Assembly: GCA_003056265.1 (NCBI GenBank)
Contig: NBVN01000004.1
Span: 270,001 to 302,000 of the forward strand
Direction: 5' to 3'
Length of the DNA: 32,000 bases
Source of the DNA: Zestosphaera tikiterensis
Lineage (GTDB): Archaea > Thermoproteota > Thermoprotei_A > Sulfolobales > NBVN01
In this document: piece by piece, positions 1 to 32,000 of the stretch
Position numbering within the stretch: position 1 is the stretch's first letter
Layout of the letters: every line of letters begins with the position of its first letter
Program-made: the position numbers and the translations under genes
The notes under the pieces: model-generated
Databases searched by the model: none
Seen by the model: only the letters and a program-made list of their open reading frames with translations
Told to the model about the DNA's origin: nothing

Positions 1-2
1 TT

Positions 3-362
3 AAGAGAGTATCCCTCGTTGATGAGAGGGGTAGGGTCAGACCCGCTAGAAAAATAACTAACGTTTGGGAGATCAGAGACTTCGGGGAGTATGAGGAGGT
101 TGCTAGGTGGGACCCCGCTAGGAATAGGTTCGAGCTTAAGTTAGGGAGGAGTTTAGTCCTTCAGAAGATTTCAGACTTGACTGGAAAGCCTGTCGAGGCT
201 TTAATGGATGAGTTAGCTTTAAGGAAAGCAGTTCTTGAGTGGTTAGTGGCTTCTAAGAAGACTGCCTATAGGGATGTAGCGACTTACATTCAGAAGTACT
301 ACCTAAACCCGAAGAAGACTTTAGAGGAGTTGGGTGTGGCTCATGCCTTCACTACGGCGTAG
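3..362 (+). CDS. 3' end (cut by window edge) of a FlaI/PilB/VirB11-family type IV pilus/archaellum assembly ATPase
   Basis: Frame 3 is open from base 3 to TAG 360-362; the ORF track shows only the last 61 aa, starting at an internal TTG at 177. The tail ...RNRFELKLGRSLVLQKISDLTGKPVEALMDELALRKAVLEWLV... matches the pattern I associate with the C-terminus of archaeal FlaI-type ATPases. It overlaps the FlaJ/TadC-like gene, its usual partner, by 29 nt. Confidence 0.6.
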   Translation, partial: KRVSLVDERGRVRPARKITNVWEIRDFGEYEEVARWDPARNRFELKLGRSLVLQKISDLTGKPVEALMDELALRKAVLEWLVASKKTAYRDVATYIQKYYLNPKKTLEELGVAHAFTTA

Positions 363-2175
363 GAAGAAGGGTAAGGAACCTAAAGCTGGTGAAGTTAGGG
401 AAGACCTTAAGAAGGTTGCGAAGCCTTGGGTTAAAGGACCTACGTTAGACGAGATCTTCACAGCTTTATCTCTAACGTTGTTTGAATCCTTAGGTAGGTC
501 TTTAGCTAAGACTTTCGAGTTGGATAAAGCATTACTTAAAGCTGGTTTAAACGTCCACCCAACTATATACGCGGCTAAGACTTTAACGTTTACTGTTTTA
601 GCCGCTATACTGTCGTTACTTCCAACAGCTGCGTTCATAGTTTTGATTCCAGCTAACATCATAGTTAAGGTTGTGTTGGTGGTTTTCGCGGCTGTAGTTC
701 CTATCATGGTTTTTGCTTTAAGGCTTTCCTACCCGGCTTTAATAGCTTCAGATAGGAAGTCTGGGGTTGAGAACGAGCTCCCGTTCTTCATGGCTTACGC
801 GTCAACCATGGTTAAAGCCGGTGTTAGCTTAGATAAGATTATTGAGAGGGTTGCCGAGCTTAAGGTGTTTAAAGCTTTAAGGGATGAGGCTAGGAGGGTA
901 GTCACTAGGGTTAGGATGTTTGGCGACGACCCTGTCTCGGCGTTGGAGTACGTGGCTTCAAACCACCCAAGCACTAAGTTTAGGGACGTTATGTTGGGTT
1001 ACACAACGACTTTAAGGAGTGGTGGTGACGTAGTCCACTATATGGAGGTTAGGACTAGGGAGTTGTTTGAGGCTAGGATGGTTGAGACTAGGTTAATTAC
1101 TGAAAGGCTTGCTTCATTTCTAGAGCTTTACATAGTTTTAGGCGTGATTATGTCCGTAACGGTCTTCGTGTTCTTCGCTGTTTCCGGAACGCTTTCGGCG
1201 GTGTCCGCCGGGAGGACTACGGGTGTTGTTAGGGTTGATATAACTATGCCTTCACTATATAACTTCCTAGTCCTGCCTACCCTAGGGTTGGCGGTCTTAC
1301 TAATGATTCACTACTCCCAACCTAAAACCCCCGTTAAGGTTATGGAGCCTTACTACACTTTAATACCTTTAATACCTGTTGCTGTGTTAGCTTTCTACAT
1401 AACTTTAGCGATTACCGGAGGGTTAGGTGTGTTCAGAGGTGTTTTAGGTATTTCTGAGGTTAGGTCTTTAATAATAGCTAGTACCGTAGCTACATTACTT
1501 ACTTCAGTGCCTCCATGGCTTGTCTATAGGGGAGTTATGAAAGGGCATAAGGGGTTGATTAGCTCTACAGCTGATTTCCTAAGGGACTTAAGCGAGGTTA
1601 GGAAGACTGGATTAAGCCCTGAGAAATGTTTGATATCCCTATCTACGAGAGACTATAGGAACTTAACGCCTATAGTTAGTAAGGCTGGAGCTGCTTTATC
1701 GATAGGCTTAAGCCTTGAGGAATCCTTAAGGAGGGTTATTAAAGGCGTTAAAGAATGGTTCGTCATAGCTATCTTCAGATTCTTAACGGACTCCATAGTG
1801 GTTGGCGGCGGATCCCCCGAAATAGTTGATGCTTTAGCTAGATTCACTCAAAGCTTAAGCGAGTTGGAGGAGGAGATGAGGAGGAGGTTAAAAGCTTACG
1901 TATTCCTACCGTACTTCGGCACGGTAATGCTCGCATCAACACCTATAATGATTATAAACTTACTAGCCACGGCAGGCGGCGCAAACCCCGAAGCCTTAGC
2001 ACCGTTAATAGCTGTGTTAGGCGCTGGCAGCATGATAAACGCATACATAATGGGTTTAGTTGCTGGGAAATCCGCCGAGATGAGCATAGCTTCAGGTTTT
2101 AAACACGCTGTCGTAATGGTAGCTTTAACTACGGCAACCACGTTAATCACTATGTACTTCTATAAGTTAATTTAA
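334..2175 (+). CDS. FlaJ/TadC/PilC-like polytopic membrane platform protein of a type IV pilus-like system (T2SS-F domains)
   Basis: 613-aa ORF with many hydrophobic spans and two soluble T2SS-F-like segments (ELPFFMAYASTMVKAGVSLDKIIERVAELK... and ADFLRDLSEVRKTGLSPEKCLISL...). Translationally coupled to the upstream ATPase tail. Confidence 0.85.
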   Translation: MWLMPSLRRRKKGKEPKAGEVREDLKKVAKPWVKGPTLDEIFTALSLTLFESLGRSLAKTFELDKALLKAGLNVHPTIYAAKTLTFTVLAAILSLLPTAAFIVLIPANIIVKVVLVVFAAVVPIMVFALRLSYPALIASDRKSGVENELPFFMAYASTMVKAGVSLDKIIERVAELKVFKALRDEARRVVTRVRMFGDDPVSALEYVASNHPSTKFRDVMLGYTTTLRSGGDVVHYMEVRTRELFEARMVETRLITERLASFLELYIVLGVIMSVTVFVFFAVSGTLSAVSAGRTTGVVRVDITMPSLYNFLVLPTLGLAVLLMIHYSQPKTPVKVMEPYYTLIPLIPVAVLAFYITLAITGGLGVFRGVLGISEVRSLIIASTVATLLTSVPPWLVYRGVMKGHKGLISSTADFLRDLSEVRKTGLSPEKCLISLSTRDYRNLTPIVSKAGAALSIGLSLEESLRRVIKGVKEWFVIAIFRFLTDSIVVGGGSPEIVDALARFTQSLSELEEEMRRRLKAYVFLPYFGTVMLASTPIMIINLLATAGGANPEALAPLIAVLGAGSMINAYIMGLVAGKSAEMSIASGFKHAVVMVALTTATTLITMYFYKLI

Positions 2176-2181
2176 GCGTGT

Positions 2182-2559
2182 TTAATAACGAACTCCCAAA
2201 CCCTCAAGCAATTCTTTAAAATCTTTTGAATTGTTCACAGCTTTCCGAACGGCTTCATCCAGTAAATCCAGCCTATTCAACCTAATCAACACAGTCTTAA
2301 CTAAATACGTTACTACGAAAAGCGCTACATCCTCAATCCCATAATGTTCTTTAACAGTCTTATAGAACTCCACCGAATCATAGAAGAACATCTGAAGAGC
2401 GTTTAAACCATGCCTAGACTTAAACAAGTAGTCGAGGGTCTGTAGGTAGCCGGGGAAAGCCCTCGTAAACCGTTCCTTGACGTAATCGATTAAATCGGAA
2501 GCTTCTATACTCACCCCCCACGGAAGAACGCATAGCGATAACCGATTAATTATTGTCAT
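2182..2559 (-). CDS. hypothetical protein (125 aa, helical, no recognisable motif)
   Basis: Clean ORF convergent with the FlaJ-like gene (6 nt between stops). I recognise no family signature. Confidence 0.5.
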   Translation of the reverse strand: MTIINRLSLCVLPWGVSIEASDLIDYVKERFTRAFPGYLQTLDYLFKSRHGLNALQMFFYDSVEFYKTVKEHYGIEDVALFVVTYLVKTVLIRLNRLDLLDEAVRKAVNNSKDFKELLEGLGVRY

Positions 2560-2681
2560 GGAGGTTTAAAAGATTAACGCTTTTAAAACAAACGTAAAGG
2601 ATAAACAAACGTTGAAGGTTGGGAAGAATATCTTAAAGAAGTCTTCGGTAATAAAGCAAGAGGGCTTCCTCCCCAGCTTCT

Positions 2682-3008
2682 TTAAGTTTTGAGGTTTTTC
2701 AACTCTTCAGAAACTTCCCTAACTTTACTTAAGTCTACAGTAATTACGTACTCATTCTTTAAAGCTCTCTTTAAAGATTCAGCGAAAGACCTACCTAAAC
2801 CTTCTAAACACTCTAAAGAATTGAAGCATTCATTCAACGAATTCACGTAAGTTAAAGACTCAACCCAAACTAAAGAACCTAAAACCTCCTCAGAATCCAT
2901 AGGTTCATAACAAAGAAGACCTGAATAACGGCAAACCTCCCTCAAAACATCAACCAAACCATTACGCAAGCCAGAATCAACAAACACAACATAACCCACA
3001 CAAAACAC
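2682..3008 (-). CDS. hypothetical protein (108 aa)
   Basis: ORF on the same strand as 2182-2559. No recognisable motif, so coding status rests on ORF length only. Confidence 0.4.
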   Translation of the reverse strand: MFCVGYVVFVDSGLRNGLVDVLREVCRYSGLLCYEPMDSEEVLGSLVWVESLTYVNSLNECFNSLECLEGLGRSFAESLKRALKNEYVITVDLSKVREVSEELKNLKT

Positions 3009-3420
3009 CCTTCCACTACTACACTAAACACTAACACTAATATATGCAGGTAAAACTTTAAAAACTTTAAACACACTAAATTTGACTACGTCAAACTCTA
3101 GAGAAATCCCGTCACGAAGCCAATCTTTTACTATAATATCGAATATCGTGAGTAGTTCTACTAAGAGTTCCTTAAAGACGTCTAGAACTTTCTTTAAACT
3201 AACTCTTAAGTAAGCCTTAGCTTCCCCTCTTTCGCTGGAGTTAATGCCTACTCTTACATGTGATTAGATTTTCTAGTTTGATAAGCCTATCTTAGAAAGT
3301 CTAGTTGGGTTAGGTTTTCTAATTCCTCTGTGAGTGTAAATTTACACTTAAGTATGGATTAACTACACCACAAGAAAGTAATAACATGTTGTTACGGGTA
3401 GGAGTGGGAGAAAAAGAACC

Positions 3421-4353
3421 TTATCTACCGAATCTGCCGAGGATGTTGGTGTGTATGTTACTCTCAATGTTGTAGAGCTCGAACCTGAACTCTGTATTGC
3501 TGAACTCTATTACCGAGTATATCTTAACCACCAAGTGAGTGGTCTCATTGTTCTTTATGTGCGATACCCACCAGTCGCTTAGCTTGGCTATATCTATCTT
3601 TGTTGCGAATGGGAGCACGGTGTCGGCTTTAGCCTTCAGTATTACTGGGTTATATGTAGTTCCCTCGCCTATCTTTATGTTGTTGACATAGATCTCGTAA
3701 TCAATCCTAGTCACAGGTATAGGCACCGCCTGGTGGTTGTATATTGTAGCCCTATGGTTAACCTCTATTACGCTAGGGGATACAGAACCCCATATAGACT
3801 CTAGGCTCTTCAAAGTCAGCTTGACAGGTCCAACGCTCATGTCTCTCGGCTCATTAGTGTTAAGTCCAGCCAACAGGTTCGTCTCAAGCTTTGACGAGAA
3901 CTCGAATGGATAGGCGAATTCCACGGCCTTCAGGTCGAATAATATATTACCAGTTATCTTTACAGTGCTTACCTCATGCTGGTTAATGTGTGATGCCAGT
4001 CCCTCAGGTATCTTCCTGCTATTGATCAGGCTCTTCAGGACTATAGCTGACTCTGTTTTTGCTGGGAGGCTTATATTAGTGCTTGACCCAGATACTATTT
4101 TTATATCGTTCAAGTACATGTCGAAAGCTACGCTTTTCACCGGGATAGAGAATGGATTTGGATTATACACCACAATACTTGTTACCACTTCCGTGGTGTC
4201 GCTAGTGACTGTCCCCCATGAACTAGCAATACTTTTAACCTCAGGCTTCATAGCCTCGCTCGGGGGCTTAGCACCATAATAAAAGTAGTAGCCTACTCCT
4301 AGGGCTACAACAATTAACACGAGGATTAAGAGGACTAACACGCCCTTACTCAT
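3421..4353 (-). CDS. membrane-anchored protein with two tandem LEA_2 (LEA14/WHy-like) domains
   Basis: N-terminal TM helix (VLVLLILVLIVVALGVGYYFYY) followed by two internally repeated modules. Compare VVYNPNPFSIPVKSVAFDMYLNDIKIVSG with TIYNHQAVPIPVTRIDYEIYVNNIKIGEG, the NPN..l.v..l.y.l.lN...lg.G pattern of LEA_2 domains. Confidence 0.7.
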   Translation of the reverse strand: MSKGVLVLLILVLIVVALGVGYYFYYGAKPPSEAMKPEVKSIASSWGTVTSDTTEVVTSIVVYNPNPFSIPVKSVAFDMYLNDIKIVSGSSTNISLPAKTESAIVLKSLINSRKIPEGLASHINQHEVSTVKITGNILFDLKAVEFAYPFEFSSKLETNLLAGLNTNEPRDMSVGPVKLTLKSLESIWGSVSPSVIEVNHRATIYNHQAVPIPVTRIDYEIYVNNIKIGEGTTYNPVILKAKADTVLPFATKIDIAKLSDWWVSHIKNNETTHLVVKIYSVIEFSNTEFRFELYNIESNIHTNILGRFGR

Positions 4354-4629
4354 GTTTTATCCTCCAATAATCTATAGGAGTTCCCATATATTTTGTCAAC
4401 CAACTGAACAGGATATAAGGGACTCCTGCTGTAAATAGGTTAATAAGATAGGGCAAACCTCCTACTACCCTTAGTAAATTAGCTTTCCTAAAGGGTTATC
4501 GAGTTCTGTGAGCACTTTTAAGCTTTGATACCTGAATGTCGGGTAAAACAGAACTTCAAGTTAGCTTCGATAAGCTTATCAAAGAAGTGAAGGTGTCTCC
4601 ATTTATAGCATTATCCATTTGAGAGAACT

Positions 4630-5148
4630 ACTCAGAGTAATACTCAGAGTAATGAGATTTCCTACGTAGAGCAATTAAAAAGTATTCACCTAAGACAATT
4701 AGAAAATGAAGAATTTTCAGGCCTCATGGAGATTGGGAATTCGTCAAATAAAAAAATTACGGAATGGGATAATGGGAAATTTAGGTGGGATAATGGGAAG
4801 GTGAATGAAATTCACGCATCGATTATCCCGCTGTTGATTATCCCATTATCCCGGGATATCCCGGGAAGACCACGCGTAGCTTCCCATTATCCCATTATCC
4901 CACTCTCAAAAACAATATGGGATCCCTAGCGGGATAAACGGGAAAACTGGGAAACCCCGATCAAACAGCATGAGTTTTACATACTACTTCATCCTACTAG
5001 AAACTAACCCTAGAAACTAGGATCCTCTTCAAACATCCTCCCTAATCCTCCCTAACACACTCTTCAACCAACCCTAACGTAAACCTAGAACGTTTAATCG
5101 GGGCTTGCTCTTTAACTGCGGATTTACACTCTGATAAGCTTATCAAAG
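4630..5148. repeat. Left arm of a long imperfect inverted repeat (iteron-rich, ~519 bp)
   Basis: Reverse-complement match to 9528-10017. Perfect blocks: 4957-4985 = rc(9686-9714) and 5031-5057 = rc(9614-9640). Both outer tips carry the tandem 12-mer ACTCAGAGTAAT (4630-4653). GAATTCGT at 4737-4744 matches rc 9903-9910, and CCTCATGGA at 4722-4730 matches rc 9917-9925. Contains about a dozen GGGAT/ATCCC cores and the 16-bp palindrome CCCGGGATATCCCGGG (4850-4865). Confidence 0.9.
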
Positions 5149-5150
5149 CT

Positions 5151-5283
5151 AAGTTTTCTAAGGACTTGAAGATCTTAACAGAGATTATCAATCAGAGAAA
5201 TAGCTAGGAAGGTAGGGCTTAGTAAATCAGCAGTTCATAAAAGACTAGGGAAAATACTTAAAAAGGAAGGGATACACGTTTAA
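5151..5283 (+). pseudogene. Remnant of a small HTH (Lrp/AsnC- or TrmB-like) gene, frame-disrupted, no start codon
   Basis: Frame containing 5179-5283 reads QRLSIREIARKVGLSKSAVHKRLGKILKKEGIHV*, a classic helix-turn-helix. It is preceded by TAA at 5176-5178 and has no start. The adjacent frame (5151-5207) reads KFSKDLKILTEIINQRNS*, which resembles the helix before such an HTH. The two pieces overlap on the same bases in different frames. Confidence 0.35.
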
Positions 5284-5352
5284 GTAACGATTAACCACGC
5301 TGCTTACAGATTAACTTAAGTAGTTAGTTTTACGGGGATGTTTTAGGTATAT

Positions 5353-5362
5353 CTTTTATATT
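5353..5362 (+). promoter_or_regulatory. TATA box (CTTTTATATT) for the AbrB-like/zinc-ribbon/RM operon; predicts a leaderless transcript
   Basis: The T/A box is centred near 5357, about 26 nt upstream of the TTG start at 5384. This is the usual archaeal TATA-to-TSS spacing. Confidence 0.4.
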
Positions 5363-5383
5363 CTAGGGCAATAACCTAGTATA

Positions 5384-5578
5384 TTGGGGGATGCCTTGGG
5401 TTGTGTTGATTTAAGTAGGTGTGTTAAGGTTAAGATATTAAAGTTAAGGAAGAAGCAGAAGGGGGTTGACGTTAGAATACCTAAGGAAGTCGTGGAGAAG
5501 ATGAATTTAAAAGGCAAGGAGAAGGTTGAGGTATACGTAGATTATGAAAACGGACTCATAATATATAAACCGTTTTAA
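5384..5578 (+). CDS. SpoVT/AbrB-like DNA-binding protein (antitoxin/controller-like)
   Basis: The C-terminal 45 aa, VDVRIPKEVVEKMNLKGKEKVEVYVDYENGLIIYKPF, fit the AbrB swapped-hairpin pattern (v.iPkev.e.l.lk.Gd.v.v....g.iii.p). The only in-frame starts are TTG 5384 or TTG 5396. Confidence 0.6.
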   Translation: MGDALGCVDLSRCVKVKILKLRKKQKGVDVRIPKEVVEKMNLKGKEKVEVYVDYENGLIIYKPF

Positions 5579-5588
5579 GGTGGGAAAC

Positions 5589-5786
5589 ATGGTTAAATGC
5601 CCTTACTGTGGCTACGAATCAAACATAAACGACTTTAAACTTCTTAGAAATCCATGGAGATATAGGTTCTACGAGGTTAGGAGGCTTGAATGCCCTAAAT
5701 GCCGTAAAGTATTCAACTACTACTACGAAGTAACATCTGAAGGTAAGGAAGTTAAGTTCATGATTAGAGTAAAGCCTAGAGGGTGA
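5589..5786 (+). CDS. small zinc-ribbon protein (CPYC...CPKC)
   Basis: Two CxxC pairs (CPYCGYES ... CPKCRKVF). ATG 5589 is preceded by GGTGG (5579-5583). The ORF track starts at GTG 5580. Lies 10 nt after the AbrB-like stop, so probably the same operon. Confidence 0.6.
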   Translation: MVKCPYCGYESNINDFKLLRNPWRYRFYEVRRLECPKCRKVFNYYYEVTSEGKEVKFMIRVKPRG

Positions 5787-5882
5787 TGAAGCGTCCGAGT
5801 TTGTGATTGGGATGAGGTTTGGGGCTGTGAGTATGTTAAAGGTGATGATGAACAGATAAGAAAGGCTTTGAAGGTGTGAAAG

Positions 5883-7427
5883 TTGAGTAAGGTAGGTCTG
5901 GAATTTACTCAAATAAGCTTTGCTTCAGAGGTAAAGGATTGGATAAATGAAATCATTAAAAACGAAAGATTAAGGTTTGAATACGCTGATATTGAAATAA
6001 AGGACCCACGTCGGAAAAGGGCTGATGTAATCCTATGGGAGAAGAGGAGAGAGAAGAAACCAGCACTTTTAATTGAGATATGGGATCCAAGCACCCCTCC
6101 TTGGGAGGATGCGTTAGATTCCGCCTTAGCTAAAGCATGGAAAAACAATATCCCTTATTTTGTTGTATGGAATTTAACGCACTTCTACTGTTGGGATACT
6201 TTTAAAGAGGGTGAAGTGATAGATAAGCTTTGGTGGCCTCATGCAGGCGTAAGCGAAGTAGTAACTAAGGCTTTAACGTATGAAGACGCTATTTTAAAGT
6301 ATAGTGAAGGGATTAAAAACTACATTAGAAATTTCCTTAAGGAGTTTGAAGAGGTTTATTACGGTATTAAGGCTAAGCCTTTACTTGGGATTGATGAAAG
6401 ATTCATCTATAGGTTAAGAGGCACGATTCACGCACTATCGATACCTGTTTTTGAGGAGTTAAAGAAGAGAACGCAGGAAGACATCCGGTTTAAGAAGGAG
6501 CTTATCAAATACTTTAAGGAACAAGGATGGACGTTTAAAGGAACGGACGAGGATTTCGAAAGAGTAGCAAGGCAATACATCTACTTACTTACCAACAAAT
6601 TACTTTTCTACAACGTTCTCCGTACAATCCCCTCATATAGAGAACTACCTAAGATCGAGATCCCCAAGGATGTCACAACCGGTGAAAAGCTAAGGGATAT
6701 ACTAAATTCTTACTTTGAACGTGCCTTTAAGACAACCGGAAATTACGAGACAATCCTACTTACAGATTTCTTAGACTCCATAATCCCGCCGGATGGTGTG
6801 GTTGAAGGTCTTAAGGAATTTATCCGTAAGATAAGCGATTACGACTTTTCAAAGATTACATATGAAATCTTAGGAAACATATTTCAAAGGCTAATACCGG
6901 AGGAGGAAAGGCATAAACTCGGTCAGTACTTCACGAGGTCTGATGTAGTTGACCTCATAGTAGGTTTCTGTGTAAGAAATGCCGACGATAAAGTGTTGGA
7001 TGGTAGTTGTGGTGCGGGGACGTTTCTAGTGCGGTCTTACGTGAGGAAAAAGCTACTTAACCCTAGTAAAAAGCATAAGGAGCTTATTAAGGAACTATTC
7101 GGGATTGACATCGCGAAGTTCCCAGCTCATCTCTCAATCATAAACTTGGCTAGTAGAAACCTATCAGAGGTTGAGAACTACCCTAACATCATTCATAAGG
7201 ATTTCTTCGACGTAAGCCCAAGTGGGAAATATCCCTTAACTGATGTAAAGCATAATGAAGTAAAGCATAAAGTTGAAACTTTAGGTAAGAAAGAGTTCTT
7301 TATTGAAATACCAGAGTCTTTTGATGCTGTAGTGATGAATCCACCATACACTAGGCAGGAGGAATTGGAGGACATACTTGAGGAAGAAAGAGCAAAGCGT
7401 ATGATGTATGCATTAAGGATTGGATAG
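5883..7427 (+). CDS. Type IIG restriction-modification enzyme, fragment 1 of 3 (N-terminal nuclease-like region + gamma-class N6-adenine methyltransferase motifs I-IV)
   Basis: TTG start with AGGTG 6 nt upstream. Contains GQYFTRSDVVDLIV, motif I (VLDGSCGAGTFLV) and motif IV (VMNPPYTRQEE). The N-terminus has a PD-(D/E)xK-like layout (RADVILWEK...ALLIEIWD). The frame ends at TAG 7425-7427, shortly after NPPY, but the protein continues in another frame. Confidence 0.85.
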   Translation: MSKVGLEFTQISFASEVKDWINEIIKNERLRFEYADIEIKDPRRKRADVILWEKRREKKPALLIEIWDPSTPPWEDALDSALAKAWKNNIPYFVVWNLTHFYCWDTFKEGEVIDKLWWPHAGVSEVVTKALTYEDAILKYSEGIKNYIRNFLKEFEEVYYGIKAKPLLGIDERFIYRLRGTIHALSIPVFEELKKRTQEDIRFKKELIKYFKEQGWTFKGTDEDFERVARQYIYLLTNKLLFYNVLRTIPSYRELPKIEIPKDVTTGEKLRDILNSYFERAFKTTGNYETILLTDFLDSIIPPDGVVEGLKEFIRKISDYDFSKITYEILGNIFQRLIPEEERHKLGQYFTRSDVVDLIVGFCVRNADDKVLDGSCGAGTFLVRSYVRKKLLNPSKKHKELIKELFGIDIAKFPAHLSIINLASRNLSEVENYPNIIHKDFFDVSPSGKYPLTDVKHNEVKHKVETLGKKEFFIEIPESFDAVVMNPPYTRQEELEDILEEERAKRMMYALRIG

Positions 7428-8323
7428 ACCTTAGAAGCGATAAATACAGGAAAAACAACCCTCCAAAGCTTAGCAAGAGGTCAAGTATCTACGTTTACTT
7501 CTTCATCCACGGAGCTAGGTTCTTAAAAGAAGGCGGTAGGTTGGGGTTGATTACTTCAAACTCTTGGCTGGACGTTGATTATGGCGGAGACTTGCAAAGA
7601 TTCTTTCTTGAAAACTTCAAGATAATCGCTGTTATTGAAAGTAAGGTAGAGAGGTGGTTTGAAGACGCCGATATCAACACAGCGATAACGATACTTGAGA
7701 GATGTAGCAATTCAGAAGAAAGAAATAACAACTTAGTCAAATTCGTCCAGCTTAAGAAACCTCTATCTGAATTCATACCTCCAACAAACGATGAAAACGA
7801 AAGGTGGAGAAACGTTGATAAATTAGTTAACTTCATAGAATCTAAAAACCAATACTTCGAAGATGAAAACATAAGGATATTTGTAAAGAAGCAGGAGGAG
7901 CTATGGGAAGAAGGTTACGATGAAGAGAAAAAAGAATACGTTGGAACAAAGTGGGGCAAATATATTAGGGCTCCAGAAATTTTTTACAAGGTCTTGACTA
8001 CCAAAAAAGATAAATTTGTGCCTCTTAAGAAACTAGCAAGAATCGGTCGAGGTTTAAGGACAGGTTTCAATTCCTTCTTTTACTTAAGTGCTCAGAAAGC
8101 TGAAAAACTCGGAATTATGAACTTTACACGTCCACTAATTAAATCTCCAAAGGATAGTGAGTACACTCTGTTAAGTAAAGCTAAATTGCGAAATAGAATT
8201 TTTACAGTAAATGAGGAATTAAATTCTCTTATAAGGACAAAAGCTTATGACTATATAAAAATGGGCGAGAGAAAAGGGGTGCCTCAAAGACGAGGTAAAA
8301 AAAGAAAAATGGTGGTCCTTTGA
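7382..8323 (+). CDS. Type IIG RM enzyme, fragment 2 of 3 (methyltransferase motifs after NPPY, start of the target-recognition region)
   Basis: Frame 2 is open from 7382 (TGA at 7379-7381). It reads ...KSKAYDVCIKDWIDLRSDKYRKNNPPKLSKRSSIYVYFFIHGARFLKEGGRLGLITSNSWLDVDYGGDLQRFFLENFKIIAVIE, the expected continuation of Eco57I-like enzymes. The ORF track starts at TTG 7541. Confidence 0.8.
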   Translation, partial: GRKSKAYDVCIKDWIDLRSDKYRKNNPPKLSKRSSIYVYFFIHGARFLKEGGRLGLITSNSWLDVDYGGDLQRFFLENFKIIAVIESKVERWFEDADINTAITILERCSNSEERNNNLVKFVQLKKPLSEFIPPTNDENERWRNVDKLVNFIESKNQYFEDENIRIFVKKQEELWEEGYDEEKKEYVGTKWGKYIRAPEIFYKVLTTKKDKFVPLKKLARIGRGLRTGFNSFFYLSAQKAEKLGIMNFTRPLIKSPKDSEYTLLSKAKLRNRIFTVNEELNSLIRTKAYDYIKMGERKGVPQRRGKKRKMVVL

Positions 8324-9293
8324 GGAGGAATGTATAAGGGCTGATTTATTTATTCCAATCCAATTGTGGGAAACATATAAAATATTTCTTAATGATACAA
8401 AAGAACACATACTGTTTGATCAGCAATTGAGCGGTCTTAAATTTAAGGATTTTAAGACAGCAAAGCTTGTTTGTGCAGTATTAACCTCTACCCTAGGCAA
8501 CTTATTCTTGGAGATTGTAGGAAGAAGTCAGCTTGGTCAGGGGTCATTACAACTAGCGACTATAGATCTCCATAGCCTTCCTTGCTTGATTATAGCAGAG
8601 GAAAAGATAATAGAAAAAATTTTCAAGGTTTTTGAAAAACTATGTGAAAGAAAGATTTTAACTATCTATGAAGAGATCGGTGCAAGTTCGCCAGAAGGAG
8701 TTTCCCTAAATAAAGTAAAGCCTGATAGAAGGGAATTAGATAAAATCATAATGGGTGAAATCTTAGGCTTAACTGAGGAAGAGCAGTTAGAGGTTTATAG
8801 AGCAGTTGTGGATCTTGTTAGGTCGAGGCTTGAAAGAGCTAAAAGCGTTCAAAAGAAGAAGGTTAAGGAGCTGAATGTTGACGATCTTGTGGATTCTGTT
8901 TTAAAAGAATTAGAGGAAGTTCACGGTATAAAGGCTAAAGAATTCCCGGAAGAGTACATAGGGAGGTGTGAGTATAAAGTTGTTGAAGTTCCAAAGGGGT
9001 CTGAAGTTGAGGTTGGTTATGATTTAAGAGGTCCGTACGTTCGAATAGATAATGAAAAGGTTAGATGTTCTTCAATTTACGAAGCAAGGTTCATAGGATA
9101 TGCTGTTTTAGCTGGTAAGACCAAGATAATGGTACCTAAAGATGAAAACATATTGAAAAAAGCTGTAGAAGAAAGAAGGAAGTTCCTAGAGGAAGCAAGG
9201 ATGAAGATAGAGGAATTTATTAATGAAACGATAACGGATAAAAAGCTAAGAGAGGATGTAAAGTTTAAAGCATTTAAGAAGCTAGGCATGTAA
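8259..9293 (+). CDS. Type IIG RM enzyme, fragment 3 of 3 (C-terminal target-recognition region)
   Basis: Frame 3 is open from 8259. From about 8310 it reads WWSFEEECIRADLFIPIQLWETYKIFLNDTKEHILFDQQL...AVLTSTLGNLFLEIVGRSQLGQGSLQLATIDLHSLP, the WY.l / LNS...e..gr..lG.G motif block of this enzyme family. The ORF track starts at TTG 8364. Confidence 0.8.
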   Translation, partial: KWAREKGCLKDEVKKEKWWSFEEECIRADLFIPIQLWETYKIFLNDTKEHILFDQQLSGLKFKDFKTAKLVCAVLTSTLGNLFLEIVGRSQLGQGSLQLATIDLHSLPCLIIAEEKIIEKIFKVFEKLCERKILTIYEEIGASSPEGVSLNKVKPDRRELDKIIMGEILGLTEEEQLEVYRAVVDLVRSRLERAKSVQKKKVKELNVDDLVDSVLKELEEVHGIKAKEFPEEYIGRCEYKVVEVPKGSEVEVGYDLRGPYVRIDNEKVRCSSIYEARFIGYAVLAGKTKIMVPKDENILKKAVEERRKFLEEARMKIEEFINETITDKKLREDVKFKAFKKLGM

Positions 9294-9527
9294 CACTATT
9301 TATGAGAACCCTAGACGCTATAAAGTTTTCTAATTAAGAGCATATATGTGAATACCTGCAAATCTCATAAAGAGGGAAGACTTTAAAAACATTATCACTA
9401 TAGAGAGTAAATTTACTCTTAAAACACATTCCAACCTACACTAAAACCTCAGAAAAGCTAATTAAAATAAAAAACTAGATTTTCAGAGTTTATCAAGAAC
9501 TGAAAATTCACTCAACCAGCTTTCTTA

Positions 9528-10017
9528 GTTAAGCTCATCAAAGTGTAAATTTACACTCAAGAACAAGCCCCGACTAAACACTCCAGGTCTGCATTAGGGT
9601 TAGTTGGGGAGGATGTTAGGGAGGATTAGGGAGGATGTTTGAGGAGGATCTAGTTTTCGAGATTAGCTTTCTAGCAGGATGAAGCAGTATGTAAAACTCA
9701 TGCTGTTTGATCGGTTTTGTCCCGGTGTGTCCCACCGTCCACGCGTCTGTCCCAAGCTGTTTTAGAAAGTGGGACAGTGGGACAATGGGACACCACGCGT
9801 GGTGTCCCGGGACAATGGGACAATCGCCGCGTGAATTTCTTTCGCTGTCCCATTGTCCCAATCAAATGTCTCATTTGTCCCAAACTAAAAGATTTTCAAT
9901 TCACGAATTCGCGGTTTCCATGAGGTTCGAACGGCTTTCAGCATTTAATTGCCTTTGCCGAATGCTTTTTAATTGTCCAATGTTCATATATATTGTACTC
10001 TGAGTATTACTCTGAGT
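9528..10017. repeat. Right arm of the long imperfect inverted repeat (iteron-rich, ~490 bp)
   Basis: Reverse complement of 4630-5148 (see the left arm). Contains about a dozen GGGAC/GTCCC cores, the perfect 22-bp palindrome GGGACACCACGCGTGGTGTCCC (9787-9808), four GGAGGAT copies (9608-9649), the 16-bp palindrome AGTGTAAATTTACACT (9542-9557) and the 12-mer pair at 9994-10017. Confidence 0.9.
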
Positions 10018-10060
10018 GTGCGGTTTAATCATGCTTATTAATTCAGATATGTTAAGGTAG

Positions 10061-10375
10061 TTGGTGTTAAGAGTGAGAGGCGAGGGAAAGACAACCATCG
10101 AGGTATCGCTTGAGACTAGGGAACTGCTTAGGAGGGTCTCCCAGAGGGTTGGGATGACTTACGACGAGGTTCTTAAGATGCTCCTAGAATCATTCGAAAA
10201 TCTGCTGAATTGCAGAGTTAGGGTTGATGAGGTCGTAGGCGACGTTATCTTGGTGTGCGACGTCGGTGAGGAGGAGCCTGAGGAGATAAGCATAGACAGG
10301 AGGGAGTATAGAAGGCTTAGGAAGGTTTTGAAGTTCCTACTGAAGCCTAAGGAATCGCTCCACCCTACCTACTAG
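10061..10375 (+). CDS. putative ribbon-helix-helix (CopG/Arc-like) DNA-binding protein
   Basis: The N-terminus KTTIEVSLETRELLRRVSQRVGMTYDEVLKMLLESF fits a beta-strand/helix/helix RHH layout. The C-terminal half is acidic then basic. The start is ambiguous (TTG 10061, GTG 10064 or GTG 10073). Sits immediately outside the right arm. Confidence 0.5.
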   Translation: MVLRVRGEGKTTIEVSLETRELLRRVSQRVGMTYDEVLKMLLESFENLLNCRVRVDEVVGDVILVCDVGEEEPEEISIDRREYRRLRKVLKFLLKPKESLHPTY

Positions 10376-10788
10376 AAAACTGGATGGGTTGAAAGTTTTA
10401 CTTTCTAAGCAGCAGGTGGGATTCGTGCTGTTTGGTTGTGTCTTTTAAAGTGTTTTTCAATTATCTGTGGGCGGATACGCTAGGGTTGATCTTGATGATC
10501 GGATAATGTTACCAATGAAGATTAAGTTATGCGTGGCTTGTTTTGTTTTCCTATATTGCCTATAGCGGTTTTGTGGGGGTATTTTCTTAACGATAGATGG
10601 TGTTGTCTTACGGATTTATTAACTTTTCCTTACTTTACTTGCCCTAGTTGAAGATGAGGAGGTTTTAGTTTTTCAAACTTGATTTATGGTAGGTTTAAGT
10701 CTTAAAGGAGGTGATGGGTTACTTACGTTATTACGTTATGGAGTGTTTATTAGCTTTATTTAAAGATAATATTATGGTAGTGGCGTAA

Positions 10789-11382
10789 GTGATGGTGTTC
10801 ATGTATAACATACGTGGGGGGCAGGCGAACTTATTTGTGGTAGTTATGTTGGTAGGTCTTGTTTTAGTTCTTGGTGTAAGTCTTGCGGGTTATTTCTCTA
10901 CCTACGTAGCTAGCGTTAGTTCTGAAAGCAGTCTTAAAAACGCAATACAGTATGAGATAGCTAATACGGTCGTATATAAGGAGTTCGATAGCGGTACGGC
11001 TGTATGGTTGGGTTTGATAAGGATAGATGGGTCTAGCACTACATACTACATGCTCGTTATAAACACCTCCTCCTGCGTATGGCAGAGGATCTCCGAAGAG
11101 AATATCGTGAGCAACCTACTAAGCAACGGTTTAGAGGGTGTTAGGGCTGGAAGATCCGTAGATTTAAACAGCGTGTATATATTAGATCCAGACGGAAACC
11201 ACATCCCCATAAAGACATACTATAGGGGGTCATCACCTATAACGATATATGAAATCTTCGTTGAAGCGGGCGGTAAGCCTAAACTCATAGGACCGATACC
11301 GCATGGGGGAGGGTGTGTTGAGGTCGTGTTTTTAACCCTCGCAAACAATAACTATTATGAGGTAGGTAAGGTTTATGTATAG
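10789..11382 (+). CDS. pilin-like protein with class III (prepilin-type) signal peptide
   Basis: The N-terminus ...MYNIRGGQANLFVVVMLVGLVLVLGVSLAGYF has a short basic leader, a G-Q-A cleavage-type motif and a hydrophobic helix. The likely true start is ATG 10801. Overlaps the next pilin-like gene by 8 nt. Confidence 0.65.
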   Translation: MMVFMYNIRGGQANLFVVVMLVGLVLVLGVSLAGYFSTYVASVSSESSLKNAIQYEIANTVVYKEFDSGTAVWLGLIRIDGSSTTYYMLVINTSSCVWQRISEENIVSNLLSNGLEGVRAGRSVDLNSVYILDPDGNHIPIKTYYRGSSPITIYEIFVEAGGKPKLIGPIPHGGGCVEVVFLTLANNNYYEVGKVYV

Positions 11383-12556
11383 AGTAAAACCTTCAAGAGG
11401 TCAGGCGGAGATAATAGGTGCTACCATAGCTTTAGGGTTGCTAGTCCTAGCTATAGCGTCTATGTTAGCGATAATGCAGAGAACATCAGCAACATCAACA
11501 ACAAACTTCGCAAAAAGAGTAAACTTCGAGAATGAAAGACTTTCAGAGAAGCTAAGCGTTACATACAACTCAACAAGTGGGGAATGCATCCTAAGAAACT
11601 ACGGCTCACTAGACACGGTAATCATAAGAATATGGAACAACAACCAACACTACGACAGTAAATACGGCGATCACAACCTTCCAATAGTTTTAAAACCTAA
11701 CGAAGAAGAAAGATTTACCTTCAGCGAAACACCACAATACATAGTTACGTCAAGAGGAAACGTAATACCGTTTAAAAACATGTGTGAAGAATTAAAACAA
11801 CGTCTAACAACCCCCCCATCTGTTGGCGAAAGCTTTATAAAGTCTGAGGATGTATTGACGGGAGAAGCGAATTTTAAACCAACAAAAGATAGAGCCATAG
11901 TATGCTCTATTGAGATTGGTAATACAAGACCCACGTGTTATGTAGCATATAACTTCACTAATTACGGTAAAATATGGCGTCGATACAATCCTGTTAACGG
12001 TTGGGAAAGTAACATTAACGCTAGACTTACTTCCGACACCGACCGTGATGGTGTTAACGAACTAACGCTTGTAGACGATGCTTGGAATGAGATCAATTTT
12101 ACAAGAGGTCAGAGCCCTACTATAAGGGTAACGTTCGTTAATTCTACGATTATAGATGACGATACAGACGTTATCTACGTTACGTATAGACTTGCCGTTA
12201 ATGCTATAGTAAGTAACGCTGCTGCACCGTTCGGGTTTAGTTTAAGTAGTTTTGTAGAATTAACGACAACCAATACTGGTGCGACATTCCCAGCTGCGGT
12301 TAGCTTTATCTCTATACCTAGGTCTGAAAAAGTAGGGGGTTCTTATAACGTAATTGCTATCCTTGAAGCAAGTGTTGCCATACCGAGGAAGGCATATTCG
12401 TCGTTAAGTGGTTTATTACAGCCCGGGATCTATAATTTAACCATAACAGTTTTGATTAATAATCCACAACAAGGTTCTGCGGATTTTGCTAAGGCTGTAC
12501 GTCTTGAGAGTGTAACGATAACGGGTGCTGAAATAAAATGGTATGAAAAGATATAG
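11375..12556 (+). CDS. large pilin-like protein (393 aa) with class III signal peptide
   Basis: MYRVKPSRGQAEIIGATIALGLLVLAIASMLAI carries the RGQAEIIG motif typical of archaeal flagellin/pilin N-terminal domains. Followed by a long beta-rich extracellular region. Confidence 0.7.
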   Translation: MYRVKPSRGQAEIIGATIALGLLVLAIASMLAIMQRTSATSTTNFAKRVNFENERLSEKLSVTYNSTSGECILRNYGSLDTVIIRIWNNNQHYDSKYGDHNLPIVLKPNEEERFTFSETPQYIVTSRGNVIPFKNMCEELKQRLTTPPSVGESFIKSEDVLTGEANFKPTKDRAIVCSIEIGNTRPTCYVAYNFTNYGKIWRRYNPVNGWESNINARLTSDTDRDGVNELTLVDDAWNEINFTRGQSPTIRVTFVNSTIIDDDTDVIYVTYRLAVNAIVSNAAAPFGFSLSSFVELTTTNTGATFPAAVSFISIPRSEKVGGSYNVIAILEASVAIPRKAYSSLSGLLQPGIYNLTITVLINNPQQGSADFAKAVRLESVTITGAEIKWYEKI

Positions 12557-12978
12557 CTTAGAACTAGTAGTTTTCACATTCATCTTTAAATTAAATGGCT
12601 TAAATGTTGTTAGGTTTTTAGTAGCGTTTGTTTTAACGCCTTCAGCGGTTTAATATCGTATATTTCCTTCAATAATCTTAATATTAAAGCTTTGTTAAGC
12701 ACTACCTATATTTAATGACTTGTTAATAATACGTAAATTCTTACTAAAAACATCCTCAGCTAATAATTACTTAATTTTCACGATTTCCCCTAGGTTTAAA
12801 CATGCTTTATTTGAAGTTTTACGTAGTGTATGTAGTGAGTTTATGTTATTTGCTGTGAATGCATTAAGTAAGAAAGCAAGGTAGTTAAGAATATGGGAAC
12901 ACAGTCCTCGTAAGGTGATGTAAGTTCTTAAAGTTAAAGCTATGTGATCATGAAGTTTTAAGTTTATTAACAGTAGTG

Positions 12979-12986
12979 TTTATAAA
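12979..12986 (+). promoter_or_regulatory. TATA box (TTTATAAA) of the major pilin gene; GGAGGT Shine-Dalgarno at 13010-13015
   Basis: Consensus-like TATA about 26 nt upstream of a predicted TSS near 13009. GGAGGT lies 8 nt before ATG 13024. Located at the end of a 467-bp very AT-rich spacer. Confidence 0.5.
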
Positions 12987-13023
12987 GGAGTGCGATACAT
13001 TATATTATTGGAGGTAATTAAAT

Positions 13024-13491
13024 ATGGATACACGTAAAGCAATATCACCTATACTTGCTACAGTAATCCTAATAGCTGTAACTCTAGTAATAGCGATAGG
13101 AGTTATAGGCTGGATAATGGGCATATGGGGCTCTCTAGGAGGACCTTCAGAAAGCCTAGTAGTTACAGGCGGAGGAACAGCAACAGGTACTACTAACAGT
13201 CTAACTTTTACTGTGACAATAGTTAATAAAGGTTCAGGTTCAGCAAAGTTATCGAGAATTGAAGTATCTGGTATAGGTTCAGTAGGTTCAAACGAGAACG
13301 TCAAAGATGATGGCACGCAGAAGCAATTGCAACAGGTAGAAATTAAACCAGGCGAATCTCATACTGTGGAAGTAACTCTTGGTAATTTAGGAAGTTTTAC
13401 ATGCGTTGTTGGCGCTACTTATAACGTTAACGTATATACTCAGGCAGGTAATGTATATAGTACTGTAATACGTGTTACTAGTTGCTCGTAA
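13024..13491 (+). CDS. archaeal type IV pilin (Pilin_N/DUF1628-type N-terminus)
   Basis: MDTRKAISPILATVILIAVTLVIAIGVIGWIMG is the canonical RKAISPvIATvlLIaitv pilin N-terminal domain. Small (155 aa) with a Thr/Gly/Val-rich beta domain and its own strong promoter/SD. Confidence 0.85.
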   Translation: MDTRKAISPILATVILIAVTLVIAIGVIGWIMGIWGSLGGPSESLVVTGGGTATGTTNSLTFTVTIVNKGSGSAKLSRIEVSGIGSVGSNENVKDDGTQKQLQQVEIKPGESHTVEVTLGNLGSFTCVVGATYNVNVYTQAGNVYSTVIRVTSCS

Positions 13492-13504
13492 TAAAGCTTA
13501 ATGG

Positions 13505-13519
13505 TTTTATTTTTTATTT
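13505..13519 (+). terminator. oligo-T tract (TTTTATTTTTTATTT) after the pilin gene
   Basis: T4-A-T6-A-T3 run 14 nt after the pilin stop. Archaeal RNA polymerase terminates at oligo-T. The tract lies between two convergent genes. Confidence 0.4.
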
Positions 13520-14819
13520 ATAGTAGCATTGGTATTTTTATTGGTGTTTTTTCTAGTTCTTCTTTGGGTATGTTGTACCCGTATTTTACTTCTACGTAGT
13601 TTTTCCTTAGTTCTATTACTTTCTTCTTTACTTGTTGTGGGTCTTTCTTATCTATTAGTACTTCACGCATTAGCTTAGCTATTTCTTTGAATGCGTCTTC
13701 CTTCATTCCGTATCTAGTCATTTCTGGTGTTCCTAACCTTATTCCTGAGGGGTCTTTAACTGCTTCCGGTGGATCCCAAGGCAGTAGGTTTTTATTTACT
13801 ATTATGTTTGCCTGCTCTAGTAGTGTTGCTGCTTTGGTTCCCCCGCCTAACTCCCTTACGTCTATTACGAACATATGTGATTGCGTGAATCCTAGGTGTT
13901 CTGTAGGTACTTTAAACCCTTCTTCAACGCATGCTTGAGCGAATGCTTTAGCGTTTTTAACTATTTGCTCGGCGTATTCCCTACCGAACTCAAGCATTTC
14001 AATGGCTGTTACCGCCGTCGCAGGTAGTCTATGTAGGTGGTGGTTGCTTATGAACCACGGGAATATATACTTTGATATCTCCTTATATAGCTCCTCATCG
14101 TTCGTGAATATAATGCCTCCTTGAGGTCCTGGGAATGTCTTATGGGTTGATGAAGTCGCTACGTCAGCACCTTCATGTATTGGGTTAGGCCATACCTTAC
14201 CAGCTATTAAACCAAGCACGTGAGCTACGTCGTGAATTAACTTAGCGCCTACGGAGTGGGCTGCGTTAGCTAACTCTTTAGTTGGGTGTGGGAACATGTA
14301 GACTGAACCGCCTAAAGTAACGAATTTAGGCTTAACCTCCTCAACCATCTTAACTGCTTTATCCACGTCTACGTTCCACCTCTCCCGATCGAACGGTAGC
14401 TCAATATGTTCGATGCCTAAAGCACCTAAAGTACCGAATTTCGTGTGGGATACGTGAGCACCTGCTTGAACGGGAGCTATTAAAGCTTTATCACCAGGCC
14501 TACCTAAAACCCTAAACACGGCTGCGTTAGCTACAGTACCGCTTATAGGCCTGGGCTCAACAAACCTAACCTCAAGAAGTTTAGACATTAAATCCATAAC
14601 AAGCAACTCAACCTCATCAACGTACGTCAACCCTTGATAATACCTCTTCCTAGGCTTCCCCTCAGCATACCTATGCATCATATCAGTAAAGTATGCTGCC
14701 TCAGCTAAAGGAGACATAACGTTCTCCGAAGGTATTAAGTTAATAGCTTCAAACCTCCTCCACCTATTATGAGCTCTAGTCAACTCCAAAACCTTAATTA
14801 AATCCTCACGTAAACTCAT
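13518..14819 (-). CDS. glyA: serine hydroxymethyltransferase
   Basis: 433 aa with the PLP-lysine motif [13 protein letters not shown] plus [10 protein letters not shown] and [13 protein letters not shown] blocks. Confidence 0.95.
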
Positions 14820-15015
14820 ACACCCACCAAAATCTAAACCTTGTTAAAGATTAATAAAAATAAAACATCCTTTAAAACGCCCCCCACCTCCACACCTCAT
14901 ATTTTGAATACTGGGGGAACATACGTCTTCATATCAGTTTAAAAGCCTTCTAAACGTTTTAAGGAATGGAAAGGTTTATAGTCTGTGTAAGCGTTTAGTA
15001 TGTGAGGTTTGAGGG

Positions 15016-15336
15016 ATGAGGAGGAAGGGTGAGGAGTACTTCGGTGAGGGTCAGGAGGATTTTGAGTTTGACGAATATCTTAAGTACACGCTTTACGAGC
15101 CTATGGTTGAGGTTAGGGACGCGGGCTCATGCGTTAAGGTTTTGATTGAGGTTTCCGGCTCGTCTCAAGAAAGCGTTGTTGTGGATTTCATAACCCCTAA
15201 AAGTATTGACGTAAGTGTTAAGTATAGAGGGAGGTTGGTTAAGAAGAGGTTGGATTTACCTCAACCTGTTAAGACTAGCAGGTATGAAGTTAAGGTTAAG
15301 AATGGTGTGGCTCAAATAATATTTCAGAAGATTTGA
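15016..15336 (+). CDS. small Hsp20/alpha-crystallin-like (CS-fold) protein
   Basis: 106 aa. The strand pattern VEVRDAGSCVKVLIEVSG...VVVDF..KSIDVSVKYRG...KRLDLPQPVKTSRYEVKVKNGVAQIIFQK resembles a short alpha-crystallin domain. Confidence 0.45.
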   Translation: MRRKGEEYFGEGQEDFEFDEYLKYTLYEPMVEVRDAGSCVKVLIEVSGSSQESVVVDFITPKSIDVSVKYRGRLVKKRLDLPQPVKTSRYEVKVKNGVAQIIFQKI

Positions 15337-15345
15337 GTTTAATCT

Positions 15346-15612
15346 TTAGTAAGTTCTCTGTAGAGTTATCTCTATGTAGGATACGGCCCTACCCCCCACG
15401 CGTTCAGTCCCTATAGACACGTTAGTTAATTTTAGGTAGTCTCCAAGCCTTCTATGAAGTATGTTATATAGGTCTACAGCCTTAGATATGTTCTCACCTT
15501 TCCCACGAATAACTACCTCCTTAACCCCCTGACTTAAGAAAGTGCTAACTAAAGCTATGTAGTTGCTTAAAGGCTTATTACCTACAGTCACCCTCCTCTG
15601 CTCACTCAACAT
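15346..15612 (-). CDS. albA: Alba family chromatin/RNA-binding protein (Sso10b-like)
   Basis: VGNKPLSNYIALVSTFLSQGVKEVVIRGKGENISKAVDLYNIL matches the Alba signature (iG.KPvmnYv.a....l..g..ev.ikarG.aIskAVD). Confidence 0.9.
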   Translation of the reverse strand: MLSEQRRVTVGNKPLSNYIALVSTFLSQGVKEVVIRGKGENISKAVDLYNILHRRLGDYLKLTNVSIGTERVGGRAVSYIEITLQRTY

Positions 15613-15651
15613 ACATGACCTAATAAGTAATTACGGATGAAGACTATAAAC

Positions 15652-16074
15652 TTAACTACCGCGTTTAAGCCTAACCCACACGACATTCCCAACCTTCTTA
15701 AGCTCTACAACACCCCTACCCTCCAACCTCCTCAACCTTTCAGCTATTACCCTCCTGGAAGCAGTCCCCCTCAACTTCCTCACCCTCCTTGTAAGCTCTG
15801 AAATACTTAACTCAGTGTCTGAAGCGGCTAAAACCTCCACTATAGCTCTGCTTATCGGGTCTTGAGAAGCTAAGTCCTTAAGTAATTCAACAACCTCTCT
15901 AGCTGTTTTAACGGCTTTATGAACTGGTAGGTAGAAACTTAAAGCTAACTCCAACGCGGTTGCGGTCGTGGGGTCGTTTTGAAGGAGTAGTAGCTCCTCC
16001 AACCTCTCAAGTTTTTTCAATATCTCCTCAAGTAACTTCTCAACCCTCTTTAAACTGTCGCTCGGCATAAACAC
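15652..16074 (-). CDS. putative winged-helix transcriptional regulator
   Basis: C-terminal LSISELTRRVRKLRGTASRRVIAERLRRLEGRGVVELKKVGNVVWVRLK looks like an HTH plus beta-wing. The N-terminus is coiled-coil-like. Confidence 0.5.
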   Translation of the reverse strand: MFMPSDSLKRVEKLLEEILKKLERLEELLLLQNDPTTATALELALSFYLPVHKAVKTAREVVELLKDLASQDPISRAIVEVLAASDTELSISELTRRVRKLRGTASRRVIAERLRRLEGRGVVELKKVGNVVWVRLKRGS

Positions 16075-16107
16075 TCAGCTTTAACTTCTTTGAAGGTTTT
16101 ACGTAGG

Positions 16108-16518
16108 TTACTCCTCTTCCTTCTTTTCCTCTTCCTCCTCACCTACTTTAATCTCCGCCCCTTCCTTCGAAGGCTTTACCTTAACGGATTTCCTCCTCCA
16201 CTCACCACTGCTTAGGAAGTCCGTTAAAGTCTTAATGCTTGGTAAGCTCTTCAACCTCTCCTCAAAGAATTTATTAGTCCATTCCTTAGCTGTTTGAGGG
16301 TCTACACCGCTTTCTATTAACGACTTATAGAACGTGCTCACCTCCTTAGCTAGTTTATCCCCGCTAACGCTCTCTACAAACACCTTAAGCAAGTCCTCTA
16401 AAGAAGGTTTAATCTCCTTCAGGAAGTCCGAGACCGCCTTAAGAACTTCACGTAACTCCTCAACGTCTTCCCTCTCCTCCCTCCTCCTCTCTTCAGACGT
16501 GGATATCACCTCCGACAA
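16108..16518 (-). CDS. hypothetical acidic protein (136 aa, Glu/Lys-rich termini)
   Basis: ORF 34 nt upstream of, and co-directional with, 15652-16074. No recognised motif. Confidence 0.5.
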   Translation of the reverse strand: MSEVISTSEERRREEREDVEELREVLKAVSDFLKEIKPSLEDLLKVFVESVSGDKLAKEVSTFYKSLIESGVDPQTAKEWTNKFFEERLKSLPSIKTLTDFLSSGEWRRKSVKVKPSKEGAEIKVGEEEEEKKEEE

Positions 16519-16652
16519 ACAATACGTTGACCTCCTTAATATCCTAACATATGCGGGAGTGTTCAGTTAGTGAGCGATTAGCTCACCCACTAATTAAAGC
16601 TTTCGCTTAATCGCAAAGGTTTATAACGTAACGTTAGAATTTTAAAATGTAG

Positions 16653-17480
16653 TTGGTGATGTGTGTGTTGGTTAAACCTCCCACTCAAGCTGAGGTAGGG
16701 TTGATAGGGGGTAGCGGTCTTTACGATCCGGGAATGTTTGAAGAGGTTAAGGAGTTTAAGATATACACGCCTTACGGCCTCCCATCAGATAACGTCTTCG
16801 TCGGGTTTTATAAGGGGAGGAGGGTTGCGTTCATCCCCAGGCACGGTAGAGGGCATAAAATACCCCCGCACAGGATAAACTTCAGAGCTAATATATGGGC
16901 TTTAAAGTCTTTAGGCGTTAAGTGGGTTGTTGCAGTTTCCGCCGTAGGTTCTTTAAGGGAGGACTACATGCCTGGGGATATAGTTATCCCAGATCAATTT
17001 ATAGACATGACTAAAGGGAGGGTGTATACGTTCTTCGACGGGCCTACGGTGGCTCACGTCAGCATGGCCGACCCGTTCTGCCCTACTTTAAGGGCTTTAG
17101 TAGCTGACGTAGCTAAGTCTTTAAACATTAAACACCACGTTAGGGGGACTTACGTATGTATTGAAGGCCCTAGATTCTCAACTAGGGCTGAGTCTAGGGT
17201 TTGGAAGGAGGTCTTCAAAGCTGATGTGGTTGGGATGACTTTAGTTCCTGAGGTTAACTTAGCTAGGGAGGCTGAACTACATTACGCAACGATAGCTTTA
17301 GTAACTGACTACGACGTTTGGGCTGAGAAGCCCGTAACGGCTGAGGAAGTATCTAAAGTTATGGCTGAAAACGTTGAGAAAGCTAAGAGAATACTTGCTG
17401 AGTTAATACCGAAGATACCTAAGCCTGAGGATAAGGTGGAATGTGCTTGCGAGAGGAGTTTAAAGGATGCTTTAGTGTAA
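16653..17480 (+). CDS. mtnP: S-methyl-5'-thioadenosine phosphorylase (PNP/MTAP family)
   Basis: [41 protein letters not shown] and [30 protein letters not shown] are the MTAP signature blocks. TTTATAA at 16620-16626 predicts a near-leaderless start (TTG 16653 or ATG 16659). Confidence 0.9.
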
Positions 17481-18358
17481 AGCTTAAGAAGCTGTTAAGC
17501 GAGGCTCGAAAAGTTTCAAACCTTAAAAACGAGTTAAACCTTTTTAAGGAGTTCATGCTTAACTCACGTAAGTTGATAATGACTTACTCAGGCCCTTACT
17601 CCTCACCAGCTAGGTACGCTACCTTAACCCTCACATCCTTAACTAGTAAGGAGGTTAGGTTTTTAGAGCCTGAGGAGCTCATGTATTACGTAGCTCCATA
17701 CGATGAGGAGCGGGAGGCTGAAGTCGTCATATTCTCAAGCGTTGACGGCTTAACAACTTTAAACCTGCTTGTTGATCAGCTGCTATGGACTAAGCATAAC
17801 CTCCTCGTAATAACTCAGAAAGACTTAACCGATGAACTTAAGTATAAGTTAAGCGGTAGTTTAGTAGTGAATTTAAACACCGACGCGTGGGTTTTAACAA
17901 CCCACTTACTAGTTGGGTTAGCGGTAGCTGAAGTTAGAGCTGAGGGGTTTTTAAGAAGTGATAGGTTACGTAGTGAATTCAGTAACTTAAGTGAGGAGTT
18001 GATTAAAGACTTGATTACCGTGTATGAACCAACCATTAAGGAGTTAAGGAAGTTCCTCGAGAAGCCGGCGTTAGTTACGGCAACCCCCTCCATGTGGGGT
18101 GTTGCTGAAGAACTTACTTACAACCTACCCAACACATACTTAACGAACGTTGACTCGATATTTAAGATGGTTGATAAGCTGAATAGAGTGTTTCTAATAA
18201 CTACTGATGTGGAGGAATTCGCTGTTAAGCCTGTGAAGGCCCTCTCAATAACGCGGAATGCTGAAGTGTTTACTTTAAACATACGTACAGACCCGCTTAC
18301 AGCCCCTATATACGCTTTAATCTTAACTCACTACCTACTAGACCTTATTAACTGTTGA
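17441..18358 (+). CDS. hypothetical protein, possibly double SIS-like fold
   Basis: Long ORF overlapping the MTAP 3' end, so the true start may be downstream (for example the ATG of MLNSRK...). Segments [17 protein letters not shown] and [20 protein letters not shown] are reminiscent of SIS domains; this is weak. Confidence 0.45.
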
Positions 18359-18372
18359 TTTAGGTGGTTTAA

Positions 18373-19107
18373 ATGAAACCCGTAAGTAAGGAAGCGGTTT
18401 TCGTTATGGGGGCTTCGGGGAAGTTAGGTAAGCGGGTTTCAGTAGCTTTAGCTAGTGATTACGAGTTAATACTTCAATGTAATAGGAGATGTGTTGAGTT
18501 AAGTAAGTATTTAAGGGAGAACTTAAGTGTTGAGCTACTTAATAATGTGCATATAGTACGGCATGACTTCCTTAAGGAAGGTGTTTCCTCGCTAACAAGT
18601 AAAATCTTTGAAGTCGTTAACGAACTTAAAGCTGCGGTTTTAATACATCCTGTCTTTAATCAAACACCAACGCATGAGTTAAGAGATGAGGTTGTTGAGA
18701 AGGTGGTTAAGCTTAACTTAATCACACCGCTCCTAATTCTGAAGGAGTTGCTGAAGTTTATGAGGGGAGGGGATTCCATAGTGGTTTTCCTAACTGATTT
18801 AACACCTATTAAAGGTTCTAAAGCTTACTTAGGTTTAAAGCCTTCACTACCTAACATAGCCTCGGTTGCTGGGATACATGCGGTAATTAAAAACTCAGTT
18901 AACTACGTCCCTGAAAACGTTAGGGTTGTGGGCCTAGCTTTAAATTGGGTGGATACTGAAGCGTTAACTCCAGACCTTAGGAAGGCGTTAAGTGATGCTG
19001 GGGTTAAGCTTATAAACCCCAACGACTTAGCGGGCTTCATCAAGCAGTTGATTAGAAACTCCCCCAGAGAGTTGAGGAGTGTTGTGATAGAGTTTGGTTG
19101 TGTTTAA
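18373..19107 (+). CDS. short-chain dehydrogenase/reductase-like protein
   Basis: N-terminal Rossmann motif VFVMGASGKLGKRV and a Ser...YxxxK arrangement (GSKAYLGLKPS). Confidence 0.6.
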   Translation: MKPVSKEAVFVMGASGKLGKRVSVALASDYELILQCNRRCVELSKYLRENLSVELLNNVHIVRHDFLKEGVSSLTSKIFEVVNELKAAVLIHPVFNQTPTHELRDEVVEKVVKLNLITPLLILKELLKFMRGGDSIVVFLTDLTPIKGSKAYLGLKPSLPNIASVAGIHAVIKNSVNYVPENVRVVGLALNWVDTEALTPDLRKALSDAGVKLINPNDLAGFIKQLIRNSPRELRSVVIEFGCV

Positions 19108-19113
19108 ATATTT

Positions 19114-19866
19114 TCAACCCACTATGTAGTTGCTTAAGTACTCCAGCTGAGGTAGTTCGAAAACCCCTAAATCCTCGTCTATTATGTAGGGTTTAATCCT
19201 ACGTATTAACGCGTGTTTCTTAAGGATGGGGGATATGTAGGTCTCGCTGTTTAACGTTATCCTAGAACCTGTTTGGTAGGCTCCCACAGCAGGTAACGTT
19301 ACGAATTCCCTCCCATCACTTAACTCGCCGACTAGGTAGCATGGGAACTTACCTAACTTACCTAAGCTATCTCTTAAGCTTATGCTTGGGTGTTCATGAC
19401 CGAATATTAAATACCTCCACCCACTGAATTCCTCGACCACGTCTTTATGGCCGTGTATTATTAAATACTCGCCTAGGGGTAAAGCCTCCGTAAACTTAAA
19501 CATATACCTCCTCTGAAGCGTTGGTAGGTAGTTATCGTGGTTTCCCCTAACCACAACAACCTCATCTACTTTAGGTAGCACGTATGTGAAGAACTTAATC
19601 AACTCAGCTTTCTCAACCTTCCCTAAACCGCTGAAGCTATGTTTTAAATCACCCGCTATAACCAACTTCGAGACATCTACGGCGTTAAACGCCTCCTCAA
19701 GCACTTTCTTAACGTGGTTTAATTGAAACCTAGGTACGTAAACCCCAGCGTTAGCTAACTCCTCCTCATAACCTAAATGCACGTCAGCTAGGACTAAAGC
19801 CTTAAAACTACGTAAGTAAACCACGGGAAGGAAGTCAACGACCTCAACACCCTTCAACAACTCCAT
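19114..19866 (-). CDS. calcineurin-like metallophosphoesterase (archaeal SbcD/Mre11-related)
   Basis: All metallophosphoesterase motifs are present in order: LADVHLG, AGDLKH, VRGNHDN, IHGH, GHEHP. Confidence 0.85.
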   Translation of the reverse strand: MELLKGVEVVDFLPVVYLRSFKALVLADVHLGYEEELANAGVYVPRFQLNHVKKVLEEAFNAVDVSKLVIAGDLKHSFSGLGKVEKAELIKFFTYVLPKVDEVVVVRGNHDNYLPTLQRRYMFKFTEALPLGEYLIIHGHKDVVEEFSGWRYLIFGHEHPSISLRDSLGKLGKFPCYLVGELSDGREFVTLPAVGAYQTGSRITLNSETYISPILKKHALIRRIKPYIIDEDLGVFELPQLEYLSNYIVG

Positions 19867-19920
19867 CCAACATCAAAACCTTAAAAACTAAGGAGCTAAT
19901 ATCTCTTGCAGAGCTAGTCC

Positions 19921-19969
19921 GTGATGAAACTTACAAGGGTTGATTGATGATATAAGAACCCGCGTCTGA
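19921..19969 (+). ncRNA. candidate C/D box sRNA
   Basis: GUGAUGA (19921-19927), 12 nt, UUGA (D'-like, 19940-19943), UUGAUGA (C'-like, 19944-19950), 15 nt, CUGA (19966-19969). Total 49 nt, the typical archaeal size. Weaknesses: no D'-C' spacer, a 15-nt second guide, and no terminal stem. Confidence 0.4.
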
Positions 19970-20073
19970 AAACACGTGAAGCTAAAGCAACATACGTCAC
20001 CTCACCTCTTGCTTGAGGCTCCGCTTTTTAAGGCGGGTGAATGTTTATAAGTTTTTCTTGTTTAATGTTTTTT

Positions 20074-20250
20074 GTGTTGGGTGTGGGCAACCGTAGCTTG
20101 GGATGAGACCCACACCTTCCCGGAGCTGACGGCGGGAACTGATAGATGATGCACCCTCGGTGAGGGGCTCCAGAAAGGTGATGGAAGCCCTAGGGGGAGA
20201 ACCCCTGTTAAAAACAACAGGGGCCGTCAGCTCGAACAACGCTTCCAAAC
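20074..20250 (+). ncRNA. GC-rich structured RNA candidate R1 (family unassigned)
   Basis: A sharp GC-rich island in AT-rich DNA. TTTATAA at 20044-20050 predicts a TSS near 20074. Helices: 20080-20087/20109-20116 (8 bp), 20123-20133/20223-20233 (11 bp, perfect) and 20202-20209/20216-20223. A hairpin at 20165-20190 has a GA...GA (K-loop-like) loop. Ends at a U-run near 20247. The overlapping ORF (20045-20248, minus strand) gives a low-complexity translation. Confidence 0.45.
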
Positions 20251-20358
20251 ACTACGATTTTAGCGTCGTTTAAACGTCTCCTAACCTCCTTAAGTATGAG
20301 TTCAGCGTACTTACGCCCTCCGAAACAGTTAAATATTTGGTAGGTAATTATAGTTCTT

Positions 20359-20604
20359 GGTGGTTAGATCTCACCTCGGATGTGGAGGGGTGGTAAAGCT
20401 CCGAAGGAGGTGGGTGTGAAGCCCTAGGCTTAAGATGTGTGGCTTTCCCTAAAGCTCGAGCGTCCCCCACGTGTGGTGATTGAGGTGATCCCTCGGTGGG
20501 GAACGCGGATGAGGGCTTTAGGTGGGGTTGCCACGAATGGGGGTGAGGGCTATGATAAGCCACCGATGAACTCAAGAGGGTGGCCGAACCTAATGAACCC
20601 CAAA
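20359..20604 (+). ncRNA. GC-rich structured RNA candidate R2 (family unassigned; strand tentative)
   Basis: Second GC-rich island. TTAAATAT at 20329-20336 predicts a TSS near 20359. Nested helices: 20439-20445/20557-20563; 20448-20457/20513-20522 (10 bp, one G-U on the plus strand); 20460-20470/20496-20506; a hairpin 20482-20485/20491-20494 that extends with U-G pairs on the plus strand; and a hairpin 20419-20431. Wobble pairs favour the plus strand 4 to 1. Confidence 0.45.
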
Positions 20605-20670
20605 GCCTACATAGGCATACAAATGCCTATATAGGCTGAACCCCAGTTTAGGAAGTACTCCTCCCTACGC

Positions 20671-21060
20671 TTAACGTATTCCAACCTCATTAAGGACCAC
20701 CGTAGCAACTTCATAAAGTCCTTTAACCACGTCTTCACCGTAGGTTCTGGGTAAGTACCTCGCACTTATGTATGCGTCGTTCATAACTTCCACAGCATAT
20801 TTATGTTTTTCATATAGAAGCCATAGGTTAGGTTTAACTTGCTTAACCTCCTCGAATAACTCTCTTAAATTACGTGTGTGTGGGTAATGACCTAACTCCA
20901 CAGCTAGTACGTACTTTAAAGCCAGCTGAACTGCTTGCTCACAATGAAACGCTGCTAACTCATACATACCGGATTTTAAATCGTCTTCAACAGCATGTAG
21001 AAAGTCCAGCGCACGTTGTTTAAGTGCTTCAACGTCCTTTCTAGACATCCTACGCACCAA
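20671..21060 (-). CDS. HEPN domain protein (solitary; no adjacent nucleotidyltransferase gene)
   Basis: The 129-aa helical protein fits the HEPN (PF05168-type) pattern: ALDFLHAVEDDLKSGMYELAAFHCEQAVQLALKYVL...HYPHTRNLRELF...DAYISARY. Confidence 0.7.
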   Translation of the reverse strand: MVRRMSRKDVEALKQRALDFLHAVEDDLKSGMYELAAFHCEQAVQLALKYVLAVELGHYPHTRNLRELFEEVKQVKPNLWLLYEKHKYAVEVMNDAYISARYLPRTYGEDVVKGLYEVATVVLNEVGIR

Positions 21061-21160
21061 TAACTAATTCTTTAAAAAGTTAATAATGGATAGGATGGTG
21101 GAGTACCTGTTTTTAAGTATTTAAATACCCTTACCTATTCTTTTTAAGGGATTCGGTAAG

Positions 21161-21730
21161 TTGGAGGTTAAGCCCGTAATTAAAATTGAGAATATAGTGG
21201 CTACGGTGACCTTAGATCAGAACTTAGACCTTCACGCCATCGCTAAGTCGGTAGCTAACATTGAATACGATCCTGAAGAGTTTCCAGGCCTGATTTACAG
21301 GCTTAGTAAGCCTAGGTTAACCGCCTTAATATTCAACTCAGGTAAGATGGTGGTTACGGGGGCTAAAAGCACTGCTCAACTTATCGACGGTTTTAAAAAG
21401 ATCATTAGAAGCTTCACTAAACATGGGATAATAATCGTTGGGAAGCCTAAAATCCAGATTCAGAATATAGTTGCTTCAGCTAACTTAGGTGTTGAAGTAG
21501 ATTTGGAGAAGGCGGCGTTCCTACTGAAGAACGTTATGTACGAACCCGAGCAGTTCCCCGGCTTAATACATAGGATGGACGAACCTAAGGTAGTGTTGTT
21601 AATATTCAGTAGTGGTAAGATGGTCATTACAGGAGCTAAAAGTGAGGAGGACGTGAATTCAGCCGTATACAACATATTCAACCAACTTAAAGAGCTTGAA
21701 TGCGTTAGGGAAATAACGACAACGTTTTAA
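21161..21730 (+). CDS. tbp: TATA-box binding protein
   Basis: Two direct repeats: [20 protein letters not shown]...[14 protein letters not shown]...[16 protein letters not shown] and [20 protein letters not shown]...[13 protein letters not shown]...[16 protein letters not shown]. Confidence 0.95.
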
Positions 21731-21951
21731 AACCTGAAGTTAAACCTTTTTAAACTTACATAATCGAATCTTCTTAGTTAAGCTTGCTTATGTTGATGTA
21801 GGAGGTGTTTTCAGAGTGAACTGCGGTCTTCATCCCTTTAGAGTCTTAGGCTGCCCACCTCATCATTCAATATGTGTTACTTATCAAAGCTAAAAAGCTG
21901 GTTGGGTTTAAACCTAAAAGAATTTAAAAAGTATTCGATAATATTCTTAGG

Positions 21952-22929
21952 GTGTGTTTAGTGTCTGGGGCTGGTGACGTTCTTGAAGTTCGTGATTTGA
22001 AAGTATATTACTACACGTTAACAGGGGTTGTGAAAGCCGTTGATGAAGTTTCATTAAACGTTAAGGAGGCTGAGGTCTTAGGTATTGCCGGTGAGTCCGG
22101 ATGCGGTAAGTCAACCTTAGGCTATGCTTTACTAGGTCTCATACCCCCTCCCGGACGTATTGCTGGAGGTAGTGTGGTTTTAGACGGTACGGACTTAACT
22201 AAGTTAAGTGAGGGTGAGTTAAGGAAGATTAGATGGAGTAAAGTGAGTATGATCTTCCAAGGAGCTATGAACGTTTTAAACCCTGTTTACACGGTAGGGC
22301 ATCAGATGAGTGAGCCTTTAATCATTCATAAAGGCTACACACAGAAAGAAGCTCTTAACGTAGTTTCAGAAGCTTTAAAGCAGGTAGGTTTAAACCCCGA
22401 GATCGTTAAGAGATACCCGCATGAGTTAAGCGGTGGTATGAAGCAGAGGGTTGTGATAGCTATGGCTTTACTGCTGAAGCCTAAGCTAGTTATTGCGGAC
22501 GAACCAACAACAGCTTTAGACGTCGTCATTCAAGCGCAGATAATAAACCTACTTAAGAAGATAAAGCAGGAGGAGAAAACCTCAATGATCTTCATAACCC
22601 ACGACTTAAGCTTAATATCCGAGATCGCCGATAAAGTAGCTGTAATGTACGCGGGGAAGATAGCTGAGGTAGGGCCTTCGGAAGAGATATTCTACAACCC
22701 GCAACACCCCTACACTCAAGGACTGCTTAAAAGCATACCTAGATTAAGATCTAAAGAAAAGATAACTTGGATACCTGGAGTACCTCCAGACTTAAGAAGA
22801 CCACCACCAGGCTGTAGGTTCTACCCAAGATGCCCATACGCGATGGATATATGCAGGCGTGAAGAACCAAAACCAATTAAAGTTGGAGACCAACACTACG
22901 TAGCTTGCTGGCTACATGCTAAGAGTTAA
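21952..22929 (+). CDS. ABC transporter ATP-binding protein, DppD/OppD type
   Basis: Walker A GESGCGKST, signature LSGGMKQR, Walker B LVIADEPTTALD, and the oligopeptide-transporter C-terminal tail with PQHPYTQGLL and Cys motif GCRFYPRCPYAMDIC...HYVACWLH. Confidence 0.9.
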   Translation: MCLVSGAGDVLEVRDLKVYYYTLTGVVKAVDEVSLNVKEAEVLGIAGESGCGKSTLGYALLGLIPPPGRIAGGSVVLDGTDLTKLSEGELRKIRWSKVSMIFQGAMNVLNPVYTVGHQMSEPLIIHKGYTQKEALNVVSEALKQVGLNPEIVKRYPHELSGGMKQRVVIAMALLLKPKLVIADEPTTALDVVIQAQIINLLKKIKQEEKTSMIFITHDLSLISEIADKVAVMYAGKIAEVGPSEEIFYNPQHPYTQGLLKSIPRLRSKEKITWIPGVPPDLRRPPPGCRFYPRCPYAMDICRREEPKPIKVGDQHYVACWLHAKS

Positions 22930-22979
22930 GTAAAAATCTTTTACCTAGCACGAATTAAAATAAACCTACTCCCCACTCG

Positions 22980-23477
22980 TTAGCTGGTGATTCGCTTCCT
23001 AACCTTACCGATTACTTGATGTAGAGCCGTGTATATAAGGATGGAAGACCCAGCAATCCAAGACACTATGATGGGTAGGACTAAATAGTCTCTATACTTA
23101 TGTAAAGCAGCTTTCAAACAAACGTTTAAGGAGACGTAATCATCAGCTTTAAACACTATATGGAAAACGCTACTTCCGTTTATCATCAACTCATACTCCC
23201 TATCTCTAACTACTTCGTAGAAGGTAGTGTTAGGGCTTACGTAAACTAACACTACGTAGGAATTCCCTACCTCCTTAACTACGTCTATAGTTAAGCGTTC
23301 GTAAGAATATTCAGTAAGTTCCGTATAGTTAAAGGTGGAGATCGTGAACTCCTCACCACCGCTTAAGCGAACTTCAACACAACGCTTAAAATCAAGTGTT
23401 TCAGGCTGGAAAGCTATAACAGTTAAAATAAGCGATAAAACCAACACGAACACACCGACAACAGCGGCAGCCTTCAA
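22980..23477 (-). CDS. hypothetical membrane protein (TM helix at each end)
   Basis: 165 aa. N-terminal AAVVGVFVLVLSLILTVIAF and C-terminal LVLPIIVSWIAGSSILIYTAL hydrophobic helices flank a beta-rich domain. Antisense insert between the ABC ATPase gene and the binding-protein gene. Confidence 0.5.
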   Translation of the reverse strand: MKAAAVVGVFVLVLSLILTVIAFQPETLDFKRCVEVRLSGGEEFTISTFNYTELTEYSYERLTIDVVKEVGNSYVVLVYVSPNTTFYEVVRDREYELMINGSSVFHIVFKADDYVSLNVCLKAALHKYRDYLVLPIIVSWIAGSSILIYTALHQVIGKVRKRITS

Positions 23478-23554
23478 ATTCTTTAAAACCCTAAATAACT
23501 GCGATTTAAAACTTTATAAAACCTCAAACAATAATTATTACTTGAGGTGTGTAT

Positions 23555-26443
23555 ATGAACAGAATGAAAAACCTTGTAACCTTTATAGCTCTAGCTTTAA
23601 TCCTCGCCTCCATAGTAGTGGGTTACGGGAGCATAACGGTTGCGGCGCAACAGAAGAAAGGCGGTGCTTCAGACTCTATAACGTATGTAGCGATAGCGTT
23701 AGATAAAGTCGTTGAGGAGTTTAAGGCTGGCAGGATAGACGCATACATATACGCCGTTAGACCAACTCAAGTAGATCCACTGAAGGAATTACCTAACGTT
23801 AAATTCGTTACAGCGCCCGCCGGCATGGTTGACATAATATTAAACCCAGTACCCGTTAGGACTATAGAGCTTGACGGAGATCAAAGAGGCAAGTACCTAC
23901 CTGCGTTAGTTGGTTATCCGGAAAACGTAATTACTCAAGTATGGTATGACCCTGAGAAGAATAAAACATACGTTGACATCGCCGCAGACGGTCAGAGAAT
24001 TAACCCACTCGCTTTAAAGGGTGTTAGGCTAGCGATAAACTACTTAGTCGATAGGGACTTCATAGTTAAAAACATATACAGAGGTTTCGCAGCACCTATG
24101 TATACCTTCCTCTCCTCATACGATCCGGACTACGCCATAGTGGCTGACATCCTAGCTCAATACGGATTTAAATACGACCCAGACTATGCTAAGCAAATAA
24201 TAACTCAGGAGATGACTAAAGCCGGCGCCGTGTTAGTAGGTGGTAAATGGTATTACGGCGGTAAACCCGTGGAGATCACATTCATCATTAGGATTGAAGA
24301 TGAGAGGAAAGACATAGGTGATTTAATAGCTACGGAGCTTGAGAGAGTAGGATTTACAGTAAATAGGATGTACTTACCGTTTGCTGAAGCTTTAGGGAAG
24401 GTTTACGATTCAGACCCGGCAGACCTACTATGGCATATCTACACAGAGGGCTGGGGTAAGAGCGCGCTCGAGAAATACGATTATGGAGCGATAAACCAGT
24501 ATTGTGCCCCATGGTTTGGTGACATGCCTGGATGGCAAACTGAGGGATGGTGGTGGTATAGAAATGACGTAATAGATGACGCAGGTCAGAAGATATACTT
24601 CGGTAAGTTCAAGTCTGAAGCTGAGAGAAATGAACTCTACAGAACGGTGACTAAGCTCTGCATCGACGACTCCGTAAGGATTTGGATAGCTACTAGAATG
24701 GACATATATCCAGTCAGCGCCAGCCTTCAAGGCATAACTCAAGACTTAGGTGCTGGGATGAGATCGCCGTTCAACCTTAAAGGTGTTTACGTACCTGGGA
24801 AACCCGACATAGTCTTCGGTCATGTATGGGTTTACACAGCTAGGACCATATGGAACGTATACGGCGGCTTCTCAGACGTTTACAGCGTGGATATCGAGAG
24901 AGCAACTTACGACCCAATGACGTGGAGGGATCCGTTCAACGGTCTACCTATAGCCGTTAGGACGTCGTACGAAGTAGTTACTGCCGGGCCAGACGGAACC
25001 TTAGACGTTCCTTCAGACGCTATAATATGGGACGCTACTCAAGGTAAGTGGGTGAACGTAGGGCCCGGGACTAAAGCTATATCCGTAGTTAAATTCGACA
25101 TGAGTAAATTCGTAGGCACTAAATGGCATCACGGCATAACCATTACTTGGGCTGACATCCTAGCTACGTGGGCTACGTGGTTTGACTTAGTGTATAACGG
25201 CACTAAAGCCTCATGGGATACGTACGTCTCAACACCGAATAAAGCATTCTTCGACACGATCAAGGGCTTAAGGATAGACACAACTAAGAACGTGCTTGAA
25301 GTTTACGTGGATTACTGGCACTTTAGCGATGCTTATATAGCTGACTACGCAACTTTAACACCCATCAACCCTGCTGAGTTACTACTGATTGAAAACCACT
25401 TAGTCTATGACTTAAACAAATACACGTTCTCACCAACGGCGGCAACAGCTAGGAAAGTACCGGCGCTTAACCCAGTGCCGTTTACAGACCACGCTAACGA
25501 TATTAAATCCGTGGCTGACGCGTGGAGAACCGCTGGATACTTACCAAGTAGGTACTTCACGTTACCGGATGGTAGGAACTTAATGCCTGCGGCTGAATGG
25601 ACTTCAAGGCTTCAAGCTCTGTCTACGTGGATTAACGATCATAAACACGCGTGGATATCTCAAGGACCTTATTACTTAGACACGTTCGATAAAGACAACC
25701 AGAAGGCTGTGATTAAAGCTTTTAGGGACCCGACCTACCCGTTCACAGCTGATTACTGGGTTAAAGGAGCTGTAGTAGCGCCTAAGATGGTTGTTGCTGA
25801 AACGCCTAGGTTAATAGTCGGTAACGCTACCTCAATACCTATAACTGTATCGGGTAAAGGGCCCTTCACGGTTTACTTCCTCGTTAAAGAGATAGCTACC
25901 AACACAATAGTGCTTACTGGTAAGGGAACTCAAGTAGCTGAGAATAAATTCGTCGTTGAAATACCTCCTGAGAAGACATCGCTATTCAAGCCTTACTACG
26001 CCTACGAAATACAGATAATAGCGACTAGCGAGAGCGTTGCCGTACCAGACGTCACATCAATAAAGATAGAGGCGTTGCCAGCGTCCACAGTTCAATACCA
26101 GCAGTACATTGAGAAGCAGTTAGAGGAGCAGAGGGCATACCTTGAGCAGCAGTTAGGCGCTATAGGCCAGACGTTAGGTGCTGCGTTACAGGAGACCTCA
26201 TCCAACATAATGAAGTACATAGACTCTAAAGTCGATCCGTTAAGTAAGGCAGTTTCAGACACTAAGAGTAGGGTGGACGCCATATCAGGTACTTTAAGTG
26301 CTTTACAAGCAGACATCAGCGATATGAAGACCAGTACTGAAGGAAGCTTAGGCAACATATCCACATACGTAACTGCTGTGTTAGCGCTTTCAATAATTAA
26401 CTTAATAGTAGCTATAGCTCTACCATTCCTAAAGAGGAAATAG
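23555..26443 (+). CDS. extracellular solute-binding protein, family 5 (peptide/oligosaccharide type), with C-terminal coiled-coil and TM anchor
   Basis: Signal-like N-terminus MNRMKNLVTFIALALILASIVVG (ATG 23555; the ORF track starts at GTG 23549). Family-5 block GVRLAINYLVDRDFIVKNIYRGFAAPMY. The last ~120 aa are heptad-like (QQYIEKQLEEQRAYLEQQL...) and end in a TM helix, TAVLALSIINLIVAIALPFL. Confidence 0.85.
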   Translation: MNRMKNLVTFIALALILASIVVGYGSITVAAQQKKGGASDSITYVAIALDKVVEEFKAGRIDAYIYAVRPTQVDPLKELPNVKFVTAPAGMVDIILNPVPVRTIELDGDQRGKYLPALVGYPENVITQVWYDPEKNKTYVDIAADGQRINPLALKGVRLAINYLVDRDFIVKNIYRGFAAPMYTFLSSYDPDYAIVADILAQYGFKYDPDYAKQIITQEMTKAGAVLVGGKWYYGGKPVEITFIIRIEDERKDIGDLIATELERVGFTVNRMYLPFAEALGKVYDSDPADLLWHIYTEGWGKSALEKYDYGAINQYCAPWFGDMPGWQTEGWWWYRNDVIDDAGQKIYFGKFKSEAERNELYRTVTKLCIDDSVRIWIATRMDIYPVSASLQGITQDLGAGMRSPFNLKGVYVPGKPDIVFGHVWVYTARTIWNVYGGFSDVYSVDIERATYDPMTWRDPFNGLPIAVRTSYEVVTAGPDGTLDVPSDAIIWDATQGKWVNVGPGTKAISVVKFDMSKFVGTKWHHGITITWADILATWATWFDLVYNGTKASWDTYVSTPNKAFFDTIKGLRIDTTKNVLEVYVDYWHFSDAYIADYATLTPINPAELLLIENHLVYDLNKYTFSPTAATARKVPALNPVPFTDHANDIKSVADAWRTAGYLPSRYFTLPDGRNLMPAAEWTSRLQALSTWINDHKHAWISQGPYYLDTFDKDNQKAVIKAFRDPTYPFTADYWVKGAVVAPKMVVAETPRLIVGNATSIPITVSGKGPFTVYFLVKEIATNTIVLTGKGTQVAENKFVVEIPPEKTSLFKPYYAYEIQIIATSESVAVPDVTSIKIEALPASTVQYQQYIEKQLEEQRAYLEQQLGAIGQTLGAALQETSSNIMKYIDSKVDPLSKAVSDTKSRVDAISGTLSALQADISDMKTSTEGSLGNISTYVTAVLALSIINLIVAIALPFLKRK

Positions 26444-26516
26444 CCGGAAATTCCACCTCTTTTTAATAACAAATAAATTTTTTAACTTGAACTAAACTAA
26501 TTTTAGGGTACGTTTA

Positions 26517-27593
26517 ATGGGTGTAGGCACGACTCTAGCTAGAAGGGCTGTATTCCTAGCTGCGGCATTGGTTATAGCGGTGTTTTTAACTGGGGTGATA
26601 TTAGGTGCTTCCGGATATATAGATAAGGTTTTAAACGCGATAGTTTTGGAGGAGGTTAGAGCTTACAGGCAAGGCCTTTCAAAACTTTATAACTTAACTG
26701 CGGCTGAGAGGGATAGGTTGGTTGCTGAGTATGAGAAGACTTTAAGGGATTACTACCAACTCGATAAGCCGTGGATTTACAGGTTAGTGCCTACGGTTCT
26801 TTCAACTTTAACTCTAGACTTGGGTTACGTGCAGAGCGGTGGCGTTGCTGAAGTTGCTGGTTATCAACTACCGGTGAGGGTTAGTACGGTAGTGCTTACT
26901 TGCTTGCCTAGGACTATATTCATGATTACGGTGGCTGAGGCTATAACTATCGTTATAGCGTTGTTGGTGGCTCCCTTCATAGTGTATAGGATAGGCTCCT
27001 TAATAGATAGGGTTGTAGTTGCTTACGCAGCCGTAATGAACGCATTTCCGCTTTGGTGGATTGCTTTAGTTATGTTGTTTACTTTAGGGTATAGGTGGGG
27101 TATAGCACCCACTAGGTTGAGAGCCGTTACAGCATCTATAAACGCGTTGTTCTCAGGCAACTTACTTGCTTTAGGTGAGGTCTTCTACTATGCTTGGCTG
27201 CCGATACTAACTATAGTTGTAGTGTCGTTGGGTCCGTGGATCTACAGCGTTAGAGCTATGTTAATACGTGTCGTTAAGGAAGACTACGTTACCGCCGCGG
27301 TGGCTAGGGGTTTACCTGAGAAATACGTTTTAAGGAGGTATATAATGCGTCCGGCCGCTTCCCCCATCGTCACTAACGTGATTTTAGGTCTTGCCGGGAC
27401 TATAGGCGGTTATATAATCACGGAGTCCGTGTTTGATTGGCCCGGTATGGGAACGCTCTACTACTCAGCGATAGTTAATGCTGACGCACCAACGATACTT
27501 GCCCTCACCTACATATTCACGTTGGTTTACGTGGTGGCGAGGTTTATTTTAGAGGTGCTTTACATAGTTTTAGATCCGAGGGTGAGATTATGA
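26517..27593 (+). CDS. ABC transporter permease, DppB/OppB type
   Basis: 358 aa, multi-TM, with the C-terminal block ITESVFDWPGMGTLYYSAI typical of DppB/OppB. Overlaps the next gene by 4 nt. Confidence 0.9.
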   Translation: MGVGTTLARRAVFLAAALVIAVFLTGVILGASGYIDKVLNAIVLEEVRAYRQGLSKLYNLTAAERDRLVAEYEKTLRDYYQLDKPWIYRLVPTVLSTLTLDLGYVQSGGVAEVAGYQLPVRVSTVVLTCLPRTIFMITVAEAITIVIALLVAPFIVYRIGSLIDRVVVAYAAVMNAFPLWWIALVMLFTLGYRWGIAPTRLRAVTASINALFSGNLLALGEVFYYAWLPILTIVVVSLGPWIYSVRAMLIRVVKEDYVTAAVARGLPEKYVLRRYIMRPAASPIVTNVILGLAGTIGGYIITESVFDWPGMGTLYYSAIVNADAPTILALTYIFTLVYVVARFILEVLYIVLDPRVRL

Positions 27594-29086
27594 GCTTCAT
27601 CGCTAGGGTGTACGCAGGCTTAAGCTGGTTAAGGAGGGAGGTTTTAAGTCAATTCAGCGGTAAGGTAGCTATAGCTTTGCTAGTCGCTATAGTTGCTGTA
27701 TCCATATACGCAGCCGCTACGATGCCCTCCAACTACAACGTCATATGGAATTACCCGCTTTACTGGGAAGCAAACCCTAAGAACTCCCCGCCGGAGTGGT
27801 CTACATACTTCGGAACTACATGCTTAACCAATCAAGTATATGACTTAAGGACTGCGACACCTAGAATCTCCGTAGATGAGGAGGGTAGGGTTAGGTTAAC
27901 TTACAACATGACTTACACGCTCGACGTTAAATCTTACCCAAGGGCTTTAATACTGATCGTGGACTCTATGACTATACCGGCTAACGTAAGGAACGTTAGG
28001 GTATTAAACACTATAGTTAAGCCTGATGGGAAGCAAATTCAAGTATTCGATGACCTAGTGGACTTCACTAAAAACGTCACCGCAGGAAGCTTTAAATTCA
28101 CTCAAACGTTCAGGCCTGAGTTGGATAAGATATACAACTCATTACTGCTGAATTACATCAACTACAACATAGATCCAAACGACGTAGGCGTTAACTACTT
28201 AAGCTATATATTCGGTGAGATAACTCAACCAGACCCTAAGTCAACGGCTAGAACTACATACCTTACGGGCAGGTACGTAATAAGTTTAACGCTGGACTTC
28301 AGGGTTGAGGGGGTTGCGCAGGAACTACTTCTTAGAAGCATTAAAAACGCCGCTAGATTTGAATATGTTGTTGTAGGTACGTGCTACGGCCTTATGGGTA
28401 CGGACTATCAAGGCAGGGACTTAGCTATGGGTCTCCTCTACGGATTCCCGATAGCTTTACTTATAGGTTTAGGTACGGCTTTGATGTCGACGGGTTTAGG
28501 GCTTTTAGCCGGTATGGTTAGCGGTTACTACGGAGGTTTTATAGATGAGTTCATTCAGAGGTTTATAGACGTTTTAGGTTCTATACCTCTGCTTCCTATA
28601 CTTATTTTAGTTGCGGCAGCAGCTCAAACAGCTTTCGGTGCTGACCCCAACAAGCCAGTTCTTATGTTGTTAACGATCTTAGGCGTTTTAGTTTTGTTTG
28701 GTTGGGGTGGTTTAGCTATAGTTGTTAGGTCCATGACTTTAAGTATTAAGAGCGAGCTATATGTAGAGGCCGCTAAATCCATAGGTGCGAGCAACTTCAG
28801 AATATTGATTAAGCATATACTACCTCAGTTAGTTCCGTACATAGCTGCTTCACTAGTTTACTCAACTCCTAACGCTATATTAACGGAAGCGGGCTTGTCG
28901 GTGTTGGGGATATACCACGGACTCCCTACGTGGGGAGGTATACTTGCTGAAGCTAGGACTCAAGGAAGGGTTGAGTACTGGTGGTGGATCTTCCCGCCAG
29001 GCCTCTTAATAGCTATAACCTCATTAACGTTTGTTTTATTAGGGTTGGCGTTAGAAAAAGTTGTGGAGCCTAGGTTGAGGAGGTGA
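27590..29086 (+). CDS. ABC transporter permease, DppC/OppC type, with ~225-aa extracytoplasmic insert after TM1
   Basis: The GTDYQGRDLAMGLLYGFPIALLIGL block and the permease core occupy the last ~240 aa. TM1 (VAIALLVAIVAVSIYAAA) is followed by a long non-hydrophobic region that typical ~300-aa DppC proteins lack. Confidence 0.85.
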   Translation: MSFIARVYAGLSWLRREVLSQFSGKVAIALLVAIVAVSIYAAATMPSNYNVIWNYPLYWEANPKNSPPEWSTYFGTTCLTNQVYDLRTATPRISVDEEGRVRLTYNMTYTLDVKSYPRALILIVDSMTIPANVRNVRVLNTIVKPDGKQIQVFDDLVDFTKNVTAGSFKFTQTFRPELDKIYNSLLLNYINYNIDPNDVGVNYLSYIFGEITQPDPKSTARTTYLTGRYVISLTLDFRVEGVAQELLLRSIKNAARFEYVVVGTCYGLMGTDYQGRDLAMGLLYGFPIALLIGLGTALMSTGLGLLAGMVSGYYGGFIDEFIQRFIDVLGSIPLLPILILVAAAAQTAFGADPNKPVLMLLTILGVLVLFGWGGLAIVVRSMTLSIKSELYVEAAKSIGASNFRILIKHILPQLVPYIAASLVYSTPNAILTEAGLSVLGIYHGLPTWGGILAEARTQGRVEYWWWIFPPGLLIAITSLTFVLLGLALEKVVEPRLRR

Positions 29087-30150
29087 TTTTAATGAGTGAA
29101 CCTAAGTTAGTGGTTGAAGGTTTAAAGAAGTACTTCCCCATAAGAAGGGGTATCACTGAAGCATTAACTTTCAAACCTCCTAGATACGTTAAAGCTGTTG
29201 ACGGCATTAGCTTTGAGGTATTTGAGGGTGATGTTTTCTGCTTAGTTGGCGAGTCCGGATGCGGTAAAACAACTACTGGAAGACTTATAGTTAGGCTTAT
29301 TGAAGCTACTGATGGTAGGATGAGATATAAAGTTTCTGAAGAGCTTAAGAATCAAATACCTGAGGACCTCCTTCAAGACGGGAAATACGTTGACTTACTA
29401 GGTAAGCTACCTAAGAACGTTGATAAAGCTTTAAGGAAGGATACGCAGATAATATTTCAAGACCCCTACGGCTCTTTAAACCCGCGTATGACTTTAAAAG
29501 ACATACTTAACGAGCCGCTGCAAGTGCATAACATAGGAGCTTCAGAAAGTGAGAGGTTGGAGATAATACATAGAGCGTTAAGTGAGGTTAAGCTAACACC
29601 ACCTGAGGAGTTCGTGGATAGATATCCACACATGCTGTCGGGAGGTCAGAGGCAGAGGGTAGCTATAGCTAGGGCAATCATTTTAAACCCGTCCTTAGTA
29701 GTTGCTGACGAACCTGTAAGCATGCTTGACGTCTCAATAAGAGCTGAGATACTTCAGTTAATGCTAGATTTGAAAGCTGCTAGGAACCTCTCATACGTGT
29801 TCATAACCCACGACCTAGCGGTAGCGAACTACATATGCAATAGGATAGCGGTTATGTACTTAGGGAAGATAGTTGAGATGGGGATCACGGATAAGGTAAT
29901 AGGCAATCCTCAACACCCATACACGCAAGCGTTAGTAGCTGCGGTGCCGGAGCCAGACCCTAAAAACAGGCTTAGGATTAAGGAAGTACCTATAAAAGGC
30001 GAGATCCCAAGCGCTGCTAACATACCAAGCGGTTGTAGACTCCACCCAAGATGTCCATACGCGATGGATATATGCAGTAAGGAAGAACCGCCTATGGTGG
30101 AAGTTGAGAAAGACCACTACGTAAGTTGTTGGTTGCATACGAAGAAGTAA
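29083..30150 (+). CDS. ABC transporter ATP-binding protein, DppF/OppF type
   Basis: Walker A GESGCGKTT, signature LSGGQRQR, Walker B VVADEPVSMLD, and a C-terminal tail with PQHPYTQALV and GCRLHPRCPYAMDIC...HYVSCWLH. Confidence 0.9.
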   Translation: MILMSEPKLVVEGLKKYFPIRRGITEALTFKPPRYVKAVDGISFEVFEGDVFCLVGESGCGKTTTGRLIVRLIEATDGRMRYKVSEELKNQIPEDLLQDGKYVDLLGKLPKNVDKALRKDTQIIFQDPYGSLNPRMTLKDILNEPLQVHNIGASESERLEIIHRALSEVKLTPPEEFVDRYPHMLSGGQRQRVAIARAIILNPSLVVADEPVSMLDVSIRAEILQLMLDLKAARNLSYVFITHDLAVANYICNRIAVMYLGKIVEMGITDKVIGNPQHPYTQALVAAVPEPDPKNRLRIKEVPIKGEIPSAANIPSGCRLHPRCPYAMDICSKEEPPMVEVEKDHYVSCWLHTKK

Positions 30151-30302
30151 CTCTAAATCATATAGGAAGTTTTCTTCAGTAAGGTATGGAAAGCTCTTAA
30201 CCCTGAATCCCTAAATCCTCACATTATTCACGGATATAATCTTAACATCCTTAACTTAATCAACAATAAAAGCTTAACCTACTTTAATTTTTGGGTTTAA
30301 AA

Positions 30303-31367
30303 ATGAGTCGATGTTGCGTTAAGACGGGTGTCGTTGGTTGGGGTGCGTACATCCCCCTCTACCGGTTGAGGTCTAAGGAGATAGCTAGCTTGTGGGGTTT
30401 CGACCCAAACGTGGCTGACTCTATATGGATTGAGGAGAAGTCTGTAGCTTCAGTAGATGAAGACGCGATAACTATGGGGTGGTACGCAGCTAAATACGCT
30501 TTAGTTAGGGGTGGGGTTAACCCTGAAGACGTAGGTGCTGTTTTCGTAGGTACTGAATCCAAGCCGTATGCGGTTAAACCATCCTCAACAGTTATAGCGG
30601 ATGCTTTAGGGATTTCCAGGAAGAAATTAGCTACGGATTTAGAGTTTGCGTGTAGAGCTGCTGCTGAGGGGATTAGGTTAGCAGTAGCTTTAGTTTCAAG
30701 CGGTAGTATCAAATACGGTTTATCTATAGGTTCCGATACAGCTCAAGCAAGCCCTGGAGACGTGCTTGAGTTAACGGCTTCTTCAGGTGCTGTTGCGTTT
30801 TTAATAGGTCCTGCCGAGGAATCGGTTGCGGTGTTTGAGGGGTTAACGACGTACGTTACTGACACACCGGATTTCTGGAGGAGGGAGGGTTCTAAATACC
30901 CATCTCATGGCGAAGGATTTACAGGTGAGCCCGCGTACTTCCATCATATAATCTCTTCAGTGACTATGTTGCTGGAGGAGTTAGGTCTGAAGCCCTCGGA
31001 TTTCGACTACGCAATCTTTCACCAACCCAACGGTAAGTTCCCTCTTCAAGTGGGGAGGGCTTTAGGATTTCCTAAGGAGAAGATCACCCCAGGTTTAGTA
31101 ACGCCGTGGATTGGGAACACCTACAACGCTTCAGCTCTGTTAGGCTTAGCTAAAGTTTTAGAAATCGCTAAGCCGGGTCAGAGGATTTTAGTCGCTCCAT
31201 TCGGGTCTGGAGCCGGTAGCGATGCTATGAGCTTAGTAGTCACCGATAAAGTTTTAGATAGGGTTCATAAAGCACCTACTGTGGAGGAGTTAATTAATAG
31301 GAAGAAATACGTAAGTTATGCTGAATACGCTAAATCAAGAAACTTAATCTTACGGAATGTGGGGTGA
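30303..31367 (+). CDS. hydroxymethylglutaryl-CoA synthase (archaeal type)
   Basis: VGWGAYIPLYRL, EEKSVASVDEDAITMG, the catalytic-Cys block LEFACRAAAEG and the His block AIFHQPNGKFP. ATG 30303 is preferred over the TTG at 30291 given by the ORF track. Confidence 0.9.
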   Translation: MSRCCVKTGVVGWGAYIPLYRLRSKEIASLWGFDPNVADSIWIEEKSVASVDEDAITMGWYAAKYALVRGGVNPEDVGAVFVGTESKPYAVKPSSTVIADALGISRKKLATDLEFACRAAAEGIRLAVALVSSGSIKYGLSIGSDTAQASPGDVLELTASSGAVAFLIGPAEESVAVFEGLTTYVTDTPDFWRREGSKYPSHGEGFTGEPAYFHHIISSVTMLLEELGLKPSDFDYAIFHQPNGKFPLQVGRALGFPKEKITPGLVTPWIGNTYNASALLGLAKVLEIAKPGQRILVAPFGSGAGSDAMSLVVTDKVLDRVHKAPTVEELINRKKYVSYAEYAKSRNLILRNVG

Positions 31368-31371
31368 TGGA

Positions 31372-32000
31372 ATGTTGAAGGCTTACATAGCATCTGTTGA
31401 GATGCTTAAAATAGATAGACACTACGATAAAAGCTATGTAGACATGGCTTTAGAAGTTATTGACGCTGTGTTAAACGGTGTTGGCTTAACCCCCTCCGAA
31501 CTGGATTACATTATAGTATCTACAGCTTTCAACAGCTTATTAACACATCAGGTAGGGTCTTCCTACATCTTAGCTCAGTACTTAGGCGTTAAAAACGTTA
31601 ACGTAGCGTCTGTAGAGGCTGGTGAGGCTTCAGGCGCTGCCGCGTTAGATTACGCGGCAAGCCTGGTTAAGTCAGGCAAAGCAAGCAAAGTTTTAGTTGT
31701 TGGTTTTGAGAAGATGAGTGAATATCCCTCATGGATTGTAAATAGGGAATATTCGAAAATACTTAACTACATGGTTGAAGGTATTAAAGGTGTTACGCCA
31801 CCCGACTACGCCGCCATAATTATGAAGGAATATATGAGTAAATACAACGTTACGAGGGAAGACGTGTTTAAATGGAGTGTTAAAATGCATGAAAACGCTT
31901 CTAAAAACCCATACGCTCAACTGCCTTTCAAAATATCTAAAGACTCCTACGTAAAATCTTTAGTTATGTCAGACCCTATAACAATGCATGATTCGTTCCC
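31372..32000 (+). CDS. thiolase-like protein (5' part, runs off the window), partner of HMG-CoA synthase; lacks the canonical nucleophilic Cys
   Basis: Frame open from ATG 31372 to the window end (209 codons; absent from the ORF track because there is no stop). ...NVASVEAGEASGAAALDYAASLVKSGKASKVLVVGFEKMSE aligns with the thiolase block ..vEaaCaSG..A...A...I.sG..d.vlvvG.EkMse, but has Glu (GAG, 31624-31626) at the Cys position. Confidence 0.8.
   Translation, partial: MLKAYIASVEMLKIDRHYDKSYVDMALEVIDAVLNGVGLTPSELDYIIVSTAFNSLLTHQVGSSYILAQYLGVKNVNVASVEAGEASGAAALDYAASLVKSGKASKVLVVGFEKMSEYPSWIVNREYSKILNYMVEGIKGVTPPDYAAIIMKEYMSKYNVTREDVFKWSVKMHENASKNPYAQLPFKISKDSYVKSLVMSDPITMHDSF

Follow-up and report, generated by a model that had tools for sequence, protein, structure and literature searches.

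Two long inverted repeats enclose a Type IIG restriction-modification (RM) gene in the 32,000-nt stretch of archaeal DNA analysed here (the window), which raises the question of what the repeats are: ends of a mobile element, sites of an invertible switch, by-products of RM gene insertion, or remnants of a replication origin. An earlier note on this DNA had offered all four readings. The anatomy it described, namely long, imperfect, motif-rich arms around an AT-rich RM cargo with no mobility gene, held up, but not all four of its readings did.

In a MAFFT alignment, 4630-5148 and 9528-10017 were inverted copies of a ~520-nt non-coding repeat (the arms), with 361 of 492 columns identical (73%). 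Homology stops sharply at both ends of each arm, identity just outside being 41-43%, and the two segments had thus been described correctly as imperfect reverse complements. When one arm was compared with the window by blastn, the other was the only match (524 nt, E 6e-72). A repeat search returned co-linear inverted pairs at 4957-5112/9559-9714 (156 nt, 83%), 4771-4834/9812-9875 and 4861-4922/9750-9811, as well as a pair at the tips, 4630-4651/9996-10017 (22 nt, 100%). The arms and their main parts are:

4630..5148, plus strand: left arm, from outer tip to inner end; iteron- and palindrome-rich, aligned to the reverse complement of 9528-10017
9528..10017, minus strand: right arm, inverted copy of the left arm (repeat search, MAFFT alignment, blastn)
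4630..4653, plus strand: outer tip, tandem ACTCAGAGTAAT x2; right-arm match 9996-10017, a 22-nt perfect inverted pair (pattern search)
4957..4985, plus strand: 29-nt perfect block; partner 9686-9714
5031..5057, plus strand: 27-nt perfect block CAAACATCCTCCCTAATCCTCCCTAAC; partner 9614-9640
4763..4950, no strand: dyad-symmetric left iteron array; GGGATAA x8, both orientations present
9720..9885, no strand: right iteron array; GGGACAA/GGGACAG x9, GGGATAA absent

By alignment column counts, three islands are perfect or nearly so: the tip (22/24), 4957-4985 (29/29) and 5031-5057 (27/27). In simulations at background identity, a perfect run of at least 27 had P = 0.005, and three runs of at least 22 arose in 0 of 20,000 trials. 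The 29-nt block occurs twice in the whole window against 0 expected. The shared 29- and 27-nt blocks were real, and so, by pattern search, were the identical tandem 12-mers claimed for both outer tips. The tandem 12-mer, the most strongly conserved feature at the outermost tip, looks as a terminus recognised by a transposase or integrase would.

The iteron variants are strictly arm-specific (GGGATAA, 8 left versus 0 right; GGGACAA/G, 0 left versus 9 right), and they occupy co-linear positions in the two arms. The left array also holds the palindromes CCCGGGATATCCCGGG and GGGAAG..CTTCCC, and the right one carries a 22-nt perfect palindrome, GGGACACCACGCGTGGTGTCCC. Dyad symmetry is strong, the arm palindromes have been preserved via changes in both halves, and folding as single-strand DNA gave z = -3.6 for the left and z = -6.7 for the right array. 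Besides, all 9 copies of GGGAYAATGGGA in the window fall within the arms, against 0.17 expected. Such arm-specific variants indicate that the two arms evolved separately for a long time under constraint, and the arms are unusual for their size and internal complexity.

The core between the arms has a G+C content of 37.2%, compared with 39.3-45.4% in every other 4.4-kb stretch of the window, in agreement with its earlier description as more AT-rich than its surroundings. It contains:

5149..5283, plus strand: HTH-gene remnant, 5'-truncated and frame-shifted; C-terminal HTH domain of a gene for a 165-aa protein
5284..5395, plus strand: putative conserved promoter/leader upstream of the AbrB-like gene; TATA-like TTTTATAT near 5353
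5396..5578, plus strand: AbrB/MazE-fold gene, ~60 aa; Pfam MazE_antitoxin, E 1e-8
5589..5786, plus strand: zinc-ribbon gene, 65 aa; zinc-ribbon profile matches
5883..9293, plus strand: Type IIG RM gene, a nuclease-methyltransferase-TRD fusion in three ORFs; Pfam N6_Mtase/Eco57I, PADLOC REase_MTase_IIG

The AbrB-like, zinc-ribbon and Type IIG assignments of the earlier note were supported by Pfam and PADLOC, but the RM gene is not intact and these three are not the only genes, the HTH-gene remnant at 5149-5283 having been missed. Frameshifts near 7405 and 8310, the second adjoining an A7 run, break the RM gene; the reconstructed protein (1136 aa) aligns over 100% of its length with intact homologues of 1125-1190 aa at up to 70% identity. 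The HTH remnant, likewise reconstructed, matches Pfam HTH_AsnC/HTH_24 (E ~3e-6) and is 80-86% identical to residues 121-165 of protein P0173. Its 165-aa parent protein comprises a transmembrane helix, a coiled coil and the HTH, and the gene is intact in contigs L016, L019 and L020, in the last of which it lies among housekeeping genes. The zinc-ribbon protein is identical to PUA32395.1 from a Zestosphaera tikiterensis MAG, the AbrB-like protein shares 81-83% amino acid identity with those of L017-L019, and the probable promoter region is 87-91% identical in L009, L017, L018 and L019. Small DNA-binding proteins directly upstream of an RM gene, a shared promoter and RM alleles swapped between strains recall controller-protein RM operons in defence islands, although the putative regulators here are an AbrB-fold protein and a zinc ribbon, not an Xre-type C protein.

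At the arms' inner ends lies a ~40-nt palindromic element (PB element). It and its box are found at the following places, listed with the spacer that precedes the right-hand copy:

3278..3350, no strand: further box (GATAAGCCTATC) and palindrome (GAGTGTAAATTTACAC), downstream of LEA_2
4565..4584, no strand: solo box (CTTCGATAAGCTTATCAAAG), or boxA, 45 nt beyond the left tip
5118..5148, plus strand: PB element at the left arm's inner end, palindrome plus box ..ATTTACACTCTGATAAGCTTATCAAAG; junction with the truncated HTH gene
9294..9523, no strand: spacer from the RM 3' end to the right PB element; solo palindrome GAGAGTAAATTTACTCTT at 9403-9420
9524..9560, minus strand: PB element at the right arm's inner end, GAGTGTAAATTTACACTTTGATGAGCTTAAC

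In the repeat search, the two inner PB elements formed a 27-nt inverted pair, and the solo box is a perfect 16-nt direct repeat of 5133-5148. Contigs L009 and L010 represent a sister strain whose flanks are 94-97% identical to the window. In L009, the same solo box lies equally far from LEA_2 and has no neighbouring arm, and a 190-nt insertion carries a PB element at the site matching 3278..3350; synteny between the window and L009 breaks at the solo box. PB or box copies were present at all synteny breaks seen (the solo box, the left arm's inner end and the 190-nt indel of L009), and a PB copy also forms the right arm's inner end, where there is no comparator contig.

The sister strain reads LEA_2, box, DUF4352 gene, 63-aa gene, promoter, HTH remnant, PB element, arm, so that its arm-proximal module runs the opposite way to that of the window. 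Other, non-RM cargo stands behind the same promoter region. L009 carries an arm on one side of the slot and ends inside it, while the LEA_2 side has none. This third of the three known arm copies, a 165-nt fragment at the contig end, is a mosaic of blocks that resemble now the right and now the left arm of the window (8 runs versus 15.7 expected, permutation p=0.002), whose main switch from right-like to left-like falls across the 27-nt perfect block. Since L009 may have been altered by secondary deletions, it provides no clean test of the ancestral state. In L019, an iteron array is followed by the intact HTH gene, the promoter, the AbrB and zinc-ribbon genes and a Type IIG gene unlike that of the window; the contig extends 353 nt upstream from the HTH gene, and this stretch contains no arm sequence. 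L017 and L018 carry the AbrB and zinc-ribbon genes, a third Type IIG gene and then a solo PB element. In sister populations, the AbrB/zinc-ribbon head thus precedes three unrelated Type IIG genes, and its cassettes there have no arms.

In line with the earlier note, which saw no transposase, integrase, Cas1, Rep or Orc1/Cdc6 gene, the segment and the scanned larger ORFs of the window yielded no mobility, Rep or Orc gene. We observed no target-site duplication at the arm tips or around the arm pair, and no empty site for the arm-bounded unit. The search suggested earlier, for the 27- and 29-nt blocks in metagenomes and viruses, yielded no further copy in three public collections (viral, metagenome and species-representative genomes), and the arms had no similarity to any plasmid or phage record, nor to IMG/VR contigs.

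It is possible, though doubtful, that the arms are long multi-site terminal inverted repeats of a non-autonomous mobile element, with a transposase or recombinase encoded elsewhere that would move the whole 5.4-kb unit, or each arm alone like a MITE, together with RM cargo. The sharp outer boundary with its perfectly conserved tandem 12-mers, the internal binding-site-like iterons and conserved islands, the strain-variable cargo and the compositionally foreign core all speak for it. The left arm and the adjoining 45 nt also lie between perfect 16-nt direct repeats of the box, yet this repeat is the recurrent PB/box motif, which L009 has at the corresponding position despite lacking an arm there. 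Long ends with several repeated short motifs, perfectly conserved outer tips and the lack of a transposase in cis are shared with the multi-site ends of Mu and Tn7 and with long-TIR non-autonomous elements or MITEs; here, however, there is no target-site duplication, no additional copy was found, no cognate transposase is known, and in the related strain just one side carries an arm, with none adjoining LEA_2. Bacteria are known to carry transposon-like RM units that have inverted repeats at their flanks and no transposase (Furuta, Abe & Kobayashi 2010, PMC2853133), but these have 26-65-bp repeats, 8-bp target-site duplications and clean empty sites, whereas our repeats are ~520 bp long and internally complex, lack a detected duplication or empty site, and also accompany non-RM cargo. 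The armless related AbrB/zinc-ribbon/RM cassettes and the missing further copies of the conserved blocks in the three collections additionally weaken the notion of an RM unit mobilised in trans, and because the arms are 27% diverged, any mobilisation would be old. That RM gene insertion created the arms by duplicating local sequence in inverted orientation, as proposed for Helicobacter and Pyrococcus, is very improbable: since they differ by 27% and the sister-strain flanks by 3-6%, the duplication would predate the strain split. While the lower-G+C RM cargo does lie exactly between the copies, and a statistical association links RM insertions to flanking repeats (PMC2853133), the arm with non-RM cargo in the sister strain, the long separate history suggested by the arm-specific iterons and the other RM alleles behind the same head without arms argue against it.

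A programmed invertible switch, with the arms or the inner PB elements as dedicated invertase sites for phase variation, is unlikely as well. Flipping 5149-9527 would change the promoter driving the AbrB/zinc-ribbon/RM operon or flanking genes. The inverted pair of inner PB elements fits this. The reversed module of L009, the mosaic structure of the third arm and the contigs L001 and L009, which come from two independent assemblies and both stop precisely where the 29-nt block has its inner edge, lend indirect support to the earlier note's invertible segment, or more broadly to a recombining one. In L017, moreover, a serine-recombinase N-terminal fragment is encoded ~150 nt downstream of the solo PB element, with the gene of a second serine recombinase after it. 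Inverted repeats around a segment that is oppositely oriented in a sister strain, mosaic arm copies and a short palindromic site at the inner boundaries are reminiscent of invertible segments and shufflons (Hin/Gin/Rci-type) and of recombination between inverted repeats. However, no recombinase gene turned up in the scanned ORFs of the 32-kb window and the segment has no adjacent invertase, the arms far exceed hix/sfx sites in length, and the opposite orientation is known between strains, not within one population. As its cargo differs along with its orientation, L009 is not a simple flip isomer; and with the cargo gene already dead, there is little left to regulate. We give hardly any credence to an integrated plasmid or virus whose iteron-type replication origin or partition site would survive in the arms. 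The dense iterons, which surround palindromes and run in both orientations, and the small DNA-binding proteins nearby (AbrB-like, zinc ribbon, HTH remnant) would suit such an origin, but neither the segment nor the scanned window ORFs include a Rep, Orc1/Cdc6, helicase, ParA/ParB or integrase gene, the arms match no plasmid, phage or IMG/VR sequence, the cumulative GC skew has no turning point here, and intact relatives of the HTH gene occur among housekeeping genes (L020). A captured origin or partition region is left without support apart from the iterons themselves.

The explanation that we prefer, with a probability of roughly 0.45, is a recombination-prone, strain-variable defence slot between two old inverted copies of a lineage-specific ~520-nt repeat; the evidence points to a unit that is not a self-contained transposon. 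The lack of a recombinase gene among the scanned ORFs of the window counts against this explanation, as does the perfect tandem 12-mer at the outermost tip, where homology ends, which a recombination model does not predict. Because of the 27% divergence of the arms, general homologous recombination would be inefficient outside the 27-29-nt perfect blocks. By analogy, a palindromic PB core beside several hundred bases of protein-binding-like motifs would resemble the core and arm-type sites of lambda attP, and PB core copies mark junctions of conserved and variable DNA as integrase attachment sites do, although here there is no integrase, tRNA target or direct-repeat attL/attR pair around a defined element.

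The host is a hot-spring crenarchaeon of the Desulfurococcaceae, either Zestosphaera tikiterensis or one of its near relatives. The proposed defence slot lies within a type-IV-pilus-like gene cluster of its chromosome and holds the truncated HTH remnant, the putative conserved promoter, the AbrB-like/zinc-ribbon pair and then an AT-rich, probably horizontally acquired Type IIG gene that two frameshifts have inactivated. The dyad-symmetric iteron arrays may be binding sites for a sequence-specific DNA-binding protein for which the segment has no intact gene. Recombination would use as substrates both the arms and the ~40-nt PB elements that form their inner ends, and at these elements and the arm blocks it would have produced the present arrangement. 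Exchange at the PB elements and perfect blocks would swap cargo, flip the intervening segment and patch one arm with the sequence of another.

The two segments that the earlier note had read as imperfect reverse complements do form such a pair: a repeat search returned 4630-5148 and 9528-10017 (the arms) as a co-linear inverted series whose outermost members, at the tips, match perfectly over 22 nt; the tandem 12-mers said to be shared there were recovered, and blastn of each arm against the window gave the other arm as its sole match (524 nt, E 6e-72). In the MAFFT alignment, 361 of 492 ungapped columns are identical (73%), with near-perfect islands at the tip (22/24), at 4957-4985 (29/29) and at 5031-5057 (27/27), so that both long perfect blocks reported before were recovered. 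Identity outside these three islands is 53-76% and falls to 41-43% just beyond both ends. With the background identity set to 0.69, a mismatch-free stretch of at least 27 positions has a simulated P of about 0.005, and three perfect runs of at least 22 arose in 0 of 20,000 simulations; the islands are therefore due to constraint or recent gene conversion. Within the 32 kb, the 29-nt block and the GGGAYAATGGGA iterons are confined to the arms, which are built as follows.

Elements of each arm, from the outer tip inward
Tandem 12-mers
Several short conserved boxes
Dyad-symmetric iteron/palindrome array
29-nt block
27-nt CCTCCC-rich block
PB element: ~40 nt, a palindrome of the form GAGTGTAAATTTACAC and then the box TGATAAGCTTATCAAAG

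The iterons differ systematically between the arms. The left arm holds GGGATAA eight times and GGGACAA not once, the right arm GGGACAA or GGGACAG nine times and no GGGATAA, and these arm-specific variants sit at co-linear positions. Palindromes are kept via changes on both halves (left GGGAAG..CTTCCC versus right GGGACACC..GGTGTCCC), and both arrays fold as single strands far above shuffles (z = -3.6 and -6.7). Such concerted change in all copies within a repeat that is 27% diverged argues that the motifs are either functional binding sites or homogenised within each arm.

The DNA enclosed by the arms is AT-rich, as had been estimated from spot counts: the cassette core has 37.2% G+C, compared with 39.3-45.4% in all other 4.4-kb stretches of the window. 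Pfam and PADLOC confirmed its proposed content of an AbrB/MazE-fold protein, a zinc-ribbon protein and a Type IIG restriction-modification (RM) enzyme, yet two points had been overlooked, namely that the Type IIG gene is broken and that the remnant of a further gene lies next to the left arm.

Features between and next to the arms (window coordinates)
5149-5283: 135 nt adjoining the inner end of the left arm, truncated and frame-shifted remnant of a C-terminal HTH domain
5284-5786: promoter, AbrB-like gene and 65-aa zinc-ribbon gene
5883-9293: Type IIG gene, split into three ORFs by two frameshifts (frame 0 to 2 near 7405, and 2 to 0 near 8310, adjoining an A7 run)
10061-10375: 104-aa ORF (w104) beginning 44 nt past the right tip

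Corrected for the frameshifts, the 1136-aa Type IIG protein aligns end to end with intact homologues of 1125-1190 aa, at 70% identity or less. The reconstruction has the single-polypeptide layout of this class (nuclease, gamma-class N6-adenine methyltransferase, C-terminal specificity part), with HSDR_N_2, N6_Mtase and Eco57I matches and an NPPY motif, and its homologues carry M_Eco57I_C; the frame itself is not intact. The C-terminal fragment was called identically in an independent Logan assembly. Barring assembly errors or phase variation, the gene is probably non-functional; from its low G+C content and a best homologue of only 70% identity it looks horizontally acquired, and it is now decaying. 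The HTH remnant, once reconstructed, matches Pfam HTH_AsnC/HTH_24 (E about 3e-6) and is 80-86% identical to the HTH-family protein P0173; the parent protein, 165 aa long, combines a transmembrane helix and a coiled coil with the HTH domain. A PB box at 5148 is the exact point at which the left arm gives way to this truncated gene. PUA32395.1 from the Zestosphaera tikiterensis MAG has the same sequence as the zinc-ribbon ORF, and neighbouring proteins share 90% clusters with PUA32398.1 and PUA32400.1. The host is therefore a Desulfurococcaceae crenarchaeon (PMC11467010). An origin in Thermococcales or Asgard archaea, which G+C content and the label of one LEA_2 homologue had suggested, was rejected on the strength of this exact protein match.

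The claim that the cassette lacks a mobility gene held up in Pfam, NCBIfam and PADLOC scans of the ORFs: neither the segment nor the larger ORFs scanned elsewhere in the window yielded an integrase, transposase, Rep, Orc or Cas gene. Likewise, the window ORFs scanned contain no recombinase gene, and tblastn with a serine-recombinase N-terminus against the whole window gave chance-level matches only. Where a name could be assigned, the products of the scanned ORFs have housekeeping or pilus-related roles (a T2SSF-like platform protein, pilin-like proteins, SHMT, MTAP, TBP and an oligopeptide ABC transporter). The cassette lies within what looks like a type-IV-pilus/Ups-like locus (334-2175 and 10789-12556), bordered at one end by a T2SSF/UpsF-like membrane protein and at the other by two proteins whose N-termini resemble class III signal peptides. 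A HEPN-domain gene adjoins the TBP gene (20671-21060 and 21161-21730). The best named homologue of LEA_2, the flank gene left of the cassette, is P0124 (59% identity), whose label 'Candidatus Freyarchaeota' may reflect a mis-binned MAG contig or horizontal transfer.

Five sets of contigs, all short and metagenomic, were informative for comparison; the gene orders of four of them are listed below.

Gene order in the comparator contigs
L009/L010 (sister strain): LEA_2, solo box, DUF4352 gene, 63-aa gene, conserved promoter, HTH remnant, PB element, inner 165 nt of an arm (contig end)
L019: GTGGACA iteron array, intact 165-aa HTH gene, same promoter, AbrB gene, zinc-ribbon gene, different Type IIG gene
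L017/L018: same AbrB/zinc-ribbon head, then a third, unrelated Type IIG gene
L017, after the Type IIG gene: 106-aa gene, solo PB element, serine-recombinase N-terminal fragment, nine-repeat CRISPR-like array, second serine recombinase gene
L016 and L020: DUF4352-like gene, iteron array and intact HTH gene amid malic enzyme and fumarase genes

The promoter with the AbrB-like and zinc-ribbon genes is ~90% conserved at the nucleotide level between the window (5284-5786), L017 (1-421), L018 (1-409) and L019 (763-1363), and L019 is 90% identical to window 5186-5782. The Type IIG protein of L019, in contrast, shares only 24% identity with that of the window, over the methyltransferase motifs. It follows from the five sets that the AbrB/zinc-ribbon pair and its promoter form a conserved head before interchangeable Type IIG genes, and that the arms are a non-obligatory part of this cassette. 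The fifth set, L006-L008, carries the closest intact homologues of the window's RM gene (63-70% amino acid identity), which lie in unrelated contexts without arms. L015, a contig of the window's own strain, begins no earlier than window position 10303.

Several assignments of the arms were tried and rejected. They are not protein-coding, as the two share no intact ORF and their substitutions lack 3-nt (codon) periodicity. Nor do they correspond to a known RNA: Rfam 15 covariance models gave no match at gathering score in the window, and a permissive threshold yielded a single chance-level match (E 0.93) at 9443-9491, in the spacer flanking the right arm. We also rejected the idea that they derive by decay from an intact HTH gene, namely from its 5' half with the DNA upstream, for the alignment to L019 1-762 is at shuffle level; tblastn on this question found the C-terminal HTH domain alone, and the motif family G(G/T)GGA(C/T)A(A/G)T is the sole likeness between the arms and the region upstream of the L019 HTH gene. 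A CRISPR leader was dismissed as well, the leader-like region of L017 having the PB element alone in common with the arms.

A dyad-symmetric GTGGACA(A/G)T array, a third variant of the arm motif, lies upstream of intact 165-aa HTH genes (L016 1920-2055; L019 210-350), and the window remnant and the intact genes agree fully in the recognition helix of the HTH (SKSAVHKRL), though the iterons differ. As to w104, neither Pfam nor PADLOC places its product in a family, and the assembly collection records no gene with exactly this product; its N-terminus is ribbon-helix-helix-like by eye, and it might use the tandem 12-mers as an operator.

In the sister strain (JGI 3300005800/5801), the LEA_2-side flank is 94-97% identical to the window, and the solo box of L009 lies 216 nt from LEA_2, as does that at window 4569-4584. 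The module of arm, HTH remnant and promoter is inverted relative to LEA_2 when compared with the window, LEA_2 has no adjoining arm, and the cargo differs. The partial L009 arm is a block-wise mosaic of the two window arms (8 runs versus 15.7 expected, permutation p = 0.002): its informative sites, scored as right-like (R) or left-like (L), read RRRRR, mixed, 12 L, 4 R and 7 L, and the main switch from right-like to left-like spans the 27-nt perfect block. Judged from the contigs, the mosaic together with the flipped module is what a crossover between the inverted arms would produce. A simple flip of the window arrangement would not give L009, though, whose cargo also differs. Besides the arms, the PB elements at 5122-5148 and 9524-9550 form a 27-nt inverted pair (85% complementary), and the segment is flanked by inverted sites in both pairs, as an invertible segment is. 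Contigs of two independent assemblies stop exactly at the inner boundary of the 29-nt block, L001 ending at 4985 and L009 starting at the equivalent of 4984. Logan contigs are built with a k-mer size of 31, and a 29-nt repeat is too short to branch such a graph; the breaks therefore hint at recombinant or variant molecules in the samples. PB or box copies were found at every synteny break observed, three in number.

Synteny breaks and the elements at them
Solo box 4565-4584: L009 homology stops
Left arm, inner end: abuts the truncated HTH gene
Downstream of LEA_2: 190-nt insertion in L009 with a PB element, flanked by palindrome repeats

The inner end of the right arm is a PB copy, too; the contig comparisons stop short of that junction. 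An extra box and palindrome lie downstream of LEA_2 (window 3278-3350; L009 3155-3355), where the L009 insertion carries the full PB element. In L017 (4608-5876), a solo PB element sits ~150 nt upstream of the serine-recombinase N-terminal fragment (MKAFGYVRVSQEDEN..), which reads directly into the CRISPR-like array with its 24-nt repeat GTTMAAAATAAGCAAGACTAAGAG, and the second serine recombinase gene begins at the contig end; L017 alone has serine recombinase fragments close to a PB element. For inversion of 4986-9685, the predicted junction k-mers are CCCGATCAAACAGCATGAGTTTTACATACTG (left outer plus right inner part) and, reciprocally, AACCGATCAAACAGCATGAGTTTTACATACTA.

The search of metagenomes, viruses and plasmids for the 27- and 29-nt blocks that the earlier note had proposed was run with exact words, and 20-23-mers of both blocks had no true match in IMG/VR, JGI metagenomes or 185,579 species-representative (GTDB) genomes. 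Matches in Acidoferrales (L002-L005) and in L014 were dismissed as chance. Blastn of the arm with its inner flank found nothing in PLSDB plasmids or INPHARED phages, and protein-guided scans of IMG/VR were negative. On these results, the arms appear to be neither widespread nor high-copy within the collections searched. Known arm copies amount to two complete ones and one partial, that of L009, which lies beside non-RM cargo.

What the data fit best, as far as sequence comparison goes, is a strain-variable defence slot with recombining arms and PB elements. The slot would be embedded in the pilus gene cluster. A lineage-specific non-coding repeat, present as two old paralogues, and the PB elements at the inner ends of these would serve as recombination substrates, and recombination at either would invert the segment, exchange cargo and patch one arm from another. 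The invertible-segment reading put forward before is indirectly supported by the flipped L009 module, the mosaic arm and the assembly breaks; against it, the window ORFs scanned include no recombinase and the L009 cargo differs. A transposon bounded by terminal inverted repeats, by comparison, strikes us as rather unlikely. Its strongest argument is that perfect tandem 12-mers stand at the extreme ends and homology stops beyond them; the unit does have terminal inverted repeats at both ends (73% arms, perfect 22-nt tips). Yet no target-site duplication is present, the flanks ..GAGAACT/ACTCAG and ACTCTGAGT/GTGCGG having no common direct repeat (41% identity), and none of the relatives compared offers an empty site: L009/L010 carry other genes and one arm there, and the more distant L011-L013 have unrelated neighbours. 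In addition, the close relative L009 has an arm on one side alone, related AbrB/zinc-ribbon cassettes lack arms, the collections searched held no more copies, and the ORFs scanned (Pfam, NCBIfam, PADLOC) include no cognate transposase in cis. Of the mobile RM unit first suggested, the terminal repeats, the RM cargo and the lack of a linked mobility gene thus stand, and the expected duplication and empty site do not.

An inverted duplication formed when the RM genes inserted, also considered in the earlier note, is unlikely: divergence between the arms far exceeds that between the strains, and in L009 an arm accompanies non-RM cargo. The idea of a captured origin or partition region drew on the iterons, which are indeed clustered in the arms as in iteron origins; it has no support beyond them, as no Rep, Orc1/Cdc6 or ParA/ParB gene is linked among the ORFs scanned, and cumulative GC skew climbs through the locus without inflection. 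Going further than the slot, one may imagine an undescribed complex recombination platform of the Desulfurococcaceae, in which a recombinase encoded in trans, perhaps of the serine type, would act on arms and PB elements to take up defence cassettes, invert them and swap them. The palindromic core would then be the crossover site, flanked by ~480 nt of arm-type iterons, and a dedicated DNA-binding protein would occupy the iterons, its specificity co-evolving with each copy. Such a platform, which would do for RM genes in archaea what an integron or shufflon does elsewhere, is a speculative proposal that we consider improbable.

Bacterial RM genes between imperfect inverted repeats without a linked transposase are known, including a Type IIG case, with repeats of 26-65 bp and 8-bp target-site duplications (PMC2853133). 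The present locus resembles these units in its RM genes between imperfect inverted repeats and in the absence of a linked mobility gene. It differs in that its repeats have ten times the length and an internal structure with arm-specific iterons, that target-site duplication and empty site are lacking, and that the repeat is not unique to the RM unit, as seen from the arm with non-RM cargo in L009. Functionally, the locus also resembles inversion-prone or shufflon-like loci and complex att sites with core and arm-type sites, but it does not qualify as either, because no recombinase is linked and, for the former, isomers were not observed.

Taken together, the locus shows a conserved promoter and AbrB/zinc-ribbon head reused before three or more unrelated Type IIG enzymes, a long non-coding repeat whose arm-specific iterons are under evident constraint, and a short palindromic element found again and again where strains differ by rearrangement. 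Little is understood of the exchange of defence genes in hyperthermophilic Crenarchaeota. Should the repeats and palindromes not be recombination sites, the locus would be an ordinary decaying RM insertion beside an old inverted repeat; if they truly are, they would provide a concrete and testable mechanism of defence-cassette turnover in archaea without obvious transposases there.

What the first reader, a model, noticed from the sequence alone, without database searches (positions are those of the whole stretch)
4765..9882. Concerted one-base switch in every octamer iteron between the two arms (GGGAT-type against GGGAC-type)
The dominant repeat in the left arm is TGGGATAA/TTATCCCA. Examples are 4765-4772, 4786-4793, 4838-4845, 4887-4894 and 4895-4902, plus GGGAT cores at 4853, 4919 and 4931.

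At the homologous positions the right arm uses TGGGACA(A/G/C)/TTGTCCCA. Examples are 9770-9793 (three in tandem), 9809-9823, 9846-9860 and 9875-9882, plus GTCCC cores at 9719, 9729, 9749 and 9804.

By eye there are about a dozen cores per arm. No GGGAC-type core occurs in the left array and no GGGAT-type core in the right array. The central palindromes follow the same rule: CCCGGGATATCCCGGG at 4850-4865 against GGGACACCACGCGTGGTGTCCC at 9787-9808.

Independent drift would not change every copy in the same way. This implies either intra-arm homogenisation (gene conversion) or two arms tuned to two different sequence-specific binding proteins. That second case would mean functionally asymmetric ends, as in left/right transposon ends or incompatible iteron sets.
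Basis: seen in the sequence. Interest (0 to 1): 0.8.

Follow-up and report, generated by a model that had tools for sequence, protein, structure and literature searches.

The report
Lineage-specific octamer arrays before an archaeal regulator gene
Two inverted 500-base non-coding stretches in a hot-spring archaeon carry about a dozen copies each of an 8-base motif that differs by one fixed letter, and related genomes show at least four such motif versions at the same locus, which points to a protein-binding array whose recognition sequence has changed repeatedly.

Summary
The left array (4734-4955) has 12 GGGAT/ATCCC cores and no GGGAC. The right array (9717-9882) has 12 GGGAC/GTCCC cores and no GGGAT. 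The switch sits at homologous positions of two roughly 500-nt inverted arms that are about 80% identical.

The arms are not the two ends of one element. Each is a version of a conserved non-coding region that, in five metagenome contigs from relatives of Zestosphaera tikiterensis, lies as a single copy upstream of a small RHH-like gene (10061-10375 here).

Across seven arms the octamer comes in four types: TGGGA(T/A)AA, TGGGACAA, TGGAACAA and TGAAACAA. They are linked by single transitions. Cores are 92-100% identical within a type, against 71-82% for the surrounding arm sequence. One arm mixes two types.

The 8-bp spacing, both orientations, and variation confined to one tetramer resemble ParG- or MetJ-type cooperative operator arrays. 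The predicted DNA-reading strand of the linked protein does not co-vary with octamer type, so the binder is unidentified.

No transposase, replication initiator or partition ATPase was found in or beside the arm-flanked segment. The cargo is a frameshifted type IIG restriction-modification gene. I found no published description.

The parts
9524..10045 (+). Right arm: conserved non-coding region directly upstream of the RHH-like gene, octamer type GGGAC
   Evidence: Aligns over its length with arms upstream of RHH orthologues in L005, L006, L007, L027 and L029. About 80% identical to the left arm in reverse complement.
9717..9882 (.). Right octamer array: 12 (T/C)GGGACA(A/G/C) units, 5 on the + strand and 7 on the - strand, plus one degenerate GTCTC site
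   Evidence: Tandem units are spaced exactly 8 bp (9771, 9779, 9787; 9809, 9817; 9847, 9855). The units at 9809/9817 and 9847/9855 are dyad-symmetric about roughly 9834.
4600..5155 (-). Left arm: a second, inverted copy of the same region, of the GGGA(T/A) lineage. It keeps the operator and the TATA-like box but has no RHH-like gene.
   Evidence: Its octamer cores are 94-100% identical to those of L027 and L029. tblastn finds no RHH remnant to its left.
4734..4955 (.). Left octamer array: 12 GGGAT/ATCCC and 7 GGGAA/TTCCC cores in both orientations, including a roughly 26-nt insertion (about 4836-4861) that the right arm lacks
   Evidence: The positions of TTCCC versus ATCCC are the same in winL, L027 and L029.
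9996..10018 (+). Two tandem 11-bp near-palindromes, TACTCTGAGTA T TACTCTGAGTG, just upstream of the TATA-like box of the RHH-like gene. Proposed operator of that protein.
   Evidence: Nearly invariant in all 7 arms whatever the octamer type. 22/22 complementary between the two window arms (I6). 7 matches in the window against 1.1 expected.
4629..4651 (-). The same tandem palindromes in the left arm
10061..10375 (+). 104-aa gene for a predicted strand-helix-helix (RHH-like) protein with a small beta-rich C-terminal domain. It is the only gene found next to every arm whose flank is available except the left one.
   Evidence: Orthologues at 82-99% identity sit directly downstream of arms in L005, L006, L007, L027 and L029. 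AF2 model with pLDDT 82 has helices at 17-30 and 34-49. hhalign against CopG is in register, P = 3e-4. No Pfam or PDB match.
9668..9716 (+). Best-conserved unique block of the arm (left-arm copy at 4955-5003, - strand). It has hairpin-plus-T-run potential, and a roughly 75% identical direct copy lies downstream of the gene at 10392-10440.
   Evidence: (I1, D9).
9594..9650 (+). G-rich repeats of about 11 nt, (G)TTAGGGAGGA, at the distal end of the arm (left-arm copy at 5021-5079, - strand)
   Evidence: D14, I9. Conserved in L005-L007.
5384..5786 (+). Cargo between the arms: AbrB/MazE-like gene (5384-5578) and zinc-ribbon gene (5580-5786)
   Evidence: Pfam PF04014 at 1e-8 and TIGR01439. Homologues lie at the far side of the cargo in L006 and L005.
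5883..9293 (+). Cargo: type IIG restriction-modification gene broken by two frameshifts (near 7385 and near 8280)
   Evidence: ORF1 and ORF2 match consecutive parts of PADLOC model PDLC03606, positions 192-475 and 521-748 of 935. Pfam N6_Mtase, Eco57I and HSDR_N_2. The reading frames continue across the breaks.
4558..4584 (.). 27-nt inverted repeat around the palindrome GATAAGCTTATC. Its partner at 5129-5155 brackets the left arm. A related copy lies at 9524-9550.
   Evidence: I4, 89%; I5; D3.

Best explanation
Each arm is a copy of a conserved control region of about 450-500 bp that normally sits upstream of a small RHH-like gene in Zestosphaera-like Desulfurococcaceae. Its centre is a dense array of 8-bp units with consensus T-G-(G/A)-(G/A)-A-(C/T/A)-A-A. 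There are 9-19 units per complete arm, head-to-tail at exactly 8 bp or in dyad-symmetric groups.

I infer that these units are cooperative binding sites for a sequence-specific DNA-binding protein, one dimer per unit, as in ParG, omega or MetJ arrays. The tetramer at positions 3-6 would carry the specificity. That tetramer has shifted by single transitions in different lineages (GGAT/GGAA, GGAC, GAAC, AAAC), and every site in an arm has been selected to follow.

The window holds two of these specificity types in one genome. The resident GGGAC arm has its gene. A GGGA(T/A)-lineage arm has lost the gene at a breakpoint just after its promoter. The two lie inverted around a decaying restriction-modification cassette inside a variable island.

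The linked RHH-like protein most likely binds the invariant tandem palindromes next to its own TATA box and regulates itself. The octamer reader is probably a different protein, not yet identified.

Shown: the anatomy, the types, and the pattern of selection on cores. Inferred: protein binding, the role of the tetramer, and which protein binds where.
For: 1. Concerted type at homologous sites in 7 arms.
2. Cores are 0.92-1.00 identical within a type while the rest of the arm is 0.71-0.82. Between types, cores fall to 0.54-0.85. That is purifying selection on each site within a type and a directed shift between types.
3. In 82 octamers, position 1 is T in 77% and position 7 is A in 82%; G2 and A5 were part of the motif used to collect the units. 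The differences that define the types fall at positions 3, 4 and 6. The commonest same-strand spacing is 8 bp.
4. This matches the ParG paradigm of a 4-bp box plus a 4-bp spacer, direct or inverted, with the box differing between homologues, and the 8-bp MetJ boxes (PMC3413123, read).
5. In all three GGGA(T/A) arms the dyad partners are GGGAT and TTCCC, a conserved T.T non-pair. Sequence rather than base pairing is therefore what is kept.
6. The arm is linked to the RHH-like gene in 6 of 7 cases.
7. The tandem palindromes are nearly invariant across types and abut the TATA-like box. This resembles the tandem 11-bp operators of the archaeal virus RHH repressor F55 (PMC5569661).
8. The left arm groups with L027 and L029 in cores and in class-specific flanking motifs.
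Against: - No binding experiment exists, and no candidate protein co-varies with type.
- RHH-like proteins with the same predicted ribbon (RGRGRTTVEVS) accompany GGGAT, GGGAC and GGAAC arms.
- L006 mixes GGAAC with GAAAC, and L005 has one GGAAC site, so types are not perfectly discrete.
- All type differences are transitions, which a biased mutational process could also produce.
- Only 7 arms from 6 contigs were available, all short. How many copies a genome holds is unknown.
- The RHH fold is supported only weakly.
Confidence: 0.5

Rival explanations
1. The adjacent RHH-like protein itself coats the octamers. It reads only the invariant positions, and the uniform core within an arm comes from molecular drive (template switching or gene conversion among many short direct and inverted repeats), not from a change of specificity.
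For: It is the only gene consistently linked to arms. An 8-bp unit spacing is typical of RHH arrays. The arrays have strong intrastrand pairing potential, which favours template switching: z = -6.5 and -4.7. P0005, which accompanies GAAAC, carries T12L in the predicted ribbon.
Against: Position-specific GGGAA versus GGGAT differences are retained in three GGGA(T/A) arms whose flanks are only 71-77% identical. That argues against ongoing homogenisation. Octamer number, position and orientation are conserved site by site between types, so the changes were point substitutions and not array turnover. The T12L change also coincides with changes in the tandem palindromes of the same locus, so it is ambiguous.
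Confidence: 0.2
2. The inverted octamers matter as nucleic-acid secondary structure, either a cruciform or hairpin in single-stranded DNA (a transfer or replication origin) or a structured non-coding RNA. The concerted changes would then be compensatory.
For: Fold z-scores are -6.5 and -4.7. 18 of 73 alifold pairs show double changes. The test helix exceeds shuffles and slid controls. The linked protein has a weak match to the BfmA/BtgA mobilisation-protein N-terminus (E = 0.0014, below cut-off).
Against: The alifold covariation term is about 0 and double changes are largely confined to the octamers. Direct repeats changed in the same way, which pairing does not require. The class-defining pair is T.T in all three GGGA(T/A) arms, and only 76% of cells pair. 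There is no Rfam match even at E = 1. No relaxase or Rep gene is present.
Confidence: 0.1
3. Segment 4558-10045 is a mobile or invertible unit: a restriction-modification cassette with long terminal inverted repeats whose subterminal repeats bind a transposase or recombinase.
For: Two inverted arms bracket a restriction-modification cassette. The region next to LEA_2 differs in relatives. The left arm is bracketed by a 27-nt inverted repeat (I4).
Against: No transposase, integrase or invertase lies in or near the segment. Relatives carry a single arm at an orthologous site with conserved downstream flank. No target-site duplication is evident. The arm's outer end is a promoter and operator for a gene, not a terminus.
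Confidence: 0.07
4. The octamers are target sites of a DNA methyltransferase or restriction-modification enzyme. Parallel C-to-T or G-to-A deamination at the methylated base, or shifts in enzyme specificity, produced the same transition in every copy.
For: All inter-type differences are transitions. Type IIG enzymes lie next to arms in the window and in L005. From my own knowledge, not tested here, specificities in this enzyme class can change by single bases.
Against: The window and L005 enzymes match different PADLOC models, yet both adjoin GGGAC arms. L006 has no restriction-modification gene in the 2.8 kb next to its arm. Arms track the RHH-like gene, not the cargo. The motifs are not depleted elsewhere in the window, although 31 kb gives little power. 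A purely mutational process would not keep cores more conserved than flanks.
Confidence: 0.08

Closest known systems
ParG operator and centromere arrays (TP228 OF/parH) and the ParG homologues of Yersinia and Aeromonas; MetJ met-boxes
   Same: Arrays of short units with a fixed 8-bp centre-to-centre distance, in direct and inverted orientation. A 4-bp box carries specificity and differs between homologous systems. The arrays lie upstream of the gene for a small RHH protein (PMC3413123).
   Different: Here there are 9-19 units per complete arm spread over 165-230 bp in several clusters. No ParA/ParF partner gene is present. The locus is chromosomal and archaeal. The ribbon of the linked protein does not co-vary with the box.
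Omega repressor heptad arrays of pSM19035 (from my own knowledge, not checked here)
   Same: Seven to ten contiguous short repeats in mixed orientation, bound cooperatively by an RHH dimer per unit.
   Different: A 7-bp unit and a single specificity. Plasmid-borne, controlling copy number and partition genes.
F55 (SSV1) and other archaeal virus RHH regulators
   Same: A small archaeal RHH protein with tandem operator repeats of about 11 bp at its own promoter, and polymerisation along DNA (PMC5569661). This is the best model for the tandem palindromes at 9996-10018.
   Different: Those systems have two to four sites, not a multi-cluster array, and no series of specificity types is known.
Iteron and incompatibility systems of plasmids; P1/P7 parS discriminator boxes; DNA-uptake-sequence 'dialects' of Neisseriaceae (from my own knowledge)
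   Same: Many copies of a short site change together with the specificity of a trans-acting reader. This gives discrete, mutually exclusive types separated by one or two bases.
   Different: No Rep, ParB or uptake receptor is identified here, and no evidence shows the locus replicates, partitions or is taken up.
Subterminal repeat regions of Ac/Ds and En/Spm, and the multi-site ends of Tn7 and Mu
   Same: Dozens of short motifs in both orientations within a few hundred bp of an inverted pair of ends.
   Different: No transposase is present. A single arm is the normal state. The arm ends in a promoter for a resident gene.

Membership tests
RHH-type cooperative operator or centromere array (ParG / omega / MetJ kind) | Short repeat units abutting at a fixed 7-8 bp centre-to-centre distance | tested here: met
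   The commonest same-strand gap is 8 bp in all 7 arms, for example 9771/9779/9787 and 4889/4897.
RHH-type cooperative operator or centromere array (ParG / omega / MetJ kind) | Units occur in both direct and inverted orientation | tested here: met
   5 on the + strand and 7 on the - strand in the right arm. The orientation pattern is conserved across arms.
RHH-type cooperative operator or centromere array (ParG / omega / MetJ kind) | A specificity box of about 4 bp plus a less specific spacer; the box differs between homologous systems | tested here: met
   The differences that define the types fall at positions 3, 4 and 6 of the octamer. T1 is 77% and A7 is 82% among 82 units.
RHH-type cooperative operator or centromere array (ParG / omega / MetJ kind) | The cognate RHH protein is encoded next to the array | tested here: inconclusive
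   A conserved 100-104-aa gene follows 6 of 7 arms. Its RHH fold rests on helix order in an AF2 model (pLDDT 82), an in-register hhalign to CopG (P = 3e-4, probability 38%) and a sub-threshold NCBIfam hit. There is no Pfam, PDB-sequence or Foldseek match.
RHH-type cooperative operator or centromere array (ParG / omega / MetJ kind) | Ribbon residues of the protein co-vary with the box sequence | tested here: not met
   P0004 (GGGAT), P0006 (GGGAC) and P0003 (GGAAC) share the ribbon RGRGRTTVEVS. Only P0005 (GAAAC) differs, by T12L.
RHH-type cooperative operator or centromere array (ParG / omega / MetJ kind) | A partner partition NTPase (needed for a centromere role) | tested here: not met
   No ParA-, ParM- or TubZ-like gene was found among the ORFs scanned in and around the arm-flanked segment or next to arms in L005-L007.
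RHH-type cooperative operator or centromere array (ParG / omega / MetJ kind) | Protein occupancy of the units | not testable with these tools
   Needs EMSA, footprinting or ChIP.
Transposon or insertion element with terminal inverted repeats | A transposase or recombinase encoded in or beside the element | tested here: not met
   Between the arms lie only an AbrB-like gene, a zinc-ribbon gene and a type IIG restriction-modification gene. The flanks hold pilus-type genes and the RHH-like gene.
Transposon or insertion element with terminal inverted repeats | Both ends present wherever the element occurs; copies at unrelated sites | tested here: not met
   L005 has one arm in 15.7 kb. L006 and L007 have one arm each. 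Arms sit in a conserved context with the same downstream sequence.
Transposon or insertion element with terminal inverted repeats | Target-site duplication | tested here: inconclusive
   No direct repeat is evident at 4550-4560 versus 10040-10050. No empty site was recovered, because LEA_2 orthologous loci differ entirely on that side.
Iteron-type replication origin (plasmid Rep/iteron or archaeal ORB/Orc1) | An initiator gene (Rep, Orc1/Cdc6, WhiP) adjacent | tested here: not met
   None among the ORFs scanned in the window or the neighbours of arms in the related contigs.
Iteron-type replication origin (plasmid Rep/iteron or archaeal ORB/Orc1) | An AT-rich unwinding element flanked by the repeats | tested here: not met
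   Spacers between octamer clusters are only 15-22 nt and not markedly AT-rich.
Structured RNA | Covariation supporting helices outside simple repeats; match to a known family | tested here: not met
   The alifold covariation term is +0.31 kcal/mol and double changes are largely confined to the octamers. A conserved T.T occurs at the class-defining pair. No Rfam match.

The most novel reading that the evidence does not exclude
The octamer tetramer is a recognition 'barcode' of a so far undescribed archaeal chromosomal or island-borne module: array, RHH-like gene and an unlinked reader protein. At least four mutually exclusive specificity types are kept apart by selection against cross-talk between co-resident or incoming copies, as in plasmid incompatibility or phage immunity. 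The window would capture two types side by side in one genome, flanking a defence cassette. A further possibility is that the array is a helper-dependent origin or a decoy matched to particular viruses or plasmids.
Probability: 0.3. Interest if true: 0.8.

Novelty: new variant of a known kind. Interest (0 to 1): 0.62.

Why it matters
If the octamers are protein-binding sites, this locus is a natural series of single-base specificity shifts. Ten to twenty sites have followed each shift, in closely related hyperthermophilic archaea. That makes the co-evolution of a DNA-binding protein and its sites directly testable.

It also marks a conserved, undescribed regulatory module at the edge of a variable defence island in Desulfurococcaceae. 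The RHH-like protein family is tiny, with 12 representatives among 1.84 billion proteins. Very few cis-regulatory systems are known in this group.

The data also show that what looked like the two ends of one element are two lineage versions of a single-copy locus that have come together in one genome.

Tried and rejected
- Rfam at gathering threshold and at E <= 1, and a tRNA scan: nothing.
- blastn of the left arm against PLSDB plasmids and INPHARED phages: no match.
- Exact 20-mers from the best-conserved blocks in IMG/VR: none.
- The single genome-contig scan returned only a chance Bacteroidales hit, so the source genome and GTDB relatives could not be scanned.
- The single metagenome-contig scan, with a pattern invariant in 5 arms, gave 18 hits and the IMG/VR scan gave 1. 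None has any further arm similarity, so all are chance.
- The RHH profile in IMG/VR: no relative.
- Exact look-up of P0001, the Z. tikiterensis protein: not on record, so the 454-kb NCBI contig could not be read.
- AbrB-like protein as octamer reader. The idea came from the TGGNA motifs reported for Bacillus AbrB (PMC3025583). The gene is absent from the 9.5 kb next to the L005 arm and truncated in L006, so it is not supported.
- Zinc-ribbon proteins: they go with the restriction-modification cargo, not with the arms.
- 'Divergence island' idea: rejected. RHH CDS identity (82-89%) is similar to that of the LEA_2 orthologues (about 82%). It is the 250 nt downstream that is unusually conserved.
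- Foldseek with both AF2 models: no significant match.
- Full-text search for the repeat sequences and for iteron/RHH/archaea combinations: nothing relevant.

Full report
**What is in the sequence**

The window is archaeal chromosome. It carries pilus-type genes (T2SSF at 334-2175, class III signal-peptide proteins at 10789-12556), SHMT, TBP and ABC transporters. One protein is 99% identical to a Zestosphaera tikiterensis (Desulfurococcaceae) protein, PUA32399.1.

Two non-coding stretches form an inverted repeat of about 80% identity: roughly 4600-5155 and 9524-10045.
- The left array (4734-4955) holds 12 GGGAT/ATCCC and 7 GGGAA/TTCCC cores, and no GGGAC.
- The right array (9717-9882) holds 12 GGGAC/GTCCC cores, and no GGGAT.
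- TGGGAYAA occurs 11 times in 32 kb, 9 of them in the arrays, against 1.8 expected.
- The alignment puts the T/A-type and C-type cores at homologous columns.

The corrections are given under the observation check. The left type is GGGA(T/A). The two 'central palindromes' are not homologous, because 4850-4865 lies in an insertion.

**What lies between and beside the arms**

Three genes lie between the arms:
- an AbrB/MazE-like gene (5384-5578);
- a zinc-ribbon gene (5580-5786);
- one type IIG restriction-modification gene split by two frameshifts (5883-9293). Its first two ORFs match consecutive parts of one PADLOC model, and the frames read through the breaks.

There is no transposase, integrase, Rep, Orc1 or ParA. 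Directly outside the right arm is a 104-aa ORF (10061-10375). Nothing equivalent lies outside the left arm.

**Related loci change the picture**

The 104-aa protein has orthologues of 82-86% identity in JGI hot-spring metagenomes. Every recovered contig has an arm directly upstream of that gene, and only one arm where enough sequence is available. L005 has one arm in 15.7 kb.

The arm is thus a conserved upstream region of this gene, not one end of a two-ended element. Alignment of seven arms (A4) shows shared landmarks:
- G-rich 11-mers;
- a highly conserved unique block;
- three octamer clusters separated by conserved spacers;
- a conserved stretch containing ACGAATTC and TCCATGAGG;
- two tandem 11-bp near-palindromes (TACTCTGAGTA);
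- a TATA-like box and then the start codon.

The octamers at homologous sites fall into four types:
- TGGGACAA in the window right arm and L005;
- TGGAACAA in L006;
- TGAAACAA in L007, where the array has expanded to 15 or more units;
- TGGGA(T/A)AA in the window left arm, L027 and L029.

The types are linked by single transitions.

**Evidence that octamer type is selected**

Over eight shared sites (64 columns), core identity within a type is 0.92-1.00. The remaining 252 arm columns are 0.71-0.82 identical. Between types, cores drop to 0.54-0.85.

L029 (GGGAT) is closest in non-core sequence to L007 (GAAAC), at 0.81. Its cores are only 0.54 identical to L007's and 1.00 identical to the left arm's. 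Octamer type is therefore uncoupled from the history of the flanks, either by recombination or by convergence.

The window's left arm shares cores and class-specific flanking motifs with L027 and L029. It therefore comes from a separate lineage and is not a drifted duplicate of the right arm.

The types are not perfectly discrete. L006 has 7 GGAAC and 2 GAAAC units, and L005 has one GGAAC site. In the GGGA(T/A) type, the T and A variants occupy fixed positions in all three arms.

**Protein sites or nucleic-acid structure?**

Both arrays fold strongly as single strands, with z = -6.5 and -4.7. This follows trivially from inverted repeats.
- RNAalifold finds double changes largely inside the octamers, with a covariation term near zero.
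- In the dyad formed by the two inner clusters, the class-defining pair is C-G in four arms but T.T in all three GGGA(T/A) arms. Only 76% of cells pair.
- Direct repeats changed in step too, which pairing does not demand.

The exact 8-bp unit spacing, the mixed orientation and the confinement of type-defining differences to positions 3, 4 and 6 match the ParG and MetJ style of RHH arrays. In those arrays a 4-bp box gives specificity and differs between homologues (PMC3413123).

I therefore favour cooperative protein binding with lineage-specific box sequences.

**Which protein?**

The linked protein is predicted as an extended N-terminus, two helices, three strands and a helix (AF2 pLDDT 82).
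- It aligns in register with CopG (P = 3e-4, probability 38%).
- It has a sub-threshold match to a mobilisation-protein RHH N-terminus.
- It has no Pfam, PDB or Foldseek support.

I call it RHH-like, not proven.

Its predicted ribbon is identical (RGRGRTTVEVS) in loci with GGGAT, GGGAC and GGAAC arrays, so it does not explain the types. Only the GAAAC locus has T12L, and there the tandem palindromes have also changed.

The palindromes are otherwise nearly invariant, are 22/22 identical between the two window arms (I6), and abut the TATA-like box. They are the natural operator for this protein, by analogy with the F55 tandem repeats (PMC5569661). The octamer reader remains unknown. AbrB-like and zinc-ribbon neighbours are not consistently present.

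**Context**

- Downstream of the gene, 250 nt (10376-10627) is 91-95% identical among the window, L006, L027 and L029. The gene itself is 82-89% identical and LEA_2 orthologues are about 82% identical. These are orthologous loci of related species, and octamer type differs among them.
- L005 and L007 share a different downstream context.
- LEA_2 orthologous loci in relatives have no arm and quite different neighbours on that side. The left arm and the cargo therefore lie in a variable island.
- In the left arm, homology runs through the operator and the TATA-like box and stops where the gene would start.
- The protein family is very small: 12 representatives among 1.84 billion proteins, and 14 clusters among 5.8 billion.

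**Verdict**

The pattern is real and stronger than first described. The 'two asymmetric ends' reading is wrong. The 'sites tuned to different recognition specificities' reading is the best available, but it is unproven, and no reader protein has been identified. I found no description of it in the literature searched.

Noticed in passing
window 10376-10627: The non-coding stretch just after the RHH-like gene is 91-95% identical among the window, L006, L027 and L029. The gene itself is only 82-89% identical and a flanking orthologue about 82%. This is unusually constrained. There is no Rfam match and no convincing ORF, so it may be an unknown RNA or regulatory element.
   Followed up: partly
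window 9668-9716 and 10392-10440 (also L006, L027, L029): A direct repeat of about 50 nt, roughly 75% identical, brackets the octamer array plus gene. Each copy can form a hairpin (AAGCAG.../...TGCTGTTT, with G.U wobbles only on the sense strand) followed by T runs. It looks like a terminator, or possibly an att-like repeat.
   Followed up: partly
window 5883-9293: The type IIG restriction-modification gene is interrupted by two frameshifts (near 7385 and near 8280) and is probably a pseudogene. The L005 island also carries a split type IIG gene.
   Followed up: yes
window 4558-4584 / 5129-5155; 9524-9550; promoter at 10028-10042: The palindrome (G/A)ATAAGCTTAT(C/T) recurs at both edges of the left arm, at the inner edge of the right arm, in the gene's promoter, and after the gene in L005 and L007. 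The two window arms also share a distal extension of about 70 nt that is absent from L005-L007.
   Followed up: partly
window 9404-9418 and 9542-9557: Two copies of the palindrome AG(A/T)GTAAATTTAC(T/A)CT lie between the end of the restriction-modification gene and the right arm.
   Followed up: no
window 9594-9650 and 5021-5079: G-rich repeats of about 11 nt containing TTAGGG/GGGAGGA sit at the distal end of every arm, a second conserved repeat family of unknown role.
   Followed up: no
L007 2850-2960: The GAAAC-type arm carries an internal expansion of the array, to 15 or more TGAAAC units with a repeated CATGAAAC motif. This shows that unit number can change as well as unit sequence.
   Followed up: partly
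window 10789-12556 versus L027/L029: The two pilin-like genes after the conserved stretch are absent from L027 and L029. In those contigs the homologue of 12934-12989 lies about 800 nt after the conserved stretch, so there is another indel polymorphism beside the locus.
   Followed up: no
window 4985 and 10303: Logan contigs of SRR17771679 break at 4985, inside the 29-mer shared by both arms, and at 10303, inside the RHH-like gene. The second break hints at a further copy or a strain variant of that gene in the sample.
   Followed up: no
L030 4111-5713: In a relative, the variable region next to LEA_2 holds a ParA/CbiA-type ATPase with two small ORFs, and an AAA_5 ATPase pair. This is a different cargo at the same island.
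   Followed up: no

Follow-up and report, generated by a model that had tools for sequence, protein, structure and literature searches.

A conserved thiolase-like protein with glutamate at the nucleophile position beside HMG-CoA synthase in Zestosphaera tikiterensis, and a mirror-image operon in the same genome

The window, i.e. the whole stretch of 32,000 nucleotides analysed here (G000:C2:270001-302000), ends with the genes for HMG-CoA synthase (HMGS) and for a thiolase-like protein (hereafter referred to as THL_E). The window cuts the second gene, and the complete gene was read from the contig. The features at the locus, in window positions, are as follows.

30291 to 31367, forward strand: HMG-CoA synthase, 358 aa (P0004), with the stop codon TGA at 31365-31367; identified with NCBIfam.
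31362 to 31366, forward strand: GGTGA, a Shine-Dalgarno-like site inside the HMGS end, 6 nt before the THL_E ATG; from reading of the sequence.
31372 to 32000, forward strand: first 209 codons of THL_E; from Pfam, NCBIfam and an AlphaFold2 model.
31624 to 31626, forward strand: GAG codon of Glu85, which takes the place of the nucleophilic Cys; from alignments to P0002, 6esq and 7yvy.

THL_E starts with the ATG at 31372, separated from the HMGS stop codon by 4 nt (TGGA), with a second possible in-frame ATG at 31357; the complete protein (P0001; L001:1501-2637) has 379 aa and its gene ends 508 nt past the window. The GGTGA site suggests a putative translational coupling of THL_E to HMGS. A gene for a 140-aa DUF35 protein (DUF35_A) lies 3' of THL_E and overlaps its end, and the order of these three adjacent, co-oriented genes (operon A) is conserved in relatives. 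Directly upstream of HMGS, at 23549-30150, is a peptide/oligopeptide-type ABC transporter operon, judged from translations, which comprises a probable 964-aa binding protein, two permeases and a single ATPase gene (29083-30150) whose product ends in a four-Cys tail (C-x5-C-x6-C ... C). Past the window end, DUF35_A is followed by a PLP-dependent class I/II aminotransferase-like gene (L001:3109-3627), recognised from its N-terminal sequence.

The HMGS was matched by NF003274 (538 bits, cut-off 244) and TIGR00748 (464 bits), and its tetrad residues E89, C121, H244 and N276 do not vary among 24 orthologues. The first-pass annotation had noted that this enzyme keeps its catalytic Cys (LEFACRAAAEG), which is borne out by the invariant C121, and as judged from its residues the HMGS of operon A is catalytically intact. 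DUF35_A carries PF12172 and PF01796 (zinc ribbon and OB fold of the ChsH2/DUF35 type) with an invariant set of four zinc-ribbon cysteines (C26, C29, C40 and C43). Modelling of HMGS, DUF35_A and THL_E together, with alignments, gave a score of 0.89, but a control in which HMGS was replaced still reached 0.76, and the model counts neither for nor against the putative physical assembly of the three proteins.

A comparison of the complete THL_E with the Pfam thiolase domains, as proposed at first pass, identified both Thiolase_N (5e-18) and Thiolase_C_1 (1.5e-9) above their cut-offs; the scores with NF004720 (252 bits, cut-off 420) and NF053570 (181 bits, cut-off 600) are below theirs. In the AlphaFold2 model, built on 18 orthologues (pLDDT 91.5, pTM 0.93), residue 85 begins the helix 84-100 after the strand 77-81, i.e. 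at the classical nucleophile elbow. With the ATG at 31372 as the first codon, codon 85 is GAG and gives V-E-A-G-E-A-S-G, followed by ...KVLVVGFEKMSE; the earlier reading of Glu85 at 31624-31626, in a gene 4 nt after HMGS, agrees with the coordinates and the motif as reread. In BLASTP against the second thiolase of the genome (P0002), VEAGEASG lies opposite VEGACGSG. In phmmer searches of the PDB it falls in a gap-free block on VEAACASG of 6esq, placing Glu85 on Cys85, and opposite IEAACASG of 7yvy. The entry 6esq, the solved archaeal thiolase from Methanothermococcus thermolithotrophicus, was matched in its thiolase chain with an E-value of 4e-41 over residues 13-344.

Archaeal ACATs are characterised by the catalytic motifs CxS, HDxF and GHx; no HMG-CoA is formed by the archaeal enzyme with the H284A substitution, and a bacterial homologue with H294Y has almost no thiolysis left (PMC12960953). 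In THL_E, NVYDTYN lies opposite EVHDCF/EVHDAF, so that the His of HDxF corresponds to Tyr283 (YDTY). By the above definition, with ExS in place of CxS and YDTY in place of HDxF, two of the three catalytic motifs are lost in THL_E. Inspection of the C-terminal catalytic residues, suggested at first pass, showed that the His of the GHx motif is kept (G325-H326-P327 in GHPVGA, conserved in the clade), with the HDxF His and also the C-terminal NxGG loop (NVGGxG) gone, the latter reading SMSGPD. The only Cys of THL_E, residue 377, is unconserved. Among the 47 orthologues no Cys column reaches 15% and 16 proteins are free of Cys, and no profile alignment places the active-site Cys at another residue, a possibility that the first-pass annotation had named as refuting its view. 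With Cys85 replaced by Glu and the HDxF His by Tyr, THL_E is predicted to be unable to form the acetyl-enzyme; the loss of both residues, the relaxed active-site loops described below and the lack of any other suitable Cys argue that it is not a thiolase, and it probably lacks thiolase activity.

The motif G-E-x-S-G is invariant in all 47 orthologues, and an intact HMGS gene lies directly upstream of the Glu gene in all 46 for which the upstream flank was recovered. The best match is a Glu protein in each of the 24 genomes of the window's family and likewise in the neighbouring families, and in the same genomes the Glu gene sits between HMGS (64-78% identical) and DUF35 wherever the contig permits. 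Named genome records carry Glu in Acidilobus, Caldisphaera, Hestiella and Tiamatella, and Asp in Ignicoccus pacificus DSM 13166. About 90 metagenomic homologues with G-E-x-S-G, rarely with Q, D or G, were obtained from 5.8 billion proteins searched; they belong to the Desulfurococcaceae, Zestosphaera, Acidilobus/Caldisphaera and 'Sulfolobales' MAGs. The earlier argument that Glu is not a sequencing error is strengthened, since GAG differs from TGY at all three bases and the residue is shared by the whole clade (47/47).

Selection was examined with within-genus pairs having unsaturated dS, which gave dN/dS values of 0.09-0.14 for THL_E, 0.03-0.055 for HMGS and 0.04-0.10 for the Cys-thiolase; identity within the family is 40-58% for the Glu protein as against 62-87% for the Cys-thiolase. 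THL_E is thus a functional gene under purifying selection, neither an error nor a decaying copy. A comparison of 63 Cys-thiolases with the 47-member Glu clade covered the 69 positions at which the Cys-thiolases show a conservation of 90% or more. In the Glu clade, 30 of them remain conserved, among them K114, H173, D284 and the GGLKxRGHPxGAT loop, and 37 are relaxed, including G50-N51-M52, H283, Q342 and the N361/G363/G364 loop. The only positions that are both switched and fixed are Ala84 to Gly and Cys85 to Glu, each in 100% of the clade. H326 and N316 are invariant, and a conserved HSMSGPD loop is peculiar to the Glu clade. The His equivalent to that of HDxF is present in 87% of the clade; Tyr283 is confined to Zestosphaera and its sister genus, the remaining members having HDSY, some of them with T or F.

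The first-pass annotation had suggested a search of the genome for a canonical CxSG thiolase paralogue and for DUF35. In the assembly (93% complete), the thiolase fold is encoded only twice apart from HMGS, and DUF35 twice, each of the two thiolase genes preceding a DUF35 gene; exactly one of these thiolases, P0002 (383 aa; VEGACGSG), is a canonical thiolase. It is located 49 kb downstream of THL_E on the same contig, has the Cys, HDAY and GHP motifs and scores 439 bits with NF004720, over the cut-off of 420. It forms part of a second operon (operon B), in the order X254, Cys-thiolase P0002 and DUF35_B, the last being 36% identical to DUF35_A. X254 (P0003, 254 aa) has no match in Pfam or NCBIfam. 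A profile of 13 X254 homologues aligned with HMGS over 247 columns with a hhalign probability of 96% (E-value 2.6e-9), and in this alignment Cys121, His244 and Asn276 of HMGS have no counterparts. The AlphaFold model of X254 (pLDDT 83.7) matched FabH and HMGS structures at TM scores of about 0.70. On the profile and the model, X254 is a degenerate HMGS that lacks three residues of the catalytic tetrad, Cys, His and Asn.

Protein searches placed a homologue of X254 directly 5' of the Cys-thiolase in 16 of the 24 family genomes, profile searches added six, and the reciprocal operon pair is conserved across the family. In a genome of a neighbouring family (G026:C2; L147:352-1392), the slot 5' of the canonical thiolase holds a full-length HMGS paralogue of 347 aa, which shares 31% identity with HMGS and keeps the tetrad Glu, with Cys replaced by Thr, His by Thr and Asn by Cys. 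Judged by its residues, this dead paralogue seems to represent an intermediate on the way from a live HMGS to X254. X254, P0002 and the dead HMGS of the neighbouring family together point to a whole-operon duplication followed by reciprocal loss, in which the thiolase of operon A and the HMGS of operon B seem to have died, the latter being shortened afterwards, with HMGS still live in operon A and the thiolase in operon B. Two observations were made in less complete genomes. In an 83%-complete MAG (G016; L045:2287-3211), two overlapping frames together make up the canonical thiolase of operon B, owing either to a frameshift or to an assembly error. In an 87%-complete genome (G018; L146:533-1690), the second thiolase match is another paralogue (VENACASG, 42% identical to P0002), preceded by a 253-aa ORF that matches neither the X254 nor the HMGS profile, and its true operon B may be unassembled.

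A FastTree phylogeny of 84 thiolases was inferred with the nucleophile columns removed, its supports being SH-like only. The Glu proteins of the window's lineage and the Ignicoccus Asp protein fall on one side of a branch (36 rows, SH-like 99), and the Cys-thiolases of the same genomes on the opposite side. Over the tree, changes between Cys and non-Cys number at least six. Separate losses next to HMGS are found in Caldarchaeales-like lineages (E, D, G, A), Odin- and Jordarchaeia (E, D), Thorarchaeota (P) and one Thermoplasmatota MAG (D). An HMGS-adjacent thiolase with A-D-N-S-G (G035; L031:1423-2643) branches within the canonical Cys clade and apparently represents an independent, recent loss of Cys. 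Among the 50%-identity representatives of the wider family, the site is occupied by C in 62, D in 23, G in 16, E in 12, S in 12 and P in 7. Among the homologues from the large protein search, Gln is found only in the rare P0067 and P0078. The two Ignicoccus-type genomes, the Ignicoccus pacificus record and G032 (L134/L135 and L130/L131), contain HMGS, an Asp-variant thiolase (GDGSG) and DUF35, and one of the two Asp variants also has YDPF. Both Ignicoccus-type genomes encode elsewhere a classical bacterial-type thiolase (Thiolase_N E-values 2e-90 and 3e-86), unrelated to the Asp variant, and in neither was a mirror operon detected. Thiolase activity has been measured in Ignicoccus. That an Asp/Glu variant serves as the sole thiolase there was considered and rejected because of the classical thiolase in both genomes.

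The first-pass annotation had offered two readings of THL_E, either a paralogue that serves as a scaffold without catalysis or an enzyme of another chemistry; the motif losses, the lone canonical paralogue and the DUF35 genes support this pair of readings, with a leaning towards the scaffold. On balance, THL_E is probably a non-thiolytic structural and CoA-site partner needed by HMGS, with acetoacetyl-CoA supplied by the other complex. THL_E would then be a thiolase-fold subunit devoid of thiolase chemistry, selected as the obligatory partner of HMGS and equipped with its own DUF35, i.e. the dead half of an HMGS/ACAT/DUF35-type complex. Archaeal HMGS alone is reported to be inactive and ACAT alone insoluble (PMC12960953), and this behaviour, the purifying selection and the synteny with HMGS and DUF35 suggest that THL_E is kept as the partner of HMGS. 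Acetoacetyl-CoA would come from the only canonical thiolase of the genome, in operon B, and would reach HMGS through diffusion in solution, unlike the channelling in Methanothermococcus. Two parallel complexes, each carrying one pseudo-subunit, would then coexist, an arrangement favoured by the likeness of operon B to the ACAT/dead-HMGS-DUF35 complex of Pseudomonas fluorescens. Glu85 might stabilise the emptied active site as a helix-N-terminal residue, acidic residues being favoured where helix 84-100 begins, or, as an isostere of S-acetyl-cysteine, hold the subunit in an 'acetylated' conformation. The spectrum of D, E, S, G, P and N in other lineages, all helix-start residues, makes a non-catalytic role of Glu85 plausible.

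Some observations fit less well with a structural partner, the fixed Gly-Glu pair foremost. A pure scaffold is not expected to fix one residue, yet Gly84-Glu85 is found in 100% of a deep clade; acidic residues recur at the site in independent lineages; the GHP His and most of the GGLKARGHPxGATG loop are kept; and uncoupling the thiolase from HMGS forgoes the thermodynamic benefit of channelling. An alternative is an altered chemistry, in which the fixed carboxylate of Glu85 would be catalytic or would mimic an intermediate, a reading that we regard as unlikely and that comes in two versions. In the first, Glu85 would act as an S-acetyl-cysteine isostere, like the Gln of KSQ and chain-length-factor (CLF) ketosynthases, in malonyl-CoA decarboxylation or acetyl-CoA enolisation feeding HMGS. 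In favour of an altered chemistry in general, Gly84-Glu85 is the sole fixed switch between the clades, E or D occupies the site in 35 of about 140 family representatives (Gln in a few), and H326, N316 and the clade-specific HSMSGPD loop are conserved; however, many active-site loops are relaxed, and the G, S, P and A of other lineages fit a helix-N-terminal preference rather than one chemistry. In the second, Glu85 and Tyr283 would catalyse an aldol or retro-aldol reaction like that of the Ltp2 and Sal aldolases, as YDTY resembles the YDHF/YDCY of these thiolase-fold aldolases, in which the Tyr is the base (PMC12329534). Against this, Tyr283 occurs only in Zestosphaera and its sister genus, the second aldolase residue (Tyr344, or the third-position Cys, which is Thr here) is missing, and ACATs are much closer to THL_E (E-value 1e-41) than is Ltp2 (2e-8). 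In a more far-reaching proposal, which we consider improbable, Gly84-Glu85 would define a new class of thiolase-fold enzyme or regulator in which a carboxylate isosteric with S-acetyl-cysteine replaces the thiol, resulting in a Cys-independent C-C step that feeds HMGS or in a shared CoA site locked in the 'acetylated-thiolase' conformation required by HMGS. If so, a large part of the Thermoproteota would begin its isoprenoid lipids by an undescribed mechanism, as would, independently, some Asgard and other archaea.

The strictly reciprocal losses, in trans, and the co-conservation of operons A and B in the family could also be explained if the products of both operons co-assembled, so that the live thiolase faces the live HMGS, channelling is kept and the dead paralogues fill the remaining places. 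In the ancestral complex, each subunit is present several times within a dodecamer (PMC12960953), which would accommodate such mixing. Nevertheless, a mixed complex is rather improbable: each operon has its own DUF35 paralogue (36% identity) and translational coupling, which suggests two self-contained assemblies, and the Ignicoccus-like genomes pair the Asp variant with an unrelated classical thiolase in the absence of a mirror operon. Lastly, an artefact, a decaying pseudogene or a canonical thiolase with its Cys elsewhere, for which only the faster evolution of THL_E relative to its partners might speak, is barely conceivable, being ruled out by the intact frame in all genomes, dN/dS of about 0.1, the invariant Glu, the three-base difference between GAG and TGY and the lack of a conserved Cys.

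The thiolase/HMGS/DUF35 channelling complex is the textbook entry to archaeal membrane-lipid synthesis and the common assumption is that it overcomes the unfavourable equilibrium of the thiolase step. In the present hyperthermophilic clade, the thiolase adjacent to HMGS is, by its motifs, dead and conserved, and a dead HMGS accompanies the only live thiolase; the Glu clade takes in Desulfurococcaceae-like and Acidilobus/Caldisphaera lineages, with the Asp of Ignicoccus at the same site. Either channelling is dispensable in this clade, which would make it a clean natural case of reciprocal pseudo-enzymes after operon duplication, or the Glu protein carries an undescribed activity. The finding calls into question whether channelling is as general at the entry to lipid synthesis in archaea as has been assumed. 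Which of the two readings holds affects pathway annotation, because the Glu genes are routinely named acetyl-CoA acetyltransferase, and also bears on efforts to engineer mevalonate modules from archaea. The tripartite complex, dead HMGS-like partners (PhlA, MucA and the P. fluorescens HMGS domain) and Cys-less thiolase-fold aldolases are already published; a search of the literature outside subscription journals found no description of an ACAT without Cys, or with Glu in its place, in the HMGS operons of archaea, nor of a reciprocal operon pair.

Comparison with known systems helps to place the two operons. The thiolase/HMGS/DUF35 complex of Methanothermococcus, credited to Vogeli and co-workers in 2018, reportedly channels acetoacetyl-CoA. 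Operon A shares with it the same three gene families in one operon, the E-C-H-N tetrad of HMGS and a DUF35 with a four-Cys zinc ribbon and OB fold; it differs in the Glu for Cys85 and the Tyr for the HDxF His of its thiolase, and the present genome has a second, mirror-image operon. As an acetyl-enzyme would be impossible in THL_E, channelling of the Methanothermococcus type is not expected to start there.

In KSQ and chain-length-factor ketosynthases the nucleophilic Cys is replaced by a Gln that mimics acyl-Cys, and such proteins serve either as partner subunits or as weak malonyl decarboxylases. Likewise, the nucleophilic Cys is replaced in another member of the thiolase superfamily, the trypanosomal SCP2-thiolase-like protein (SLP; data cited in PMC12329534). 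THL_E is unlike KSQ/CLF and SLP in having Glu rather than Gln and in its CoA- rather than ACP-dependent context. Closer in form are the Ltp2-ChsH2(DUF35) and Sal-Shy(DUF35) aldolases (PDB 6ok1; PMC12329534), which have an SCP2-type thiolase fold without the nucleophilic Cys, a DUF35 partner and Tyr as the first residue of the HDxF-equivalent motif (YDHF and YDCY, as against YDTY here). Nevertheless, Sal has Gly rather than Glu at the nucleophile site, the DUF35 of these aldolases is fused to a hydratase, the similarity is weak (2e-8), the Tyr occurs in only two genera of the Glu clade, and the second acid (Tyr344 in Ltp2, the third-position Cys in Sal; PMC12329534) is absent in THL_E.

The PfACAT/HMGS-DUF35 (Pseudomonas fluorescens), PhlABC and MucABC systems are tripartite, with one dead thiolase-fold subunit as a structural partner (PMC12960953; PMC6392133), and the P. 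fluorescens ACAT/dead-HMGS-DUF35 complex performs thiolysis only (PMC12960953). Operon B, with its dead HMGS and live ACAT, is built like these systems. Operon A is unlike them, as their dead subunit (PhlA, MucA, the P. fluorescens HMGS domain) is HMGS-like and that of operon A is ACAT-like; moreover, both polarities are present here in one genome and within primary lipid metabolism.
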